A stretch of DNA of 64,000 nucleotides. It comes from Heteronotia binoei (lineage: Eukaryota). This document shows positions 1 to 64,000 of this stretch, piece by piece. Position 1 is the stretch's first letter. Every line of letters starts with the position of its first letter. The notes beneath the pieces are model-generated. The model had not been told where the DNA came from. It ran no database searches and was given only the letters and a program-made list of their open reading frames with translations. The position numbers were made by a program, and so were the translations under genes. The stretch is from positions 134,912,001 through 134,976,000 of the forward strand of contig NC_083224.1 in the NCBI RefSeq assembly GCF_032191835.1. Direction: 5' to 3'.

Positions 1-869
1 CCCCATTTAGTCTGAGGATAGCCAGAGGCATCCATTTTCTGTGTCATTGTATGTGGTACTTTCCAATATATGCTTCTAATAATTTCTAGTAAGATGCACT
101 TTGGCAGTAGGCGCAGAAGAACAAAAGATTCAATCAATTCATCCCTAGAAAGCCAAAACCAAACATTACAGTGTTAACATTGGAACACAAATGTTTTATA
201 AGTATGAAACATGCCTAGTAAAATCCTTGTTTCATGATATGTTACTGGCATTCTGCATTGATCCAATCCTGAAGCAGAGTAAAGGTAATGTCTGAATATT
301 ATGACTGTCTAGAGATAAACCAGTCCAATCAATATATGTTGAAAAAACCTACAAGTGACTCAGAACATACGATTTCCCCTGCAGTTAGCTACAGGCCAGT
401 CAATACTTTGCTGATAAAGCTGTAGTTCTGATTCACATGTGGGAAGAGATTCTATCATCAAACCCAGAAGTTGTTACAAAGCATTGCCAGTAGGAAAATA
501 ATAGGACCAGAGGGAATGAGATCATGACTCTAGGTCTACCAGTCATTGAATCTGTGGGGATTTGGTATTGTTCATGAAGTATAGTGGGATTTGGCAATGC
601 AATTTTAAAATAAAACATGAAGAAAAAGCACAAGGATCACAGCAGGAACTAAAAGTATAAACTAAAAATATAAAATGCTCTGAACCTTGTAGGAAAACAT
701 GAAATGGCTGAGCATTGCAAGCTTCTCCCCTCTGCCCCCATCTACTCCAATTGGCAATGGCTCTCCTGTGTAATACCCCCTTTGGCTGTTGGTTCCCAGG
801 TTAGAGTACTCAGTGGGCACCAGTTCATTCAGCAGAGACAAGCTAGTTCAAGACATCAACCCTTTATTT

Positions 870-1539
870 CAGGGGTCCCCAATCCCTGGGCCATAGACAG
901 CTACCGGGCCACGGCCTGTTTGCAACCGGGCCACAAATCCTGGCCGGAAGTGAGGGGGGAGAAGCCTTCTCTCACGCATACATCAAAGTGTTAGATGGCA
1001 TGCCAGCCGCATCGAAGCTGGTAAGGCCCAGCTTTGGCGCTGCTCGGGACGATCTGAGGGAGGGAGGGCGATGATGGAGTGCCATGCTGCATTGCAGTGC
1101 CAGGGAGGGAGAAAAGGCGGTGGCAGGAGGGTGGCAGTGGGGGACCTACCTCGTTGTGCAGGGTGGGTGACGGAGCTAAACTCCAGTGGGCCACTTCTTC
1201 AGCGGGTCGCCTGCTGCTGCAGTGGCAGTTTTCCCAGCTGATCAGTGGTGGTGGGAGGTGTGTTGGCCTTAAAAGAGCCAGGGAAGGTGGCACTTCACAG
1301 CCCCTTTCCCGGCCTTAAAATTGTCACAACAGAGGGTGGAGGAGGCACTCCAAGGGGGTGGGTGGGCAGCAAGGCTGCACAGCACCGTAAGGGGAGGGGT
1401 GGAGCAGAAAGGCTGCATGGCACAGGGGGCGGCGAGGCTGCGTGGTGCCATGGGAGGCTGAATTTGGTGCCCCCACCCTGCCGCCCTGGGGCTGCAGTGG
1501 GTGGGCCAGCCCTGGTGCCAAGAAGGTTGGGGACCACTG
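870..1539. mobile_element. Non-autonomous hAT (Charlie-like) DNA transposon
   Basis: TIRs CAGGGGTCCCCAA / TTGGGGACCACTG; perfect 8-bp TSD CTTTATTT at 862-869 and 1540-1547. Confidence 0.9.
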
Positions 1540-2495
1540 CTTTATTTGAAAGGAGCTTCAACTGGTTATCAATACTGTAAAAAGTGAAACTACCTTACCT
1601 CCAGTGCATTGAAATACATTGCAGCACAAAGTTGCAAGGAAAACAGAATGGATTTTCCATTCTGGTCTCTGGGTGCAGAGACCTTAAAGGAAAATCCATT
1701 CCATATTTTCCACGCAGTTTTGCAAGCCCAGAAGCCAGCAAAGACAAGGCAGAAGGAACTGAGAATCTTGTTGGCAACCTTGGAACTTCAAAGTGTGAGG
1801 ACAGGAGGGGGAGGGAGAAAATTGCCAGGGACCTCATTGAAGCCTTGGGTGGGCTGGGTGTGGTTGCAGGCCAGAAGATTGACAGTCCTGTCCTAAAGCA
1901 TATCTTCATATAAATGGAACTAGCTCACAGGACTTTTACTTGTACAGAGGCACACACCAAGGTTGTCCCCTTTCTCCCTTATTCTTTGCATTAGCCTAGT
2001 TCTTTTTTAAATGATCCCTGTATTTCTAGAGTCCAAATCAATGATATATGCTATGTTATTTGCTGATGATTTCATTGTTTATGTAACCAACCCTGAAACC
2101 TTTTAACCACCTATTTGTTCTGTCTTAACTAAGTCTGGGGAAATTGCAGGACTATGAATTAACCAAGCCAAGTTTCACATCTATCCTATTCAATTAGTTA
2201 AGGATACCATAACATTACTCAAGACAGAATTTCCTTTTCAATGAGTACGATCCTACTGACAGTACCTAGGCATCAAGTTTCCTCTAAATCTACAACATTT
2301 AATCAAATATAACCATTTAAATGCTTATCGATCACTCAAAAATCTGCTAAAAGAATGGAATGGTAAACGGCTAACTTGGCTTGAATGTATCAATATCATC
2401 AAGTCATTCATACTAACTAAATTTATATTTTATTTCAGAGCAATTCTCACAGATCTGGTGACTTCCCAACTTAAAGAATGACAGGTAACTATACA

Positions 2496-2797
2496 GTTAA
2501 AAGGTAAAGGTAATCCCCTGTGCAAGCACCAGTCGTTTTTGACTCTGGGGTGACATCGCATCACAACGTTTTCACAGCAGACTTTTTATGGGGTGGTTTG
2601 CCATTGCCTTCCCCAGTCATCTACACTTTACCCCCAGCAAGATGGGTACTCATTTTACTGACCTTGGAAGGATGGAAGACTGAGTCAACCTTGAGCCAGC
2701 TACCTGAACCCAGCTTCCGCTGGGATCAAACTCAGGTTGTGAGCAGAGCTTGGATTGCAGTACTGCAGCTTACTGCTCTGCACCACAGGGCTCTTGT
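2496..2797 (-). mobile_element. Sauria SINE
   Basis: (ACCTTT)n tail on the minus strand, BovB-like 3' region; 13-bp TSD AGGTAACTATACA at 2483-2495 and 2798-2810. Confidence 0.85.
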
Positions 2798-3221
2798 AGG
2801 TAACTATACATGGATTTATTTAGCCATTTAAACACCCAAGGGCCAGCTTTGATTCCTTACACGGACCTGGGTCGAGATGTGGATTAAAATTACTGATTTA
2901 CAACTTTATTACTATGCAGTGTATCTTGCAAATTTAATTAAACAATATAATGATGGCTACACTGCAGACCGGAAAGAAAGAAGAAGCTTTCTTTAACATC
3001 TCTTTCTTATCAAGAATTAGAATGGCATAACCCTAGACACTGTCCTTCTGATGAACTTTCAAAACCTTTTTGGATTTCTACTCTTAAAGTTTGGGACAGA
3101 ACCCATTGTATCTTGGCTCCCTCTATATCCTCAATGACAACATACACCATTTAAACTTGGTTTACTCCAGGACTACATCCTAAAAAATCATTCAGTAAAT
3201 TCAGTAATTTATTAAACTAAT

Positions 3222-3500
3222 GTCAGTCAGTCAGTCAGTTTATTGCGGCTCTAGGCCAATCAACAACAACACAACTTATCAATAACAGTACAACACAACA
3301 CCAAGCTAAAATATAACATAACAATATAAAACTATGTACAACCATCAAAATTGTAATAAAATTATCTGACGTAGGCAACACTTAACTAAGGGCATCTTCT
3401 TTCAAATACAAACAGCATTAAATTTCTTCCTGTCAAGGTCGGTAACATATAGAAACTTAGCAAGATCCAGAGAAAGTTGATCACTCCCATCCCCTAAGAG
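3222..3500 (-). mobile_element. 3' end of a LINE with (TGAC)n tail, inserted in the L1
   Basis: (CAGT)n run then tttattg on the plus strand; minus frame reads SDQLSLDLAKFLY, resembling a LINE ORF2 C-terminus; family not determined. Confidence 0.4.
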
Positions 3501-6500
3501 GAAGTAAATGACTTGGGCCTGATTTAAAGATTTAGCTAGCATTAGATGGTTCTGCATCTAATGAGATTTAGTGATACTACCAAGAATGGTAAAAATCTTG
3601 GAAAACAGACACTAGAAGAGATTTCTAAGACTTGCCTACCATGGTTTGAATATATGCAATTAATGCATTTTTTTGATTATCCTAAAATACAGGCAGGTGT
3701 TAAGAGATCCTTTGCCAAATTTGAAATGCTTCTAACGTCTAAATCTTGAAAAAATGTGGCTTATCCCTCAAATCTATAACATATTATTGACTCACCATTG
3801 CTCTACACAACCAGTTATCAGAAAGCCTAGCATAAAGATTTGGGCTTTCAGCTGTCAAATACACAATGGCTTCAAATATGGAGTTCATTAATCTTTCCTT
3901 CCAAGGTGCTTTCTATCCAGCTCTAATCTGCAAAACTTTTGTTTCATTGGTATCTCACCCCCGTAAAACTAACTCATATCTTCCTCTCAACATCTTCTTC
4001 CCTATGCTGGAAAATGTGCAGAACATTTTCCTTGCATCACAATTAGTGGACATGCACAGTTGTTGCTCTTTTTTGACATGAAATTGTTATTGAAACTGAA
4101 AAAAGTAACTGGCTTCTCAATACCACTCAACCCTCCCTTAATTTTACTAAATTTATGGTACAGACCACCAACCTCTGTCATTCCTTATATCTGTAGAGAG
4201 CTTATTTCATGTCTTCATCTCGCAGCAAAAAACATAATTGCCACAATGTGGAAAGATAAACATTCCCCATAAGTTTCTTTATGGCATAAAAAGGTTTGGG
4301 ATTGTTTTATATCAGAAAATATTTTTGACTAGGTGTCCTGTAACCAAGATGCCTCATACATCTCTAGCTTGATGGAAAAGGGGTTTCCATCGCTTGATAA
4401 ATCAATTAACTATTTAGCATCTAAAGATGTTTTAAAATACAATAGTTTTTATTCCACATTTCTATACTATTAACATTTTTTATTTATATTTGTTATGTAT
4501 AAAGTAACATATTCAGTGAAACATTTCTTATCTTTCATTTTTCATACTTATTATATTCCATATAATTGTATAATTTCCTTTTTTATTCTGTAATGTTTTT
4601 ATACATCTTATTGTTTCTGAAAATTTAGTCCAAGTACTCTGTATGCAAATATAGTAATACTGACAGTGTTTTGGGTAATATTAATACTTCAATCACGCTA
4701 ATAAAAATCATTTAAAACAGTACAAATACTATAGCATGGTGGTCTGCAAAAAAATTGTTTATGTTAGGAAAAGGGTCCTCATACTCAAAAAGGTTGGGAA
4801 CACCTTACTAGAGAACTAAATTCTTATATAGCTCAATGGTCCTTCCTTTGGAAAGGAAGAGTAATTTAAATGGACTTTCACTGATCCCATTCAGGTCCAC
4901 ACCCACATAGCTTTATTCATAATATATGAATGAAGGCTTTCAGAGTGCTCACTGGGACTTTATCTAAATGGGGGGGGGGGGGGCACGGGAGACAGAAAAT
5001 ATCACAGCATATGCTTGAAGAATCACAGTTTTAATTATTGATTTGAATGGGAAACTTGAACATGAAAGTCTGCATGTAAATCTATTTTCTCAAAACAGCT
5101 CAAATTAGGAGAAGTTTTTTTTCCTCCCAGACATATGCATAAGAAGAAAAGAATGATGAAATAAAAATGCACTGTAAGCATGAGAATGAGTGCCACTGCC
5201 ACCATGAACCAAAAACACAGAACTGGAAAACAGGGACATCCTTATCTGTCTAGTCATCCGTTGCAGATCTTCATGAGCTTTTGCTGAGGTCACTGGAGTG
5301 CAAATAGCTAGTAATTGTACCTTGAAACAATGATACCTTGTATGTTGATAAGCAACCTTTATATCAAAGTCTAACAAGCACACTAGTTAAAAAATAAACA
5401 GAACCCCTTCTTCTTAATTAGACCAGGGGTAGGCCCTCCCTGACATGGAAGCCAACAGCAGCACACCAGACCATTGTGCTTGGCATGCAAGGCCAGATCT
5501 CCACCCAAGCAACCAAGGCACTGGCAGTATTGCTGGGACTAATGATGCAGGAAAAAACAACAGACATGTCTAGCCTGTCATTGCCTCCCAAAACTGCATG
5601 ATCACCAGCCAAGTTCAAGGTTAATCCATGAGATGCTGGCAGTAACTGCTGGGACTTGGCTTGCACCAAATGTGGTTGGCTAGTACAACCCTCATCTCTC
5701 CCCATTTTGCTTGTCAATACACCATATTCCTCACAGGTAGATGTTGCATTTTACTATCACATTCGTCAAAGAAGGTTGCCTGTCTCCAGACTAGGCTATT
5801 TGTTGTATTTGATCTGTTAAGTGACAAAGTGCTAGATCCAGAAACCTATTGTTAGAAGGAAAAGACCAGGCACAAATGACATGCCTGGCCTTTCCCTTTT
5901 AACAGTAAGTTTCAGCATCGAGCACCTTGTTACTAACCATTTCAAAGCACTTTACAAAATCATCTCTTTGCATTTTGATTCCAAGACAACATTCAGAGAA
6001 GGTTATATAACGCAATATATGCTGATGTTCATGTTCATAAAGCTATTAAATACTGGAAGTAAACTATGTGGTGTAGATTTTTAATTTGGTTATGCATTAT
6101 GTAGCATGCAACTTATTTTGGGAAAAAATTGCATTGTGACCCATTCAAGATGATGGTAAAGTAGCATTGATAGAAACTTAACTGTAAGGTTTAATGTACT
6201 TGAGACTACTTTGCTTCATCAGAGCAGGGTTTTTTTTTTAAATGATAACTCAGTATTAGGGATGTGCAAAACTTCACTGCACTTCATTGGTGGCTTAATT
6301 TGTTTTGTTAACTTATTTCAACAATTTTCTTTGTTTTGTGTCGGACAGAAAGTTACTTAGTTTCAGTTTTGATCGGTTTTTGAAATGGTTCCCATTGATT
6401 TTCATGGGTCAAATTTCAGTCCGCTGTAACATTTTTTTTCTTTCTTTTTAGAACCAGATCAAATTCACAGGGATGAATGTCTTCCATGAGGTAACAGTAG

Positions 6501-7122
6501 CTGCTAAATGTCATCCAAATACACATTGGAATTTTTATTTGATCATTTTAAAGGGCTTTTACTGGTTGTGTCATCCGTTTTTATGGCTATTTTGCCTGAA
6601 ATTCATTAGGAGTGTAGTAGTGCTTCTTGTTAATCCCTGAAAAATTTCAGAAATGTGGGTGCATGAGATCAGGAATTATCTATACAATAATATCACAGGT
6701 TTGAGTTTATAAGTATTGTCTTTTTCATCTAATATTCACCATAGCCTTCAGAAATAGAGTTGATATCAATGTTACATTAAGAGGATGGAACACCTTCTTT
6801 ATGAAGAAAGTTTAAAGTGGTTAGGGCTTTTAGCCTGGAGAATAAGACCCCAAGGTTATGCAAGCCTCGCCAGGTTGTTGGTCAGATCTCCTGAAAAGAA
6901 AGATTTAAAGTCTTAGATAGAAAAAAAGTTAAACAACTGGAGATCAAATGTTTATGCAATTTTATCACACACTGAAAGACTGTTGCCAGGATGAGACTCT
7001 AATGGTCACTCTCCGTATTAAAAAAACCACCAGATTTCCCTATTCCTCCACTCCAGTCAATACTTCATTGGCTCACTGCAAGATAATGTCCTTTTTAGCT
7101 TGGCAGCTTCCTGCTGTGAAAG

Positions 7123-7318
7123 GACACAAAGCTGCCTTATACTGAATCAGACCATGGGTCCATCAAGGCCAGTACTGTCTACTCAGACTGGAAGTGGCTA
7201 TCGATGATTTCAGGCAGAGGTCTTTCACATTACCTACTACCTGATCCTTTTAACTGGAGATGCCAGGGATTGAACCCAGGACCTTATGCATGCCAAGCAA
7301 CAGAGCCACAGCCCCTCC
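7123..7318 (-). mobile_element. tRNA-derived SINE (Squam2/AnolisSINE2-like)
   Basis: Reverse complement matches the SINE at 11032-11242; B-box-like GGTTCAATCCC; ends ATAAGGCAGCTT. Confidence 0.75.
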
Positions 7319-7786
7319 TCGATACTTTGCTCCACTTTTCTACCTCTGTTATAGAGGCGAGTTTCAAATTCAGTTTGTATTATGGCATGGAATTCTATTG
7401 TTCAAAGAAAGAAAGTTGAAAATTATTCTAGATGAAAGCAAGCCCTTGAGATCACCTATTGTATACCAGGACACTGGCTCATGAAAATTGCTTTATATTA
7501 ATTCCCATGCAGAATGGTATATGAAAACAGAAAGAATGACATACATTACTTGAAGCTTCTTGGAAGAATGATAGGATAAACTTGCAAGGAAGAAAAGAAA
7601 TGAAAAAAGTTAACATGAGTCCTTTAAGTAAGGTGCAGAGACAGGTATCAATTTTTGAACTTCTCACAGCAAACTTATTGGCAAATGAAATCCTAGTTTT
7701 ATCTTGATACCAAGGATATATACTAGGGCTTCAGAAAGAAATTGATACTGAGGCTTCAAAAAGAAATGTTAAGGGACACTGATATG

Positions 7787-8060
7787 ATCTGTCTTTCATA
7801 TGTTTACCAGCGGCCTGAACCAGCTGCATGCATTCCCTCACACAGTTTCCACCTTCAAAGTCTGGCTGCAGTGGTTTTGTGGGTACCTGTTCTCCATCCA
7901 AGTAGAGAGCAAAGAAATTGATGTCATAATGCTTAAAGTTAAATGGGTTTTTATTATGGGCCCCACTGAAGGACTCATCCACCAGTCCGATAATCAGCAG
8001 CTTGGGTAATTGCCCCCAAAACAAATTCTCTTGGTTGCTGACACGACTTCCTGCAGGGAT
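7787..8060 (-). pseudogene. Polinton major capsid protein (double jelly-roll, PY) internal fragment
   Basis: IPAGSRVSNQENLFWGQLPKLLIIGLVDESFSGAHNKNPFNFKHYDINFFALYLDGEQVPTKPLQPDF...MQLVQAAGKHMKDR, recognised as Polinton MCP motifs; truncated at both ends. Confidence 0.9.
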
Positions 8061-8061
8061 G

Positions 8062-8519
8062 CAGAGTGTTGAACCTCCCCGTGATGTCTGCTGTAAAGTT
8101 TATATTTTGGATTGCCTCATCTGGGGGTGCCCCTAAAAGGTGAGCCAATTCTTTAGAAGCTGAAAAGGTATAAGTAGGTGGTGCTTTTAGACCGATCTTT
8201 CTATACCATGCTCAGTTTAGGGGGGGAAATGTGACTGTGTGGTGTTCAGTTTCACCACCAGGTCAGGCATGTTTTTATAATAGCCTCTACTGAATCTGTA
8301 TTTCCACTGTTTCTCCTTGGTAATGATTACAATAGTGGAATCTTTGGTGAGGGTCTTCCAGCTGTGAGGATACTGTATTTCCACAAGCCCAACCTCCCAG
8401 GCCCCTGGAAGGTTCAATGACCATGCTAGATGGGTGGTAAAGGCCACTGTAGTGTTCTGTGGAAAAACACTTGCACATGAGTTGCTAGGAAGGGTGATAA
8501 AGAAGCCGCTGTCAGCCAT
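8062..8519 (-). pseudogene. Polinton minor capsid protein (penton, PX), N-terminal part
   Basis: MADSGFFITLPSNSCASVFPQNT...WEVGLVEIQYPHSW is the characteristic Polinton penton N-terminus; continues after a frameshift to TADITGRFNTL; ATG lies 7 nt after the integrase stop. Confidence 0.9.
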
Positions 8520-8525
8520 TTTTTT

Positions 8526-9602
8526 CTATATAGGATCACAGAGTTGAGAAGCAGGAACCCAGATGTTAAATTTATCAGGCCACCCTAACCACTTCACTAG
8601 ATGTTGTTTTCTCTTCCCCCTGCCTTTGGAAGCTAAGATTTTCTCAATTCGATACACTCTGTCTGCTCTACTCTTAACTTTTTGTAGCTCTTCAGGATAG
8701 AATGAGCTTATGACAGGGTCTCCGGCATAATCTTTGCACAAGTACACATTTGATTCTACAAATGACCTGTTCTACTATAAATAATTCATCTGTGAAGCTC
8801 CGTTCATATCCTTTTACAAAAACTCCTTTGCTTTTAGATACATGCACATGATCTCCTTTTCTAATGAAAGGCCCCAACACAGTCTCCGTAAAGCGTTTTC
8901 CACACAGTATGAGCATTGGTGTGGTTTACATCCACAGGACGGGCTCTGATTGTCCTGTGAAAGCTGTGGTTATAACTTTTAATAAGCAGCAGCACGTCAA
9001 TATATCTGAAGGTGTTGTTAGCAGTAAAATACCTCCACATTTTTGTTCTTAATGTTCGATTGAAGCGCTCCACAATAGCTGCTTTGACTTCATTATGGGT
9101 GTAAAAGTGGTGGATTCCATGGTGCTTTAACACGCTGCTTACAGACTGGTTTAGAAACTCTTTACCTGCATCAGTCTGAAGCTTGGCAGATATTCTACCT
9201 TGTTTGAAAATTTCCTTAAGGGCTTTCGACACCCTCTCCCCTATCTTGTCTTTTAAGGCCAAAACCCAGGCATATTTAGAAAATATGACAACCACTGTTA
9301 AAATGTACTTGTAGCCATCATTATTTTTGGAAAATTTCTGCATAACAACAAAATCCACCTGCCACTGGGCATCAAGACCATAAACCATGGTCTTGTTTCT
9401 CTTAAAGCGGATGCGGAGTTGGTTATGCAATGTGTAAGCATCTTGCTCTGAAAGCCAGTTAGTAACATGATTTTGAGTGAGAGCTTTACACTGCTTTTTG
9501 GCTGCCTGGAAGAGAGGCCTCTCCCCGCCAAAGTTCCCTGCTTCTCTGGGAACTATAATACATGTGCTTTAAGATCTCCTCTTCATCAATTGCCCCCATC
9601 AT
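8526..9602 (-). pseudogene. Polinton retroviral-like (rve) integrase with C-terminal chromodomain, frameshifted
   Basis: N-terminal ILKHMYYS..GNFGG..WLSEQDAYTLH; DDE residues in WQVD, LQTDAGKEF and IVERFNRTL; KGDHVHVSKSKGVFVKGYE; chromodomain YRIEKIL...HLVKWLGWPDKFNIWVP; at least 3 frameshifts. Confidence 0.95.
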
Positions 9603-9665
9603 CGCTCACTTAACTCAGAAATGATAACACAAGGTTATAAAACAAATGTTTTTATTGTAACAGAA

Positions 9666-10341
9666 CTACCTCTTCCTCTTATTCATTTTATTCTTCTTTT
9701 TCCTGTCGCACTGGGGAACTTTGGTACAGAAACACGACACACACAATAGATTCACGTCAACAGGGTTACCAATGTGAAGATTACTGAAAGCCTGGATAAA
9801 ATTCTCATCAAGCTGTCAAAATAAAATAAAAAGAACAGCTCAGTGAAAAAGTCCATCACCCTTCTTCATTATACACCCATTCACAAACACTGCTTTACCT
9901 GATTACCTGTGAGTTTGACACAGCGTTCACTTGTTCCATGGATTCATCTAAAACCTCTTCTGGAGTTTCTTCATCATCTTCAAACTGCTCAGCAGGGTCC
10001 CGGTAAATACACCACAGCGGGTTGGCCATTCCCAATTCCATCTCATCTTCAGGGCGGCTGGAAAGTGCCGTCTACACATCATGCTGGCTTTCCCATGCAG
10101 GCATCATTGTGTTTTCTGTTCTGCCATTTACCTTTGGAGTTGCAGAGTGCTTGGGCATTTCCGCAGCCTCATTGGAGACCAGGTAAGTACAGCGCATAGG
10201 GACAACTCTGCTAAAGTACATAGTAGATGCAGAAGGGATGTCAAATACCAGCTGCCTGGCAGGAGCGCCAATGTTGTTGAAACTAGCCCTCCCCAATGGC
10301 GGTGGTGTGGTGAATATCTGGGACCTGTCCAGAGTTTCCAT
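9666..10341 (-). CDS. Putative spliced orphan gene of the Polinton: exon 1 from ATG 10341 to donor 10132 or 9907; exon 2 9812-9666
   Basis: Kozak AACATGG; donors AAG|GTAAAT (10131) and CAG|GTAATC (9906), both phase 0; acceptor ttctttttattttattttgacAG (9813); open exon 2 LDENF...CVSCFCTKVPQCDRKKKNKMNKRKR*; AATAAA at 9656-9651. The long isoform has one in-frame TAG at 10074-10072. Splicing is inferred. Confidence 0.6.
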
Positions 10342-10589
10342 GTTCTCAGCAAGAGCCTGCACACGTGTGTTTAAGCACAAATGGATTATTTCCTAAAATA
10401 ATCTGGTGGGGGTGGTGGGCCTCAGTCCATTTGCTATTGGCCAGGGCATGTTGTTAGAGGGGTCACATGGACCTACTCACGCCTTCTCAGTGGCAGCCCC
10501 ATATTCCAGGGTGGGGTGCCACAGGTGGAAGTTCAATGACGCTGCACTGGGTGACGCTGGAGAAGGGGGCTACACATGTGATTTTCGGC

Positions 10590-10965
10590 CTGCTCAATTA
10601 ATATGCAGGGTTGCTACGTCACAGCGGGGTGGACATAGGTGCTGATTGGCCTGGCTATGCCACATGGTGTGAGTCAGTAAGGTCATTTCCTGGAGGAGCT
10701 GCTTAATTAATTAAATATGCGGGGTAGCTACTTCACAGCAGGGTGGACGTAGACGCTGATTGGCCTGGCTAGGCCACGTGGTGTGAGTTAGTAAAGTCAT
10801 TTCCTGGAGGAGGTGCTTAATTAATTAAATATGCGGGGTAGCTATGTCATGGTGGAGCATAGATGGTGATTGGCAGGGCTAGGTCACGTGGGGGGTGGGG
10901 CTAGACAGGACACCTCCTGGTGGGAGGCGTTTAATTAAATATGAGGGGTGCCTACATCATGGTGG
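10590..10965. repeat. Subterminal tandem array, ~114-bp unit x ~3.3, enhancer/promoter-like
   Basis: Anchor ATATGC/A at 10601, 10715, 10829 and 10939; units carry CCAAT (minus strand), CAC(G/A)TG and TAATTAATTAA. Confidence 0.85.
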
Positions 10966-11031
10966 TGCCCCCAAAGTAGGTCACTTCTGTCCTCCATTTG
11001 CTGTAGTTTCCAGTCACGTGACTCTGGGGTC

Positions 11032-11242
11032 GGGGGAGGGACGGTGACTCAGTGGTAGAGCATCTGATTGGGAAGCAGAAGGTCCCAGGTTCAATCCCTG
11101 GCATCTCCAAAAAAGGGTCCAGGCAAATAGGTGTGAAAAACCTCAGCTTGAGACCCTAGAGAGCCGCTGCCAGTCTGAGAAGACAATACTGACTTTGACC
11201 AAAGGTCTGATTCAGTATAAGGCAGCTTCATATGTTCATATG
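11032..11242 (+). mobile_element. tRNA-derived SINE (Squam2/AnolisSINE2-like) inserted in the Polinton terminal region
   Basis: A-box TGACTCAGTGG, B-box GGTTCAATCCC, body shared with 7123-7318, short (CATATGTT)-like tail. Confidence 0.85.
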
Positions 11243-11394
11243 ACCCTGATGACGCAATTTCTGGTGACGTCACCGGATGTGACGTCACTGGCCACGTCCC
11301 CTTCATTAATTATGCACGGGGTTGACAGTTTCCGGTGACATCACCAGAAGTGACGCCCCTTCATTAATAATGCGTGGGGGGACTATTTACTACT
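11243..11394 (-). promoter_or_regulatory. Polinton terminal (TIR) segment: putative protein-primed origin with CRE/ETS sites
   Basis: TGACGTCA at 11265-11272 and 11280-11287; CCGGATGTGACGTCAC; two related repeats ending CCCCTTCATTAAT(T/A)ATGC; terminal TACTACT. Confidence 0.75.
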
Positions 11395-11610
11395 TATAAC
11401 CAATGAAATGAGGACGCCCACTTGCCTCATCCAAAAGCCTGGTGGAATAGCTCCGTTTTACAGGCCTACGGAATGATAGTAAATCTGGTAGGGCCCGAAT
11501 CTCTGTGGGAAGCTGATTCCACCAGGCTGGGGCCAGGGCCGAAAAGGCTCTGGTCCTGGTTGAGGCAAGCTGGACATCCTTTGGGCCAGAGATGGTCAAA
11601 AGATGTTCGT
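11395..11610 (-). mobile_element. L2 LINE 3' fragment
   Basis: STRTRAFSALAPAWWNQLPTEIRAL, the L2 ORF2 C-terminal motif; same family as 25010-25360. Confidence 0.8.
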
Positions 11611-11811
11611 TAGCAAATCATAGTAGTCTCCAGGGTTCATATGGGAAAAGGCACTCCTGCAGGTATACATATTTGCATGTAATATATAGTTAGTTTCTTG
11701 GTTCAAATAAGTCTGTGAAAAAACATGATTATTGAAATAAAATAGATCCCTACTTCCAGGGGCTTCCAGTTTATGCAATGTGTGAACCTATGGATGAATA
11801 AACATTTGAAG

Positions 11812-12062
11812 ATTGGATTTATACCCCACCCTTCACTACCCAAAGGAGTCTCAGAGCAGCTTACAATCTCTTTTCTCTTCCCCTCCCCACAACAGACACC
11901 CTGTAAGGTAGGTGGAACTGAGAGAGCTCTAACAGAAGCTGCTCTTGAGAGGAACAGCTCTGTGAGAACTTGTGACTGACTCAAGGTCACATCAGCAGGT
12001 GCATGTGCTGGAATAGGAAATCAAACTAAGTTCTTCCAGATAAGAGTCCACACACTTAACCT
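11812..12062 (-). mobile_element. MIR/Ther1-derived SINE (Squam3-like)
   Basis: Reverse complement of the head GGTTAAGTGTGTGGACTCTTATCTGG; CORE-like CACCTACCTTACAGGGTG; tail GGGTATAAA. Confidence 0.8.
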
Positions 12063-13531
12063 TTTAAATCAGACCGGCTTTCAAACAAGCCTTTGTTCTC
12101 TAATCCAAATGTTACCTGCTCAGACTGAGACGCAGGATCCAGTCAAAGTTTCAAAGTCTAAAGTCTAAGAGCAGATGTTCAGCTGTGCATGGCCGAGTCT
12201 GGTTCAAGGTATCAAAGTCAGGATCAAGACAAAAGAAAGGTGCAGACTGGAAGAGGTTTCAGACTAGAATGAATGATCTTTTATGTTAAACAGCCTGCAG
12301 TTAGCATGGTCCTAGTTGACAAGTCCTAGCTGACAAATTATCTTTTTTTCACTCTTTTTCTGTAACTGTCTGTAATCTATATATCTGTTTCCCAGGTGTG
12401 GTCCTCATCTGCGGATAGCTAAACCTGCAGAGGGGGACCACACTTGCTTCAAACAGATTTTTCTGAAAACTTGGGTGACCCCCTAGAGTTGTAGAAAAAA
12501 TTGATTTTTTTAAAAAAACAATTGGAGAGTTTAAATTCCTCCAAATTAAATAGAGTGTTTTCTGTGCATGCACAGACAGCACACCTACTGTTAATCAGCT
12601 GGAGAGGTGCCTGGCAATTGCTGCTGCAGCAGTGGCAAAACCTGGGAGAACTCCAAGCCCAGCTCTAGTGGGGCCCAAAAGTAACCCCAAGCCCAGTCAT
12701 GGTGGTGAAGCCCAGGAACTGCTCCAAGTACAGCTGTGGCAGCAGCAGAGCCCAGGAGCTGCTCCAGGCTCAGACTCAGAGCAGCTCCCAGTCACTAACA
12801 CTGTTGAGGAAATTATGCTGGACAGTGTTTAGGGGAAAATGAGATTCCTTTACCCATGAATTTCATGGGACCCCCACTTGTTTCTTTATAGTTTTAATTT
12901 GGGAAATGTGTCATTATGGGCTGGAGCATGTTTGTGAACCCTAGGTATAGTTGCTCTTTGCTATTATTCTGAAGAACAAGGTTAATAAAAATAAAGAGAG
13001 CATTCTATTTTAGCCAAAGGCAGTGAAATGTGGACTAGTGACTATTTAGCAAATAGGTCATATCTGATTCTATTAACTGATTCATTTTGCTCCATTTTTC
13101 CATTCATGACCCACTAAAGACTGTTCTTTAGCTATCTTGACTGTTCTAGCTATCTTGAATACTGGGACTATTATTGTTTACACATCCAACTAGCAATACA
13201 TTTGCAGGCTGAGACACTTTGATAAGCCTAGTAAGGGATGATTCAGATTTCCTCGATCTCAACAGAAGAAGCTGTGCATTTGCAAAGTAAAGCATGGGGC
13301 TCTCAGCCAAAACAAACAGTAGAAAACTTGTCAGAACCCCACCAATAAATATCACAGATTGCCATTGCAGCTGTATTGCCAGCACATGAATTAGTGGCTG
13401 AATTATAAAGTGAATTATAAATTATAAAGCACAAACAATTGTGCTTTATATCCTTCCAAAAACAGCTTTACTGGTTTTAAGCAAACTATTCCCAACCAAA
13501 TGTTAAGCCTCACTGATCTCGTAGTAACAGT

Positions 13532-13643
13532 GGTTGCATTCACACTAGACTAAATAATACGTTTTTCAACTGGATTTTCGCTATTCTTACACAGCAAAAA
13601 TGCAGTTGCAAAACACATTATTTAGTGTAATGTGAATGCACCC
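13532..13643. mobile_element. Small PIF/Harbinger-like MITE
   Basis: Inverted ends GGTTGCATTCACA / TGTGAATGCACCC; 3-bp TSD AGT; similar element at 34337-34427. Confidence 0.65.
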
Positions 13644-15665
13644 AGTATGTTAGCCCCTGTACATGTAGGATAACCCTGTATGAGCTTGCCTAAGTTTCTT
13701 GGAGGACAGCAAAGATACAGTTACTGTAAATAATGCCATCATGACCACACCACAGAATTCATGTAACCATCTTTCCAGTAATCCTAACTGACTAAGTCAT
13801 GTTACTTTTTTTCATTCTTAGTCACATTATGTTATGCAAGCCAAGGGTCTGCCTGGAAATTCTGTGCCCTTGGATTCCATTTTCAGCAACACTGAACTGC
13901 TGTTGGAAGAAAACTGGTTGCATGTTTATCTGGCAGAATGGTTCAATGGAAGGGACTTTGTATAGAAGGAATTTTTAAAAGGTGTACCCTGTTGTGCATG
14001 GGTGAAATGTACTGAATCCTCTTTTCTACACACAGTTAAATGCACAGAATCTGTATTCTTCTTTATTCTCCTCCTGGGAATAATCAGGAATAGAACCCAT
14101 ACAGGAATTTCACCCTGATCCTCTTTGTTTATGAAACACTTTTAACTACTATGTAACTATAATGTTGTAATCAAATAATTGAATAATACATGAATTGTTT
14201 AAAAACATTACAGAGATATAAGAACAGATATATAAAATACCTATAAGGCAAAACTTATAGCTAAAAATGAAAGCAATGAAATACATGGATGGTCTCCTGA
14301 TACTGCTGTGAAGTACAATTGTAGTCTAATGCTGATCTGAAAGAATTCAGAAGGTGAACAAGAAGGTAAATGCCCAATTTCAGGATGCACCACCTAACTT
14401 CATCCCTTGAGTGCTGTACATTGATTCCAAAATTAATGGTTACAGGTAGACAAAGTAGTCACTGTTAACTTGGTTTTACTTGTAACAGTGAAGCTGCTAC
14501 TCTAAGAAAATATTTTTAAAAGTCTTGACTCTTTTTTCAGCATATAAAAGAAGCTGATCATATGTTTGCTGCACTAATCTTGGAAAATTATTCAAATCAA
14601 TAATAATAGATACCTCAGCCAGAAAACTAACTTGGGTATCTAAATGTTGCATATCAAATAGAAAAAAATGTCAGTGTTGAATTGTCCTCTTGGGAATACT
14701 GGTCATATAAAACCTGAAAGAGAACAGTTTCTTAATTCAAGGTTGTGTGACATCTTCCATAATTACAAAAAAATACTGAGGTATCAAAATCAAGTCTATG
14801 TAGGAACTTTGTTAAAAAGCATAAATCACACGATCACTGGATGTAATGCCTTGGCAATCAAGACTGTAAACCTACACTGTGTACTTCTAATCATGCTCAG
14901 TATTACAATTATGTATCATTTTAGAAAATGGGCACTTCACAATCTATTGGAACAAACCTGCCAATATTAACAGGAGAATAAACTACAAGAATCCTGATGT
15001 AGTATTTGCAGACAAAAAAGAGAAACAAACAGCTCCTGTAGCTATTGTGGTGACATGCATCTGACATATAACATGAAGCAATTCAAATTCCAATTCATCA
15101 TGATAAAAACAAAAAGGACACAGAAGCATGATAGGAAAGACAAAATAGAAACTTTCTGCTATTGAAATGCTGGTCATCTCTGAATAATAACCTAAAAGAA
15201 GTGTGAACATTGAATGATACTGTGATGGTCTAGGAAAGAAATGGCCTCACTAAAGTATAATTGCACAATTCACAAACTACCCAGCAACTCTTTATGCTTT
15301 CCAGTATGAAGATGAGTTCTAAGGAATTGTAAAGCTTGGTATCATGAGATTGTGATATTCTGATTGGTCTTAATTAAAAGGTATATAATGACTATCTTTT
15401 TGTCCAAGAACAACTAGCCATTGTGCTTCAGGGATGCCACATTACTTGAACATTTCTTGAGTATCTCAGAAAATCAGAATGAAAATAAGGGGGTGGGAGA
15501 CATCTGTATGGGTTAGAAATTTATTTCCACCATATCTGATCAATATCTGACATATGCTGATAAAAGACAGTAACAGAAGTAGGCAATATTTTGCAAGAGG
15601 AAGGGAAAGACAATACCGAATCCTGTAGAATAAATGCAAGGTTTTTTTCACACATTCTGGCATGC

Positions 15666-17400
15666 TCTCTCTCTCTCTCGGCTTGACTTCGCGAACGAAG
15701 ATTTAGGAAGGGTGCAGTAGTCCACGTCTGCTGCAGGCTCGCTGGTGGCTGACAAGACCAATGCGGGACAGGCAGATCCGGCCACAGTGGCTGCAGGGAA
15801 AAGTTTGATTTGGGGTTGATGCTGTAGCAGTGCGATTCTTCCTCAATCTCCTTTTGTCCTTAAGACCAGCTATGCGTGCGTTCTCAAAGGAAGAGACAGC
15901 ATGGTGGATGGTGTGCCTCCATGCTTTGCGATCTGAGGCTAGGTCAGACCACTGGTGATGGTTGATGCGACAGGTGCCAAGGGATTTCTTCAAGGAGTCC
16001 TTGTACCTCTTCTTTGGTGCCCCTCTATTTCGATGGCCAGTGGAAAGTTCGCCATACAGAGCAACCTTGGGAAGGCGGTGGTTTTCCATCCTAGAAATAT
16101 GCCCTGCCCAGCGCAGCTGCGTCTTCAACAGCAGGGCTTCGATGCTTGTAACCTCCGCCCTCTTGAGGACTTCAGTGTTGGTCACAAAGTCACTCCAGTG
16201 GATGTTGAGGATGGTGCGAAGGCAGCGCTGATGAAAGCGCTCAAGGAGTCGCAGGTGATGACGGTATAAAACCCACGATTCGGAGCCGTAGATGAGGGTT
16301 GTCATCACAAACGCTTTGTAAACATTGATCTTTGTGCCTTTTTTCAGATGCTTGTTGCTCCACACTCTTTTGTGCAGTCGGCCAAATGCACGATTTGCCT
16401 TTGCCAGTCTGTTGTCAATCTCCTTGTCGATCTTGGCATCTGAGGAGATGATGCACCCCAGGTAGCTGAACTGCTGGACTGTCTTCAGAACTGATTCACC
16501 CACAGTGATGCAGGGAGGGTGATAATCTTCCTGGGGTGCAGGCTGGTGGAGAACTTCTGTCTTCTTCAGACTAACTTCTAGGCCGAATAGCTTGGCAGCC
16601 TCTGCAAAGCAGGACGTCATATGCTGCAGAGCTGATACCGAGTGGGAGACGAGTGCAGCATCATCAGCAAATAGTAGCTCTCGGATGAGTTTTTCCATTG
16701 TCTTGGAGTGAGCCTTTAGTCGCCTCAGGTTGAACAGGCTGCCATCAGTGCGATAGCGGATGTAGACACCATCGTCATCATCTAGATCTACTGCGGCTCT
16801 TTGAAGCATCATGCTAAAGAAGATCGTAAAGAGAGTTGGCGCAAGAACGCAGCCTTGCTTTACACCTGTGCCTATTGGGAAGGGCTCCGAGAGGTCGTTG
16901 CAGTGTCTGACTTGGCCTCACTGGTCTTCATGTAGCTGGATGATCATGCTGAGGAACCTTGGGGGACATCCTAAACGTTCCAAGATTTGCCATAGGCCTT
17001 TCCTGCTAACGGTATCGAAAGCTTTGGTAAGGTCGACAAAAGTCACATATAGACCCTTGTTCTGTTCCCTGCATTTCTCTTGGAGCTGCCTGAGAACAAA
17101 TACCATGTCGGTGGTGCTCCTGTTAGCTCTGAAGCCGCACTGGCTCTCTGGGAGGAGTTCTTCTGCAATGGTGGGCACCAGTCTGTTCAGGAGTATTCTG
17201 GCAAGGATTTTGCCTGCGATGGAGAGCAGGGTTATCCCCCGGTAGTTGGAGCAGTCTGACTTTTCTCCTTTGTTCTTGTATAGAGTGATGATGATTGCAT
17301 CGCGAAAGTCCTGTGGTAGTTTGCCTTGTTCCCAGCAGGTGACAAGTACTTTGTGAAGTGTGCTATGTAGTACTGTGCCCCCATGCTTCCAGATCTCTGG
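15666..17400 (-). mobile_element. RTE-clade LINE, 5'-truncated copy 1
   Basis: RT with LFADD, C-terminal CxxC...H..C finger, (GA)n tail; one CGA>TGA stop near 16919; 10-bp TSD TCTGGCATGC (15656-15665 and 17396-17405). Confidence 0.95.
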
Positions 17401-17799
17401 CATGCAGTTTAAAGATAAAAGGAAAGGCAGCTTCAGAATATCTAACATGTGGTACAGCAAACCTTAACAAGCATATATTACAAACAAGTTGGAATCTGAA
17501 AGGATTTGCAGGAGGCATCTTATTTTCCTCCCCCACTATTTCCTTTTTCCTTTTCCAGAAAGTCTCCAAAACCTCTTCACTTTTCCTGCTTTCTTGCCAA
17601 TTTCCAGATTGCCTTAATGTTCCATTTTCATTCCCCAGTGTTACTGAGTTTTTTCCTTGCGTACATACAACTTTGTTAACCTCTCCATGCTGTCCCAGTC
17701 TTTCTTCTTTTTTTTCTGTTCTTTCCTAAACTAGTTTTTCCCATACATTTTTTCCATTGTGGAATGAATTTGCAAGATAGCTTCTTCCTCAGAATTTGA

Positions 17800-18250
17800 A
17801 ATGCAAGCTTTCATGTGCATGCATACTTCTTCAGATGAGGAATGAGGTAAAATAAGCAGAGCTACATATAGCTGGTGGGGTTTAGAATGCAAAGTGGTAC
17901 AAAGTTAAAATCTAATAGCAGAATAGTAAAATTAACAAATTCAGAAAACCTTTGATCTGGGTTGCATTAGTGTGGGAAACCAATAAAACAGTAACATGTC
18001 AGAATGTGCGAATGTCTGTTAATTATTCTATTACTAATAAGCCTGCGTCAAAATGAGGGCATTTCTTTCACAGTTTTTCCTGTCCAACTAATTTACCTTT
18101 TAACATGTAACATAAATACATACATCATTCTAGTTTGCCATTAGAAAAAAATACATTAAAATATAGTGGAAGATGGGTTTAGTATATGTAATGAGATAAA
18201 TAGCCAATATCCCTTGTTTGAGTATGTCAATACAAAAACATTATTCTGAT
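17800..18250. mobile_element. Possible Penelope-like element fragment
   Basis: AGCTTTCATGTGCATGCATACTTCTTCAGATG resembles reptile Penelope pseudo-LTR ends; no ORF support. Confidence 0.35.
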
Positions 18251-18259
18251 TTTTTTGAA

Positions 18260-18506
18260 AAATGGTAAAGTAGTCCCCTGTGCAAGCGCCAGTCGTTTCT
18301 GACTCTGGGGTAACGTTGCTTTCACAACATTTTCACAGCAGACTTTTTACCGGGTGGTTTGCCATTGCCTTCCCCAGTCATCTACACTTTCCCCACAGCA
18401 AGCTGGGTACTCATTTTACCAACCTCGGAAGGATGAAAGGCTGAGTCAACCTGAGCTGGCTACCTGAAACCAGCTTCCGCCAGTATCGAACTCAGGTTGT
18501 GAGCAG
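18260..18506 (-). mobile_element. Sauria SINE, partial
   Basis: Closely similar to 2496-2797. Confidence 0.85.
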
Positions 18507-18544
18507 GGATTTTGGTTTTTTTTATCTCATTACATATGCTAAAC

Positions 18545-18790
18545 CCACTTTCACCAAGTGTGGCTATATATCCACAGTATTTCAATGTATTTCTGCATGT
18601 GAATTACTCTTTGGGTGAAGAAGTACTTCCTTTTGTCTGCTCTAAACCTACTGCTCATTAATTTGAGTGCCAAAAGTGCCCACAAGTTCTTGTATTGCAA
18701 GCAAGGGAGAAAAGTATTTTTTTTTCTCTACTTCTCTATCCCATGCATAATTTTGTAAACCTCTATCATGTTAACTCTCAATTGTCACCT
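18545..18790 (-). mobile_element. CR1 LINE 3' fragment
   Basis: Reverse complement of KKYFFTQRVIHM, matching the CR1 at 32655-32985. Confidence 0.7.
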
Positions 18791-19485
18791 CTTATTGGGG
18801 CGTCACAGAATCACTGAAACCTAGCTTGCTTTGCCAATTTCTGGTTTCAGTACCAATGATTAATTTACCTGCCTTCCTACCAGTAACTTGGCTGGTATCC
18901 CAGCCTGCTTTGCTGCATCCAACTCAGAGCAAAGCCCTGCTGCAATAAAAACTCAATTATCATAGTGTCCTGCAATGCAAGGCAGGGAAGCTGGACTCAG
19001 AAAGGCAAGCATTCTCAAAGATATGCACCTCCCTTTCTCAGATCCTAGTAAAGGAAGTTGCCAGGCATTCAAATTCAACCTTTCCTTCCTAAAAATCAAG
19101 GAAGGAAGATCCCAGGGTATGGAAAGTAACGTGCTAGCAAGAGCCTGCTGAATGCAAGAGCAATTTTGTTTTTGAGCCAGTTAATTTTGTAGCCAGGGAG
19201 AGTACAGAGCTTCAGTTGGAAAGAAGCTGGTAATAAACCAAGAATTTGTGATCTTATGAAACATAAAACTAGAGATAATTATTATATCTAATTCCCCCAT
19301 GGTGGTGGCCAAATGGAGGTCTTCCTTTGGCTAATGGGTGCATTCTATGCACTTGACAAATAATTGGCCCATCACTCGGTGTCTCTGGCCTCCCATTGGC
19401 TGACTCCCTTGCCTCCACCTACTGCAGGCCCAGAAATGTTGAACAAACTACCAAAACAGTCTTACCTCAGAGACAGACACATCTT

Positions 19486-19620
19486 ATGTATGTATGTATG
19501 TATGTATGTATGTATGTATGTATGTATGTATGCATGTATGTATGTATATATGTATTTATTTATTTAATGATTTATATCCCGCCCTTCCCACCAAGTGGCT
19601 CAGGGCGGCTTACAACAATT
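19486..19620 (-). repeat. (TATG)n microsatellite grown from an L2-family tail
   Basis: (TATG)n joined to ATATCCCGCCCTT...CTCAGGGCGGCTTACAAC, a tail also seen near 23140, 26840 and 51230. Confidence 0.8.
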
Positions 19621-20619
19621 ACAATCTTCAACTATTCTCTGTGTCCTCTCTGTCAGCCAGTCTCACAAAAAACATCGCCTGCAACAGATCTCTGCCACCC
19701 TGTCAATGGCCCACACAGATGGCCTCACAGCACACTCAGCCTCTGAAAGCTGAAGAAATAACCAGGGAACTGCTGCTGCCACAATGTGACTAGGTAGCAA
19801 GGCCTGGCCCTGCTGGGAGTGTTTCCTCACAGGCCATGGCTCTTTCCTGTCACTCCCTCTCTCCTTCCTCCCCTCAGCCTTGCCCCTAGCCAGAGGCTGT
19901 TGCTAGGCAACCAACCAGTAAAGGGAGAGGCCTCAGGTAAATAGAGTGGCATACAATGCACCCTCCAAAGTGGTTATTTTCTCCAGGATGGGGAGAGAGA
20001 TATGTTGTCTGGAGTTCAGTTGTGATCCCAGATCTTCTAGCTCCACCTGGAGGTTGGCTATCCTAGGCATGGCAGCACCCTCTGGGTGACTTCATGCCAC
20101 TTGACTGGCATGACTTATCTAGGCCTGGCTACTTGCTCCTGTTTAGCAGCAGTCCCCCTATGACAGCCAGTGTGATTTAGCAGTTGCCAACTCCAGGTGG
20201 GAAATTCCTGGAGATTTGAGGTATGGAGCTTGGAGAGAGTCTGTTTGAGGAGTACAATGCCATACACTTCAAACCAGCCATCTCCTCCTGGGAAACCACT
20301 ATTGCCGGTCTCCAGGTGAGGGCCAGAGATCACTCAGAATTACAACTGCTCTCCAGATGGCAGAGATCAGCTTCCCTTGGGGGGGGGGGGAGGAATGAAT
20401 GCTTTCACTTGGGTGGGTGGAAAAACAGCAAGGGTGGGGGGGGCACTCACCCAGAGCCTCTTTCTAGAGCCTGTTGTATTATTTATTTTGATTTCCATAA
20501 GACTCAGGGCAGGTTACAACAATGGGCCTTATTCCTAGTATTAAATGTACTTAGAAAACAAGCTTCATATCCTGGATTCAGTTCCTGGTTTTCACAAACC
20601 CAAATGAACTGTATTTATA

Positions 20620-20811
20620 TAGGGATGCCAGCCTCCAGGTGGAGATTCCCTGGATTACAGCTCATCTCCAGTCTCCAAAAATCAGTTCCTCTGGAAAAAT
20701 GTATGCTCTGGAGGGTAGAATCTATGGTATAGTATGTCACTAAAGTCCCTGTACTCCTGAGGCTCCATCTCCAAATCTCCAGGAGCTTTCCAACCTCAAT
20801 TTGGCAACCTA
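20620..20811. mobile_element. hAT (Blackjack-like) MITE
   Basis: Ends TAGGGATGCCA / TGGCAACCTA; relatives nearby at ~19950-20420; no clear TSD. Confidence 0.55.
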
Positions 20812-21496
20812 TTGTGTAAGGGCAACATTGTGGATCTAGAAATCAGTTAACTATAATTGTTTAAATCAACCATGTTTTCCTTTTGTCTGAACTGTCCACT
20901 GAAAAGAACTATTAATTACTGCATGTTGCTCTTTGGAGATGTTTTAATTCCATAAGCCTTTATTGGCAAATGACTTAATTATTTAATACTTATGATGGAC
21001 TGTCACAATGATGGACTGTTATAATGTTCCCATGACAGGTATAAAAGTAAATATGATTACTGCATTTTTGCTGGGGGGTGGATATGTTTTCTTTTCTCCT
21101 GTAGACTTTTCTTATATGTCTGGACACTCCCTAGAGTTAGTCTGCTGATTTGCTAGCAATTTGTAATTAGAATTCACATGGGTCATTCAGTACTGAAGAA
21201 CAGGTTGAAGCAGGTGAACAAAAGGGGGCATTGACCCTGTGCTACCATCTAATATTTTTGTATGCCCAGGAAGTTTTCATCTTGGCTCATATACCATGTT
21301 GTGTAGTTCAAGAAAAACTGTATCATCTAAATTGTATCTGTAGATTGGCTTCAAGGTAGATTTCACCTTTACTTCTATTTTGAGAAAAAACAAGGCAGCT
21401 TCATTGATGGCCGTTGCCAGTACACCTACTACAATTACACAAGCCTAGCAGATTGGTGAAATCTGAAATATTCTTTGAATATTTGTTGATATAGTA

Positions 21497-21569
21497 CTGT
21501 TCTACAATTTCATAATTTTTTTTAATATATATATATATATATTAAAAAAATTATGAAATTGTAGAACAG
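21497..21569. repeat. Near-perfect AT-centred palindrome
   Basis: CTGTTCTACAATTTCATAA-T8-(AT)n-A7-TTATGAAATTGTAGAACAG. Confidence 0.9.
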
Positions 21570-22064
21570 GGTCTCATGAACATAATGAAAATTAAAATCA
21601 AGGGATGTGCTTTAACAGCAAATCCTATATTGATGCTATTTGATACCCAACAGTACTATATCAACTTTACATATTCTTTCCTGGGTTGGTTTGGGGGATG
21701 GATGCTTGTATATGGATGTTTGTTATGAGAGCAATAATGTCATCTATTCAGATGCCACAACATAGCTCTTAGATAACTTCACAGAATTTTAGATTTTCCA
21801 GTGAATCAGTGTGTCTATAATTCAAATTCATCTCAAGAATGCCGAATCATATTAATATCCAAATTAATGTTTCCATTTTTGACATTGTGTGCACCAGAGC
21901 AAATATTAGAAACTGAGCAGGCTTCACTTCAGTGCCCTTGTAGCTATTTAAGGATCTTGCAAGTTATTAAAGAGATAGTGTTCATTTAGAAGCTTTTCCC
22001 ACCAACTTTAATGATAATTAATTCCAAGTAAGCATTGAGTTGTGGCCATAAGGTGATATCCTGC

Positions 22065-22300
22065 CCTTAACTGGGAGTCTCAGAATGGCTTACAATTTTT
22101 TTCCCTTCCTCTCCCCACAACAGACACCCTGTGAGGTAGGTGGTGCTGAGAGAGCTCTCCCAGAACTGCTCTTGAGCTGAACAGTTCTGCTGAGAAGTGT
22201 GACTTACTCAAGGTCACCCAGCAGCTGCATGTGGAGAAGTGGGGAATCAAACCTGGCTCTCCTAGATTAGGGTCTCCTAGATTAGCATCCACACACTTAC
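22065..22300 (-). mobile_element. Squam3-like SINE
   Basis: Same family as 11812-12062; small internal duplication CTCCTAGATTAG. Confidence 0.8.
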
Positions 22301-23129
22301 CAAACAAGCCAACCTATCATTTCATGGTTCAATTTGTGGTACAGCCACAAACTGAATCACAAAAATGTGGTTTGTGCCCCTCACACCTAGGATCCAGCCT
22401 CTATTGCCATAAATGAGATCATAGGTCTCTATGTTATAGGTAGTTAATGGAGGACAATTTTGCTTTTCTTCATGGCTTCTTTGGAATATCTAAATGGACT
22501 ATAAGACAGGTATGTGTAGAGTTGACAGTTGAGTGTCATAATCATTTCTATGGAAGCAGATTAAAAAAATCATGCCAAACATTTTTTCTTATGTAAAATT
22601 TGTGTCCTTTTCAGCTGAGAAACACAATGTTTTTCACAAGTTGTTCAGTCTTTTTCTCTAAAGGCAACTATGTGCAAGAGTTCAGCCAAGGAAACTTGGC
22701 TGCTGGTAAGACAGGCAGAGCAAAATACTGAAAGTATCTGTCACAGTTGCAACCAGAAACTTGTAACAAATTAAAGTATAACTGATTGACATTTTATTTT
22801 CGAATGTTTAATGTCACGTCAACATACCAAATGGCAGTGCAAACTCAAGTCCTGGAAATCACGATCAACTAAATTTTTTCATTGAACCTATCAGCTAGAG
22901 AAAGGGATACGTCTGTATTTTAGCTAGACAGTAGAATAACATTTCCTCAAAACCAGGTAATACCTCAAAAATTACAGTTGATTTGGCTACTTCTTTGAAG
23001 TGGAGATTTTACTAAAGAGTTTTTCAGATAATAACCCTATCAGTTTGATTTGTAAAAAGAAATCTACTTCTCACAGGTGGAAATTAAATGAAACATTGCT
23101 ACAAAAAATAAATTGTTGAGGATTGTAAG

Positions 23130-24045
23130 AATTTATTTTATTCAATTTATATCCTGCCCTCCCCGCGAAAGCAGGCTCAGGGCAAGTTACACAACCATGT
23201 AAATACATGGAACATAAAACCACATTGAGATACAAAAAACCATTTCAAGTGCTAAAATTATTTAAAATTTTTGATTTGTTTTTCCAGCTGGATGTTCTAT
23301 AAAAAGATCGATCTTAGATTCATGTTCAAGGTGGTCCAGTTGTTTCAGAGTCTGTTGTAGCCTGTGATCTTAATTTACAAATGCCTGGTGGAAGAGTGCT
23401 GTCTTACAGGCCCTGCGGAATTGTGTGAGCTCTTGCAGGGTTCTAACCTCCTCAGGGAGTTCATTCCACCAGCTTGGGGCTGCAACAGAAAAGGCCCTTG
23501 CTCTAGTTGTTATGAGCCTGGCCTCTTTAAGGTCAGGAATTGAGAGTAGATTTTGTGACCATGACCGAAGTGCTCTTTGGGGAACATGTGGGGAAAGGCA
23601 GTCCCGAAGGTATGAAGGTCCCTGGCCATATAGGGCTTTAAAGATAAGAACCAGCACCTTGAAATGAACCCAGTATGTGATGGGCAACCAGTGCAGCACT
23701 TTCAGCATAGGTTGAATGTGCTCCCACAAGGGAAGGACCATTAACAGCCTGGCTGCAGACTTCTGCACTAGTTGAAGCTTCCGAGTTTGAGACAAGGGCA
23801 GCCCTATGTAGAAGGCATTACAGTAATCCAATCACAAGGTGACCGTAGCATGAATCACTGTCGCCAAGTTGTTGCGTTCGAGGTGGGGGACCAACTGCCT
23901 TATCAGTCAAAGGTGATAAAAGGCTGATTTGGCAGTGACTGCCACCTGGGTCTCCATTGTTAAGGAGGAGATCAGGAACACCCCTGAGCTTTTAACCTTA
24001 GGTGCCAACATAAATGGTGCTCCATCAAAGGTCAGAAGTCAGACC
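23130..24045 (-). mobile_element. L2 LINE 3' fragment
   Basis: DYCNAFYIGLP...KLQLVQKSAARLL...LHWLP...RAFSVAAPSWWNELP; L2 tail near 23130-23190. Confidence 0.9.
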
Positions 24046-24049
24046 TCTG

Positions 24050-24960
24050 CAATAAATTTTGAATTTGCAAATAAACCAGAAAGATAGTTGGTTTATAAAC
24101 TGAGAAAAGAAACAGAAAATAAAATGATTTTAAAATTACAAGGAAATATTGTATTAACAAATAGCATGACTATTCAAAATTTCATTTCATAAATATTACT
24201 GTACTTTATATAAAGCCCAGAATGTTCCATTGGAAAAAATAGATGAAATCTTAATAAGCAGATTTTAGAAGAACAAAGACAAATCATGAATGGACCTATA
24301 ATAAGAGAATTAGTGGAAGCCATAAAAAAAGAGTAAACAGGACTCTTTTTTTGAGCAGGAATGTACAGGAACACAGTTCTGCCTGGCTTGGCATTGGGGG
24401 TGTGGCCTAATATGCACATGAGTTCATGCCCTGAGAGTAAACAAAGGAAAATGTGAGGACCAAATGGTTTATCAGGTGTAAAGTACAATGAACTCTGTTT
24501 TATAAAAGATGCCTGAGACATGGAAAGAAGCCAATATTACATTGATACCTAAAGAGGGACAGGTCTTGACTTTGACAAGAAATCGCAGACCAATTTAATT
24601 ACTTAATAATGACTATAAATTTACCACAATTTTAGTGGAAAGGTTGAAATTGATTCTACAAAGATTTATACATGATCAATGTGGTTTTCTACCTAAGAGA
24701 CAGCTGAAGGACAAATTTAGAACTGTATTAGATATTTTGAAATACTTAGAGAAGCACAATTAAAAACAAGCCACACTGATTTTTTTGATCAGAGAAAATG
24801 TTTGATAATTTGAACTGAATTTTTAAAATTTTGTTTACAGTATTAGAAAATATGAACTTTGGAGAAAATTTATTAAATGGGTGAAATCAATCTATACTCC
24901 ACAGTCTGCAAAAATAATAATTAATGGGGATTAATTGAAGAATAATCTGTATTATTCAAA
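24050..24960 (+). mobile_element. Degenerate L1 ORF2 fragment
   Basis: Broken frames with PERLVYKL-like and KIIING motifs, comparable to the L1 at 59723-64000. Confidence 0.65.
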
Positions 24961-25009
24961 AATAAAAAGAGATTGCCTCTTCCTATATGTGCCCCAAATA
25001 GCCTTATAC

Positions 25010-25360
25010 TCAGCCAACCATCTGCTCCTGCTGTCCCCGGCCCAAAGGATGTCCACTTTGCCTCGACTGAGGCCAGGACATTTTCTGCCCTGGCCCTGAC
25101 CTGGTGGAACATGCTCCTCTTTGAGATCAGGGCCTTGTAGGGCCTTCTACTGTTCCACAGGGCCTGTAAAAGGGAGCTGTTCCACCAGGGTTTTGGATGA
25201 CGCAGTGGGTGTCCAATGAAGTTGGCTTCCCTTGCTGAAGTTCTCCATCTCTGTGACCCAGATTGAGATCTTTAATGTCTCAGCAGCTCTAGCCTTTGAA
25301 ACTATCAGACTTTAACTGATAGTACTACCTGTTTCAATTTATATGGTTTTTAACTGTTTT
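25010..25360 (+). mobile_element. L2 LINE 3' end
   Basis: RTFSALALTWWNML motif and 3' UTR shared with 11395-11610. Confidence 0.7.
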
Positions 25361-26386
25361 ACAGCGCAATCCTAAGGGCGGGGGGGGGGGGGCTGAAAGT
25401 GCTTTGGGAGCAAACTAACTGCTTTCTTTGGAAAATCTACTGTTGGAGACAGCTTGCTGTCTGTTCTGCCAGTACATTTGTAAATGAAGTAAACATTTCA
25501 AAGACACAATAAGGTTCCAGAGATCCTTTATTCAAATGAAGCAAAACTGTTGCTCTTGGACTTCCCGTAACTCAGGGACTTGTGCAGCATTCAACAAAAG
25601 CCATTAGAAAACTGTGTGCACATAAATAGTGTAGCAACAGCACCCTATTGACATAGAACAGGATCCCCCAACATGGTGCTCATGGGCACCATGGTACCTG
25701 CTAGCACCAAATATTTTTAGAAAGTGAAAACAATCGGTTCTTGGTATCCTACTAGCAGCTGCAAAACTTGCAATCGCTTCTCAATGGAAATCCCCTCCAG
25801 CTCCATCTGTTTTGGCTTGGCACTCCAGACTTTGTGAACAATATGCTTTAGCCAAACTAACTTTTAATCTTAACTCCTTGCCTTCACCAGCAATGGCTAC
25901 CAAGTTTAAAAGAACCTGGCCTCCTATTTTAAATTATTTGGCAAAGAACAGAGAAATTCCAAAAGAACTTTATGCCTGTTTATTTAACGTCTTATCTTTA
26001 CACACTTTTTTTTGTCTTATTGGTGTTGCCGCACCACTGTTTTAATTTTTTGAGTAATTATTTTTTTTAAAAAAATTTAAATTTTAAAAGCGAGTGGAGC
26101 CAAGAATTTTGATTAACCATTGGATATTTGATTGGCTGTGCATATTTTTTTAAAAACCTGCTTGGGAAGTAGCTGCCACCACATCACAAGTGTCTTCACT
26201 TTGTGACTGAAAGTAACCTAATACTGCCATTTTGTGGCTGGCTCTGCCTCCTGAAGCAACCATTTTATGGCTGTGCCCACCATGCTGTGTCAGAATTCCA
26301 AATGTTTCCACAGGCTCAAAAAGGTTGGGGAGCTCAGATATAGGGAGAAATCTCCTTTAGGCACTAGCATCTGCTCAGTTGTTTAA

Positions 26387-26535
26387 AAGGTCTGATTATT
26401 CAGAAAACTATGTAATACTTTCTGAATAATCAGACCTTCTGAATAATCAGACTTTGTAACAAATCTAGACTAAATGCAATTCTTCAGACACTATGTGTCT
26501 GAAGAATTGCATTTAGTCTAGATTTGTTACAAAGT
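26387..26535. repeat. Two adjacent perfect inverted repeats plus a 16-bp tandem duplication
   Basis: 20-bp arms 26387-26406 / 26419-26438; 41-bp arms 26451-26491 / 26495-26535; TTCTGAATAATCAGAC repeated at 26420 and 26437. Confidence 0.95.
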
Positions 26536-28789
26536 TGCTTGGTGGGGAGGAGTTAAAGCAGAGTGCATGCAAGGAATAGATTTTGTGAGGGTTTTTTCCT
26601 TTTTTAAATACATGATAAATTTTAGAATGCCTTTATGTTCTATTTCTATTATTTGTCCTTCTGACTAGATGCCTGGTTAATTTTACATCTTTATCAACAT
26701 TATTAATAGGAAACTGATCAGGCTGGAATTGTGGAATCTGTATTTTTATTCTATCTTTTTTATTCTATCTTTTTTACTAAATTATGATTTAATGGTATTT
26801 TAATTGTTTAAACTGAAATTGTTTTAATTATTGTGTTGTAAGCCGCCCTGAGACACCTAGGTGAGAAGGGCGGGGTATAAATCTTAATATAAATATAAAT
26901 ATATATAAATAAATAATATAAATAAATAAAATTTGGGGTGGAAAAAAATACTGGCTAACTGTCCCAGAGGAGGGACCAACTGAAATTAATTAACAATGTA
27001 TGTGTAGATACATAAATGTAATATAATAATTCCTGCTCTAAAATGTTTAACTTGTTGAATATTAAAGTAACATTGCAATTTTTTTGTGGTAAACTATTTG
27101 TAGAGAATTGAAGATTTTATCCTTCAGAAATGCATTCATCCTCCCCTAAATTTCATGATGGATTTTACATGATTTACAAGAACAGCAATATGAATCTTAG
27201 CATCCATAAATGGATTTAGAATTCCCATTTTTGTATAGCTAGGTTTGGCTCAAAATACATGTTTTATGTGGATCACGAGATAAATGAAAACATTCTGAAC
27301 TCTAAGATAACCCTGAAATAGTACATCTGTATTACAATAAACTTTCATGTTTTATCTCATTCTGCTCGGCCCTCTGAAAGACTGCAGAAGTGAAAAGCCT
27401 CTAGAAAGAGTGGGAGGAAATGGTTTTCATAGACTATATAAAACCACAGCAGTCAATTATCCCACGCATAAAACTAGAGAGAGACAGATGGAAGCCTTCT
27501 GACACCCAGTCTATGGAGCAAATTAAGATGCAATGAAATATAATATTTATTCCTGCACCTGCATCCTTAAAAGAAAAAAAACATACGCTTCTTTGGGAGA
27601 GGTGGGCATAAACCAAGGAAACACATGTTCTCTGTAAACAAATATCTTTATATTTTAAACCCAGTACATAAATCCTGCACAGGGAATAGAATAAAGGATT
27701 ACATCATCCCAGACTTCAGAGGACAAGGGAACATCTTTTGTAGATGCTTAATACAACACATGAGATCATCTTCCTAATGTTTGACATGTGGCATTCTGAG
27801 TAGGCGTTACTACATATAGATACTTGCCCCCCCCACACACATTCTGAGGCTTAAAGCAGACTGTATGTGTATGTGATTTTCAGTCTGTAAATTCTCCAGC
27901 ACCATAACACAATCCATATCACTTCCCACAATAGTTTTAGGGGCCAAGTAATACATCTGAAGTTCCAGTCATGATGTGGGATTACTTGAATTTTGAAAGT
28001 ATCCTTGACCTGATATGGAGAGGAAAATCCAATGATGCTTGATTGCTTCCTTCTCTGAAAATGTATATTCTGGCATCCAAAAGTTTATTTTTTTACAGCA
28101 CAATCCTAAGGGGAGGAGGAATGGGCTCAGGGGGCAGAGATTGGTCATCTGACTGTGCGGGTGGGTGGTGGTGCCAAAGTGTGTGGAATGCATTGCCACA
28201 TGGCAATCTGCCCTCTGTCCTCCCACCCCACCCCAGGAACCTTTCCTCTGTCATTTGCAGCCAATGTGGTGGGCCACCTTTGTGAGCTGAGGCAAACTGC
28301 ATTCAAGAATCAACTTCAAGATAACAATCCATGATGCAAAAATCCATAAAGTCTTAGTAAGACACTGGATCAGTTGCTTGTAATTCAAGCTCTGACTTTA
28401 GATGAAAAGAGCATGATGGCATGTGCCCTAGATATTAAAGTTGCATGTTTCAATAGCTCATTTTCTTCTGGTCACAATTATTTCATGTAGAGCCACTGCT
28501 CACACTATCAAATGCAGCACACAGGTTGTCTCAACACTAATGCCTATACTGAGAACTATGCTGCCGGCATTAGTGACAGTATCATCAAGGCTGGATTCTG
28601 ATGTATATCCCAAATTTTAACCTGGGCAAAATAGTATTAGCTAAAACTATGGTTGGAGGAATGTCCCCTTAATAGAGGCTCAGTGGGATATTTACCAGAT
28701 GATATTTATATCCAGTCCATTAAAAGTTTCAGCTTCCCATTTTTACACATTAAAATTCAGATTGTTGGTAACCTTGGCCAAATCATAGA

Positions 28790-29345
28790 ATCACAGAAGA
28801 ATAATAGAATCATAGCGTTGGAAAGGACCTCCAGGGTCATCAATCCCCTGTACAATGCAGGAAATTCACAAGTACCTCCCCCACCCCCAGTGACCTCTGT
28901 TCTATGCCCAGAAGATGGCAATAAACCGCCAGGATCCCTGACCAAACTGGCCTGAAGAAAAATTGCTTTCTGACTCCAAAACGGTAATCAGCATTTCCCT
29001 GAGTCTGTAAGAAAGGGCCATGAGAACTAAGGACTGATGCAACCTATCCTGCCCTCCTTCTCATGATCAGCCCAAGTCCACAAAATCAGCATTGCTGTTA
29101 GATAGCCTTCTAGCCTCTGTTTGAAAACCTCCAAAGGAGAGCCCATCACCTCCTGAGGAAGCCTGTTCCACTGAGGAACCACTCTATCAGGAAGTTCTTC
29201 CTAATGTTTAGCAGAAAACTCTTTTGATTTAATTTCAACCTGTTGGTTCCAATCTTCCCTTCTGCGGCCATAGAAAACAACTCTGCACCATCCTCTGTAT
29301 GACAGCCCTTCAAGAACTTGAAGATGGTTATCGTATCACTTCTCA
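28790..29345 (-). mobile_element. CR1 LINE 3' fragment
   Basis: (ATAGAATC)-type tail in reverse plus CTTCCTCAGTGGAACAGGCTTCCTCAGGAGGTG (WNRLP.EV) on the minus strand. Confidence 0.75.
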
Positions 29346-32300
29346 GACATGGGGGAATGGGTGGAATATTATTATTATTATATAATAGCAGGGATAATTA
29401 CCTGTACTTCCCAGAAAGGTGAAGGTCATAGTAAGATTGTCAGCCAACTGGAAAAAGATGGTTTTGGGACTTAATGGAAGAGTTAACCCTTAGTCTGGTT
29501 TAAAAGAAAGTCCTGGGAATGCTCAGAAGTAAGAAAAGGGGGGAAAAGGCCATTCTGGCCATGCCCACCCTTAGAGATGGTGACCCCACTGGTGGATATC
29601 CAGATGGCACCTGTGTTTTGGCCACTGTGTGACACAGAATGTTGGACTGGCCTGATCCAACATGGCTTCTCTTATGTTCTTATGAGAAGGGGAGAGGGCT
29701 TACCGCAGTAAGGGAAGGGAGAGCCTGCTCTCTTTCTTTTCATGCAGCTTTTCATGCAGCTTTCTTTTCATGCAGCATCAGTGGCTGTAGGAGTAAAGGT
29801 ATTTAGTGTTGGTGTCTGCACTGCCACTCACAGAGCAGGAAGATTAAGTGGTCCTTCCAATTTTTTGAGTTGAGACTGTTTGCTGCTTTATAGGTCAATT
29901 TGAATTACATCCAATAGCATTCTGAATAACAATGGAAATCTTCCAACTCAACAGCGACATGTTCATTGTGGTGTGTCCCTCTCAAAAAACTTGCCATACT
30001 ATTTTGAATCAATGGAAGTTTCCAAGAGATCTTAAAGGCATCCCCACATAGAGTGTACTACAGGGAAAAAATTAGTGTGACCAGAACATGAATAATTTTG
30101 AAATTTTCATTGCTTTGCATGAAGAGGCATAGGTAGGGAATTAACTGAAAGCAATTTCACAGAAGGCACTTAGGCAATCCAAAATAAGGCTGGATCTAAA
30201 AGCATCCCCAAGCTGTGGACCTCAATTCCCCTCCCACACGCTGCTACAATGTTGTTAATACATAGCATTCATTGCACTTCACTGTCAAAGGAAGGTTCGC
30301 TTTTTAAATCTAAGCTGTTGCACAACATTTACAGTCTCTTCTAATTAGGTTATACATCTTAAATTATCCAGATGATCTCAAGAAAAAAAAATCTCATCTT
30401 ATTTACTGCATCAGACTTCTTTTTTCAGTTGAAACAAGCCGTAAACAGTCATTTGGAGGAAAAGGTTCATCTCCCTGTATTTGCCAATAGAACCATATGT
30501 TTGATTTGGCAATAAATTTTCACGTAAGGCAAAAACAACAGTGCGACAGGGATGTAAAGAACAGTTTCAAAAAAGTTCCACTGTCAATGACTGGATAGCA
30601 CTTTTTAAAGGTTTTTATTGCTGAACTCAGGACCTTATATGATCATAAGACATTCCTTTGATCAGGCTTTCTTCAAAGAGATTAAACATTTAAGATAAAG
30701 CATAAATATAACTCACATTTATTCAGATTACTGAGGAACCATATAACCTCTACATTCTACTGAGAGTATTACTTAGAACAGATCTGAGTGGAGCCTATAT
30801 TTATTACTTTTTGGTGCCAAGCTAAAAATCTTTTTTTCCCCCTGCCCTTTTGTGGATAGATATGTACTTCTGCTTTTTATCACAGTTTGGCTGATTTCAT
30901 CTGGTTTTATTTGCTGTTTCATTTTTTTTTTTGTTTATTGTTTTTAGTCCAATCTGGACTTTCCAGTAAACCACTTTTACACTTTGAAATAAAAAATAAT
31001 TAATAAACCAGAACTGTCCATCATAAAATGTTATATATGTTTAAAATGATGTATTGACTTTCAAAGGGTGAATATCTGTACATTTTTATGGATGTGGAAC
31101 TTCCATTAACATTGATAGAGAGCCTGTGATTATATTCTTTGTCTGAATGGCTGAAAATGAAATCTATTCTAATCAATGACATAAAGTCATTTATCAGTTT
31201 TTCTTATTTTCTTAATAAAATGTCCTTAAATAACATGAGGTGTAATAAAATATATCTGAGGGTACAAAAGCATTCCACTCTTGCATTCTGTTGCATTAAA
31301 AAGCAAATTAAATTTTCCTTTTATTCTTCAGCCATGTTATTATTGATGAAGATTATAATGAAAGGAACTTGTGAGAATTTTAAATGAGAGGGTTATGCAC
31401 TCCAAAAATCCCATGTAGTGGTTTTTGTGTTTCTCTTAATCTTAAATATTAGTACTTTAACAGGTTTAATTTTTGTGTGTGTGACTCTGTCAATGGGGAA
31501 AAACAGGGAGAAGGCAATCTCCGAGATACCATCATCCCAGGCTGTTTAAGATTATAAAACCAGATTTGAAGTGGTCCTGTAAATGGACTGATAACCAGTG
31601 AAGATGAAACAAAATACAAATAATCTTTCAGTAGCAGCTTGCCTTTACAACAATCTGGCTGCAGTACTCCAGACTAGCTGTAATTCCAAAACACTTCCAG
31701 AATGTTACTATGGTGGTCTAATCTGATGCCAGTGAGGTATGAGTAACCACCACCAGGTGGATGGCTAATGGATCAAACAGAGCCCTCTCTAATTTTCAAT
31801 GTGCATAGCAGTTTTTCATTCTACTTAATTACCATAAGATCTTTTATGGTAAATCATTAACTATAATGAGGTATATCTGTTAGACAATACACTGAGCTGA
31901 GCTAATTTGAAATCATTACAAATAAGATTGATTCCTGACATATGTCCCTAGTTTTTCACACCAGACCTGACATATTCCATGTAATGAACACAAATGTTTA
32001 TGCCCTTTACTGATATACTATTCTACAGGTACAATTTGGAAATGTTTGTGACATTTTTAGTAGCCTGTAAAAACATGGGAAATTGCCAGAAATTCCATCT
32101 ATCCATTATAGTGAACTAATTACAACACTTAAATTTATTGTTAATTTTTCATCCACTGGCATGGACTTTTATAAATTTCCAAAAATATACTAATAGCTCA
32201 TTTGTATTGATTATAGATTCACTTTCAGATAACAGAAAGTTTGGTGTAACCTTGCCATGTTCTGGATTCTGCAATGTCAGATTTTGTAGCAATATACTGG

Positions 32301-32654
32301 CAGTGCAAGTAGTTTATGCATTAGATGCAAGTGCAGGATCACTGCTTAGGACACCTGCATTGATCAAAGCCCTTATGACTTTCTGGTATCTCAGCGCCAT
32401 ACAGAGATTCTTGTAAATTACTGATTGGCAGGACAGGACAATGTATGGTTCCACTATGACCCTGCATGAAACATGTGTGTCTACCAATAGCCAACTGGCC
32501 TATACCTGACAGGGGCTCAGCCACATGCATCTGAAGGGTTTAATAGAATCTGTGGCACTGCCAAAGCTGTTATCTGTACATTTAGGATCTGTCAATCCTT
32601 TGTGTTGCATTTAGGAAAGGTGATATCCAGAAAGACGTACTTTTCTCCCTTTCT

Positions 32655-32858
32655 CACAATACAAGAACTTGTGGGCATTCGATGAAATTGCTGAGCAGAC
32701 AGGTTAAAACGGATAAAAGGAAATACTTCTTCACCCAAAGGGTGATTAACATGTGGAATTCACTGCCACAGGAGGTGGTGGCGGCCACAAGCATGGCCAC
32801 CTTCAAGAGGGGGTTAGATAAAAATATGGAGCAGAGGTCCATCAGTGGCTATTAGCCA

Positions 32859-32896
<38 letters not shown>

Positions 32897-32985
32897 TTTG
32901 GCCGCTGTGTGACACAGAATGTTGGACTGGATGGGCCATTGGCCTGATCTAACATGGCTTCTCTTATGTTCTTATGTTATGTTCT
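32655..32985 (+). mobile_element. CR1 LINE 3' end with internal (TG)n and (TTCTTATG)n tail
   Basis: KRKYFFTQRVINMWNSLPQEVV motif; the same tail recurs at ~29600-29685. Confidence 0.9.
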
Positions 32986-33699
32986 TAAAGACACCCCTGT
33001 ATTGATTCCCAAGCCATGCACCCCTGGAATGTGATATTGCAATGTAACCCTAGAATATTAATATGACACAGCAATGCCCATTTGAATTGGAATGGTCTTT
33101 CTTGCACATAAGGGAGAAAAATACAATTTCTTCTTGGCCCCAGGCAGGCTGGAATGATGTCAAGTCTGATTCACAGGCTGGACATGGTGGCCAAGTGCTG
33201 AACGGTTGAGAAGCATCCATCTTTCTGCTCCTGGAAATGAAGAATTCCAGGCCCAGAGAGGGACAAATGGTGGGCAGAGCTGTAAAAATTCTTTCACTCT
33301 TTTGGCAACCTTTTAAATCCTGTTATCAAAGCATAAAGAAATAAGGGTGACCAGGAACCCTGCAACACAAATAAATGGCTTGTATATATATATACATACA
33401 TACATACATACATACATACGTTCTGTTATTCTTCAGGGCAAGACAGCAGAAACACAAAGGTTAAAGGTTAAGTGCTCATCTTGTTGTGAATGTGTGGTAT
33501 AACTGCAAACTGATCTCACATTTCTGACTTTTAACAAAGTTTTTATTTTTCTTTAATCACTGCTAAGGCTATCAAAGTCAACCAGTCTCCTGAACACTTG
33601 ATGGATGCCTATCCATGTTTGACACTAAGAGAGAAATCTATCACTTTTGGGGAGCTTCAAAGGAATCAGTTTGGGAAAACAGGGCCATAAAAAGTCATT

Positions 33700-34310
33700 T
33701 GGCCAGTGTAATTAAAATTCCTATGTTGGGGTATGGATCTATGACACAATGATCTCTGATTGGATATTCAACATATGACACTCTGATTTTCCATTGGTGT
33801 GACACTCTGCCTCCTCATTGGGTAATTGAATCGCTTGATGTGACATAATTTACCCTAGAAAACAGGCAATCCCACTTGTCAGGTTTGGGGTCAAGAGAGA
33901 GAAAAGGAGGAGTCGGAAAAGAAAAGGGAATTCTTCCATCCTCTCCTCCCTCCATCCCTTCCTACCCTCACCTCCCCTTCTTCTCAAGATAAATCTCCCT
34001 CCAGAGGCCTTGCATTTCCTCTGACTGAGCCTACCCTGCAAGATCTAGGTATTGTATAACCTCCCCCCCCATCCATACCTATTCAGCTAATCTCTGTATT
34101 CCTCTTGTATGCTTGAAATTGTTTGATTGGGATGTAACTATTTGAAACCCTATACCTATAATAAAATCCATTATTAACCAAAGGATTTTCAGTGGTCTAT
34201 CTCCGTAGACATTGGCAAAGATCCCTGCTCACCTCACCTCTCGTAGACTCACCATTTTGAGCTAAGAAATATTAATATTCCCCAATAAAAAGTTAGTTAA
34301 GGTGTAACAA
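33700..34310 (+). mobile_element. Possible solo LTR
   Basis: TGACAC repeats, AATAAA at ~34160, ends TGTAACA; 5' end and TSD not resolved. Confidence 0.3.
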
Positions 34311-35781
34311 AGGCAGCTGATGTTTTATAAATCTTTGGGTGCATTCACACACATGCTTTGCAACTGGGTACTTACTGTGTAAGAAAAGCAAAATCCATCT
34401 TCAAACGGTTGCCATGTGAAAGCACCCATAGCATTGCTGCAAATGAATTATTCTACATTAGCCAAACATTTCCATTAAAATGCAACCAACCCCCCCCCCC
34501 CCCCCCGCCATGACAATGATTTTCTCAAGGTGAAAACTACAATACTACTTAATATATGTGCCTTCCTTATTTTAACAAATATCTTTTATACCTTGCATTG
34601 TAATTCCCAATAAGCACATGTTGGAAATATTGTATATCCTGTTCCTGGTACATACATTTCCTGTTTCATATCTGTGTAGATTAATACACAAAAATTCATT
34701 TGATCCTGCCTAACTCTACAGTAAATCAATTCATCAGAATTGTTATTTGGGGCATTGGTTTCTACATTATTTATTCATCCTGATAGTTTTTTTTTTGTCC
34801 TGTCCTGTTCTAGTCATAGTACATGCCACTATGAAGAAAGAGATGCTTAGTAAATTGAATAAATCTATTCACTGTTACTTGTAATCAGTTCTTTCTACCT
34901 GGTTTTTGGAAAGGGCAGAGGGTAATGGCAATGGAAGGCCGAGTGGAAGTGGCAATGTTCTTGCTTGCCACTTCACACAGCTGTTCTTTCCTGTTAGAAT
35001 TACAGAACAGAAAGCAGCATACAAATACAACAGATTCACAATGCACTGGGACCCAGTGTGAAATATATAATTTTCAGAGGAAGAATTCAAGTGGTCATTT
35101 ACAGTTCCTGCTGGTAAAAGAGCATTCATTGTACCACTAATTACAGGTACTTCAATATCAATTACAATTTATTGAACAACAGAAGAATTCATATTAACAG
35201 CTTCCGTTCATATTGATAAAAGAGCTTCTATTGAGCAAAAGATTTCACTTTTTAACAATGGGCTTAGTAAAGGGTTTTTTTTTTATTATGATGACTGTAT
35301 GCATCTAAGAATTCATGCCATATGCACAGAACTTTGTAATTTATTACATATTTCTAGTCCATCTAGGGATACCTCTGAGGTAGGGCTATGCTCTCATCTT
35401 AAACATAATTAATCCTCTTTAGAACAAACAGTTATCATAAACAAAGGGAAAGTTAAATCAAACTTGATTGTTTCTTCAAATGCTCTTGATCTCTGCATGA
35501 TTGTAGATAAAGGTTCACTGAATGGAGACAGCAGTATTTCAAAACAACTCCAGGATATAACATCTATAGCTTGACAGTTTTTAGATCAGCATAAGTCAGA
35601 TATTTTAAAGCCTCTATATTGTATAATGGAATTATCACAGGATGGGTCTGCTGTAGAAGCCAGGATAACTCCTTTTTCCATTGGAACTATGTGTAATTTT
35701 GATACAAGAGACAGGCAATGCAATTATGCTTCATGGCTGTCATTCGTATAATATTGAGGTTACACCCAGCTTGGGCCCTTG

Positions 35782-37097
35782 TGTAAGCCAAAATGCCCTC
35801 AAAATGAGGTTGGGGAATTGTCAGGTGGGCACTTGGCTTAGTCAGGATCTTTTACCTGTGTATACAGGATTCCACGTCCAGAAAGTAATGCTTAAAAATA
35901 TTAGGGACTCTAATTAAGCAAAACAATTAAAATTTATTAAGAAAAATATAGGCTTCCATACAAGATGAAATACTCATAAAATCATACACACAGTCCTAAG
36001 AAAAATAGATAGAGAGATAGGGGAACACAAGGGTAGACGAACAGGGTGATATTTACCGATCGTAGTCTTCAAGGAAGGCTCCAATGGCAATGAGCGAGGA
36101 AGTGGGAGAGGGGACCCGAAACTTGGCCTTAGAATCGGGGATGGATCTAGGCAGCGGAAATTGGGATATTGCTAGACGCACACCTGTGGGTAGCTAGTCC
36201 ACAGGTTATAAGGACTCTCTTGAGCCCTTAGGTGATGGGAGGTACAAGGGAGGAGGAAGGTGGTCAGATGATACATGACCTCCCAAAAAGGGGAGGTTTC
36301 GCAGTGACCATAAGGGCTGGACTACTACGACAACCAATAGAAAGTTCATTGGTGGCACCTAATTGGGTGCCCATTCCTGACAAATGGACTTGCTTGGATC
36401 CTGGATACCTGAGTGAACTTTCAGGTTGAAATGGACCAGGGGGAGGCTCCAAAATGACAGTTGGAGAGAAGAATAGGAGAGATAACTGGGTGGAGAGATG
36501 CTTAAACTTATCTAAAAGGGTGACAATAGAGAGTCAAATAATGGCCTAGGTAACACCCGGTTTACACAAAGGAACTTGGCTCTGGCTGAAGATGGTCTTC
36601 CTCTTCTTCTCCTTGGCACCAGTCTTTATCTTGAGTTCTGTTAGACAAAGGCAGTGGCGGTTGAACAATTAGCCGCTCCTGGGGTGGGTAGATTGCTTGC
36701 AGGCACAAGTCACATCTGGTGTGTATGTGAGCCATCCACTTCGCTGAAATGGAGTCAGGCCTGGTAGGAAGATGGCTGTGTGTGGTGTTAGCCCTCCACG
36801 GTGGATTCCATGGTCAGTGCTTCATAACCGTTCGCCTGGATAGCTCTTGGCGGCGCAGTTTCCTCCACTTTATGGCCGGGGTGGACATCATACAGAATGA
36901 TGGGAAGCCATCCGTTCTCCTGTTGTACCGGTCTTGAGTGTCTTTGTAGCGTTATGGCTGCTAGTACTGCATGGGTCCCTTTTGCCCCTGGATAGGTTTA
37001 CTCACACTCTCTGGCCAGACGTGTGTGAGTCACTTCTCCAGGTGCTCTGGCAACCAAGTTTGTGATCACAATGTTCTGTTGGGGGCTTTTCCTCACA
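35782..37097 (-). mobile_element. Possible solo LTR (ERV/gypsy-like)
   Basis: TG...CA ends, AATAAA on the minus strand near 35935, imperfect 4-bp flanks CTTG/CTGG. Confidence 0.4.
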
Positions 37098-37229
37098 CTG
37101 GGCAGTTAAAAGGAGGCCTGGCCATTTTGGTATCTACCTCTTTAAGAGCAAGATGCACAGTAATGCCTCCATTGAAACAATTGGCAATGGCTGTTCTCCT
37201 GCAGCTTGATTGACATGTGGTATTAGCGA

Positions 37230-39850
37230 TCAACATATACCTCCCTCCTCAACAAAGAAAGGTGAACATCAACACAATTTGGACAGACCTGGAAAGTTGT
37301 ATTGAAGACTTTTTATTGGAATATTTAGCTGACGGTCCTTTGGGGCAGTGATTTTAATGCGAGAATGGGCCCAAATGATCATTTATTTTAAGTCAGATAT
37401 ATAAAGTTCCTGTATTTTTCCAGGAGGAAGAATGGACACACACTATCTGTGTTCCTCTAAGGACCACAGGTCAAATTATGCCAGTTTCTGCCTTGCAAGA
37501 ATGGCAAATAGGGTAAGCCTCTATATTCTGAATGGCTCTATACTCGAAGACTATCCAGGAGAATTTACATATATGGCGGGGTTAAGGTCTAATACCTTAT
37601 ATGTTAGTCAGTGAGAATTTATTACCCCCTAGTTAAGAACATTCACATATTACTCTATTAGGATAGAGACCATCTACTTCTCTTATTGTAAATGCTTCCA
37701 CTGGTCCAGAAGATTTATTTTAAGTCTAAACCTGGTATAGATGTTACATCAATGGAGCAAATGGGTTGTCATGCCAAATGGACAGTTTGACTTGAACAAA
37801 GGAAAAAGACAATTTTGGTGGATGAGAATTTGCTAACATGTTGATCAGCTATTATGGAAGACACCTGGGGAAGTGATCCCTTGGTCTTCTATGACAACCT
37901 AGTTCAGGGACTCTATTCTCTGCATATTACACATATAAAAAATGCTACCAGTAATGCCAGTCTGACAACCCACAATGTTTTCTTGTACAAAAGAAATTTT
38001 TACAAACAATTAGTTGTTCATAAAAAGAAAGCTGACATAAAGGCAACATAGGAGTGCCTAATACAGGCAGCCAAAGGGGGCACATTATTCTGGAAGACTT
38101 CAAGACACTCATTTAGGGACTTTTCACCTTTGGATTCCCTTATTATGAAGATTTACCTGAATCATCACCTGTATCTGTAAAAGAATTTGTGTCACTGATT
38201 AACCAATTAAGAAGAGTGAAAACTCCTGGCATAGACTGCAACCCTCCAAAGCTTCTAAAAAACTATATTGAATGGTGGGCTCCAGTTCTAGCTTTGCTTT
38301 TCTCTTACATCAATTCCTCACTGTATTCCAGAGGACTGGGGACAGGTGAATATAGTACCATTCTTCAAGAAAGGGAGGAGGGATGATCCCACAAATTATC
38401 GACCAATCAGCTTGCTCAGCATCATCAGTAAACTTTATGCCAAACACCTTTTAGATAAATTCAAATGCTGGATTGAGCAAGAAGATTTAATTGCAGAAGA
38501 ACGTGCAAAATTTAAGTGGGGGGGAGAGAGCAACTCTAGACCATTGCTTGATCATACAGCACTTAATTGAAAAATTTGCATCCAATAACTCATTCATACT
38601 GTGTGCTGCTTTTATAGGCCTGAAAACTGACTTTGATTTCATCAACAGGATGAAATTATGGGAGAAACTAGAAGTGATGTCTATACATCATAGGCTTCTA
38701 TTTCTAATACGAACTTTATATACTAACACATCCATTAAAGTTGGATGCAATAGGAAAGGGCACCTTGCAAACTCAATCATACCCTCAAAAGAAGTAAAAC
38801 AAGGATGCATACTGGCCTCATATTAACAACATGGTCAGCTGCTGAAGTAATTCAGATTTTCACCCCCTAAAGTAGCAGATTAAAAGATTTCTGTGTTATT
38901 ATATGCAAATGACACATTAATCTTTTGAAGAACCTCACTGGACTTAGAAGAGCTTTAAAGGTATTCAGTCATTTTTGTAATGATAAATCAGCTAGGGATA
39001 AATTATCAAAAAACTAAAGTCATGACATTTGGCAAGAGGCATAAAATTAGATCATGGAGTATAAACGGCCACAAGATAGAACAGGCAGCAAGTTTTAAGT
39101 ACTTGGGGGTTGTACTACAAGCTTCTAGGATGAAAAAAGCTCATTATGAGTTTGTGGCTGATGTAGGCCAAAAATCTGCTCATGGAGAAGTTAAATGCCA
39201 ACATTCTAAGGGAGGACAATACGTACTAGCTGCTCTTCTAGGCCAAAATATTGTCTCAGCTTTTATACGGGACAACACTAAGACCACCATCTCCCTCCTT
39301 TGTACCTTTGGAGTGAGTCCAGTTGAAATTTCTAAGACCAGTACTTCAATTGCCTCACTGTGTCTCCAATGCAAGCTTGCAATTGGAGAGTGGTCTGATT
39401 AAAGTAGTGGCTAAGGTGTTCTTTGCCTCCACTAACCATTGCCTTAAACTAAACTACAATCCCAAGGCTTAACTTCTTTGATTCTACACAATAGTTACCA
39501 GTCTTCCTGGCTAAAGGCAGTGAATAGTAAGCTGATGAGTTTGGGCTTTTCCACATATACTATTTTAAAAATGGTGTTTGATCAGGCAAAGTTAGTTGTA
39601 AAGCAAAGGATATTGAATGGCAGCGTGATATTGAAAGAACACCAACTTCCTGACCTCAGAGAATTCCAGGCACATCATTGCCCCAGCCACCTATCTCTTC
39701 CAGCTGTGCCAGCTGAGGACATTTTCTCTTGCTAGATGATGAGCAATTCCCTCTACAGTCCTGGAGACATGATATAGAAAGGTGCCTACAGTAAAGAGGC
39801 ACAGGAGAGGTTGACAACATTAAAACATATTTTACTCTACCGCCCTTTAG
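37230..39850 (+). mobile_element. Degenerate LINE ORF2 (APE remnant + RT; RTE-X-like, clade uncertain)
   Basis: IVPFFKKGRRDDPTNYRPISLLS, QGCILA, LLYAND, INYQKTKVM, FKYLGV across many frameshifts. Confidence 0.8.
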
Positions 39851-39892
39851 ATCAAGAAATTCATTTTAAGTTTATTCTTCCCTCACTTAGAA

Positions 39893-40028
39893 CAGGGGTG
39901 GCCAACGGTAGCTCTCCAGATGTTTTTTGCCTACAACTCTCATCAGCCCCAGCCATTGGTCATGCTGGCTGGGGCTGATGGGAGTTGTAGGCAAAAAACA
40001 TCTGGAGAGCTACCGTTGGCCTCCCCTG
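39893..40028. mobile_element. Palindromic hAT MITE (136 bp)
   Basis: Near-complete self-complementarity; perfect 8-bp TSD ACTTAGAA (39885-39892, 40029-40036). Confidence 0.9.
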
Positions 40029-40055
40029 ACTTAGAAGATATCCTGTTTGCTTGGA

Positions 40056-40980
40056 TTTGGAGTCTGTTAAAATGTTACTTATAGGCAAAACCCCACAGGT
40101 TACAGCCTTAGTGTGAAATTTCTTGCAACTGCTTGTAAAATTCTGCCATGTAAAATTCATAACATTTTATGTAGTTCAGATGAATCTTAATTTTAACATT
40201 TTGCAATAATGTAGTAATTTTGTATTACCTAACTGTATAGCTTGATTAGCTAATTGTCTGGGTTTGGAGTCTGTTAAAATGTTACTTATAGGAGAAAACC
40301 TACAGGTTACAATCCTTAGAGTGAAATTTCTTATAGCTGTTTGTAAAACTTGCCAGAAAGTTTTATGTATTTCAGATTAATCTTAACAATTTTAACATTT
40401 TAAAATAATTTAGTAATTTTGCATTACCTGACTGTATAATTTGATTGGGAGAGAAGTCACTACAGGAACAACAATATATACACAACACAATCGTTATAGT
40501 GACAAATTACTATGTAATAAAGTGCATATACAAAATACAAAAACAATTCATGAACATTCTTCCAAAGAGGAGTCCCGATGTGCAGGCTGCCGACTTTAAA
40601 AGTCCTGCTTTGATTGTCACTTGAGTTGCCATTGGGCTTGAGCTGCCATTGAGCATGATGCCGAATTGAAAACTTGTCTGGAGAATTCATATTCCCGTAT
40701 CATTATATATGTAAAAAATACTTAGCAGTGAGGAACGCATTGGGAAGAGCATCAGTAAGCCTCATTGAACGGGGATGTCTTTGTTGAGATTTAATGGAGC
40801 ACCCTTTGCGGGAAGAGTGACAATCGAAGCAGGACTTTTAAAGTCGGCAGCCTGGACACCAGGACTCCTCTTTGGAAGAATTTTCATTAATTGTTTTTGT
40901 ATTTTGTATATGCACTTTTTTACATAGTAATTTGTCACTATAACGATTGCATTGTGTATATATTGTATAATTTGATTAGC
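40056..40980. repeat. ~207-bp tandem duplication followed by a TSD-flanked module with ~151-bp inverted arms
   Basis: Units start at 40056 and 40263; arms 40471-40621 / 40816-40966; TGTATAATTTGATT at 40433-40446 and 40964-40977. Confidence 0.8.
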
Positions 40981-42583
40981 TGTTTATTTATTGCATTATT
41001 CTTATGATTATGTGATTCAGGTGTTTATTCAGGGACCACTTTGACACATTTACCTACTTATATACAATTGCAGCTACTCAAATGCAAAACTGGCAGATCG
41101 CCTGACCACCATGATTAACTTCAAAGCATGTGGGCAAAGACATGTAAAAGCCTCTTACCATTTCAGGCAAATTTAGGAAGGCTATTATAAGCCTTTTCCC
41201 TTCCTTTCTAAGGGGGCTGCAGCAATATATTTAAGGTTTTATTTTGATGTTTGTAGACTAGTGGGTCCCTTATTGTGAAGTAAATTTTATTTTTCTTTCA
41301 GGACCAGGCCTTTTTTTGTTAGAAAAAGTTAAGCAAGAACTCATTTGCATATTAGGCCATACTCCCTGATTCCAAGTCAGCTGGAATTGCATTCCTGTGC
41401 ATTCCTCCTCAAAAAAAGCACTATTCAGGACACTGAGATTCTTGAGGCAGAGTTAAAAAATGAACTACAATATATATATATTAAAATTTTTATTTCTCAA
41501 ATGTCCAAATTGTTACAGGCATGGTAAGCAAGTTACAAAACAAAGTAATGTTACAACCAATGGTTCCTCTGAGCTGCATTAGTGTGAGCTAGCTCACAGG
41601 TTTTTTAGCCTCAGGCTCACACATTTTTGTCTTAGCTCAGGAAAATTGGCTCCAAAGCAAACTAATTTATGTAGTAGCTCCCAACTTTAATGCCAGTAAC
41701 TTGCAAAGTAGAAGTTTTGCTCACAAGACTCCACAGTTTAGAGGGAGCACTGGTTACCTGGACTAGGATAAACATTTTCTTTTATAAATTACAGCATCAG
41801 AAAACTTTGTATACATTTAACTCAATAGCTCACAGAATCCTTAAATGATTTTTTTTCACCATTGTATAATATTTATTCAGTCAGGAAATGTTCAGGGATT
41901 TCTCCTTAAAACAGTTAACTTCTACCAAATTCCCACAGCCTTGCTAAAAGTTTCCAGTAGTCTCAGTTTTTCTGAAGGATAAACTTGAACCATGTTAGAG
42001 TATTTACATGCAGGGTTCTAATCTACCTAGTCTGATCTAAATTTGAGACAGCCTCATCTGCTTTCATAAAGAGTCAGATCCTATGGCCCCTCCTGGGATA
42101 GGGAAACAACTTTAATTGTTACACACTAAGTACAGCAGCCTGCAGTCTCCCTCACTCAGGGTCTACCCCAGCCCTTCTGGACTTCTTTCTTCACTACTTT
42201 CACTTCTACATCTTCCTGTTTCCTCCATGTTCTGGCCCTCTTTCCCTTTTCTACTACTCCACCACCTAATTGTCTCCTTCCATCTGTCCTTACTAGCCTG
42301 GTGCTACTCTGGCATGCAGCCCTGTTCATCCCAGGCTGCTTTTTCATGACCCTTAAAGCCTCTCCAGCATCCCCCTGCCACTACCCCCCAGGATTGTCTT
42401 GAGCTGTGGCTTGAGCATGGCAGGAATTTCCCTATCCTGGGATATGATCTGCTTCCTGTGTGCTCCCACTGCTATCAACTGCCTTTCAGCTATACTCTCT
42501 GCCAGCAAACTGGCAGGCTGGAGCACAGCTGAATGCTTTCCCTGGCCAGTCTGGTGTATTCTGGGCCCCAGCCCCCAGGTAAG

Positions 42584-43253
42584 CAGGCCTGTAGCCAGAA
42601 AATTTTAGACAGGGGGGTCCAGGGGATAAAATGCTAGGTGGGGGTCTGCGGGGCACAAAATGACATCACAAACTTAAAAAAAACCTGGGCCCTGCCTTGA
42701 CTGGACACATGCCTCCCACAGACCCACGCTGAACTCGTCCTCCCACCCCCACCTCGGCTGCTAAGGAAAAAGCTTTTCCAAGATCCTTCTCTACTGCACA
42801 AAGCCGCATTGTGCCGCTTCAGCCTCACACAAAGGGAAGACCCATCAGAATGCTCCCGTGCATCTGCCTCTGCCCCAACCCAGTCCACTGGCGGGGCTCA
42901 CCATCTCCCCAGCTGCACAGATAGATCCTAAGCTGGAGGCGGAGTGGGAGGGGGCCACAAAGGAGGTGGCCATTGCTTGGAGGAGCATTGCAGGACCATG
43001 CTGCAGGCCAACCAGCAGAGTGAACGGGTGGAAAAAGGTGGCTAGCAGACAAAGAACTGGCGGGTGGGCAAGGAAGGCAGGCAAGAAAGGTGGTTGGTGG
43101 GCAAGGAAGTCAGCGGGCAGCCGAAGAAGGCAGGTGAGAAAGGCGGTAGGTAGACGAGGAAGGCAGTGGGTGAGCAGTGGAGGGGCCAAAAAGTAAAGCA
43201 GGGAGAAGATTAGTTGGGTCTGGCCCCTCCCGGCCCCCCTAGCTATGGGCCCG
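42584..43253. mobile_element. Non-autonomous hAT (Tip100-like) element
   Basis: Imperfect TIRs CAGGCCTGTAGC / GCTATGGGCCCG; 8-bp TSD CAGGTAAG (42576-42583, 43254-43261). Confidence 0.8.
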
Positions 43254-43931
43254 CAGGTAAGACTAGTCATTTGTTACTGCCTGGTAGGGCTGCCATAGAA
43301 ACCAAACTAACATGCCTGCTTACTCCCAGAGACACACCTCCACTACAGTCCCTCTGCTCTACAAGTTGCTCTCTCCAAACCGATAATTGTCAACTTTCCC
43401 CACTTCCTTCAAGCTGTTTGAATGTTGCTGTGGTCTTCATATCAGCTCAGCCATTCACACTGTATTGGTTGTTTGATAGCTAGGGGACAGAAAGTCTCAT
43501 ATGCAGCACCTCCATGATTAACTTTTCAAATCATGTGGACAGACAAACTGAAAAGCTTGGAAGCAACCTTATAGTTCTTTGGATGCTGACATGTATTTAT
43601 ATCCTGATCTTTCTACAATGACACAGTAGTGACTTGTGACATTGCTGTGAGATTTATAAAATTAGGTAACAGTGGTTTGGTTCAAACATAACAGCAAACT
43701 GTGATTTCCCTCAAGCTAGTAGAGTACTTCCACTTTCTTTGCTTTAATCCTGATTTGGAATCCTGGTTAGCTAGGCTTGTACATATTAGCAAATTATGAT
43801 GTGCACAAAAAGTGAAAATAACTCATTAGACTGCTATCTGTGAGGGAATGAGAAAGGGAAAAGTGAAGATGGGAATGCATGAATCTGAAATTTCCAAAGT
43901 TCATTCATAATGCATTCAAAGCATTCATAAT

Positions 43932-44218
43932 GGGTGTTTTCGCACTCACCTTCAGCCGGCGCCGCGACCCTCTTGACGACGGAGGATCTGTGCTGATTTC
44001 CCACACGAAGCGCTGGAGCAACCAGAAGAGCCGCCAATTTCCGGCGCGAAGCCCGCTCAAGCGTTTTCCTGCTTCTTGGCGATTTACGTTTGAGCGGGCT
44101 TCGCGCCGGAAATTGGCGGCTCTTCTGGTTGCTCCAGCGCTTCGTGTGGGAAATCAGCACAGATCCTCCGTCGTCAAGAGGGTCGCGGCGCCGGCTGAAG
44201 GTGAGTGCGAAAACACCC
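43932..44218. mobile_element. Young foldback MITE, probably PIF/Harbinger
   Basis: Perfect 129-bp inverted arms (43932-44060 / 44090-44218), 29-bp spacer, GGG...CCC ends, 3-bp TSD AAT. Confidence 0.9.
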
Positions 44219-45070
44219 AATGCAAGTTTGTTGCTTTGTCTGGATTGAGCCAGCTACGTTGCCCAAGATCAGCTAGTGCAGTGCTTTGGGGTACCACTGA
44301 ATTGCAAGCTGATGATATCAGAGTCATGTGACAAGAAGAGTGACAGCCCACGTTATGGCTTCATTAGTGCCAGGACCATGGGCAGCAGTCCAAAATAACA
44401 GTGAATACAAAACATAACTCAGGTACCAGGCAATTAGAAGTATTAGATAAAAGAGAGAACAGCAAGCAACTTAGACAATAAATGACTTTGCTTTTGATTT
44501 ATTAAGGATGTGTGTTGTTTAGAATGCTCTTTAAATGAACTCCGAAGCTCATTTCTATGATGTATTATTTATTATGCAATACCTCAGCTAATGGCCTAAT
44601 CCTCTGTTTCAGTGTACTGCTCAGAGAATATATAGTGTTGGATGGAAGCACTTATTTGATAGCTGCTATCAATGGAACTGGTCAATGCTTTTTTCCCCTG
44701 TTGTGTAGTGTGCCTGTTCTTCTATAGTACTTGGTTGGGTCTAAAACTGGTTCTAAAGTAGATCAATTACGGTAATTGGGGCACAAAATCTCAAGAATAT
44801 ACATAAATTAAACACAACTATGGGTGGAACTGCAAGAGAAACTGTGTTTGAGGAAAACCCAAATGATTAGGATTTATACTGCAAATAGAAGAGAAACCTG
44901 TATCTGTGAGATTCCCTGAGACAACTACAGAGGTTAATACAAACTATTCAAAGTGTAGTTAATATAATAACACAAACATCCAAGTAAAATTGAGCTGGAG
45001 ACCAGTTATTTCACCCTTTTACAGCCACTTCATCAACTATACTGAATTTTGATGTTGAATCCAAACTGAA

Positions 45071-46054
45071 TGTAACAGTTGCATAATTGGGATTTATTGG
45101 TCACCAAATCCAAATAAAGCACATTCTGTTAACAGAATGTCCCTCCCAGGCTGGGTCGGGACTCGGGCGGGCGACTTCCTCCATGGCCGGCAAGCCCCAC
45201 AGCTCCCCAACCCCGTGCCCAGCCAGCCTGAGGGGAATGGCATCTGGCATGGCAGCAGGGGAGCCCCAGTTCAGGCTGGGGAGCAAAGTGCTGCCACCGC
45301 AAGAGCCCACCAGCCCAGATGCCCGTTGAGCAAGGCCCCAGGCCCAAGGGGAATGGTGTGGCCCCACCTCAACAGGAAGGAAGCCCGGCAGAGGAATGGC
45401 CCAGAGAAAGGGGCTGTGTTCAGAGCTGTGGTGGCTCATGCCACTGTGCCCAGATCCATCCAGACAGCCAGTGCCACCCCAGAAGCCCCAGGGAGAGGAA
45501 TGCCCAGGAGATGCCTCTCCACATCTAGGCTTAAGAGGAGGGGCAGAGCTGAAGGGGGTGGGCTCTGCAAGGGAGGGGGAGCAGCCAACACACAATAAAA
45601 GGATGTCACACAGGGAGGTCGGGGAGGAATGCAGCTGCTGCTGAGGAGGGGCTGTGAACAGAGAGAGAAAGAGAGAGCCCAAAGCACAGTTGGGAAGAAG
45701 AGCCTGTAGGTGGTGTAACCCAGCCTCCTTCCAGTTCTGAGACCTCTGGCCTGAGGGGAGAGGGCAAAAGGCAGCCAGGACCCAGCAGGGGCGACGGCAG
45801 TGTCAGGAACCTCAAGGGGGTGCCTAGGAGAATTAACACCTGAATGGAGAAAAAATGGTTTGTGGGGTTTGGGAGAGAAAGGCATGGCTTGGGCTGGGTG
45901 GTGATTCCCCCTTCTGCCTTCTATTCTGTATTAATGCAGAAAACAACATAACTGAATTGGGTCCTGCTGTCATCACGACTACCTGTGACCTTACAATCCA
46001 ATCATATAAAGCAATCCAAACCCAGAATGAACCAAGCTGAGTCATAATATTACA
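45071..46054 (-). mobile_element. Possible solo LTR
   Basis: TGTAAC...ATTACA ends and AATAAA near the minus-strand 3' end; no TSD found. Confidence 0.3.
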
Positions 46055-47414
46055 ACCCATTTATTTTGACATGCTCATAGTTCATTCAAAAATACAAGGC
46101 TGAAGACAACTATAAAATTTATTGAACTGTTGGGGTAGTTTGGAAACTGACTTGATATTCATGTATATCTTTAAGATTTATTCTTTTGCAGATAGAAAAT
46201 ATTGGGGAGGAGAGAGAGCTTCTTGTCCAATTTATTATACTTCCAACCCCCAAACCATGGCCTTACCAGTAATGGTGGAAGAAATTCAGTGCAGGAGAGG
46301 AGAACTATGTGAGGAAGGACAAGAGGAAGCAATGTGACTTGACCAGAACTGTAGTTTTTCTCCTCACACATATGATTCAAGTCTCTGCTGCAAAGAGAAT
46401 GGCAAATTTACCATTTATCTTGAAATGGGGTTGGGGGATATGGGAAGAAAGAAGAAACCCTGGGGGCTTCAGGGAATGAGAAATGTGCTCCAAAAGATTA
46501 GGGCTATGTTGTGCCATAATTATATTGCTGATGCCTTATAACTATAATTTATATGTACAGGATAGGGAAGGACTGCTTTTCAGCTATTGCCAGCATCAAG
46601 GGATCTCAGTTCCGACCTGTAGGTCAGCGATGCCATTTTAATGAAGAATTTGACCTTTTAAAAATGCCATGAGGACTCCATCCTGACTGGGCAAGGGCAC
46701 AGCAGGACTAGGCATTCTGCTCTCCCCCTTGTAGCATTTTTAAATCGTCATATTCTTCTTAAAAATGGCATCAGTGGCCATGGGTCTAACTATAAATAGA
46801 CCATAACATCTAGTTCGGCCCTTTGTGTGATGCCATCATGTGATGTACTACCACTGAAAACTGTTTGTGGCCCTTTAAAATGTTTTGTCTGCCACTCAAA
46901 TTATGAAGCTTGAAGGAATCTAGTATCAAAATGGTTTTAAGAAATACACTGAGGTTTTTTTTTAAAGACTACCCTTAATTTACTCACAAACATATAGGTG
47001 CCTGAAAGCAGATGAGCTGGCAGTCAGAAAATATAGTAGGAGACTGATAAATCATTATGCAGATTTTCTTATTGACACACTTCAAGCAACAATTCATTCC
47101 ATTCCATTACAAAAAGAGCATTACTGCCTAATCCTCTGGATTTGTTTAAACTGCATTTATGGAAGCAGGAATGTGTGCAACTGTATTTGAAGAACAGAGT
47201 TATGTGTGATATCCTAGTTATATAATGCTTAATAGAACTCCTGTACCCCTACCTAGCTGTTAATTAAAAGCAACACAATCTCACATCAGTCTCCATAATT
47301 TCTATTGACAAACAAAATGCATGTATTTAGGTGCGTATCTGATTAAGTTCCTGACTTTACTCTGTTCCTGTGGACAACAGTCTTTGCATGTTGCAGATAT
47401 AGTGAAGATAACTA

Positions 47415-47600
47415 GAGGCATCAGACAAGGTCTGTAAACATGAGCAGTAAACCTCTTTGCCTACTGCACATAGAGACCAGGGGCAGAATCCACCACATTT
47501 GTTTGTGTCTAATGAAGGGAGCTTTATCTTGCAAAAGCTTACACTCGGAACATGTTATTAGTCTCTCAGGTGCTACTGGGCTCAAATCTAACTGCATTCA
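47415..47600 (+). mobile_element. Penelope-like pseudo-LTR fragment
   Basis: CTAATGAAGGGAGCT...AAAAGCTTA...TTAGTCTCTCAGGTGCTAC resembles reptile Penelope termini. Confidence 0.5.
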
Positions 47601-50589
47601 CCAGAGGTACTATACAGCCTTTATTCCAAGTCAGTGGTTTTAATCACTGAAACAAACTGATACTGCTCAGTAGTTGTGCTTGATGATTTGCATGTAAGTA
47701 AACCAAGAATTGCTATTGGGGATGTGCAAAAAGAAGAAGTATAATTTAAATTTGGGGGCAAAAATATCCAAGGGGGCTGAATATCCCTGAATATCAGGTT
47801 TGGTACCCAGAACTGATTTAGGAGATATTTGACTATTCCTGAATATATGGCTCCATTATTCTATGGGCCATTGAAGTCAATAACAAAATGTAGGGTATAA
47901 TGTCTGGGGGCTGGAGGAGCTGGGGTTTGAGGCAGAGGCACCCAATTTGCAGTGTAGCTTCAGGAGCATCTTCCCCAAAGAACCCCCAAGTTTCAAAAAG
48001 ATTGGACCAGGGGGTTTGTTCCCCAGGGCTATTTTTGTAGAAAAAGCCCAGCAGGCACTCATTTGCATATTAGGCCACATACCCCTGATGCAAAGCCAGC
48101 TGGAACTGTGTTTCTGTGCGTTTCTGCTCCCAAAAAGCCTGGTTGTTTCCTATGATGGGGGAAAAGAAAATGTCAATTTTTCCACTTAAAAAACCCCCAA
48201 CTTTAAGAAATCACACAACTGTGCAACCACAACAACACTAGCAACTAGCAAGGAAAGCAAGCAGATCCACAACATAATCCATACTCCAACAGCCACCACC
48301 CCCCCCAGCCAACAAGAGGACCAAACACCAAAGGAAACAACAGTCAACTCGTAAGAAATATAAAAAAACAAAAAATCAAAACACTGAACTTTGAAATCAC
48401 CATCACAGGCTATGAACAAAACTCTTTACACAAAAAAAAAATAATGTGAACAACAACACCCCCATCCCCCAGCAACTAAAAGGAATAACACCAATCCAAC
48501 AGAAATATTTACAATGCTAGAAAGAAAAACAATCTTTAAAAACTTTTAGAACAACTTTGAGAGAGTAAGCCAATCCCCGCACCCCAACAGAACCCTACCT
48601 AGCCCACCCCAAGCAAGCCACTCATCCACCCTAACCAAGATAACTAAAGGGACACTGTTTTAAAAAGTCCTTCTACTCAATCCTGTTTTGAAAAAAACAC
48701 ATCTTCCCTCAAACTTACCTAATGATGTCTTACCTAACCCCCCAAACTTACCTAATGAGTCCAGGAGTACAATCCACTATGGTCCACACAGCCAAGGAGG
48801 CCAAGGTACAAAGCAGCAGCAGCTGAAGCCAGGGGCCAGCAGCTACAGAATCCCTCAGCCAAGCAGCCAGTCAGCACTGGAGTCTAGCCACTAGGCAGCA
48901 GCACTCCATATGCTGTCTGCCCATGCACAGAATGTTTTCAAAAAAGAATACTATCCTGTAATTGGACAGAGAGCATTGCAACTTGCAATTCTATAGGCAG
49001 AATTGCAAGTTTACCCTCCCCCCTCCCAAACAAGGTAGGCATAGCCCAGCAGCAACACAAGCCTTACAAAGCTGCATATGCCTCTTGCAATTTGCAAATA
49101 CATGGCAGTGATTGGCTGTCAGGGCCTGTGTCTACCTCCACCTCCCACCCTGATTCCAGGGATGCCTAGGAATGGGTGGAAAAAGCCCAAAGAGTGGGAA
49201 AGATACTAGTCTGACACTCTAACCCCACGCTATGCTGGGTTTTCTAAATAACGTATGATGATTGCAAAGCACTCAGTTCACTGTAAAGGACACAATCCAG
49301 CCAAAACTAAATGCTTTTATTTCAGTATGGTGATTTAAGCATGTGTTAATTGTTCCTTTGAAGTGAAAAGCACAGTGAAGTTCTAAGCAGAATTACATCC
49401 TTTTAAGCTTACTGACCTTAGAATAATTTAATTTTGCTCAAGATAGCACCTGTTATACAACTTTAACTGACTTTGTATTTTAGTCAACCTTTGCAAAAGA
49501 AATGCACTATCATGCTTTTGAGCATTAGTTTACTTAGTGAAATTGACAAAATTTGGGGTCTAATTTTTTGTATGGTTAATGGATTTGTTGACTCTAGGCC
49601 TAAATAAATTAATCAAATTATGAATGTTAGAATTTATGGGCTCATCAAAATAGTCCTGCCAAGTTTACTCCAACTGAATTTTCTCTTTTTTAATGTGATT
49701 ATCTTGTTAGTTTTTTTCATAGAGCAGGAGTATGCAGTCACCATATGATAGAATAGAGAGGAGTCCCTTTAAACTCTTGCTTTCTGCTCTATCCATGTAT
49801 GATGTTTCCATATCCTTTCCAACCTCAAACGCAAGATTTATGCTCCATTTCTATTTGCCTTTTTGATTGAGCAGCCCCAGTGGTCAGTTTTTTTCTTTCC
49901 TGAAGAACTCTGATTGTTCTATCCTTTCTCAGTATATTTTACTGATGGCTCAGCCCAGGAACCTGAGGGAAGGATCGGAATTGCCCTTTAACATAAACTG
50001 CTTGAGACATTTTGAAATTCAAAATTAGCAAAATATTTTATTCAATATGGAGGGGAAAGATCAGGTGAAATCAGAGGTTGAAATTTCTGAGGTAACTCAA
50101 TATAGATAATTCTGAGTAAAACCAGTACTTGCACATACTTTAGTTCTTATGTTTCAGGCTAATGAGATTTTCTTAAGCTATTCACAGTTATTTAAATCTT
50201 TTATGTTGTGAGGCTTTTGTTTCAGTGCTTTACCAAACGCTTCATTACATTTTCTTTGAATATTCTCTAACTCTTTTGGTTTCCAGAAGGCTGGTACACT
50301 CTTTCTAGTACCCAACCTCTTTTCTTGAAACACCAGCACTGGTCTTGAGTTTTTAACTGATTCTTAAGGTTTTGACAGGCAGTTTCTAACCAGACCAGAG
50401 ATCTCTGCACTTTTTGGAGCTACCTTTCTGTTTGACTTTCTAGAACAGCGTTTCCCATTTACAGGGTCATGACCCGGTACCAGGCCATGCAAGCCTCAAT
50501 ACCGGAACACCAGGGGCGGTCCGACAGCCCCTGCCCTCTCCACTCTCTTCGGTGCTGCATGCCGCACTGCACTCCAACCCCTGCCCCCC

Positions 50590-51295
50590 TACATGGGGCT
50601 GCCTTTGTGCTGAACCCGGAAACTGCAGCTGGTGCAGAATGTGGCGGCTAGGCTGTTATTAGGGCTCCTGAAGGGGGAGCACATATGGCCAGGGCTGCGT
50701 GAGCTGCGCTGGCTGCCAGTTGTATACCGGGTTCGTTACAAAGTGCTGGCAATTACCTCTAACGCCCTATATGGTTGAGGGCCTGCCTACGTTAGGGACC
50801 GTCTCTCCCCATATGTGCCCCAGAGAGTACTGAGATCAGGGGGAAAGAACTGGTTGACAATCCCTGGGCTGAAGGAGGCCAAATTGAAAAGCACACGTGA
50901 ACGGGCCTTTTCGATCATAGCTCCACACTGGTGGAACCAACTACCGGATGAAGTGCGGGCCCTGCGGAGTCTGGACCAATTCCGTAGGGCCTGCAAGACT
51001 ACTCTTTTTCAAATGGCCTTTGCTTAAATGTAGACTTAATGTAGACCTGCTGTAGACATAATCTATTATATCCAGCCACCAAACCTACTGAGGAAAATAT
51101 CTGATAGGTAGCACCGAAAATGTTAATTTTAATTGTAAATGATGGTTTTAATTATGATGGTTTTATTTAACAAATTATGTGCTGTATTGTACTGAGGTTT
51201 TTATATTGCAAATTGTAATTTTTATATGTTTTAAGCCGCCCTGAGCCTGCTTCGGCGGGGAGGGCGGGATATAAATAAAATATATTATTATTATC
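50590..51295 (+). mobile_element. L2 LINE 3' fragment
   Basis: YMGLPL..RKLQLVQNVAARLL, RAFSIIAPHWWNQLPDEVRAL; tail TAAGCCGCCCTGAG...(TTA)n. Confidence 0.9.
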
Positions 51296-54200
51296 ATGGA
51301 AGCTTGCTGAGTGACCTTGGGCCAGTCATACACTCTCAACTTAACCTACCTCACAGGATGGTTGTGCGGATAAAAGGGAGGAGAGGAGAACTATGTAAGC
51401 TGCTTTGGGTCCCCATTGGGGAGAGAGGTGGGGTGTAAATAAATATTTTGATGGCATATAACTCCATGCAGACTTAAGCATGTTCTTCAAAATAAGTTAG
51501 ATTCTGGATAAGTTGCAGTCAGATTTATATTTTTGGTGGAGCTGTGAAAAAGTGCAAAGCTCCTCATATCTAGTTTCAGAAGGAATTAACAGTGTGTGGA
51601 TTAGGATGCCCCAGAAGTCACAGTGACTGGGTACAGACAGGCAGCTTGGGGCGGCAGCTTCCTGGCTCAGAAAAAAGGTGACACAGTCCAAGTTGCCTTG
51701 GGGTGGTCAGAGAGCATGCGCCCTGCTGCCAGAAGAGGGATGGGCTGCGTGTGCTGCAGAGGAGCGGTCAGACTGCTCAAGTGCATGGGAGGAGGTTCCC
51801 CGGCATTCCCCGGCTATTCAGACAGCTGGGAAAGGTGACAGGGAAGCGCTTTGGAGATTTTCTACCATTTAGTAAGTGGTAGCTTTTTAAGGCAGAAGAG
51901 GCATAAGAGGATGACATAAGGATGGGAGTGAGGTGGGACCCATATGCGCATGTTTGAATGCACTGGCTGTGGGGAGTTCCTGTGTTGGTCCAAATAGTCT
52001 GTCTATATTCAGCCAGTGTCACTTTTTGTTAGATAAGTTTGACAGAGTTCAATTTCCTATGGGTTTAAGGAATCTTACTATTTGTTAATTGCAGCAGACT
52101 ATTGTGGCCAGCAATTTGTATAGAGAAACTCATCCGACATAGATTAGTTTAGATTATGTAAATACAAACCAGATGTAATTGTCAGATTTTGGTCAGTTTG
52201 TTTTGTAGATCAATGATATTCTCAGTTATAAAGTTCTTAGGTTGATCATAATTCTTTTATTTTTTTCTGTATAAAACCTATTATGATTGTTATTTAATTG
52301 ACTTTTTGGTGGATTATTTAAGGTAATTTTTTTTATTGGTACATTTTTGTTGTGTGTTTTGTTCTGATTGGTTACTTTAAAATGATGATAACTGGGGGTG
52401 GGGTAGTCAGTCAAGGAGAGGAAAGCTAATTAATTCAGGGTTGCAGTGCTAAAAAGAGTGGTTGACTCTGTCTTTTCTGCCTGTCCCCTTAGAAATAGTC
52501 ACCTCAAACTATTAGCCATCACAGGGGAAAATACAGTTTTCCACACTATTTGAATTTTTCCTCCTTCCATAGCCCTAACCCTAAAACAGACAGCTGTAGC
52601 TCTGGGCACAATTTCTATAGGCAGAATTAACCACCTTTCCAGGTGATCCAAATTAGTCCAGGAAGTACAATCTCCAACATAACATGACTTTTTAAACCTG
52701 TACTTTGTTCTATGGAGAGATTACTTTGTCATTTCAGAAAGTTTTCAGACTTGAGTCAGACTGGAAATAGAATGCAGATGAATATATTATTTTGTGTATA
52801 TTATGAAGATCCACAGGATGCAACCTAGGGACTTGTAAATCTAATAACCACCAACACTTACTAAGACTTTGCGAAAATCAGTTATGTTAACTGTAGTTCT
52901 AGGCTCTTTATTAAGGGTTGATAAAGTAGCTGTAATTAAGAGTAGACTGGATTTCCAGATTATATCACATGAAACATTACATTACATGAAGCATTTAAAT
53001 TCCTTGTACTTGGTAATTCCTGGATGGCATTGCTTTATTGTGTTACTATTAGTGGTAGATAAACATAACAGTAGAATGAAAGAAAGTATTAGGGTAGGGA
53101 TCCCCAACTTTTGGAGTCTGCAGGCACATTTGGAATTCTGACACAGTGGTGGGTACAGCCACAAACTAGCTGCTTCAGGAGGTGGCACCAGCCACAAATG
53201 GCTGCTGTATTAGCTTACATTACACACATGGCAACAGCTGCTGCCAAAGCAATTTAAAATATGCACAGCCAATCAAATCTGCAGTGGCCAATCAGAAGTT
53301 CAGCAGGGCAAAAGTTCCTTCTGGCTCCTCCCACTTTCTAAAAACATTTAGTGGGTGCCAGGAAAGGTGTAAACAGGTGCCATAGCAGGCACCATCACAG
53401 GGATTGTGTTGGGGACTCATATATAAGGATATGGAGGAAAATGCAGGTATTTTGCATGTTGTGAGTCTATAGAAAGATGGCTGATGGTTGAACTTGTTCA
53501 GTTGTTCCTGAAAAGATGTCTGGCTAGTAAAAGATACTTTCTCATCCTTGCAGAAATCAAAGATGCACTTGATTTTATAATGTTACTTTGTTATCATATA
53601 ATACCTATAATTTCTAGAAAATCAATTGTGCTACAGCAAAAACAACTATAGTGTTGTAGTAACACTATATTGGATAATCTTAAAAATATAAATGAAAAAT
53701 GGTTGTACTTGCCCTCAATCTTTGGTGTCAGGTTGGATTACCAATCTAAAGAACTGTGGTCTTGGTGACAGTTTGTGAGATTTCTCCACCTGATCTAACT
53801 AGGCCATTATGGCAATCAAATGAGAGTTCCAACTTATGAAAAATAAGCAAAGGCATTGGGATTATAGTCTAACATACTCCTAAAGGAAGAAATAGGATGT
53901 ACTGTGTTAGGACTTTGGGTATCTATAAATAATTTGAGGCAGATAAATATGTTTTATAAGATGGTTTGGTCCAATGATGTAAAAAAATGCAGAATCCATC
54001 TCATACCATTGACGTATTAGGACCTTTCCAGTTCACAAAAAAAGTTGTATGATCCTTACAAGGCAAATCAACATAGCTAGTTTTAAATTCCCAATTTCTC
54101 TTCAAATAACTAAGCTTGTAAATTGATATCTCCACAATTGTTATCTAGTTTAAAATGCATACAATGTTCAAAGGATCATAAATAATCTAGTTCCACTTAA

Positions 54201-55716
54201 TTAAATGCTAATGGAAATCTGAGAATCTGAGCCTAAAGACTTCTAAAGGCTATGTAAATTCTTTCTGCATTCAACATTACTTCTTTCTCCCCTAGAAAAT
54301 TAACTACCTGTTCTTCTTTCCTTCTAGGAACAATCTAGGTCCACAAGTTCACTTCTACTAGTCTGGTAGTCCTTTATTCTGTGACTCCTTTCAGATAATT
54401 GATTACTGATAATTTGTTTCCACTTTCTTGTAATTTTCTTCTTTAGGAGATGAAAAGTTACCTTTGCCTTTGGCTGAATATATTACTTTTTTTTTGTCTG
54501 AACTTTATTTTCACCAGCATTCATGAAAAAAAAAAATATCTTGTGTATTGTTAAAAGATTTCCATAGTGCTATTAAAATTATTGACTCTGTCTGATGTTG
54601 TCCTCTGTCTGTCTCTGGGTGTCCTTTGTTACCACCTGGCAGGCTTTTGGGCTCCAGGACTCTTGTTCAGTCACCCAGCACCAGATTGTTCCCAATCCCT
54701 CAGGTCATCGGGAGGGGAGACAGTTGAGCCACCATTGATCCTTTCCTTTCCTCTTCTATTATTCTATTATTATTATTCTGATCCTCCTCCTCTGTATACA
54801 CAGTCACTCTTTCGACTAGCAGAAATCTCCTTCACTGTCTCTCTGTGGCAGCACCCTCGTTACTTGCCTACCTGTGATCTTGTGTATCGGCTCCTCCTTG
54901 GCCTGTGTTCATAAGCTAAATTTAAACAGTATGCCCCTCTCTGCTCCCACCAGGTGGTCCCTTTCTCCAGTTCACTCAGCTGTAGGGCCTGCCGGTGTAC
55001 CCAGGTCAAGCTGAGGGCAATGCAGGTGGTTCCTGGCAGCTGCGGTCAGATCTTCAGGAGAGTAGGTGCTCACCTCCCTTTCCCCCATTTTGGGCCAGAT
55101 CACTTGCAGGGCATTGAGTTTGCTGAGAGATGCCTACATCCCTTTGGGCCCTGGACCAAAGGGGGAGTCTGGGCTGAGGGTCCTGGGATTGTCCTGAAGG
55201 TCACTGACATCTGGACAACCTCGAGGTCTGGACCCCCCCTCTCCCACCATTCATGGACTGTGTGTACTCTGGCCTTGATGCCAGATCTACAGGGACTTTT
55301 AGTTATTATGGACTTGTGTTACTGAACTCCCAGGCATCCTGCCTTATTGGACATTCAGTCTTGTTGGACTCATAAGTATTGGGCATATGTGCCAGCCCAA
55401 TATAGACATTTATCCTGTGTGGACCATGCAGCAGTGCTTTCAAGCCAGTCTCCAGACAGTTCCATTGCCTGCCCCTGCTATTGGTGTGACTGTTCGAGCT
55501 TTTCATACCAAGAAGGACTCCAGATCATGCTTTCCCAGAGAGCTGCCCAGCCCTGCAGACTGCAACTGTATTCCTGTCATTCGAAGACAGCATCAAACAG
55601 CAGTGATGTTCTAAAACAATAACCCTCAGTCCTGCCAAATGCCATGATGGCAAGATGAGAGCCTCACATATGCCAGCCATACTATGGAGATGTAAATGAA
55701 GAAGCCAACAGTCAAC

Positions 55717-56115
55717 CAGGGCTGGCTCTATGGGGCATAGCGCCTCAGGCAGCCTTGCTGCCCACTGACCCGCAATGGCACTGCACCACATCTGCTGACC
55801 TGCCCCCCGGCAGCATGTCCTCCTCCCTCCCTTTCTCTCTATTTTAATGCCTGGAACCACGGTAAAGCGCCGCGTTCCGGGTCTCTTGAAAGACCTCTCC
55901 CCACCCCGCACGATCAACTGATCAGTGAGTAAAACTGTGACAGAGGCTGGCAGCTCCTATGCTGCCCCTCCGGCGCATTCACGATCAGCGTGGGGGCAGC
56001 AGCAGCAGGAAGGACGGGCGAGGCTGGGGACAAGCAAGCGAGGCTGTGGAGGCTGAATTTGGCGCACCACCCTGCCAGTGCCCTAGGCAATTGCCTAGTG
56101 GGCAAGCCAGTCCTG
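55717..56115. mobile_element. Non-autonomous hAT element
   Basis: TIRs CAGGGCTGGCT / AGCCAGTCCTG; perfect 8-bp TSD CAGTCAAC (55709-55716, 56116-56123). Confidence 0.9.
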
Positions 56116-56725
56116 CAGTCAACAATAGGCTCAATGTCACATCTTCACACCCAACAAAAGACTGTTCCGGCTGACCATCAAGGCAAATGTCCGGCACAAT
56201 GAAAACACCCAGAAAGGTGATTACCGTCAAGGACTTAATCCAGTCACATAGACCTTTCCCATTGTGTTCGCTCTGGTGTCACAATAGATAGCAATTTGGT
56301 GCTAAATTCACCAATAGGTAAAACCATCAACACCCATTAATCCTTTTGTCAATTTCCTTGGGAGCCATCTCCGGGACTGATGTCAGGAGACACCTGATAG
56401 CACCCCAGGACACAAATTTGAGTATAAGAAGGCTGGTTTTTGGCCAGTCAGGTATGTCTCTTGTGGTACCCCTACCTTGCTGCTTGAGCCACACCCAAGT
56501 ACCTGATCAGTTTCGGGCCCTTGTATTTGCAAGATATGCTGGTCATTTCTTGTCCCTCCCCCCCCTCCCTGATCGTCATCGCTATTGATCCGTGCTTCTG
56601 GGTTCTTCAAGACTGGTAAAGTATTTGCCCTGTCTTTGTTTCATCCTATGTGTTTCTCTATCCAATTTTCCTGCTATTTTTCTTAGGACTGTGTGTTTGT
56701 TAATGATTTATTTTCCTGTATGCTT

Positions 56726-57720
56726 ACCAGCCTACCTCACATGTCTCCTGAGAAACCTATATAAGGGGCAAGAATCAACTGTCAGAACGGGATATGGAGC
56801 AACTGATTGGTTTAGAATAGGAAAGGGGGTTCGACAAGGATGTATATTGTCACCCTGCTTATTTAATTTATATTCAGAGTACATCATGCGGAATGGTGGC
56901 CTGGATGAAGCACAAGCCAGAATTAAGATTGCTGGGGAAAACATCAACAACCTCAGATATGCAGATGACACCGCTCTAACGGCAGAAAGTGAGAAGGACC
57001 TAAAGAACCTCTTGTTGAGGGTGAAAGAGGAGAGCACAAAAGTAGGCTTGAAACTCAATATCAAAAAAACTAAGATCATGGCATCTGGCCCCATCACACC
57101 TTGGCAAATAGAAGGGGTAAACATGGAAGTAGTGACAGACTTCACATTCCTGGGATCCAAGGTTACTGCAGATGGTGGTTATTAAAAGACATTTGCTCCT
57201 TGGGATGACAGCTATGGCGAATTTTGGCAGTATAATAAAAAGTAGAGACATCACCCTGCCAACAAAAGTCCGTATAGTCAAAGTGATGGCATTCCCAGTA
57301 GTAAGGTATGGCTGTGAGAGCTGGACCATAAGGAAGGCCGAGTGCAGAAGAATAGATGCTTTTGAGCTGTGGTGCTGGAGAAGAACCTTGAGAGTCCCTT
57401 GCACTGCAAGAAGATCAAATCAGTCAGTCCTAAGGGAAATCAACCCAGACTGTTCCCTGGAAGGTCAGATGCTGAAGCTGAAACTCAAATACTTTGGCCA
57501 CCAAATGAAAAGGGAGCGCTCCCTGGAGAAGATCCTGATGCTGGGAAAGACAGAAGGCAAAAGAAGAAGGGGACGGCAAAAGATGAGGTGGCTGGACAGC
57601 ATTACTGATGTAACTAACACGAATCTGAGCAGACTTCAGAGGATGGTAGAAGACAGGAGGGCCTGGTGTGTCCATGGGGTCACAAAGAGTCAGACTTGTC
57701 TGTATGAATGAACAACAAAA
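56726..57720 (+). mobile_element. BovB (RTE) LINE 3' fragment
   Basis: VRQGCILSPCLFNLYSEYIMRN..INNLRYADDT..GCESWTIRKAECRRIDAFELWCWRR; (CAA) tail; 6-bp TSD ATGCTT; inserted in LTR-like sequence at ~56130-57836. Confidence 0.9.
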
Positions 57721-58159
57721 ATGCTTGATCTGTTTTTCTAATAAAAATTATTTTAGTTTACCATCTATCTCCTCATTATTTAAAGGGTGTCCTGGGTAGA
57801 TTCCTTCCTGTATACATACGTTATTGACCCCACACATTTGCCATCTTTGCCCACCTTATAAATTCCCCCATACTTAATCAGAGGGCAATTTAGTTAACAG
57901 TGCTTTTTTTTTTTTTACAGGACAAGAAGAATGAATGTAGATAAAGGAAGCTAAACCACTTCCACTTTCTCTGTCTTTCCTTACTGCTTTCCACTGCTGG
58001 AAGGAAAAGGCACTTGAAGCAACTGAGTTCAGCAGGATATAGTGGAGTAGAGAAAAAAAGGAAGATTTTGTTCTCCTCACCAATGCACTCCTTTTAGTGT
58101 AGCACAATGGACTATCCCCCACACAATTTATTCATGAGTGAACTTGGCACGTGAACATG

Positions 58160-58277
58160 GCCTATGGCCATACCACACTGAACACGCCTGATCTCATTTG
58201 ATCTTGGAAGCTAAGCAGGGTTGGGCCTGGTTAGTACTTGGATGGGAGACTGCCTGAGAACACCGGGTGCTGTAGGC
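58160..58277 (+). pseudogene. Full-length 5S rRNA retrocopy (tailless)
   Basis: Colinear with vertebrate 5S (GCC(T)ATGGCCATACCAC...AGCTAAGCAGGG...TTAGTACTTGGATGGGAGAC...GGGTGCTGTAGGC); mostly CpG-type transitions; no T-run terminator; imperfect 12-bp TSD. Confidence 0.92.
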
Positions 58278-58989
58278 ATGTGAGCATGCAGTTGCGCCGT
58301 TTGCTGGTGTTAGGGGTCGAACAGTCACAGCTTCAGAGCTTCCTCTGGTCACATGCTTTTGGTGACTCCAGAGGGAATAACAGTTATGATTCTGGTCCTC
58401 TCTGCCTAGTAGAAAGCAAATCAAAGGCCTTGGTTTTCCTAGAGTGAGATAACTTGATTTTTTAAAAATTTAACAGGCAAATGCCTCATAGACAGGAGCT
58501 CCACTCCCTGTCTCAGTTCTGAGTGTTGAGCAACAAAATGTTCAGAGCTTGCTGAAGTACACTTCCCTTCACTCTGGCTAGTGACAAAGTGATCACAGAT
58601 AACAGTCTCATAGAAGTGTGCTCCCCTCCCTGATTCAGATGGCTGAGTGTAGTGACAAAGTACTCATATATGAAGACCTTGTGGTGATGCACTCTACCCT
58701 CTACTCTAGCCTGGAGGTTATGGCAACAAAGTTCTGATGGATGAAGGCCTTAGGACAGTGTACTTCCCATCCCTGCTTCACTCAGAAATCTAAGCTATGC
58801 TTACAAATGAAGCAATGCCACAGGTATTTGCAAAAGTAAACCCTCCTCCCTCTTTGGGCCACGTGGGTTCTGTGAATAAAAACTGTGGGAATGGCTTTGC
58901 AGAGGCACACAGGAGCATACTGAGAGGTCAGACTAGCCCTGGGAAGGGCCACTCCCCTGCCACACACACCAGTGTGCCAGTCTAGTCTG

Positions 58990-59215
58990 AGGGTGCCCTA
59001 ACCTGGTTGGCCCAGGCTAGCCAGATCTCATCAAATGTTGGCTTCTAAGCAGGGTCAGCACTGCTTAGTACTTGGATGGGAGACCATCAAAGAAGTCCAG
59101 GGTTGCCATGCAAAGGGAGGCACAGACAAAGCACATCTGCTCATCTCTTGGTTTTAAAATCCTATGGGGTCACCATAAGTCAGCTATGATTTGACAGTCC
59201 CTTTCACCACCAGTC
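58990..59215 (+). mobile_element. 5S-derived SINE (5S-Sauria-like)
   Basis: Degenerate 5S head (CTAAGCAGGGTC..TTAGTACTTGGATGGGAGACC) followed by BovB/Sauria-like tail GGGGTCACCATAAGTCAG..GATTTGAC. Confidence 0.7.
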
Positions 59216-59574
59216 TGCGTACAGACACTAGAGCAGAGTCTTCCACCTAGGCAGCAGGATGCTCTTTCTTATTCTTGACTTTTCCCCATTTCAAGAAGGG
59301 TAAAAGACAGCATAAGCTGTTCCAAGTCTTTCACATCTTTTCAGGAATTGTAGGGTTCCATAATCCTCTCCTAGATCATGACTTAGTAGTGTTTGATTGC
59401 TTAGAGTCCTTCTCTTGATCAGAAGAAAATGGATGTTCAAAGCGATAGTACTCAAAGGTTCATAGTTCTAAAAGATCAAGATCAGAAAGGGCAGAAGAGC
59501 TGGATACTCTACAACCAATAAACTCATGTAGAGTTTTTTTTTTCCTCTTGAAGATTTAACTCTTTGCCTCTCCT

Positions 59575-59722
59575 TGAGAGCCAGTTTGGTGTAGTGGTTA
59601 AGTGTGCGGACTCTTATCTGGGAGAACCGGGTTTGATTCACCACTCTTCCACTTGCACCTGCTGGAATGGCCTTGGATCAGCCATAGCTTTCATAGGAGT
59701 TGTCCTTGAAAGTGCAGCTGCT
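59575..59722 (+). mobile_element. Squam3-like SINE 5' half, truncated by the L1 insertion
   Basis: GAGAGCCAGTTTGGTGTAGTGGTTAAGTGTGCGGACTCTTATCTGGGAGAACCGGG head; stops at GCAGCTGCT. Confidence 0.8.
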
Positions 59723-60740
59723 TATGAAGTCCTCTCCAAACTCCATGATCTTAAGCTGTTGCAATAAAAAAGTCCAATCTAAATTATCAAAGGCTTTTTC
59801 CGCATCAAGTAGGATTAATGCCAGATGTTTATTACTGTTTACCTCATAGTACTCCAGAGTATCTAAAATAATTCTGATATTCGTTCTCAAATGTCCAAGC
59901 CATATATAGTGAACAGAATGTTAAAGTAATTATTAATGGGGATACTACTGGGGAAATAAAGGTTTGCAAGGGAACCAGACAAGGCTGTCCACTTTCCCCA
60001 TTACTTTTCATTTTATCATTGGAGGTTCTTAATGAATCCATCAGGCGTAATAGCAATATAAGTGGTCTGAAGGTAAAGGGGGAGACATATAAGCTTCTGG
60101 CATACGCCGATGATATTGCCCTAATCTTACAAAATCCATTAGAATCAATAGAAGAGGTCTTGAAAGAAATAGATGACTATGGACAAGTAGCCGGTTTGAA
60201 GATAAACAAACAGAAATCTAAAATCTTAACTAAGAATATGACAATTCAGGAGATTAACCGTTTGGAAATAAGAGCTGGTTTTAAAAGTGCAAAGAAAGTG
60301 AAATACTTAGGAATAAATTTGACAAACAAGTGTAGCAGTATATATGAAAACAATTTTGTGACTGCGCTAAAAGAAATCAAGAATCTACTGAAGAAGTGGG
60401 AAGGTCTGCAACTGTCTTTTATGGGAAGAATTGCCCTTATTAAGATGACAATTCTTCCGAAAGTGATGTTTTTATTCCAAACAATTAATTTTGCAATTAA
60501 GAAGGATTTTTTCACTAAACTGAATAGACTCGTCAGGACATTTATATGGCAAGGGAAAAAGCCAAGAATTAGATGGAAGATACTAAGTGACCAGAAAGAA
60601 AACGGAGGATTAGGCTTACCAGATTGGGAATCCTACTATATTGCAAATGTAACAGTCTGGTTGAAAGACTGGATAAGCCTGGAAAATAAGAGAATTCTTG
60701 CTTTAGAAGGTCATGACCTCTTGACAGGTTGGCATGCGAA

Positions 60741-63433
60741 TCTCTCTCTCTCGGCTTGGCTTCGCGAACGAAGATTTAAGAAGGGTGCAATAGTCCACGT
60801 TTGCTGCAGGCTCGCTGGTGGCTGACAAGACCAATGTGGGACAGGCAGGTCCGGCCACAGCGGCTGCAGGGAAAAGTCTGATTTAGGGTTGGTCCTGTAG
60901 CAGTGCGATTCTTCCTCAATCTCCTTTTGTCCTCAAGACCAGCTATGCGTGCGTTCTCAAAGGAAGAGACAGCCTGGTGGATGATGTGCCTCCATGCTTT
61001 GCGATCTGAGGCTAGGTCAGACCACTGGTGATGGTTGATGTGACAGGTGCTAAGGGATTTCTTCAAGGAGTCCTTGTACCTCTTCTTTGGTGCCCCTCTA
61101 TTTCGATGGCCGGTGGAGAGTTCGCCATACAGGGCAATCTTGGGAAGGCGGTGGTTTTCCATCCTAGAAATATGCCCTGCCCAGCGCAGCTGCGTCTTCA
61201 ACAGCAGTGCCTCGATGCTGGTAACCTCCGCCCTCTTGAGGACTTCAGTGTTGGTCACAAAGTCACTCCAGTGGATGTTGAGGATGGTGCGAAGGCAGCG
61301 CTGATGAAAGCGCTCAAGGAGTCGCAGGTGATGACGGTATAAAACCCATGATTCGGAGCCGTAGATGAGGGTTGTCATCACAACCGCTTTGTAAACATTG
61401 ATCTTTGTGCCTTTTTTCAGATGCTTGTTGCTCCACACTCTTTTGTGCAGTTGGCCAAAGGCACGGTTTGCCTTTGCCAGCCTGTTGTCAATCTCCTTGT
61501 CGATCTTGGCATCTGAGGAGATGATGCACCCCAGGTAGCTGAACTGCTGGACTGTCTTCAGAACTGATTCACCCACAGTGATGCAGGGAGGGTGATAATC
61601 TTCCTGGGGTGCAGGCTGGTGGAGAACTTCTGTCTTCTTCAGACTAACTTCTAGGCCGAATAGCTTGGCAGCCTCTGCAAAGCAGGACGTCATATGCTGC
61701 AGAGCTGATGCCGAGTGGGAGACAAGTGCAGCATCATCAGCAAACAGTAGCTCTCGGATGAGTTTTTCCATTGTCTTGGAGTGTGCCTTTAGTCGCCTCA
61801 GGTTGAACAGGCTGCCATCGGTGCGATAGCGGATGTATACACCATCGTCATCATCTAGATCTACTGCGGCTCTTTGAAGCATCATGCTAAAGAAGATCGT
61901 AAAGAGAGTTGGCGCGAGAACGCAGCCTTGCTTTACACCTGTGCCTATTGGGAAGGGCTCCGAGAGGTCGTTGCAGTGTCTGACTTGGCCTCGCTGGTCT
62001 TCGTGTAGCTGGATGATCAAGCTGAGGAACCTTGGGGGACATCCTAAACGTTCCAAGATTTGCCACAGGCCTTTCCTGCTAACGGTATCGAAAGCTTTGG
62101 TAAGGTCGACAAAAGTCACATACAGAGCCTTGTTCTGTTCCCTGCATTTCTCTTGGAGCTGCCTGAGAACAAATACCATGTCAGTGGTGCTCCTGTTAGC
62201 TCTGAAGCCGCACTGGCTCTCTGGGAGGAGTTCTTCTGCAATGGTGGGCACCAGTCTGTTCAGGAGTATTCTGGCAAGGATTTTGCCTGCGATGGAGAGC
62301 AGGGTTATCCCCCGGTAGTTGGAGCAGTCTGACTTTTCCCCTTTGTTCTTGTATAGGGTGATGATGATTGCATCGCGAAAGTCCTGTGGTAATTTGCCTT
62401 GTTCCCAGCAGGTGACAAGTACTTTGTGGAGTGAGCTATGTAGTACTGTGCCCCCATGCTTCCAGATCTCTGGTGGAATTCCATCAACTCCCGCTGCCTT
62501 GCCACTTTTCAGTTGCTTGATGGCTTTAACAGTCTCTTCTAGGGTGGGGATCTCATCCAACTCTGTTTTCACCGGTTGAAGTGGGGTGAGGTGGATTGCT
62601 GAATCTTGAACTACGCGGTTGGCACTGAAGAGAACCTGAAAATACTCCGACCACCGGTTCAGTATGGATGCCTTGTCTGTGAGGAGCACTTGGCCGTCTG
62701 CACTATGCAAGGGACTCTGAGCCTGATATGATGGACCATATACTGCCTTCAGGGCTTCGTAGAACCCTCTTAAATCACCAGTGTCTGCACACAGCTGGGT
62801 TCTCTCTGCAAGCTTGGTCCACCACTCGTTCTGAATGTCTCGAAGCTTGCGCTGGAGGTTGCTACATGCAGCACGAAAGGTTGCTTTTTTCCCAGGACAG
62901 GAGGGCTGAGCAAGATGTGCTTGGTAGGCAGATCTCTTTTTTGCCAGTAATTCTTGGATCTCTTGATTGTTCTCATCAAACCAGTCCTTGTTCTTCCTTG
63001 TGGAGAACCCGAGGACTTCTTCAGAGATCTGCAGGACGGTAGTTTTTAGGTGTTCCCAGAGTGCTTCTGGAGAAGGGTCTGTGGGGCAACTGGGGTCCTC
63101 AATTCTTGACTGGAGTTTTGCCTGGAAGGCAGCTTTAACTTCGGCTGACTGGAGGCTGCCAACCTGAAACTTCCTCCGAGGGATACCTCCTCTCCTGGGT
63201 GTGGGTTTAAAGTGAAGACGGAGATTGCAGCGTACAAGACGATGATCCGTATGACATTCTGCGCTGGGCATTACTCGGGTGTGTAAGACATCTCGAAGGT
63301 CTCTCTGGCGCACCAGAATGTAGTCGATAAGGTTCCAATGCTTGGACCGTGGGTGCATCCAGGTTGTCTTCAGACTGTTCTTCTGCTGGAAGATAGTGTT
63401 GGTGATGGTGAGCTGGTGCTCCGTGCAGAATTC
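60741..63433 (-). mobile_element. RTE-clade LINE copy 2, 5'-truncated in the APE domain
   Basis: (GA)n tail, 23-nt 3' UTR, closely similar to copy 1; inserted in L1 at TCTC microhomology. Confidence 0.95.
60776..63432 (-). CDS. RTE LINE ORF: APE C-terminal part, reverse transcriptase, C-terminal zinc finger; open from the truncation point
   Basis: 860-aa ORF extended upstream by an open EFCTEHQLTITNT...TTW; IDYILV/TDH (APE), DLTKAFDTV, QGCVLAP, LFADD, CSRCGRTCLSHIGLVSHQRAC. Confidence 0.93.
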
Positions 63434-64000
63434 TCTGGTATACAGATAAAGGTAGTAAGCATTTTACTAATCACTTGATCCGGAAGGCAATATTTGATGT
63501 TTGATTAAAGATAAAAAACAAGATATATAGTAAGATGCCCAGATGGGTTTCCCCAATAGAAGCATCTACAAAACCTCAACTATGGGAATTCATGAATATT
63601 GTAACATATCAGGAGTTGTTGGATGAGGATGATAAATTAAGAAAGAGGGATGATTTAGAACAGAGAGGAATAAAAATAGATTGGTGGCTAAATTTGCAGA
63701 TTATGGCTAAATTTAATAAAGATAAAGTATGTGGGTTTACTAAAGGGAATTTTGATTTCGATAAAATATTGCTGGCAAAGGAGGATAAAACGATCAGAAA
63801 AGTATACAATTATTTAATGCAAATAAAATTAGAAGACGAAAAGGTAAAAGAAGTGATGATTAAATGGTCACAGAATTTGGGGAAGACCATTAACTTAGAA
63901 CAATGGCTGCAATTGTGGAAAAATAATTATAATATCATCAAGCCAGTTAACTACAGGGAAAACTTTTTCAAAATGTTCCATAGATGGTATATTACGCCAG

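Follow-up and report, generated by a model that had tools for sequence, protein, structure and literature searches.

The parent Maverick (Polinton) is a linear DNA replicated by a protein-primed PolB, packaged in jelly-roll capsids and integrated via an rve integrase. For vertebrate Mavericks (proposed Alphaproteovirus; Barreat and Katzourakis 2021, PMC8097293), five intact elements have been counted in all tetrapods, an intact Anolis carolinensis copy is listed, and no introns were seen within intact elements' genes. Published intact vertebrate elements number 134. Beta adintoviruses carry 'Oncoid' genes (Starrett et al. 2021, PMC8502044); the main text of that paper leaves splicing unmentioned, and the paper describes a degraded relic on human chromosome 7, which makes the statement in the earlier note on this DNA that such elements are absent from mammals outdated. 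Nematode Mavericks, as reported by Widen et al. (10.1101/2022.07.12.499685), hold intron-containing cargo between the left terminal inverted repeat (TIR) and the integrase.

Here we analyse a Maverick fragment in a 64-kb stretch of gecko genome, called the window. It very probably represents the leftmost ~3.6 kb of an inactivated vertebrate Maverick copy (group I, Beta-adintovirus-type) whose family expanded in a gecko ancestor. In itself it adds nothing to known Maverick architecture. Its accessory gene is probably spliced.

Results

A decayed Maverick left end

Positions 7786-11394 of the window, on the minus strand, are the left end of a Maverick/Polinton in a decayed copy (Table 1). All recognised element genes lie on the minus strand and homology to relatives stops at 7786; everything past MCP codon ~362 (of 438) is missing, and the right two thirds of the element are absent. 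The earlier note, which had described an inactive endogenous end fragment in a squamate with co-oriented parts and an abrupt stop at ~7787 within MCP, is borne out by termini, integrase domains, family membership and the breakage of all genes. It had missed the internal deletion at 8062, the SINE within the TIR and the probable second exon of the orphan. PRO, PZ, ATPase, pPolB and PW gave no match within the 64-kb window, and the remainder of the core genes was found neither there nor in the 20 kb upstream. With each of its genes broken, the copy is not an intact Maverick in the published sense, which requires two TIRs, a target-site duplication and eight ORFs free of breaks (PMC8097293).

Table 1. 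Features of the Maverick fragment and its surroundings (positions in the window)
Feature	Positions	Strand	Basis
Host DNA past the break, not element	7330..7785	.	Single copy; self match only in genome
Major capsid (MCP), internal fragment	7786..8062	-	tblastn frames 8078-7785, residues ~264-362 of 438; 88-92% aa identity to family MCP
Deletion junction, ~1.52-1.54 kb lost	8061..8063	-	Comparison with relatives; 1-nt microhomology
Minor capsid (mCP, penton/PX), 5' ~60%	8062..8519	-	tblastn frames 8525-8059; position as in PMC8097293
Integrase, rve DDE core and C-terminal chromodomain	8526..9602	-	Pfam; tblastn vs unbroken relative, 81-93% identity
AATAAA, candidate poly(A) signal, 10 nt past exon-2 stop	9651..9656	-	Sequence
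Predicted exon 2, 48 codons: one CxxC, Lys/Arg-rich NLS-like tail, then stop	9666..9812	-	Open >=42 codons in 23/29 copies
Predicted phase-0 GT-AG intron, 94 nt, strong pyrimidine tract	9813..9906	-	GT in 26/29 copies, AG in 28/29, length 94 in 28/29
Exon 1 (predicted structure), acidic and proline-rich	9907..10341	-	ATG-to-donor distance multiple of 3 in 22/29 copies, mostly 450 nt
Left TIR, up to ~0.9 kb plus SINE	10289..11394	-	Relatives' right ends match window as far as 10289 (E, G), 10344 (C) and 10564 (H)
Three 114-bp tandem repeats in TIR	10596..10938	.	TRF period 114; CCAAT, CACGTG, TTAATTAA words read from sequence
tRNA-derived SINE in TIR, window copy	11033..11240	+	Not in relatives' TIRs; Rfam tRNA 11038-11109, 43 bits
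Terminus AGTAGT, (AGT)2 motif	11389..11394	-	Same start in 9/10 fetched relatives; motif described in PMC8097293
6 bp outside terminus, GTTATA on element strand, putative target-site duplication with partner lost	11395..11400	-	Sequence

The fragment belongs to a multi-copy family in this genome, with 40 loci scored of 448 candidates, ~88% identical (mostly 86-93%). We compared ten fetched relatives in detail, four of them two-ended. Relatives span 13-16 kb, and some internally deleted copies keep both TIRs (5.7 and 6.5 kb). The fuller copies sought by the earlier note show both ends, 6-bp duplications and the full gene order: (AGT)2//(ACT)2 ends, of which the window holds one, occur as a pair in relatives C, E, G and H (with one substitution in C), and target-site duplications of 6 bp flank all four. 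The AGTAGT end, which the earlier note had staked on agreement with relatives' termini, begins nine of the ten. The predicted far terminus followed by GTTATA did not turn up: there were no exact genome matches, and eight one-mismatch matches compared with seven for a control pattern.

The TIR tandem repeats, with their CCAAT, CACGTG and TTAATTAA words, are a candidate promoter or enhancer. A copy related to the SINE lies at 7129-7299.

The window integrase scores E 4e-13 for rve and E 6e-9 for the chromodomain (Chromo) in Pfam and is frameshifted near 9555, 8870 and 8748. In the ~88% identical relatives, Pfam finds DNA_pol_B_2 for pPolB (E 3e-29) and, both below cut-offs, Pox_A32 for the packaging ATPase (E 6e-4) and Peptidase_C5 for the adenoviral-type protease (E 0.025); MCP, mCP, PW and the orphan have no Pfam match in window or relatives. 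The MCP call holds: the window fragment is 92% identical to a family MCP whose structural model (pLDDT 83) shows a double jelly-roll and comes nearest to the Sputnik MCP 3j26 (E 5e-18, TM 0.65). The earlier note had proposed a phylogeny; in a quick MCP tree the family clusters with Euleptes (98) and with further lizards (94). The penton call is probable: the frames are at the expected position, and there is an Atlas language-model lead, with scores of 0.96-0.98, to clusters of viral proteins that include one with 18% Adeno_Penton_B. A single-sequence model of the sister-family protein reached pLDDT 33; the mCP identity is drawn from position and the language-model lead, not from fold. The window mCP gene is frameshifted near 8210 and cut by a deletion.

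The penton-MCP adjacency is a private deletion

The contact of penton and MCP in the window is due to a loss of ~1.5 kb at 8062 that is private to this copy. The deletion removed the end of mCP, all of PW and the first ~270 MCP codons. In copy E the order is INT-mCP-PW-MCP-PRO, with PZ-ATPase-pPolB on the opposite strand as two converging modules, and this family order agrees with that in the literature (PMC8097293).

The earlier note had taken terminus-orphan-INT-mCP-MCP as helping to define the architecture of this lineage. The five parts are indeed adjacent and co-oriented, and the 5.7- and 6.5-kb copies could make a short non-autonomous derivative, spreading as such, seem plausible. That reading, like that of a real layout, is exceedingly improbable: the junction is crossed by none of the other 39 scored loci, its two sides lie 1268-1541 nt apart with PW in between in six of the ten fetched relatives, and it cuts both genes, leaving the MCP fragment out of frame with mCP. 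Scarcely more credible is that the host has kept the window copy to serve as an antiviral EVE or a regulatory element. A TIR with promoter-like repeats is still present, but all genes are broken, the window's long ORFs include no evident host gene, and mean divergence from 11 siblings (7.5%) is not below that among the siblings (7.0%). On the preferred account, the copy gained the SINE, point mutations and two deletions after insertion, and it yields no working product.

A predicted spliced accessory gene

Judging by the reading frames and splice signals of its copies, the orphan between TIR and integrase probably consists of two exons separated by a 94-nt intron. Its donor-acceptor pair is the only such pair in the 64-kb window, and its start codon and first ~17 codons fall within the left TIR. 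The 29 copies compared descend from one ancestor and so count as about one observation. In the window, exon 1 falls 15 nt short of the commonest length and is interrupted by an in-frame stop at 10072-10074. The predicted Gekko kuhli protein P0121 (KAL8189897.1), flagged UNVERIFIED_CONTAM, joins homologs of both exons at the predicted point, with exon 2 (81%, 29/36) better conserved than exon 1 (39%); P0121 could be intronless or non-Maverick. The family's right-end gene, with the same TIR start, has a donor in 20/20 copies, in phase 0 in 16/20 by alignment.

Host Pol II would likely transcribe the TIR-to-integrase gene from the repeat-rich TIR, and a single splicing step would lead to an acidic protein of ~200 residues with a conserved C-terminal motif that contains Cys and a basic tail for nuclear localisation.

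At this position a younger sister family carries a gene of five exons that appears unrelated, with four predicted phase-0 introns. All four junctions are contained in the RefSeq model P0122. One RNA contig skips intron 2 exactly (depth 3.6, 30-nt side), and none of the eight genomic loci with both flanking motifs lacks this intron; other RNA contigs retain introns 1, 3 and 4, DNA carry-over is possible, and RNA runs X2 and X3 (12% and 5% of the words) contained no predicted splice junction. Eight checked core genes are uninterrupted in five of six examined copies. Homology between window exon 2 and the sister gene's repeated Cys modules, plausible by eye, was unsupported (28 of 2000 shuffles for the best exon pair, with five tests made); with a sister-gene profile, window exon 2 fell outside the 8 best of 1610 frames. 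For a sister-family exon, all Atlas scores stayed below 0.9.

Could the orphan instead be a single exon of ~153 codons, with 'intron' and 'exon 2' chance features of a 3' UTR? Twelve copies do give a complete 150-153-codon ORF unspliced, and vertebrate Maverick genes are described as intronless (PMC8097293). This is nevertheless quite unlikely: the ORF ends three codons past the phase-0 donor, only 2.4% of shuffles leave the frame downstream open, and exon 2 is the best-conserved part in P0121, joined where predicted. A spliced gene could also be host-derived cargo acquired with its intron, not a viral early regulator. The nematode cargo is reported by Widen et al. to sit in the corresponding place (10.1101/2022.07.12.499685), and the two gecko families hold different genes there. 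We consider host origin unlikely, if less so than a single exon, as no host family was matched: none of 18 candidates was an exon-1 homolog, in a search that was insensitive since P0121 is a 39% homolog; exon 2 returned P0121 only, in word-based searches weak for short, diverged proteins; and Pfam gave nothing above cut-offs. The start codon inside the TIR, common to the right-end gene, and the uniformly short, phase-0 introns also argue against it.

The preferred reading remains a spliced viral gene, and its product may, we suggest tentatively, act early and in the nucleus to regulate transcription, viral or host; it would resemble E1A in position and build, though not in sequence. This function is a guess, because LxCxE, CR1 and PxDLS motifs are absent. 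The family protein and P0121 have one CxxC and 3-5 CK2-type sites. Identity as an Oncoid or E1A gene was rejected: there is no LxCxE, no CR1 and only one CxxC.

Discussion

An intron in a vertebrate Maverick accessory gene appears unexpected, and the predicted one here is of modest novelty. Splicing would link Mavericks to nuclear Pol II transcription, as in adenovirus relatives. Since ORF-only annotation misses spliced genes, vertebrate Maverick accessory regions may be mis-described, and several 'uncharacterized' gecko RefSeq host genes are probably Maverick genes. The 8062 junction illustrates how a single-copy deletion can mimic a gene order.

More speculatively, and on balance doubtfully, gecko Mavericks might run an adenovirus-like early programme, with Pol II promoters in both TIRs, spliced virus-specific regulators at each end, swapped between lineages, and a young sister family that is still expressed. 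If true, such a family would open vertebrate Maverick transcription to study in a living lizard. With only five intact tetrapod elements counted (PMC8097293), several young uninterrupted copies in one gecko, together with RNA contigs, would allow a direct test of expression in tissue RNA that already exists.

Among known systems, nematode Maverick cargo belongs to recognisable host families (proteases, kinases) as reported by Widen et al. (10.1101/2022.07.12.499685), whereas no host homolog was detected for the gecko genes, whose starts lie within the TIR. Beta adintoviruses, as described in PMC8502044, share with the gecko family an rve integrase with C-terminal chromodomain and a hexon/penton module. 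Their Oncoids are likewise small and acidic with CK2-type sites and CxxC; however, they have paired CxxC with LxCxE and/or CR1 and typically lie upstream of PolB, while the gecko protein has a single CxxC and neither motif, and its gene lies upstream of INT. The vertebrate Mavericks of PMC8097293 have the same (AGT)2//(ACT)2 ends, 6-bp duplications, two converging modules in the same order and accessory regions at both ends; no introns were seen in their intact copies, whereas the gecko accessory genes appear spliced. Family MCP is 81% identical to an Anolis protein. The window copy differs from these elements in being a one-ended fragment.

In adenovirus, the gene that comes first within the left inverted repeat is E1A; it is spliced and acidic, with a basic C-terminal tail. 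The gecko accessory protein has no sequence or Pfam match to E1A and no Rb- or CtBP-binding motif, but its predicted gene resembles E1A, by analogy only, in position, splicing, acidity and basic tail.

Results

The window copy, a minus-strand left-end fragment of a Maverick/Polinton, is a genuine, ordinary Maverick fossil, and it is inert. All the parts that the earlier note had placed on this strand were found: the terminus, the accessory gene between TIR and integrase (INT), an rve integrase with chromodomain by Pfam, part of the minor capsid gene (mCP), and MCP residues ~264–362 of 438. Frameshifts and a stop codon interrupt its genes, and a tRNA-derived SINE sits within its TIR. Mean divergence from 11 siblings is 7.5% (5.5% excluding CpG sites), and the paired TIRs of relatives are 9–12% divergent. 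At an assumed neutral rate of 1–2 per billion sites per year, such divergence corresponds to roughly 20–50 million years.

The fossil belongs to a multi-copy gecko family. Searching its own genome gave 448 candidate loci, a number of candidates and not of copies, and the 40 loci scored are mostly 86–93% identical. We fetched 10 relatives at 20 kb apiece: nine start with AGTAGT, and the four with both TIRs within range all have a matching 6-bp duplication. One of these, copy E (16.2 kb), carries INT-mCP-PW-MCP-PRO on one strand and, opposite, PZ-ATPase-pPolB; the accessible part of PMC8097293 gives this gene order for vertebrate Mavericks. pPolB is broken in all six relatives where it was found. 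The structure predicted for the family MCP (pLDDT 83) resembles those of double jelly-roll capsid proteins, with Sputnik 3j26 as the top match (E 5e-18); the mCP assignment could not be confirmed by fold. Among named proteins, the closest carry the labels Heteronotia binoei and Euleptes europaea. In a quick tree of 40 MCPs, the family groups with Euleptes (support 98), Anolis, Tiliqua and Elgaria join next (support 94), and a second gecko clade stands separate.

These relatives refute the order terminus-orphan-INT-mCP-MCP that had been proposed for the lineage (the orphan being our accessory gene). Of the 40 loci scored among the 448 candidates, none but the window copy is continuous across position 8062. 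Six of the 10 fetched relatives separate its two sides by 1268–1541 nt, which hold the remainder of mCP, PW in full and the first ~270 codons of MCP; in a seventh the gap is longer and includes an insertion, and in the last three no downstream piece lies within range. Neither the window nor the 20 kb upstream of it contains the element's right two thirds, and the predicted far terminus followed by GTTATA has no exact match in the genome. Simple deletion is the likeliest cause of this loss.

The accessory gene of the window's family is probably spliced. Its ORF ends three codons past a CAG/GTAATC donor, and a strong acceptor lies 94 bases after the donor, followed by 48 open codons with a basic tail at the end, a stop and AATAAA. 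The distance from ATG to donor is divisible by three in 22 of 29 copies, the splice sites are kept (GT in 26, AG in 28), and predicted exon 2 is open for at least 42 codons in 23, statistics that amount to about one observation because the copies descend from one ancestor. Shuffled sequences left the exon-2 frame open in 2.4% of trials. No other donor-acceptor pair of this kind occurs in the window, where the 94-nt pair failed the open-frame filter because the window copy has an in-frame stop. A predicted Gekko kuhli protein (KAL8189897.1, 207 residues) joins homologs of exon 1 (60/154 identities) and exon 2 (29/36) directly at the predicted point, which would be independent support for exon joining. 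The right-end accessory gene of the window's family opens with the same TIR-encoded codons as the left gene, and its donor is present in 20/20 copies, in phase 0 in 16/20.

A second Maverick lineage in the same genome, found by MCP search at ~76% identity, is young. Its six fetched copies (L063–L080, contigs C1, C6, C9, C14 and C21 of genome G000) measure 16.3–17.5 kb, are mutually 98.6–99.9% identical across the left 8 kb, and have AGAAGA//TCTTCT ends, TIRs of ~490 bp and 6-bp duplications in all six. Eight core genes were checked (PM not among them): seven are uninterrupted in 6/6 copies and pPolB in 5/6, so that all eight are uninterrupted in 5/6.

The accessory gene of this sister family has five exons, with four predicted GTAAGT introns of 78–86 nt, all phase 0. 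The last intron keeps its acceptor in 21/21 copies and its donor GT in 20/21; in older sister-type copies the number of these introns is one, three or four. RefSeq model XP_060099311.1 carries all four junctions; around the last of them, the residues are conserved in homologs from Eublepharis, Gekko and Sphaerodactylus. Four gecko genera have the gene annotated as uncharacterized host genes. The protein has repeated acidic/Cys modules, one I-x-C-x-E and YEEM words, which we take to be SH2-type motifs.

RNA data suggest that the sister family is possibly expressed. One contig of run X1 (depth 3.6, 30-nt side) skips sister intron 2 exactly, and that intron is present in all eight genomic loci that have both flanking motifs. 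This evidence is weakened by other X1 contigs that retain introns 1, 3 and 4; DNA in the library is a possible source of contigs, and all three RNA runs come from one study. X1 contigs also span the bulk of the core region, with ~99% identity; they share 24–25 of 38 listed differences with four other genomic copies, and the rest match none of five compared. These core contigs may derive from transcripts, from DNA carried over into the library or from a variant absent from the assembly.

Coordinates of features in the window (bare numbers) and in fetched genomic loci (L-numbers)
Feature	Position	Strand	Remark
AGTAGT terminus	11394	minus	GTTATA directly outside
Accessory-gene ATG	10341	minus	inside TIR, which extends to 10289 in longest cases
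Accessory-gene stop codon	10072–10074	minus	
Predicted accessory intron	9813–9906	minus	
INT frameshifts	near 9555, 8870, 8748	minus	
mCP frameshift	near 8210	minus	
Break	7786		similarity to relatives ends; 460 bp beyond are single-copy host DNA
25-bp tandem duplication	7720–7767		~20 bp past break
LINE, presumably RTE-like	60776–63463	minus	895-codon open reverse-transcriptase frame; family looks recently active
Truncated LINE copy	15703–17463	minus	~95% identical
5S rRNA match (99.7 bits); diverged partial copy 0.8 kb away	58160–58278, 59020–59101		either dispersed 5S gene or 5S-derived SINE
Near-perfect long inverted repeats	43931–44219, 40471–40966, 39893–40028, 26451–26535		arms 41–151 nt, 94–100%; probably MITE-like
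Right-end accessory gene	L022:4550–5534 (also L110–L129)	minus	apparently at least two introns; CxxC...HxC motif in final exon
Sister accessory gene	L063:3037–4672		between TIR and INT
Sister core region	L063:5701–10000		X1 contigs
Match to host short repeat (~105 nt, 82%)	L064:5207–5311		sister right accessory region; possibly captured SINE piece

Discussion

The parent of the window copy was an integrating, capsid-encoding DNA element. Host Pol II would have started transcription in the repeat-rich TIR, and the spliceosome would have processed the accessory-gene transcripts. For the family of the window copy, splicing is our inference; the apparent splicing of the sister gene supports the principle and not the window's specific intron, and the two accessory genes are not demonstrably related. 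The encoded protein has the look of an acidic, mostly disordered nuclear regulator in which a short Cys motif is conserved. Adenovirus E1A has a similar position and build. Unlike E1A, the accessory protein of the window's family has no LxCxE, CR1 or PxDLS motif, and the gene has no Pfam match above cut-off, so we class it neither as an Oncoid nor as an E1A homolog. Capture from a host as cargo is a serious alternative, if an unlikely one; in the available part of a nematode preprint (10.1101/2022.07.12.499685), cargo with introns does lie between left TIR and integrase.

PMC8502044 defines Oncoids in a main text that does not mention splicing, and describes a relic in placental mammals. The accessible text of PMC10748475 has nothing on spliced accessory genes of vertebrate Mavericks; PMC11071296 contains "splic" and "intron" once each, neither evident in its accessible text. 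We found no report of such genes in a literature that was mostly outside subscription papers, Repbase reports and supplements, and the annotated maps in PMC8502044 and PMC8097293 could qualify that statement. The AGAAGA//TCTTCT ends of the sister family differ from the three motifs named in the accessible part of PMC8097293. What is new here is modest: an accessory gene that is probably spliced, and a sister family that is young and possibly expressed.

Follow-up and report, generated by a model that had tools for sequence, protein, structure and literature searches.

The 64,000-nt stretch of Heteronotia binoei DNA analysed here (the window) carries, beside an integrase gene, what is probably the decayed copy of a genuine reptile Maverick accessory gene with two exons, expressed and acting by the mechanism proposed below. 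Its anatomy, its presence in the family before the copies decayed, the occurrence of its splice junction in gene models of other species and its position in the terminal repeat were observed directly. What is new is that promoter, ATG and 17 codons lie inside the repeat, and that introns occur in genes at both ends of the element and in two other families.

Layout of the gene and of its element

Re-checking of the minus strand found every coordinate in the initial annotation to be correct (Table 1). The start codon, ATG at 10341 (minus strand), stands in the context GAGAACATGG, with CCAAT and CACCC boxes upstream at 10440 and 10414, as had been described. The frame is open for 210 nt (70 aa) to donor 1 (AAG/GTAAAT, first intron base 10131, phase 0), and exon 1 of the long form runs on to donor 2 (CAG/GTAATC, first intron base 9906). 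The acceptor AG (9814-9813) follows a U-rich tract. Unspliced reading past donor 2 gives Q-V-I-R-stop. Two codons ahead of the acceptor the exon 2 frame is closed by a stop, and no Met occurs among its first 41 residues; exon 2 is therefore readable solely by splicing, and the statement that ORF calling misses the gene is upheld. A GT at 9898 was rejected as a donor, since it is in phase 2 and incompatible with exon 2. The AATAAA (9656-9651) lies, as annotated, in the gap of 63 nt between the exon 2 stop and the integrase ATG at 9602. Neither exon belongs to a Pfam family at E 1, which argues against a core Polinton gene read in another frame. The premature stop in exon 1 (10074-10072) reflects decay of the window copy after insertion. 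Frameshifts at a TG repeat in exon 2 (window 9730-9745; L042, L045-L049, L051) are probably due to slippage after insertion.

Table 1. Features of the window copy, of its element and of related terminal genes (window positions unless a locus is named)
Feature	Position	Strand	Remarks
Maverick terminal inverted repeat	10290..11394	-	~1.1 kb including inserted repeat
AGTAGT end motif	11389..11394	-	as described in the available part of PMC8097293
Two TGACGTCA sites near terminus	11265..11287	-	
Inserted repeat	11033..11240	.	absent from sibling terminal repeats; 96% match elsewhere
Tandem promoter units, 110-114 nt	10593..10968	-	with CCAAT, CACGTG, TAATTAA motifs
Proximal CCAAT box	10436..10440	-	
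Exon 1, long form	9907..10341	-	435 nt, 145 codons to donor 2, phase 0
RxLxF motif	10243..10257	-	54/62 copies
Candidate alternative donor 1	10126..10134	-	phase 0, would give 319-nt intron
Premature stop in window copy	10072..10074	-	stop at that codon in 2/62 copies
Intron	9813..9906	-	94 nt, GT...AG, phase 0
Exon 2	9666..9812	-	48 aa + stop TAG at 9668-9666
F-x3-F-x2-L-x-I, class 1a export-signal pattern	9771..9812	-	54/62 copies, 8/8 integrase-side-type models
Cysteine cluster C-x2-C-x-C-x5-C	9708..9743	-	CxxC in 28/35 in-frame copies
Basic NLS-like tail	9669..9704	-	gecko only; acidic tail in turtles
AATAAA polyadenylation signal	9651..9656	-	present in 37/40 copies
Integrase with chromodomain	8526..9602	-	frameshifted here; PF00665 E 4e-13, PF00385 E 6e-07
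Capsid module remnant	7786..8520	-	by blastn to longer siblings; internal deletion ~8064
Sister gene, polymerase end	L086:4087-5200; L094/L098, L095-L100, L120-L132	+ in L086	three phase-0 exons
Second family, five-exon gene before integrase	L061 1981-3618; L062-L080	reverse in L061	integrase 55-63% identical
Third, young family, two-exon terminal gene	L113:2401-3297		90-nt phase-0 intron, TATA-like element

The element belongs to the vertebrate Mavericks/Polintons (adintoviruses). It begins with AGTAGT at 11394 and ends truncated at ~7786; both the (AGT)2 ends and the terminal inverted repeats that mark Mavericks were found, and the 6-bp target site duplication was exact in 2 of the 5 sibling pairs for which both ends could be located (11 tried). 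A protein-primed B-family polymerase (PF03175) is present in sibling L086 and missing from the truncated window copy. Names of capsid-module genes were inferred from the gene order in the available part of PMC8097293, and the remnants of that module in the window gave no Pfam match. Elsewhere in the window, two long minus-strand ORFs (15668-16917, 404 aa; 60741-63463, 895 aa) have a 300-nt repeat in common (95%) and are probably copies of a putative retroelement. Near-perfect inverted repeats occur at 43931-44219 (134 nt), 40471-40966 (151 nt) and 39893-40028 (63 nt).

An inverted copy of the stretch from 11394 to ~10290 stands at the opposite end of siblings L086, L088, L090 and L094, and within one element the left and right ends are 92-94% alike to ~50 nt past the ATG. 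The terminal repeat holds the promoter, the ATG and the first ~17 codons of the gene. The earlier description of the gene as adjoining the terminus is right as to nearness; its promoter and start are actually inside the terminal inverted repeat. Sibling alignments break off at 11240 and resume at 11031, on either side of the inserted repeat. The two TGACGTCA sites are presumably CRE/ATF-like. No TATA box was found in the promoter region of the gene. We propose that a TATA-less RNA polymerase II promoter, made up of the CCAAT-containing repeats, fires inward from the terminal inverted repeat. As promoter and ATG are inside the repeat, the genes on the integrase side and at the polymerase end would be switched on together.

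Sibling copies, foreign gene models and the splice junction

Copies of the gene are numerous in the H. binoei genome. In a DNA search the best 40 of 271 candidates were places at 87-100% identity, and exon 2 used as a protein query gave 121 matches among 124 candidates. Of 68 aligned loci, 6 with low cover or identity were set aside. The remaining 62 copies have the ATG in 51 cases, the GT of donor 1 in 57, that of donor 2 in 58, the AG in 56 and the terminal stop codon in 55, and their intron is 94 nt long in 48. The splice sites, whose conservation the initial annotation proposed to test, are present in most copies, and a stop at 10074-10072, a codon that it proposed to check for sense in other copies, occurs in only two. 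The commonest exon 1 length is 450 nt (26 of 62), so the window copy, with 435 nt, has suffered an in-frame loss of 15 nt. In the first 40 copies the long form was unbroken in 12 and the short form in 18. The layout predates the decay of the copies. Likeness among siblings that are ~90% identical reflects descent, not selection; variants common to several copies (58/64 loci) were too few and gave no selection signal, synonymous against non-synonymous, in any exon frame.

The same junction occurs in other species. A search of 1.84 billion representative proteins with exon 2 returned two matches, both at the C-terminus of ~200-aa proteins: Gekko kuhli KAL8189897.1 (P0001) and Trachemys XP_034642578.1 (P0002). 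An exon-1 homologue (34% identity, E 7e-19) is also present in P0001; it ends ESQ and continues LDEDF, exactly the donor-2 junction (Q/L). Three further G. kuhli models (P0003, P0030, P0031) have this junction, and the turtle models P0002, P0004 and P0005 show Q/L at the same place with the same type of exon 2. In P0011 and P0015, one side of this boundary is occupied by unrelated sequence. A profile search found 15 proteins among 1831 candidates, all from geckos or turtles. Identity over exon 2 is 35/48 residues to P0030 and 18/34 to turtle P0004/P0005. The motif that opens the downstream exon was present in 86 of 126 proteins, following Q in 77, many of them close relatives and not independent. 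Exon 1 alone gave no match among 18 candidates and no usable Atlas hit, and exon 2 found no relative in the viral contigs searched. The records from other species are gene models, assigned to Mavericks only by homology; four turtle models (P0011, P0015, P0018, P0027) join Maverick exons to host-like sequence or bear a host gene name, possibly through exonisation or annotation error.

Recurrence of the junction between donor 2 and the acceptor in other species argues that it exceeds chance, and the long form with the 94-nt intron is the conserved one. These comparisons bear out the earlier description of a squamate Maverick accessory gene that is spliced. Both the gene and its splicing are very likely real, and we are confident that the RNA is made and spliced.

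It is very unlikely that the product is instead the unspliced 153-aa ORF of exon 1 and that the database junctions reflect a habit of gene predictors. Read on through donor 2, exon 1 does meet a stop after three more codons, and the Mauremys model P0012 is unspliced; its ending, Q-V-N-E-stop, is also what read-through of a GT donor would give, as in the window copy, and to that extent speaks for a spliced gene. L053 and L105, the two decayed copies of divergent type that span donor 2, keep the acceptor but lack the donor GT; they differ from one another at the donor-2 base, and their families yielded no members beyond L102 and L105. A splice joint (10132>9812 or 9907>9812, the junctions that the initial annotation proposed to seek) was found in none of three RNA assemblies (X1-X3, all of a single study, with 92 contigs from sibling copies); each of the three runs has a contig that spans the intron unspliced. 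These contigs show neither strand nor level and may be host pre-mRNA or DNA; for total-RNA contigs of scattered decayed copies an unspliced look is expected, and splicing is neither proven nor excluded by them. Against the unspliced reading, exon 2, which has no start codon of its own, is the best-conserved part of the gene (53% identical to turtles), and canonical phase-0 introns are found in three unrelated terminal genes of this genome. Moreover, five RefSeq X1/X2 pairs, all of the sister gene described below, differ at the junction alone, two of them by the loss of eight residues, the effect expected of a donor lying 24 nt further upstream, and three by the loss of one Q; RefSeq isoform variants are normally based on transcript alignments. 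Still less credible is the view that the intron is explained by capture of part of a host gene, or by domestication of a copy by the host. Host genes typically contain introns, and P0011, P0015 and P0018 are chimeric with host exons, but there are more than 100 dispersed matches in the genome, those inspected lying beside an integrase or a terminus; the window copy is broken and has no Pfam family, and the homologues are all uncharacterised gecko or turtle models with no single-copy host gene among them.

For the spliced gene, the initial annotation had gone further and proposed an E1A-like switch, with two donors and one acceptor yielding a regulated pair, a short product of 118 aa, taken to be intact, and a long one (~198 aa in our reading). 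This is doubtful. The GT of donor 1 is in phase 0 and is kept in 57 of the 62 copies, as well as in the divergent L102 and in L105, the latter lacking donor 2. The turtle sister gene offers a precedent, since two of its RefSeq pairs use donors 24 nt apart with a common acceptor, and both alternative donors encode V-N-G/R-K/R. Donor 1 is, however, near chance: a phase-0 site with at least 7/9 consensus matches arises in 0.29-0.30 of codon shuffles, and most siblings, with GAG, have 7/9; the window copy, with AAG, has 8/9, a score reached in 0.03-0.04. Its intron would be 319 nt long, whereas the seven other introns read measure 78-117 nt. The Val encoded at donor 1 is replaced in 3 of 4 G. kuhli models (E-E-N for E-V-N, in an uncertain alignment), donor 1 is missing from L053, and the short form appears in no retrieved protein model and no RNA joint. 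The short 118-aa isoform is not supported as the main product, the long form being the conserved one, and additional use of donor 1 seems rather unlikely.

Terminal genes at the polymerase end and in other families

In sibling elements the far terminal repeat carries the same ATG, and there it opens a different gene, which lies upstream of the B-family polymerase. After removal of one duplicate place and one unaligned locus from 22 rows, 20 sister-gene rows remained, in which the four splice sites were intact in 19, 18, 19 and 20; the middle exon was a multiple of three in all 20 and the first intron measured 96-117 nt. RefSeq model P0036 shows the two junctions that we had read; it is too close to this family to represent a separate lineage. 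The last exon contains a C-x2-C-x10-H-x-C motif, and the model of this zinc-motif domain is helical (pLDDT 71.6), with no BFVD or PDB match at E 0.001 (best Z 5.6). The gene is homologous to turtle P0009 and, at E 0.001, to 58 proteins; an Atlas search with P0009 came back blank. An identical tandem duplicate of the polymerase-end gene lies ~6.2 kb from the other copy (L094, L098/L099; G000:C2:106096222, 106102465). The turtle terminal genes P0005 and P0007 are identical at 76 of 94 positions in exon 1 and at 14 of 35 after the junction, and both keep CFCS at the same spacing, a pattern that suggests duplication through the terminal repeat.

Spliced terminal genes were also read in two other Maverick families of this genome. 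In the second family the gene before the integrase has introns of 84, 78, 83 and 85 nt, all with GTAAGT donors and in phase 0, and an AATAAA precedes the integrase. Its last donor GT is present in 19/19 relatives and the AG in 18/19. This family is younger than that of the window copy, and its five-exon gene is assembled from repeated exon modules with CCxxC motifs (hhalign 89-97% from exon to exon). The middle modules are missing in several members, and I-x-C-x-E ends exon 2. Homology of our exon 2 to these exons was considered and rejected, as hhalign gave probabilities of at most 4%; the second-family gene is accordingly a positional analogue only. The third family comprises ~30 near-identical matches and has a relative annotated in G. 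kuhli (P0053). Its exon 1 includes KRLF and TP/SP motifs, together with a motif that we take to be KEN-box-like. Short phase-0 introns in the terminal genes of all three families make these a common trait.

Under the proposed mechanism, the transcript from the integrase-side promoter would be spliced at donor 2 across the 94-nt phase-0 intron and polyadenylated just ahead of the integrase, to yield a largely disordered protein of ~200 aa, while the same promoter and start cassette would drive the different spliced gene at the polymerase end. The protein would be phosphorylated by cyclin-CDK (through TPxR, and RxLxF in geckos), and exon 2 would bind the exporter CRM1, tuning the cell cycle or nuclear transport for replication of the element.

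Protein features, possible function and comparison with known systems

Exon 1 is acidic and predicted to be disordered. The structure model of an intact G. kuhli homologue, P0030, is disordered (pLDDT 49.5) apart from short helices; the one helix predicted in exon 2 (118-125) lies at its start. TPxR occurs near the N-terminus in 33 of 62 copies, is lost in the window copy, and takes the form TPVR in 7 of 8 integrase-side-type models from gecko to turtle. RxLxF reads RRLLF in 4/4 G. kuhli models and is absent from the three turtle integrase-side models. We take TPVR/TPAR to be a CDK site and RxLxF a cyclin-docking-like motif. The start of exon 2 has the class 1a hydrophobic spacing (x3, x2, x1) within a disordered region, a pattern that arises in 0.19 of shuffles per exon; export-signal patterns have high false-positive rates (PMC6488578). 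The turtle counterpart of the cysteine cluster is CxSCFC. An Rb-binding reading of LWCIY was rejected. The initial annotation had considered the protein nuclear. The basic tail on which this could rest is kept in the other gecko and is acidic in turtles, and the best-conserved part fits an export pattern instead.

From its sequence the protein is probably a disordered, motif-based host regulator. It may be phosphorylated by cyclin-CDK and bind CRM1 through exon 2, tuning the cell cycle or nuclear transport, a tentative assignment. As to role, our leading candidate, held with less than even confidence, is a regulator linked to the cell cycle that shuttles or binds CRM1, and that is made first, along with the sister gene product, from the two ends of the element. 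The main functional rival is a cytoplasmic role, in which the protein would be associated with membrane or virion, its cysteines palmitoylated beside the helix and basic tail, or would form a zinc-bridged dimer. The four cysteines and the amphipathic helix are the most conserved part, and an Rb-binding motif is absent; against such a role, the P0030 model has neither a transmembrane nor a folded domain, the gene lies outside the capsid module and under the terminal promoter, the basic tail is not kept in turtles, and the CDK-type site is kept from gecko to turtle. We regard this rival as unlikely, and prefer the regulator.

More broadly, and again with less than even confidence, reptile Mavericks may have an overlooked adenovirus-like spliced early programme, with a duplicated cassette, two regulators, alternative donors, exon duplication in other families and cyclin-CDK/CRM1 motifs. 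In such a programme the two turtle regulators have nearly the whole of exon 1 in common and part only after the junction. Vertebrate Mavericks have been argued to be viruses, and how their genes are switched on and how they act on the host has so far been unexplained; the spliced terminal-repeat genes are the first concrete candidates for early regulators. Since Maverick genes are described as intronless, ORF-only annotation misses the terminal genes. The defined splice junction offers a way to tell true Maverick transcription from host read-through in RNA data that already exist, and dozens of turtle and gecko gene models filed as uncharacterised can now be assigned to Mavericks.

Barreat and Katzourakis (2021; PMC8097293), in the part available, describe vertebrate Mavericks as having (AGT)2 ends, terminal inverted repeats, a 6-bp target duplication and two inward-facing modules, with accessory ORFs in two regions, between the terminus and either the integrase or the polymerase. 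That part of the paper states that genes of intact elements showed no introns, and it leaves the accessory genes uncharacterised; its supplement has no mention of accessory, intron or splicing terms. Our elements agree in ends, repeats, target duplication, modules and accessory ORF position as described there, and differ in having spliced genes at both termini, with a common repeat-encoded promoter and start. The intronless state was described for core genes; the terminal accessory genes contain GT-AG introns. We found no report of spliced Maverick genes in the openly accessible papers searched, and there is no mention of them in PMC10748475 and PMC5803895 or in the available parts of bioRxiv 2024.03.25.586562 and PMC10812802. 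The same genes and junctions are already present in automatic gecko and turtle annotation (P0001-P0005, P0009, P0036), where they are listed as uncharacterised proteins of the host or as possible contamination, and not as Maverick genes.

Oncoids (Starrett et al. 2021, PMC8502044, in the available part) are defined by LxCxE, CK2, CR1 and paired CxxC motifs and usually lie upstream of PolB; splicing of Oncoid genes is unmentioned in that part, and a Terrapene reference annotation of these ORFs may exist. Like the proposed host regulators described there, our gene is terminal, motif-defined and acidic, with CK2-type sites and cysteines. Unlike them, it is without LxCxE, CR1 or a CxxC pair, lies upstream of the integrase and is spliced; the sister gene does lie upstream of PolB. 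LxCxE occurred in 1 of 31 exon-1 copies, 0 of 35 exon-2 copies and 0 of 9 database models, and CR1, (DEN)(LIMV)xx(LM)(FY), in 0/31, 0/35 and 1/9. The CK2 acceptor (ST)xx(DE), a very common pattern, was present in 31/31 exon-1 copies; CxxC was single in 28 of 35 exon-2 copies and double in none. The gene is not a textbook Oncoid. The parvovirus MVM NS2 export signal is listed as class 1a (PMC6488578, Table 1; also PMC6232958, in the parts available). NS2, too, is a small viral protein with the same hydrophobic spacing after acidic residues, a likeness of pattern only.

The genome plan parallels that of adenovirus, with early units at both ends. Adenovirus E1A is a spliced gene whose promoter is terminal in a linear DNA genome replicated by protein priming and whose product is a disordered hub; spliced units stand at both ends of that genome, with E4 opposite E1A. 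Both systems place spliced units under terminal promoters at both ends, and both have a disordered protein (here by prediction). The initial annotation claimed no homology to E1A, and we agree: there is no sequence similarity and no Pfam family at E 1, and CR1, CR2 and the four-cysteine CR3 are absent. The two-donor switch modelled on E1A is doubtful for this gene, donor 1 being near chance and mixed in relatives, with no joint in the three RNA assemblies. The layout is like that of an adenovirus terminal early unit, but the gene is not E1A. It differs further from the adenovirus plan in that the start codon is inside the repeat, so that both ends have a common N-terminus.
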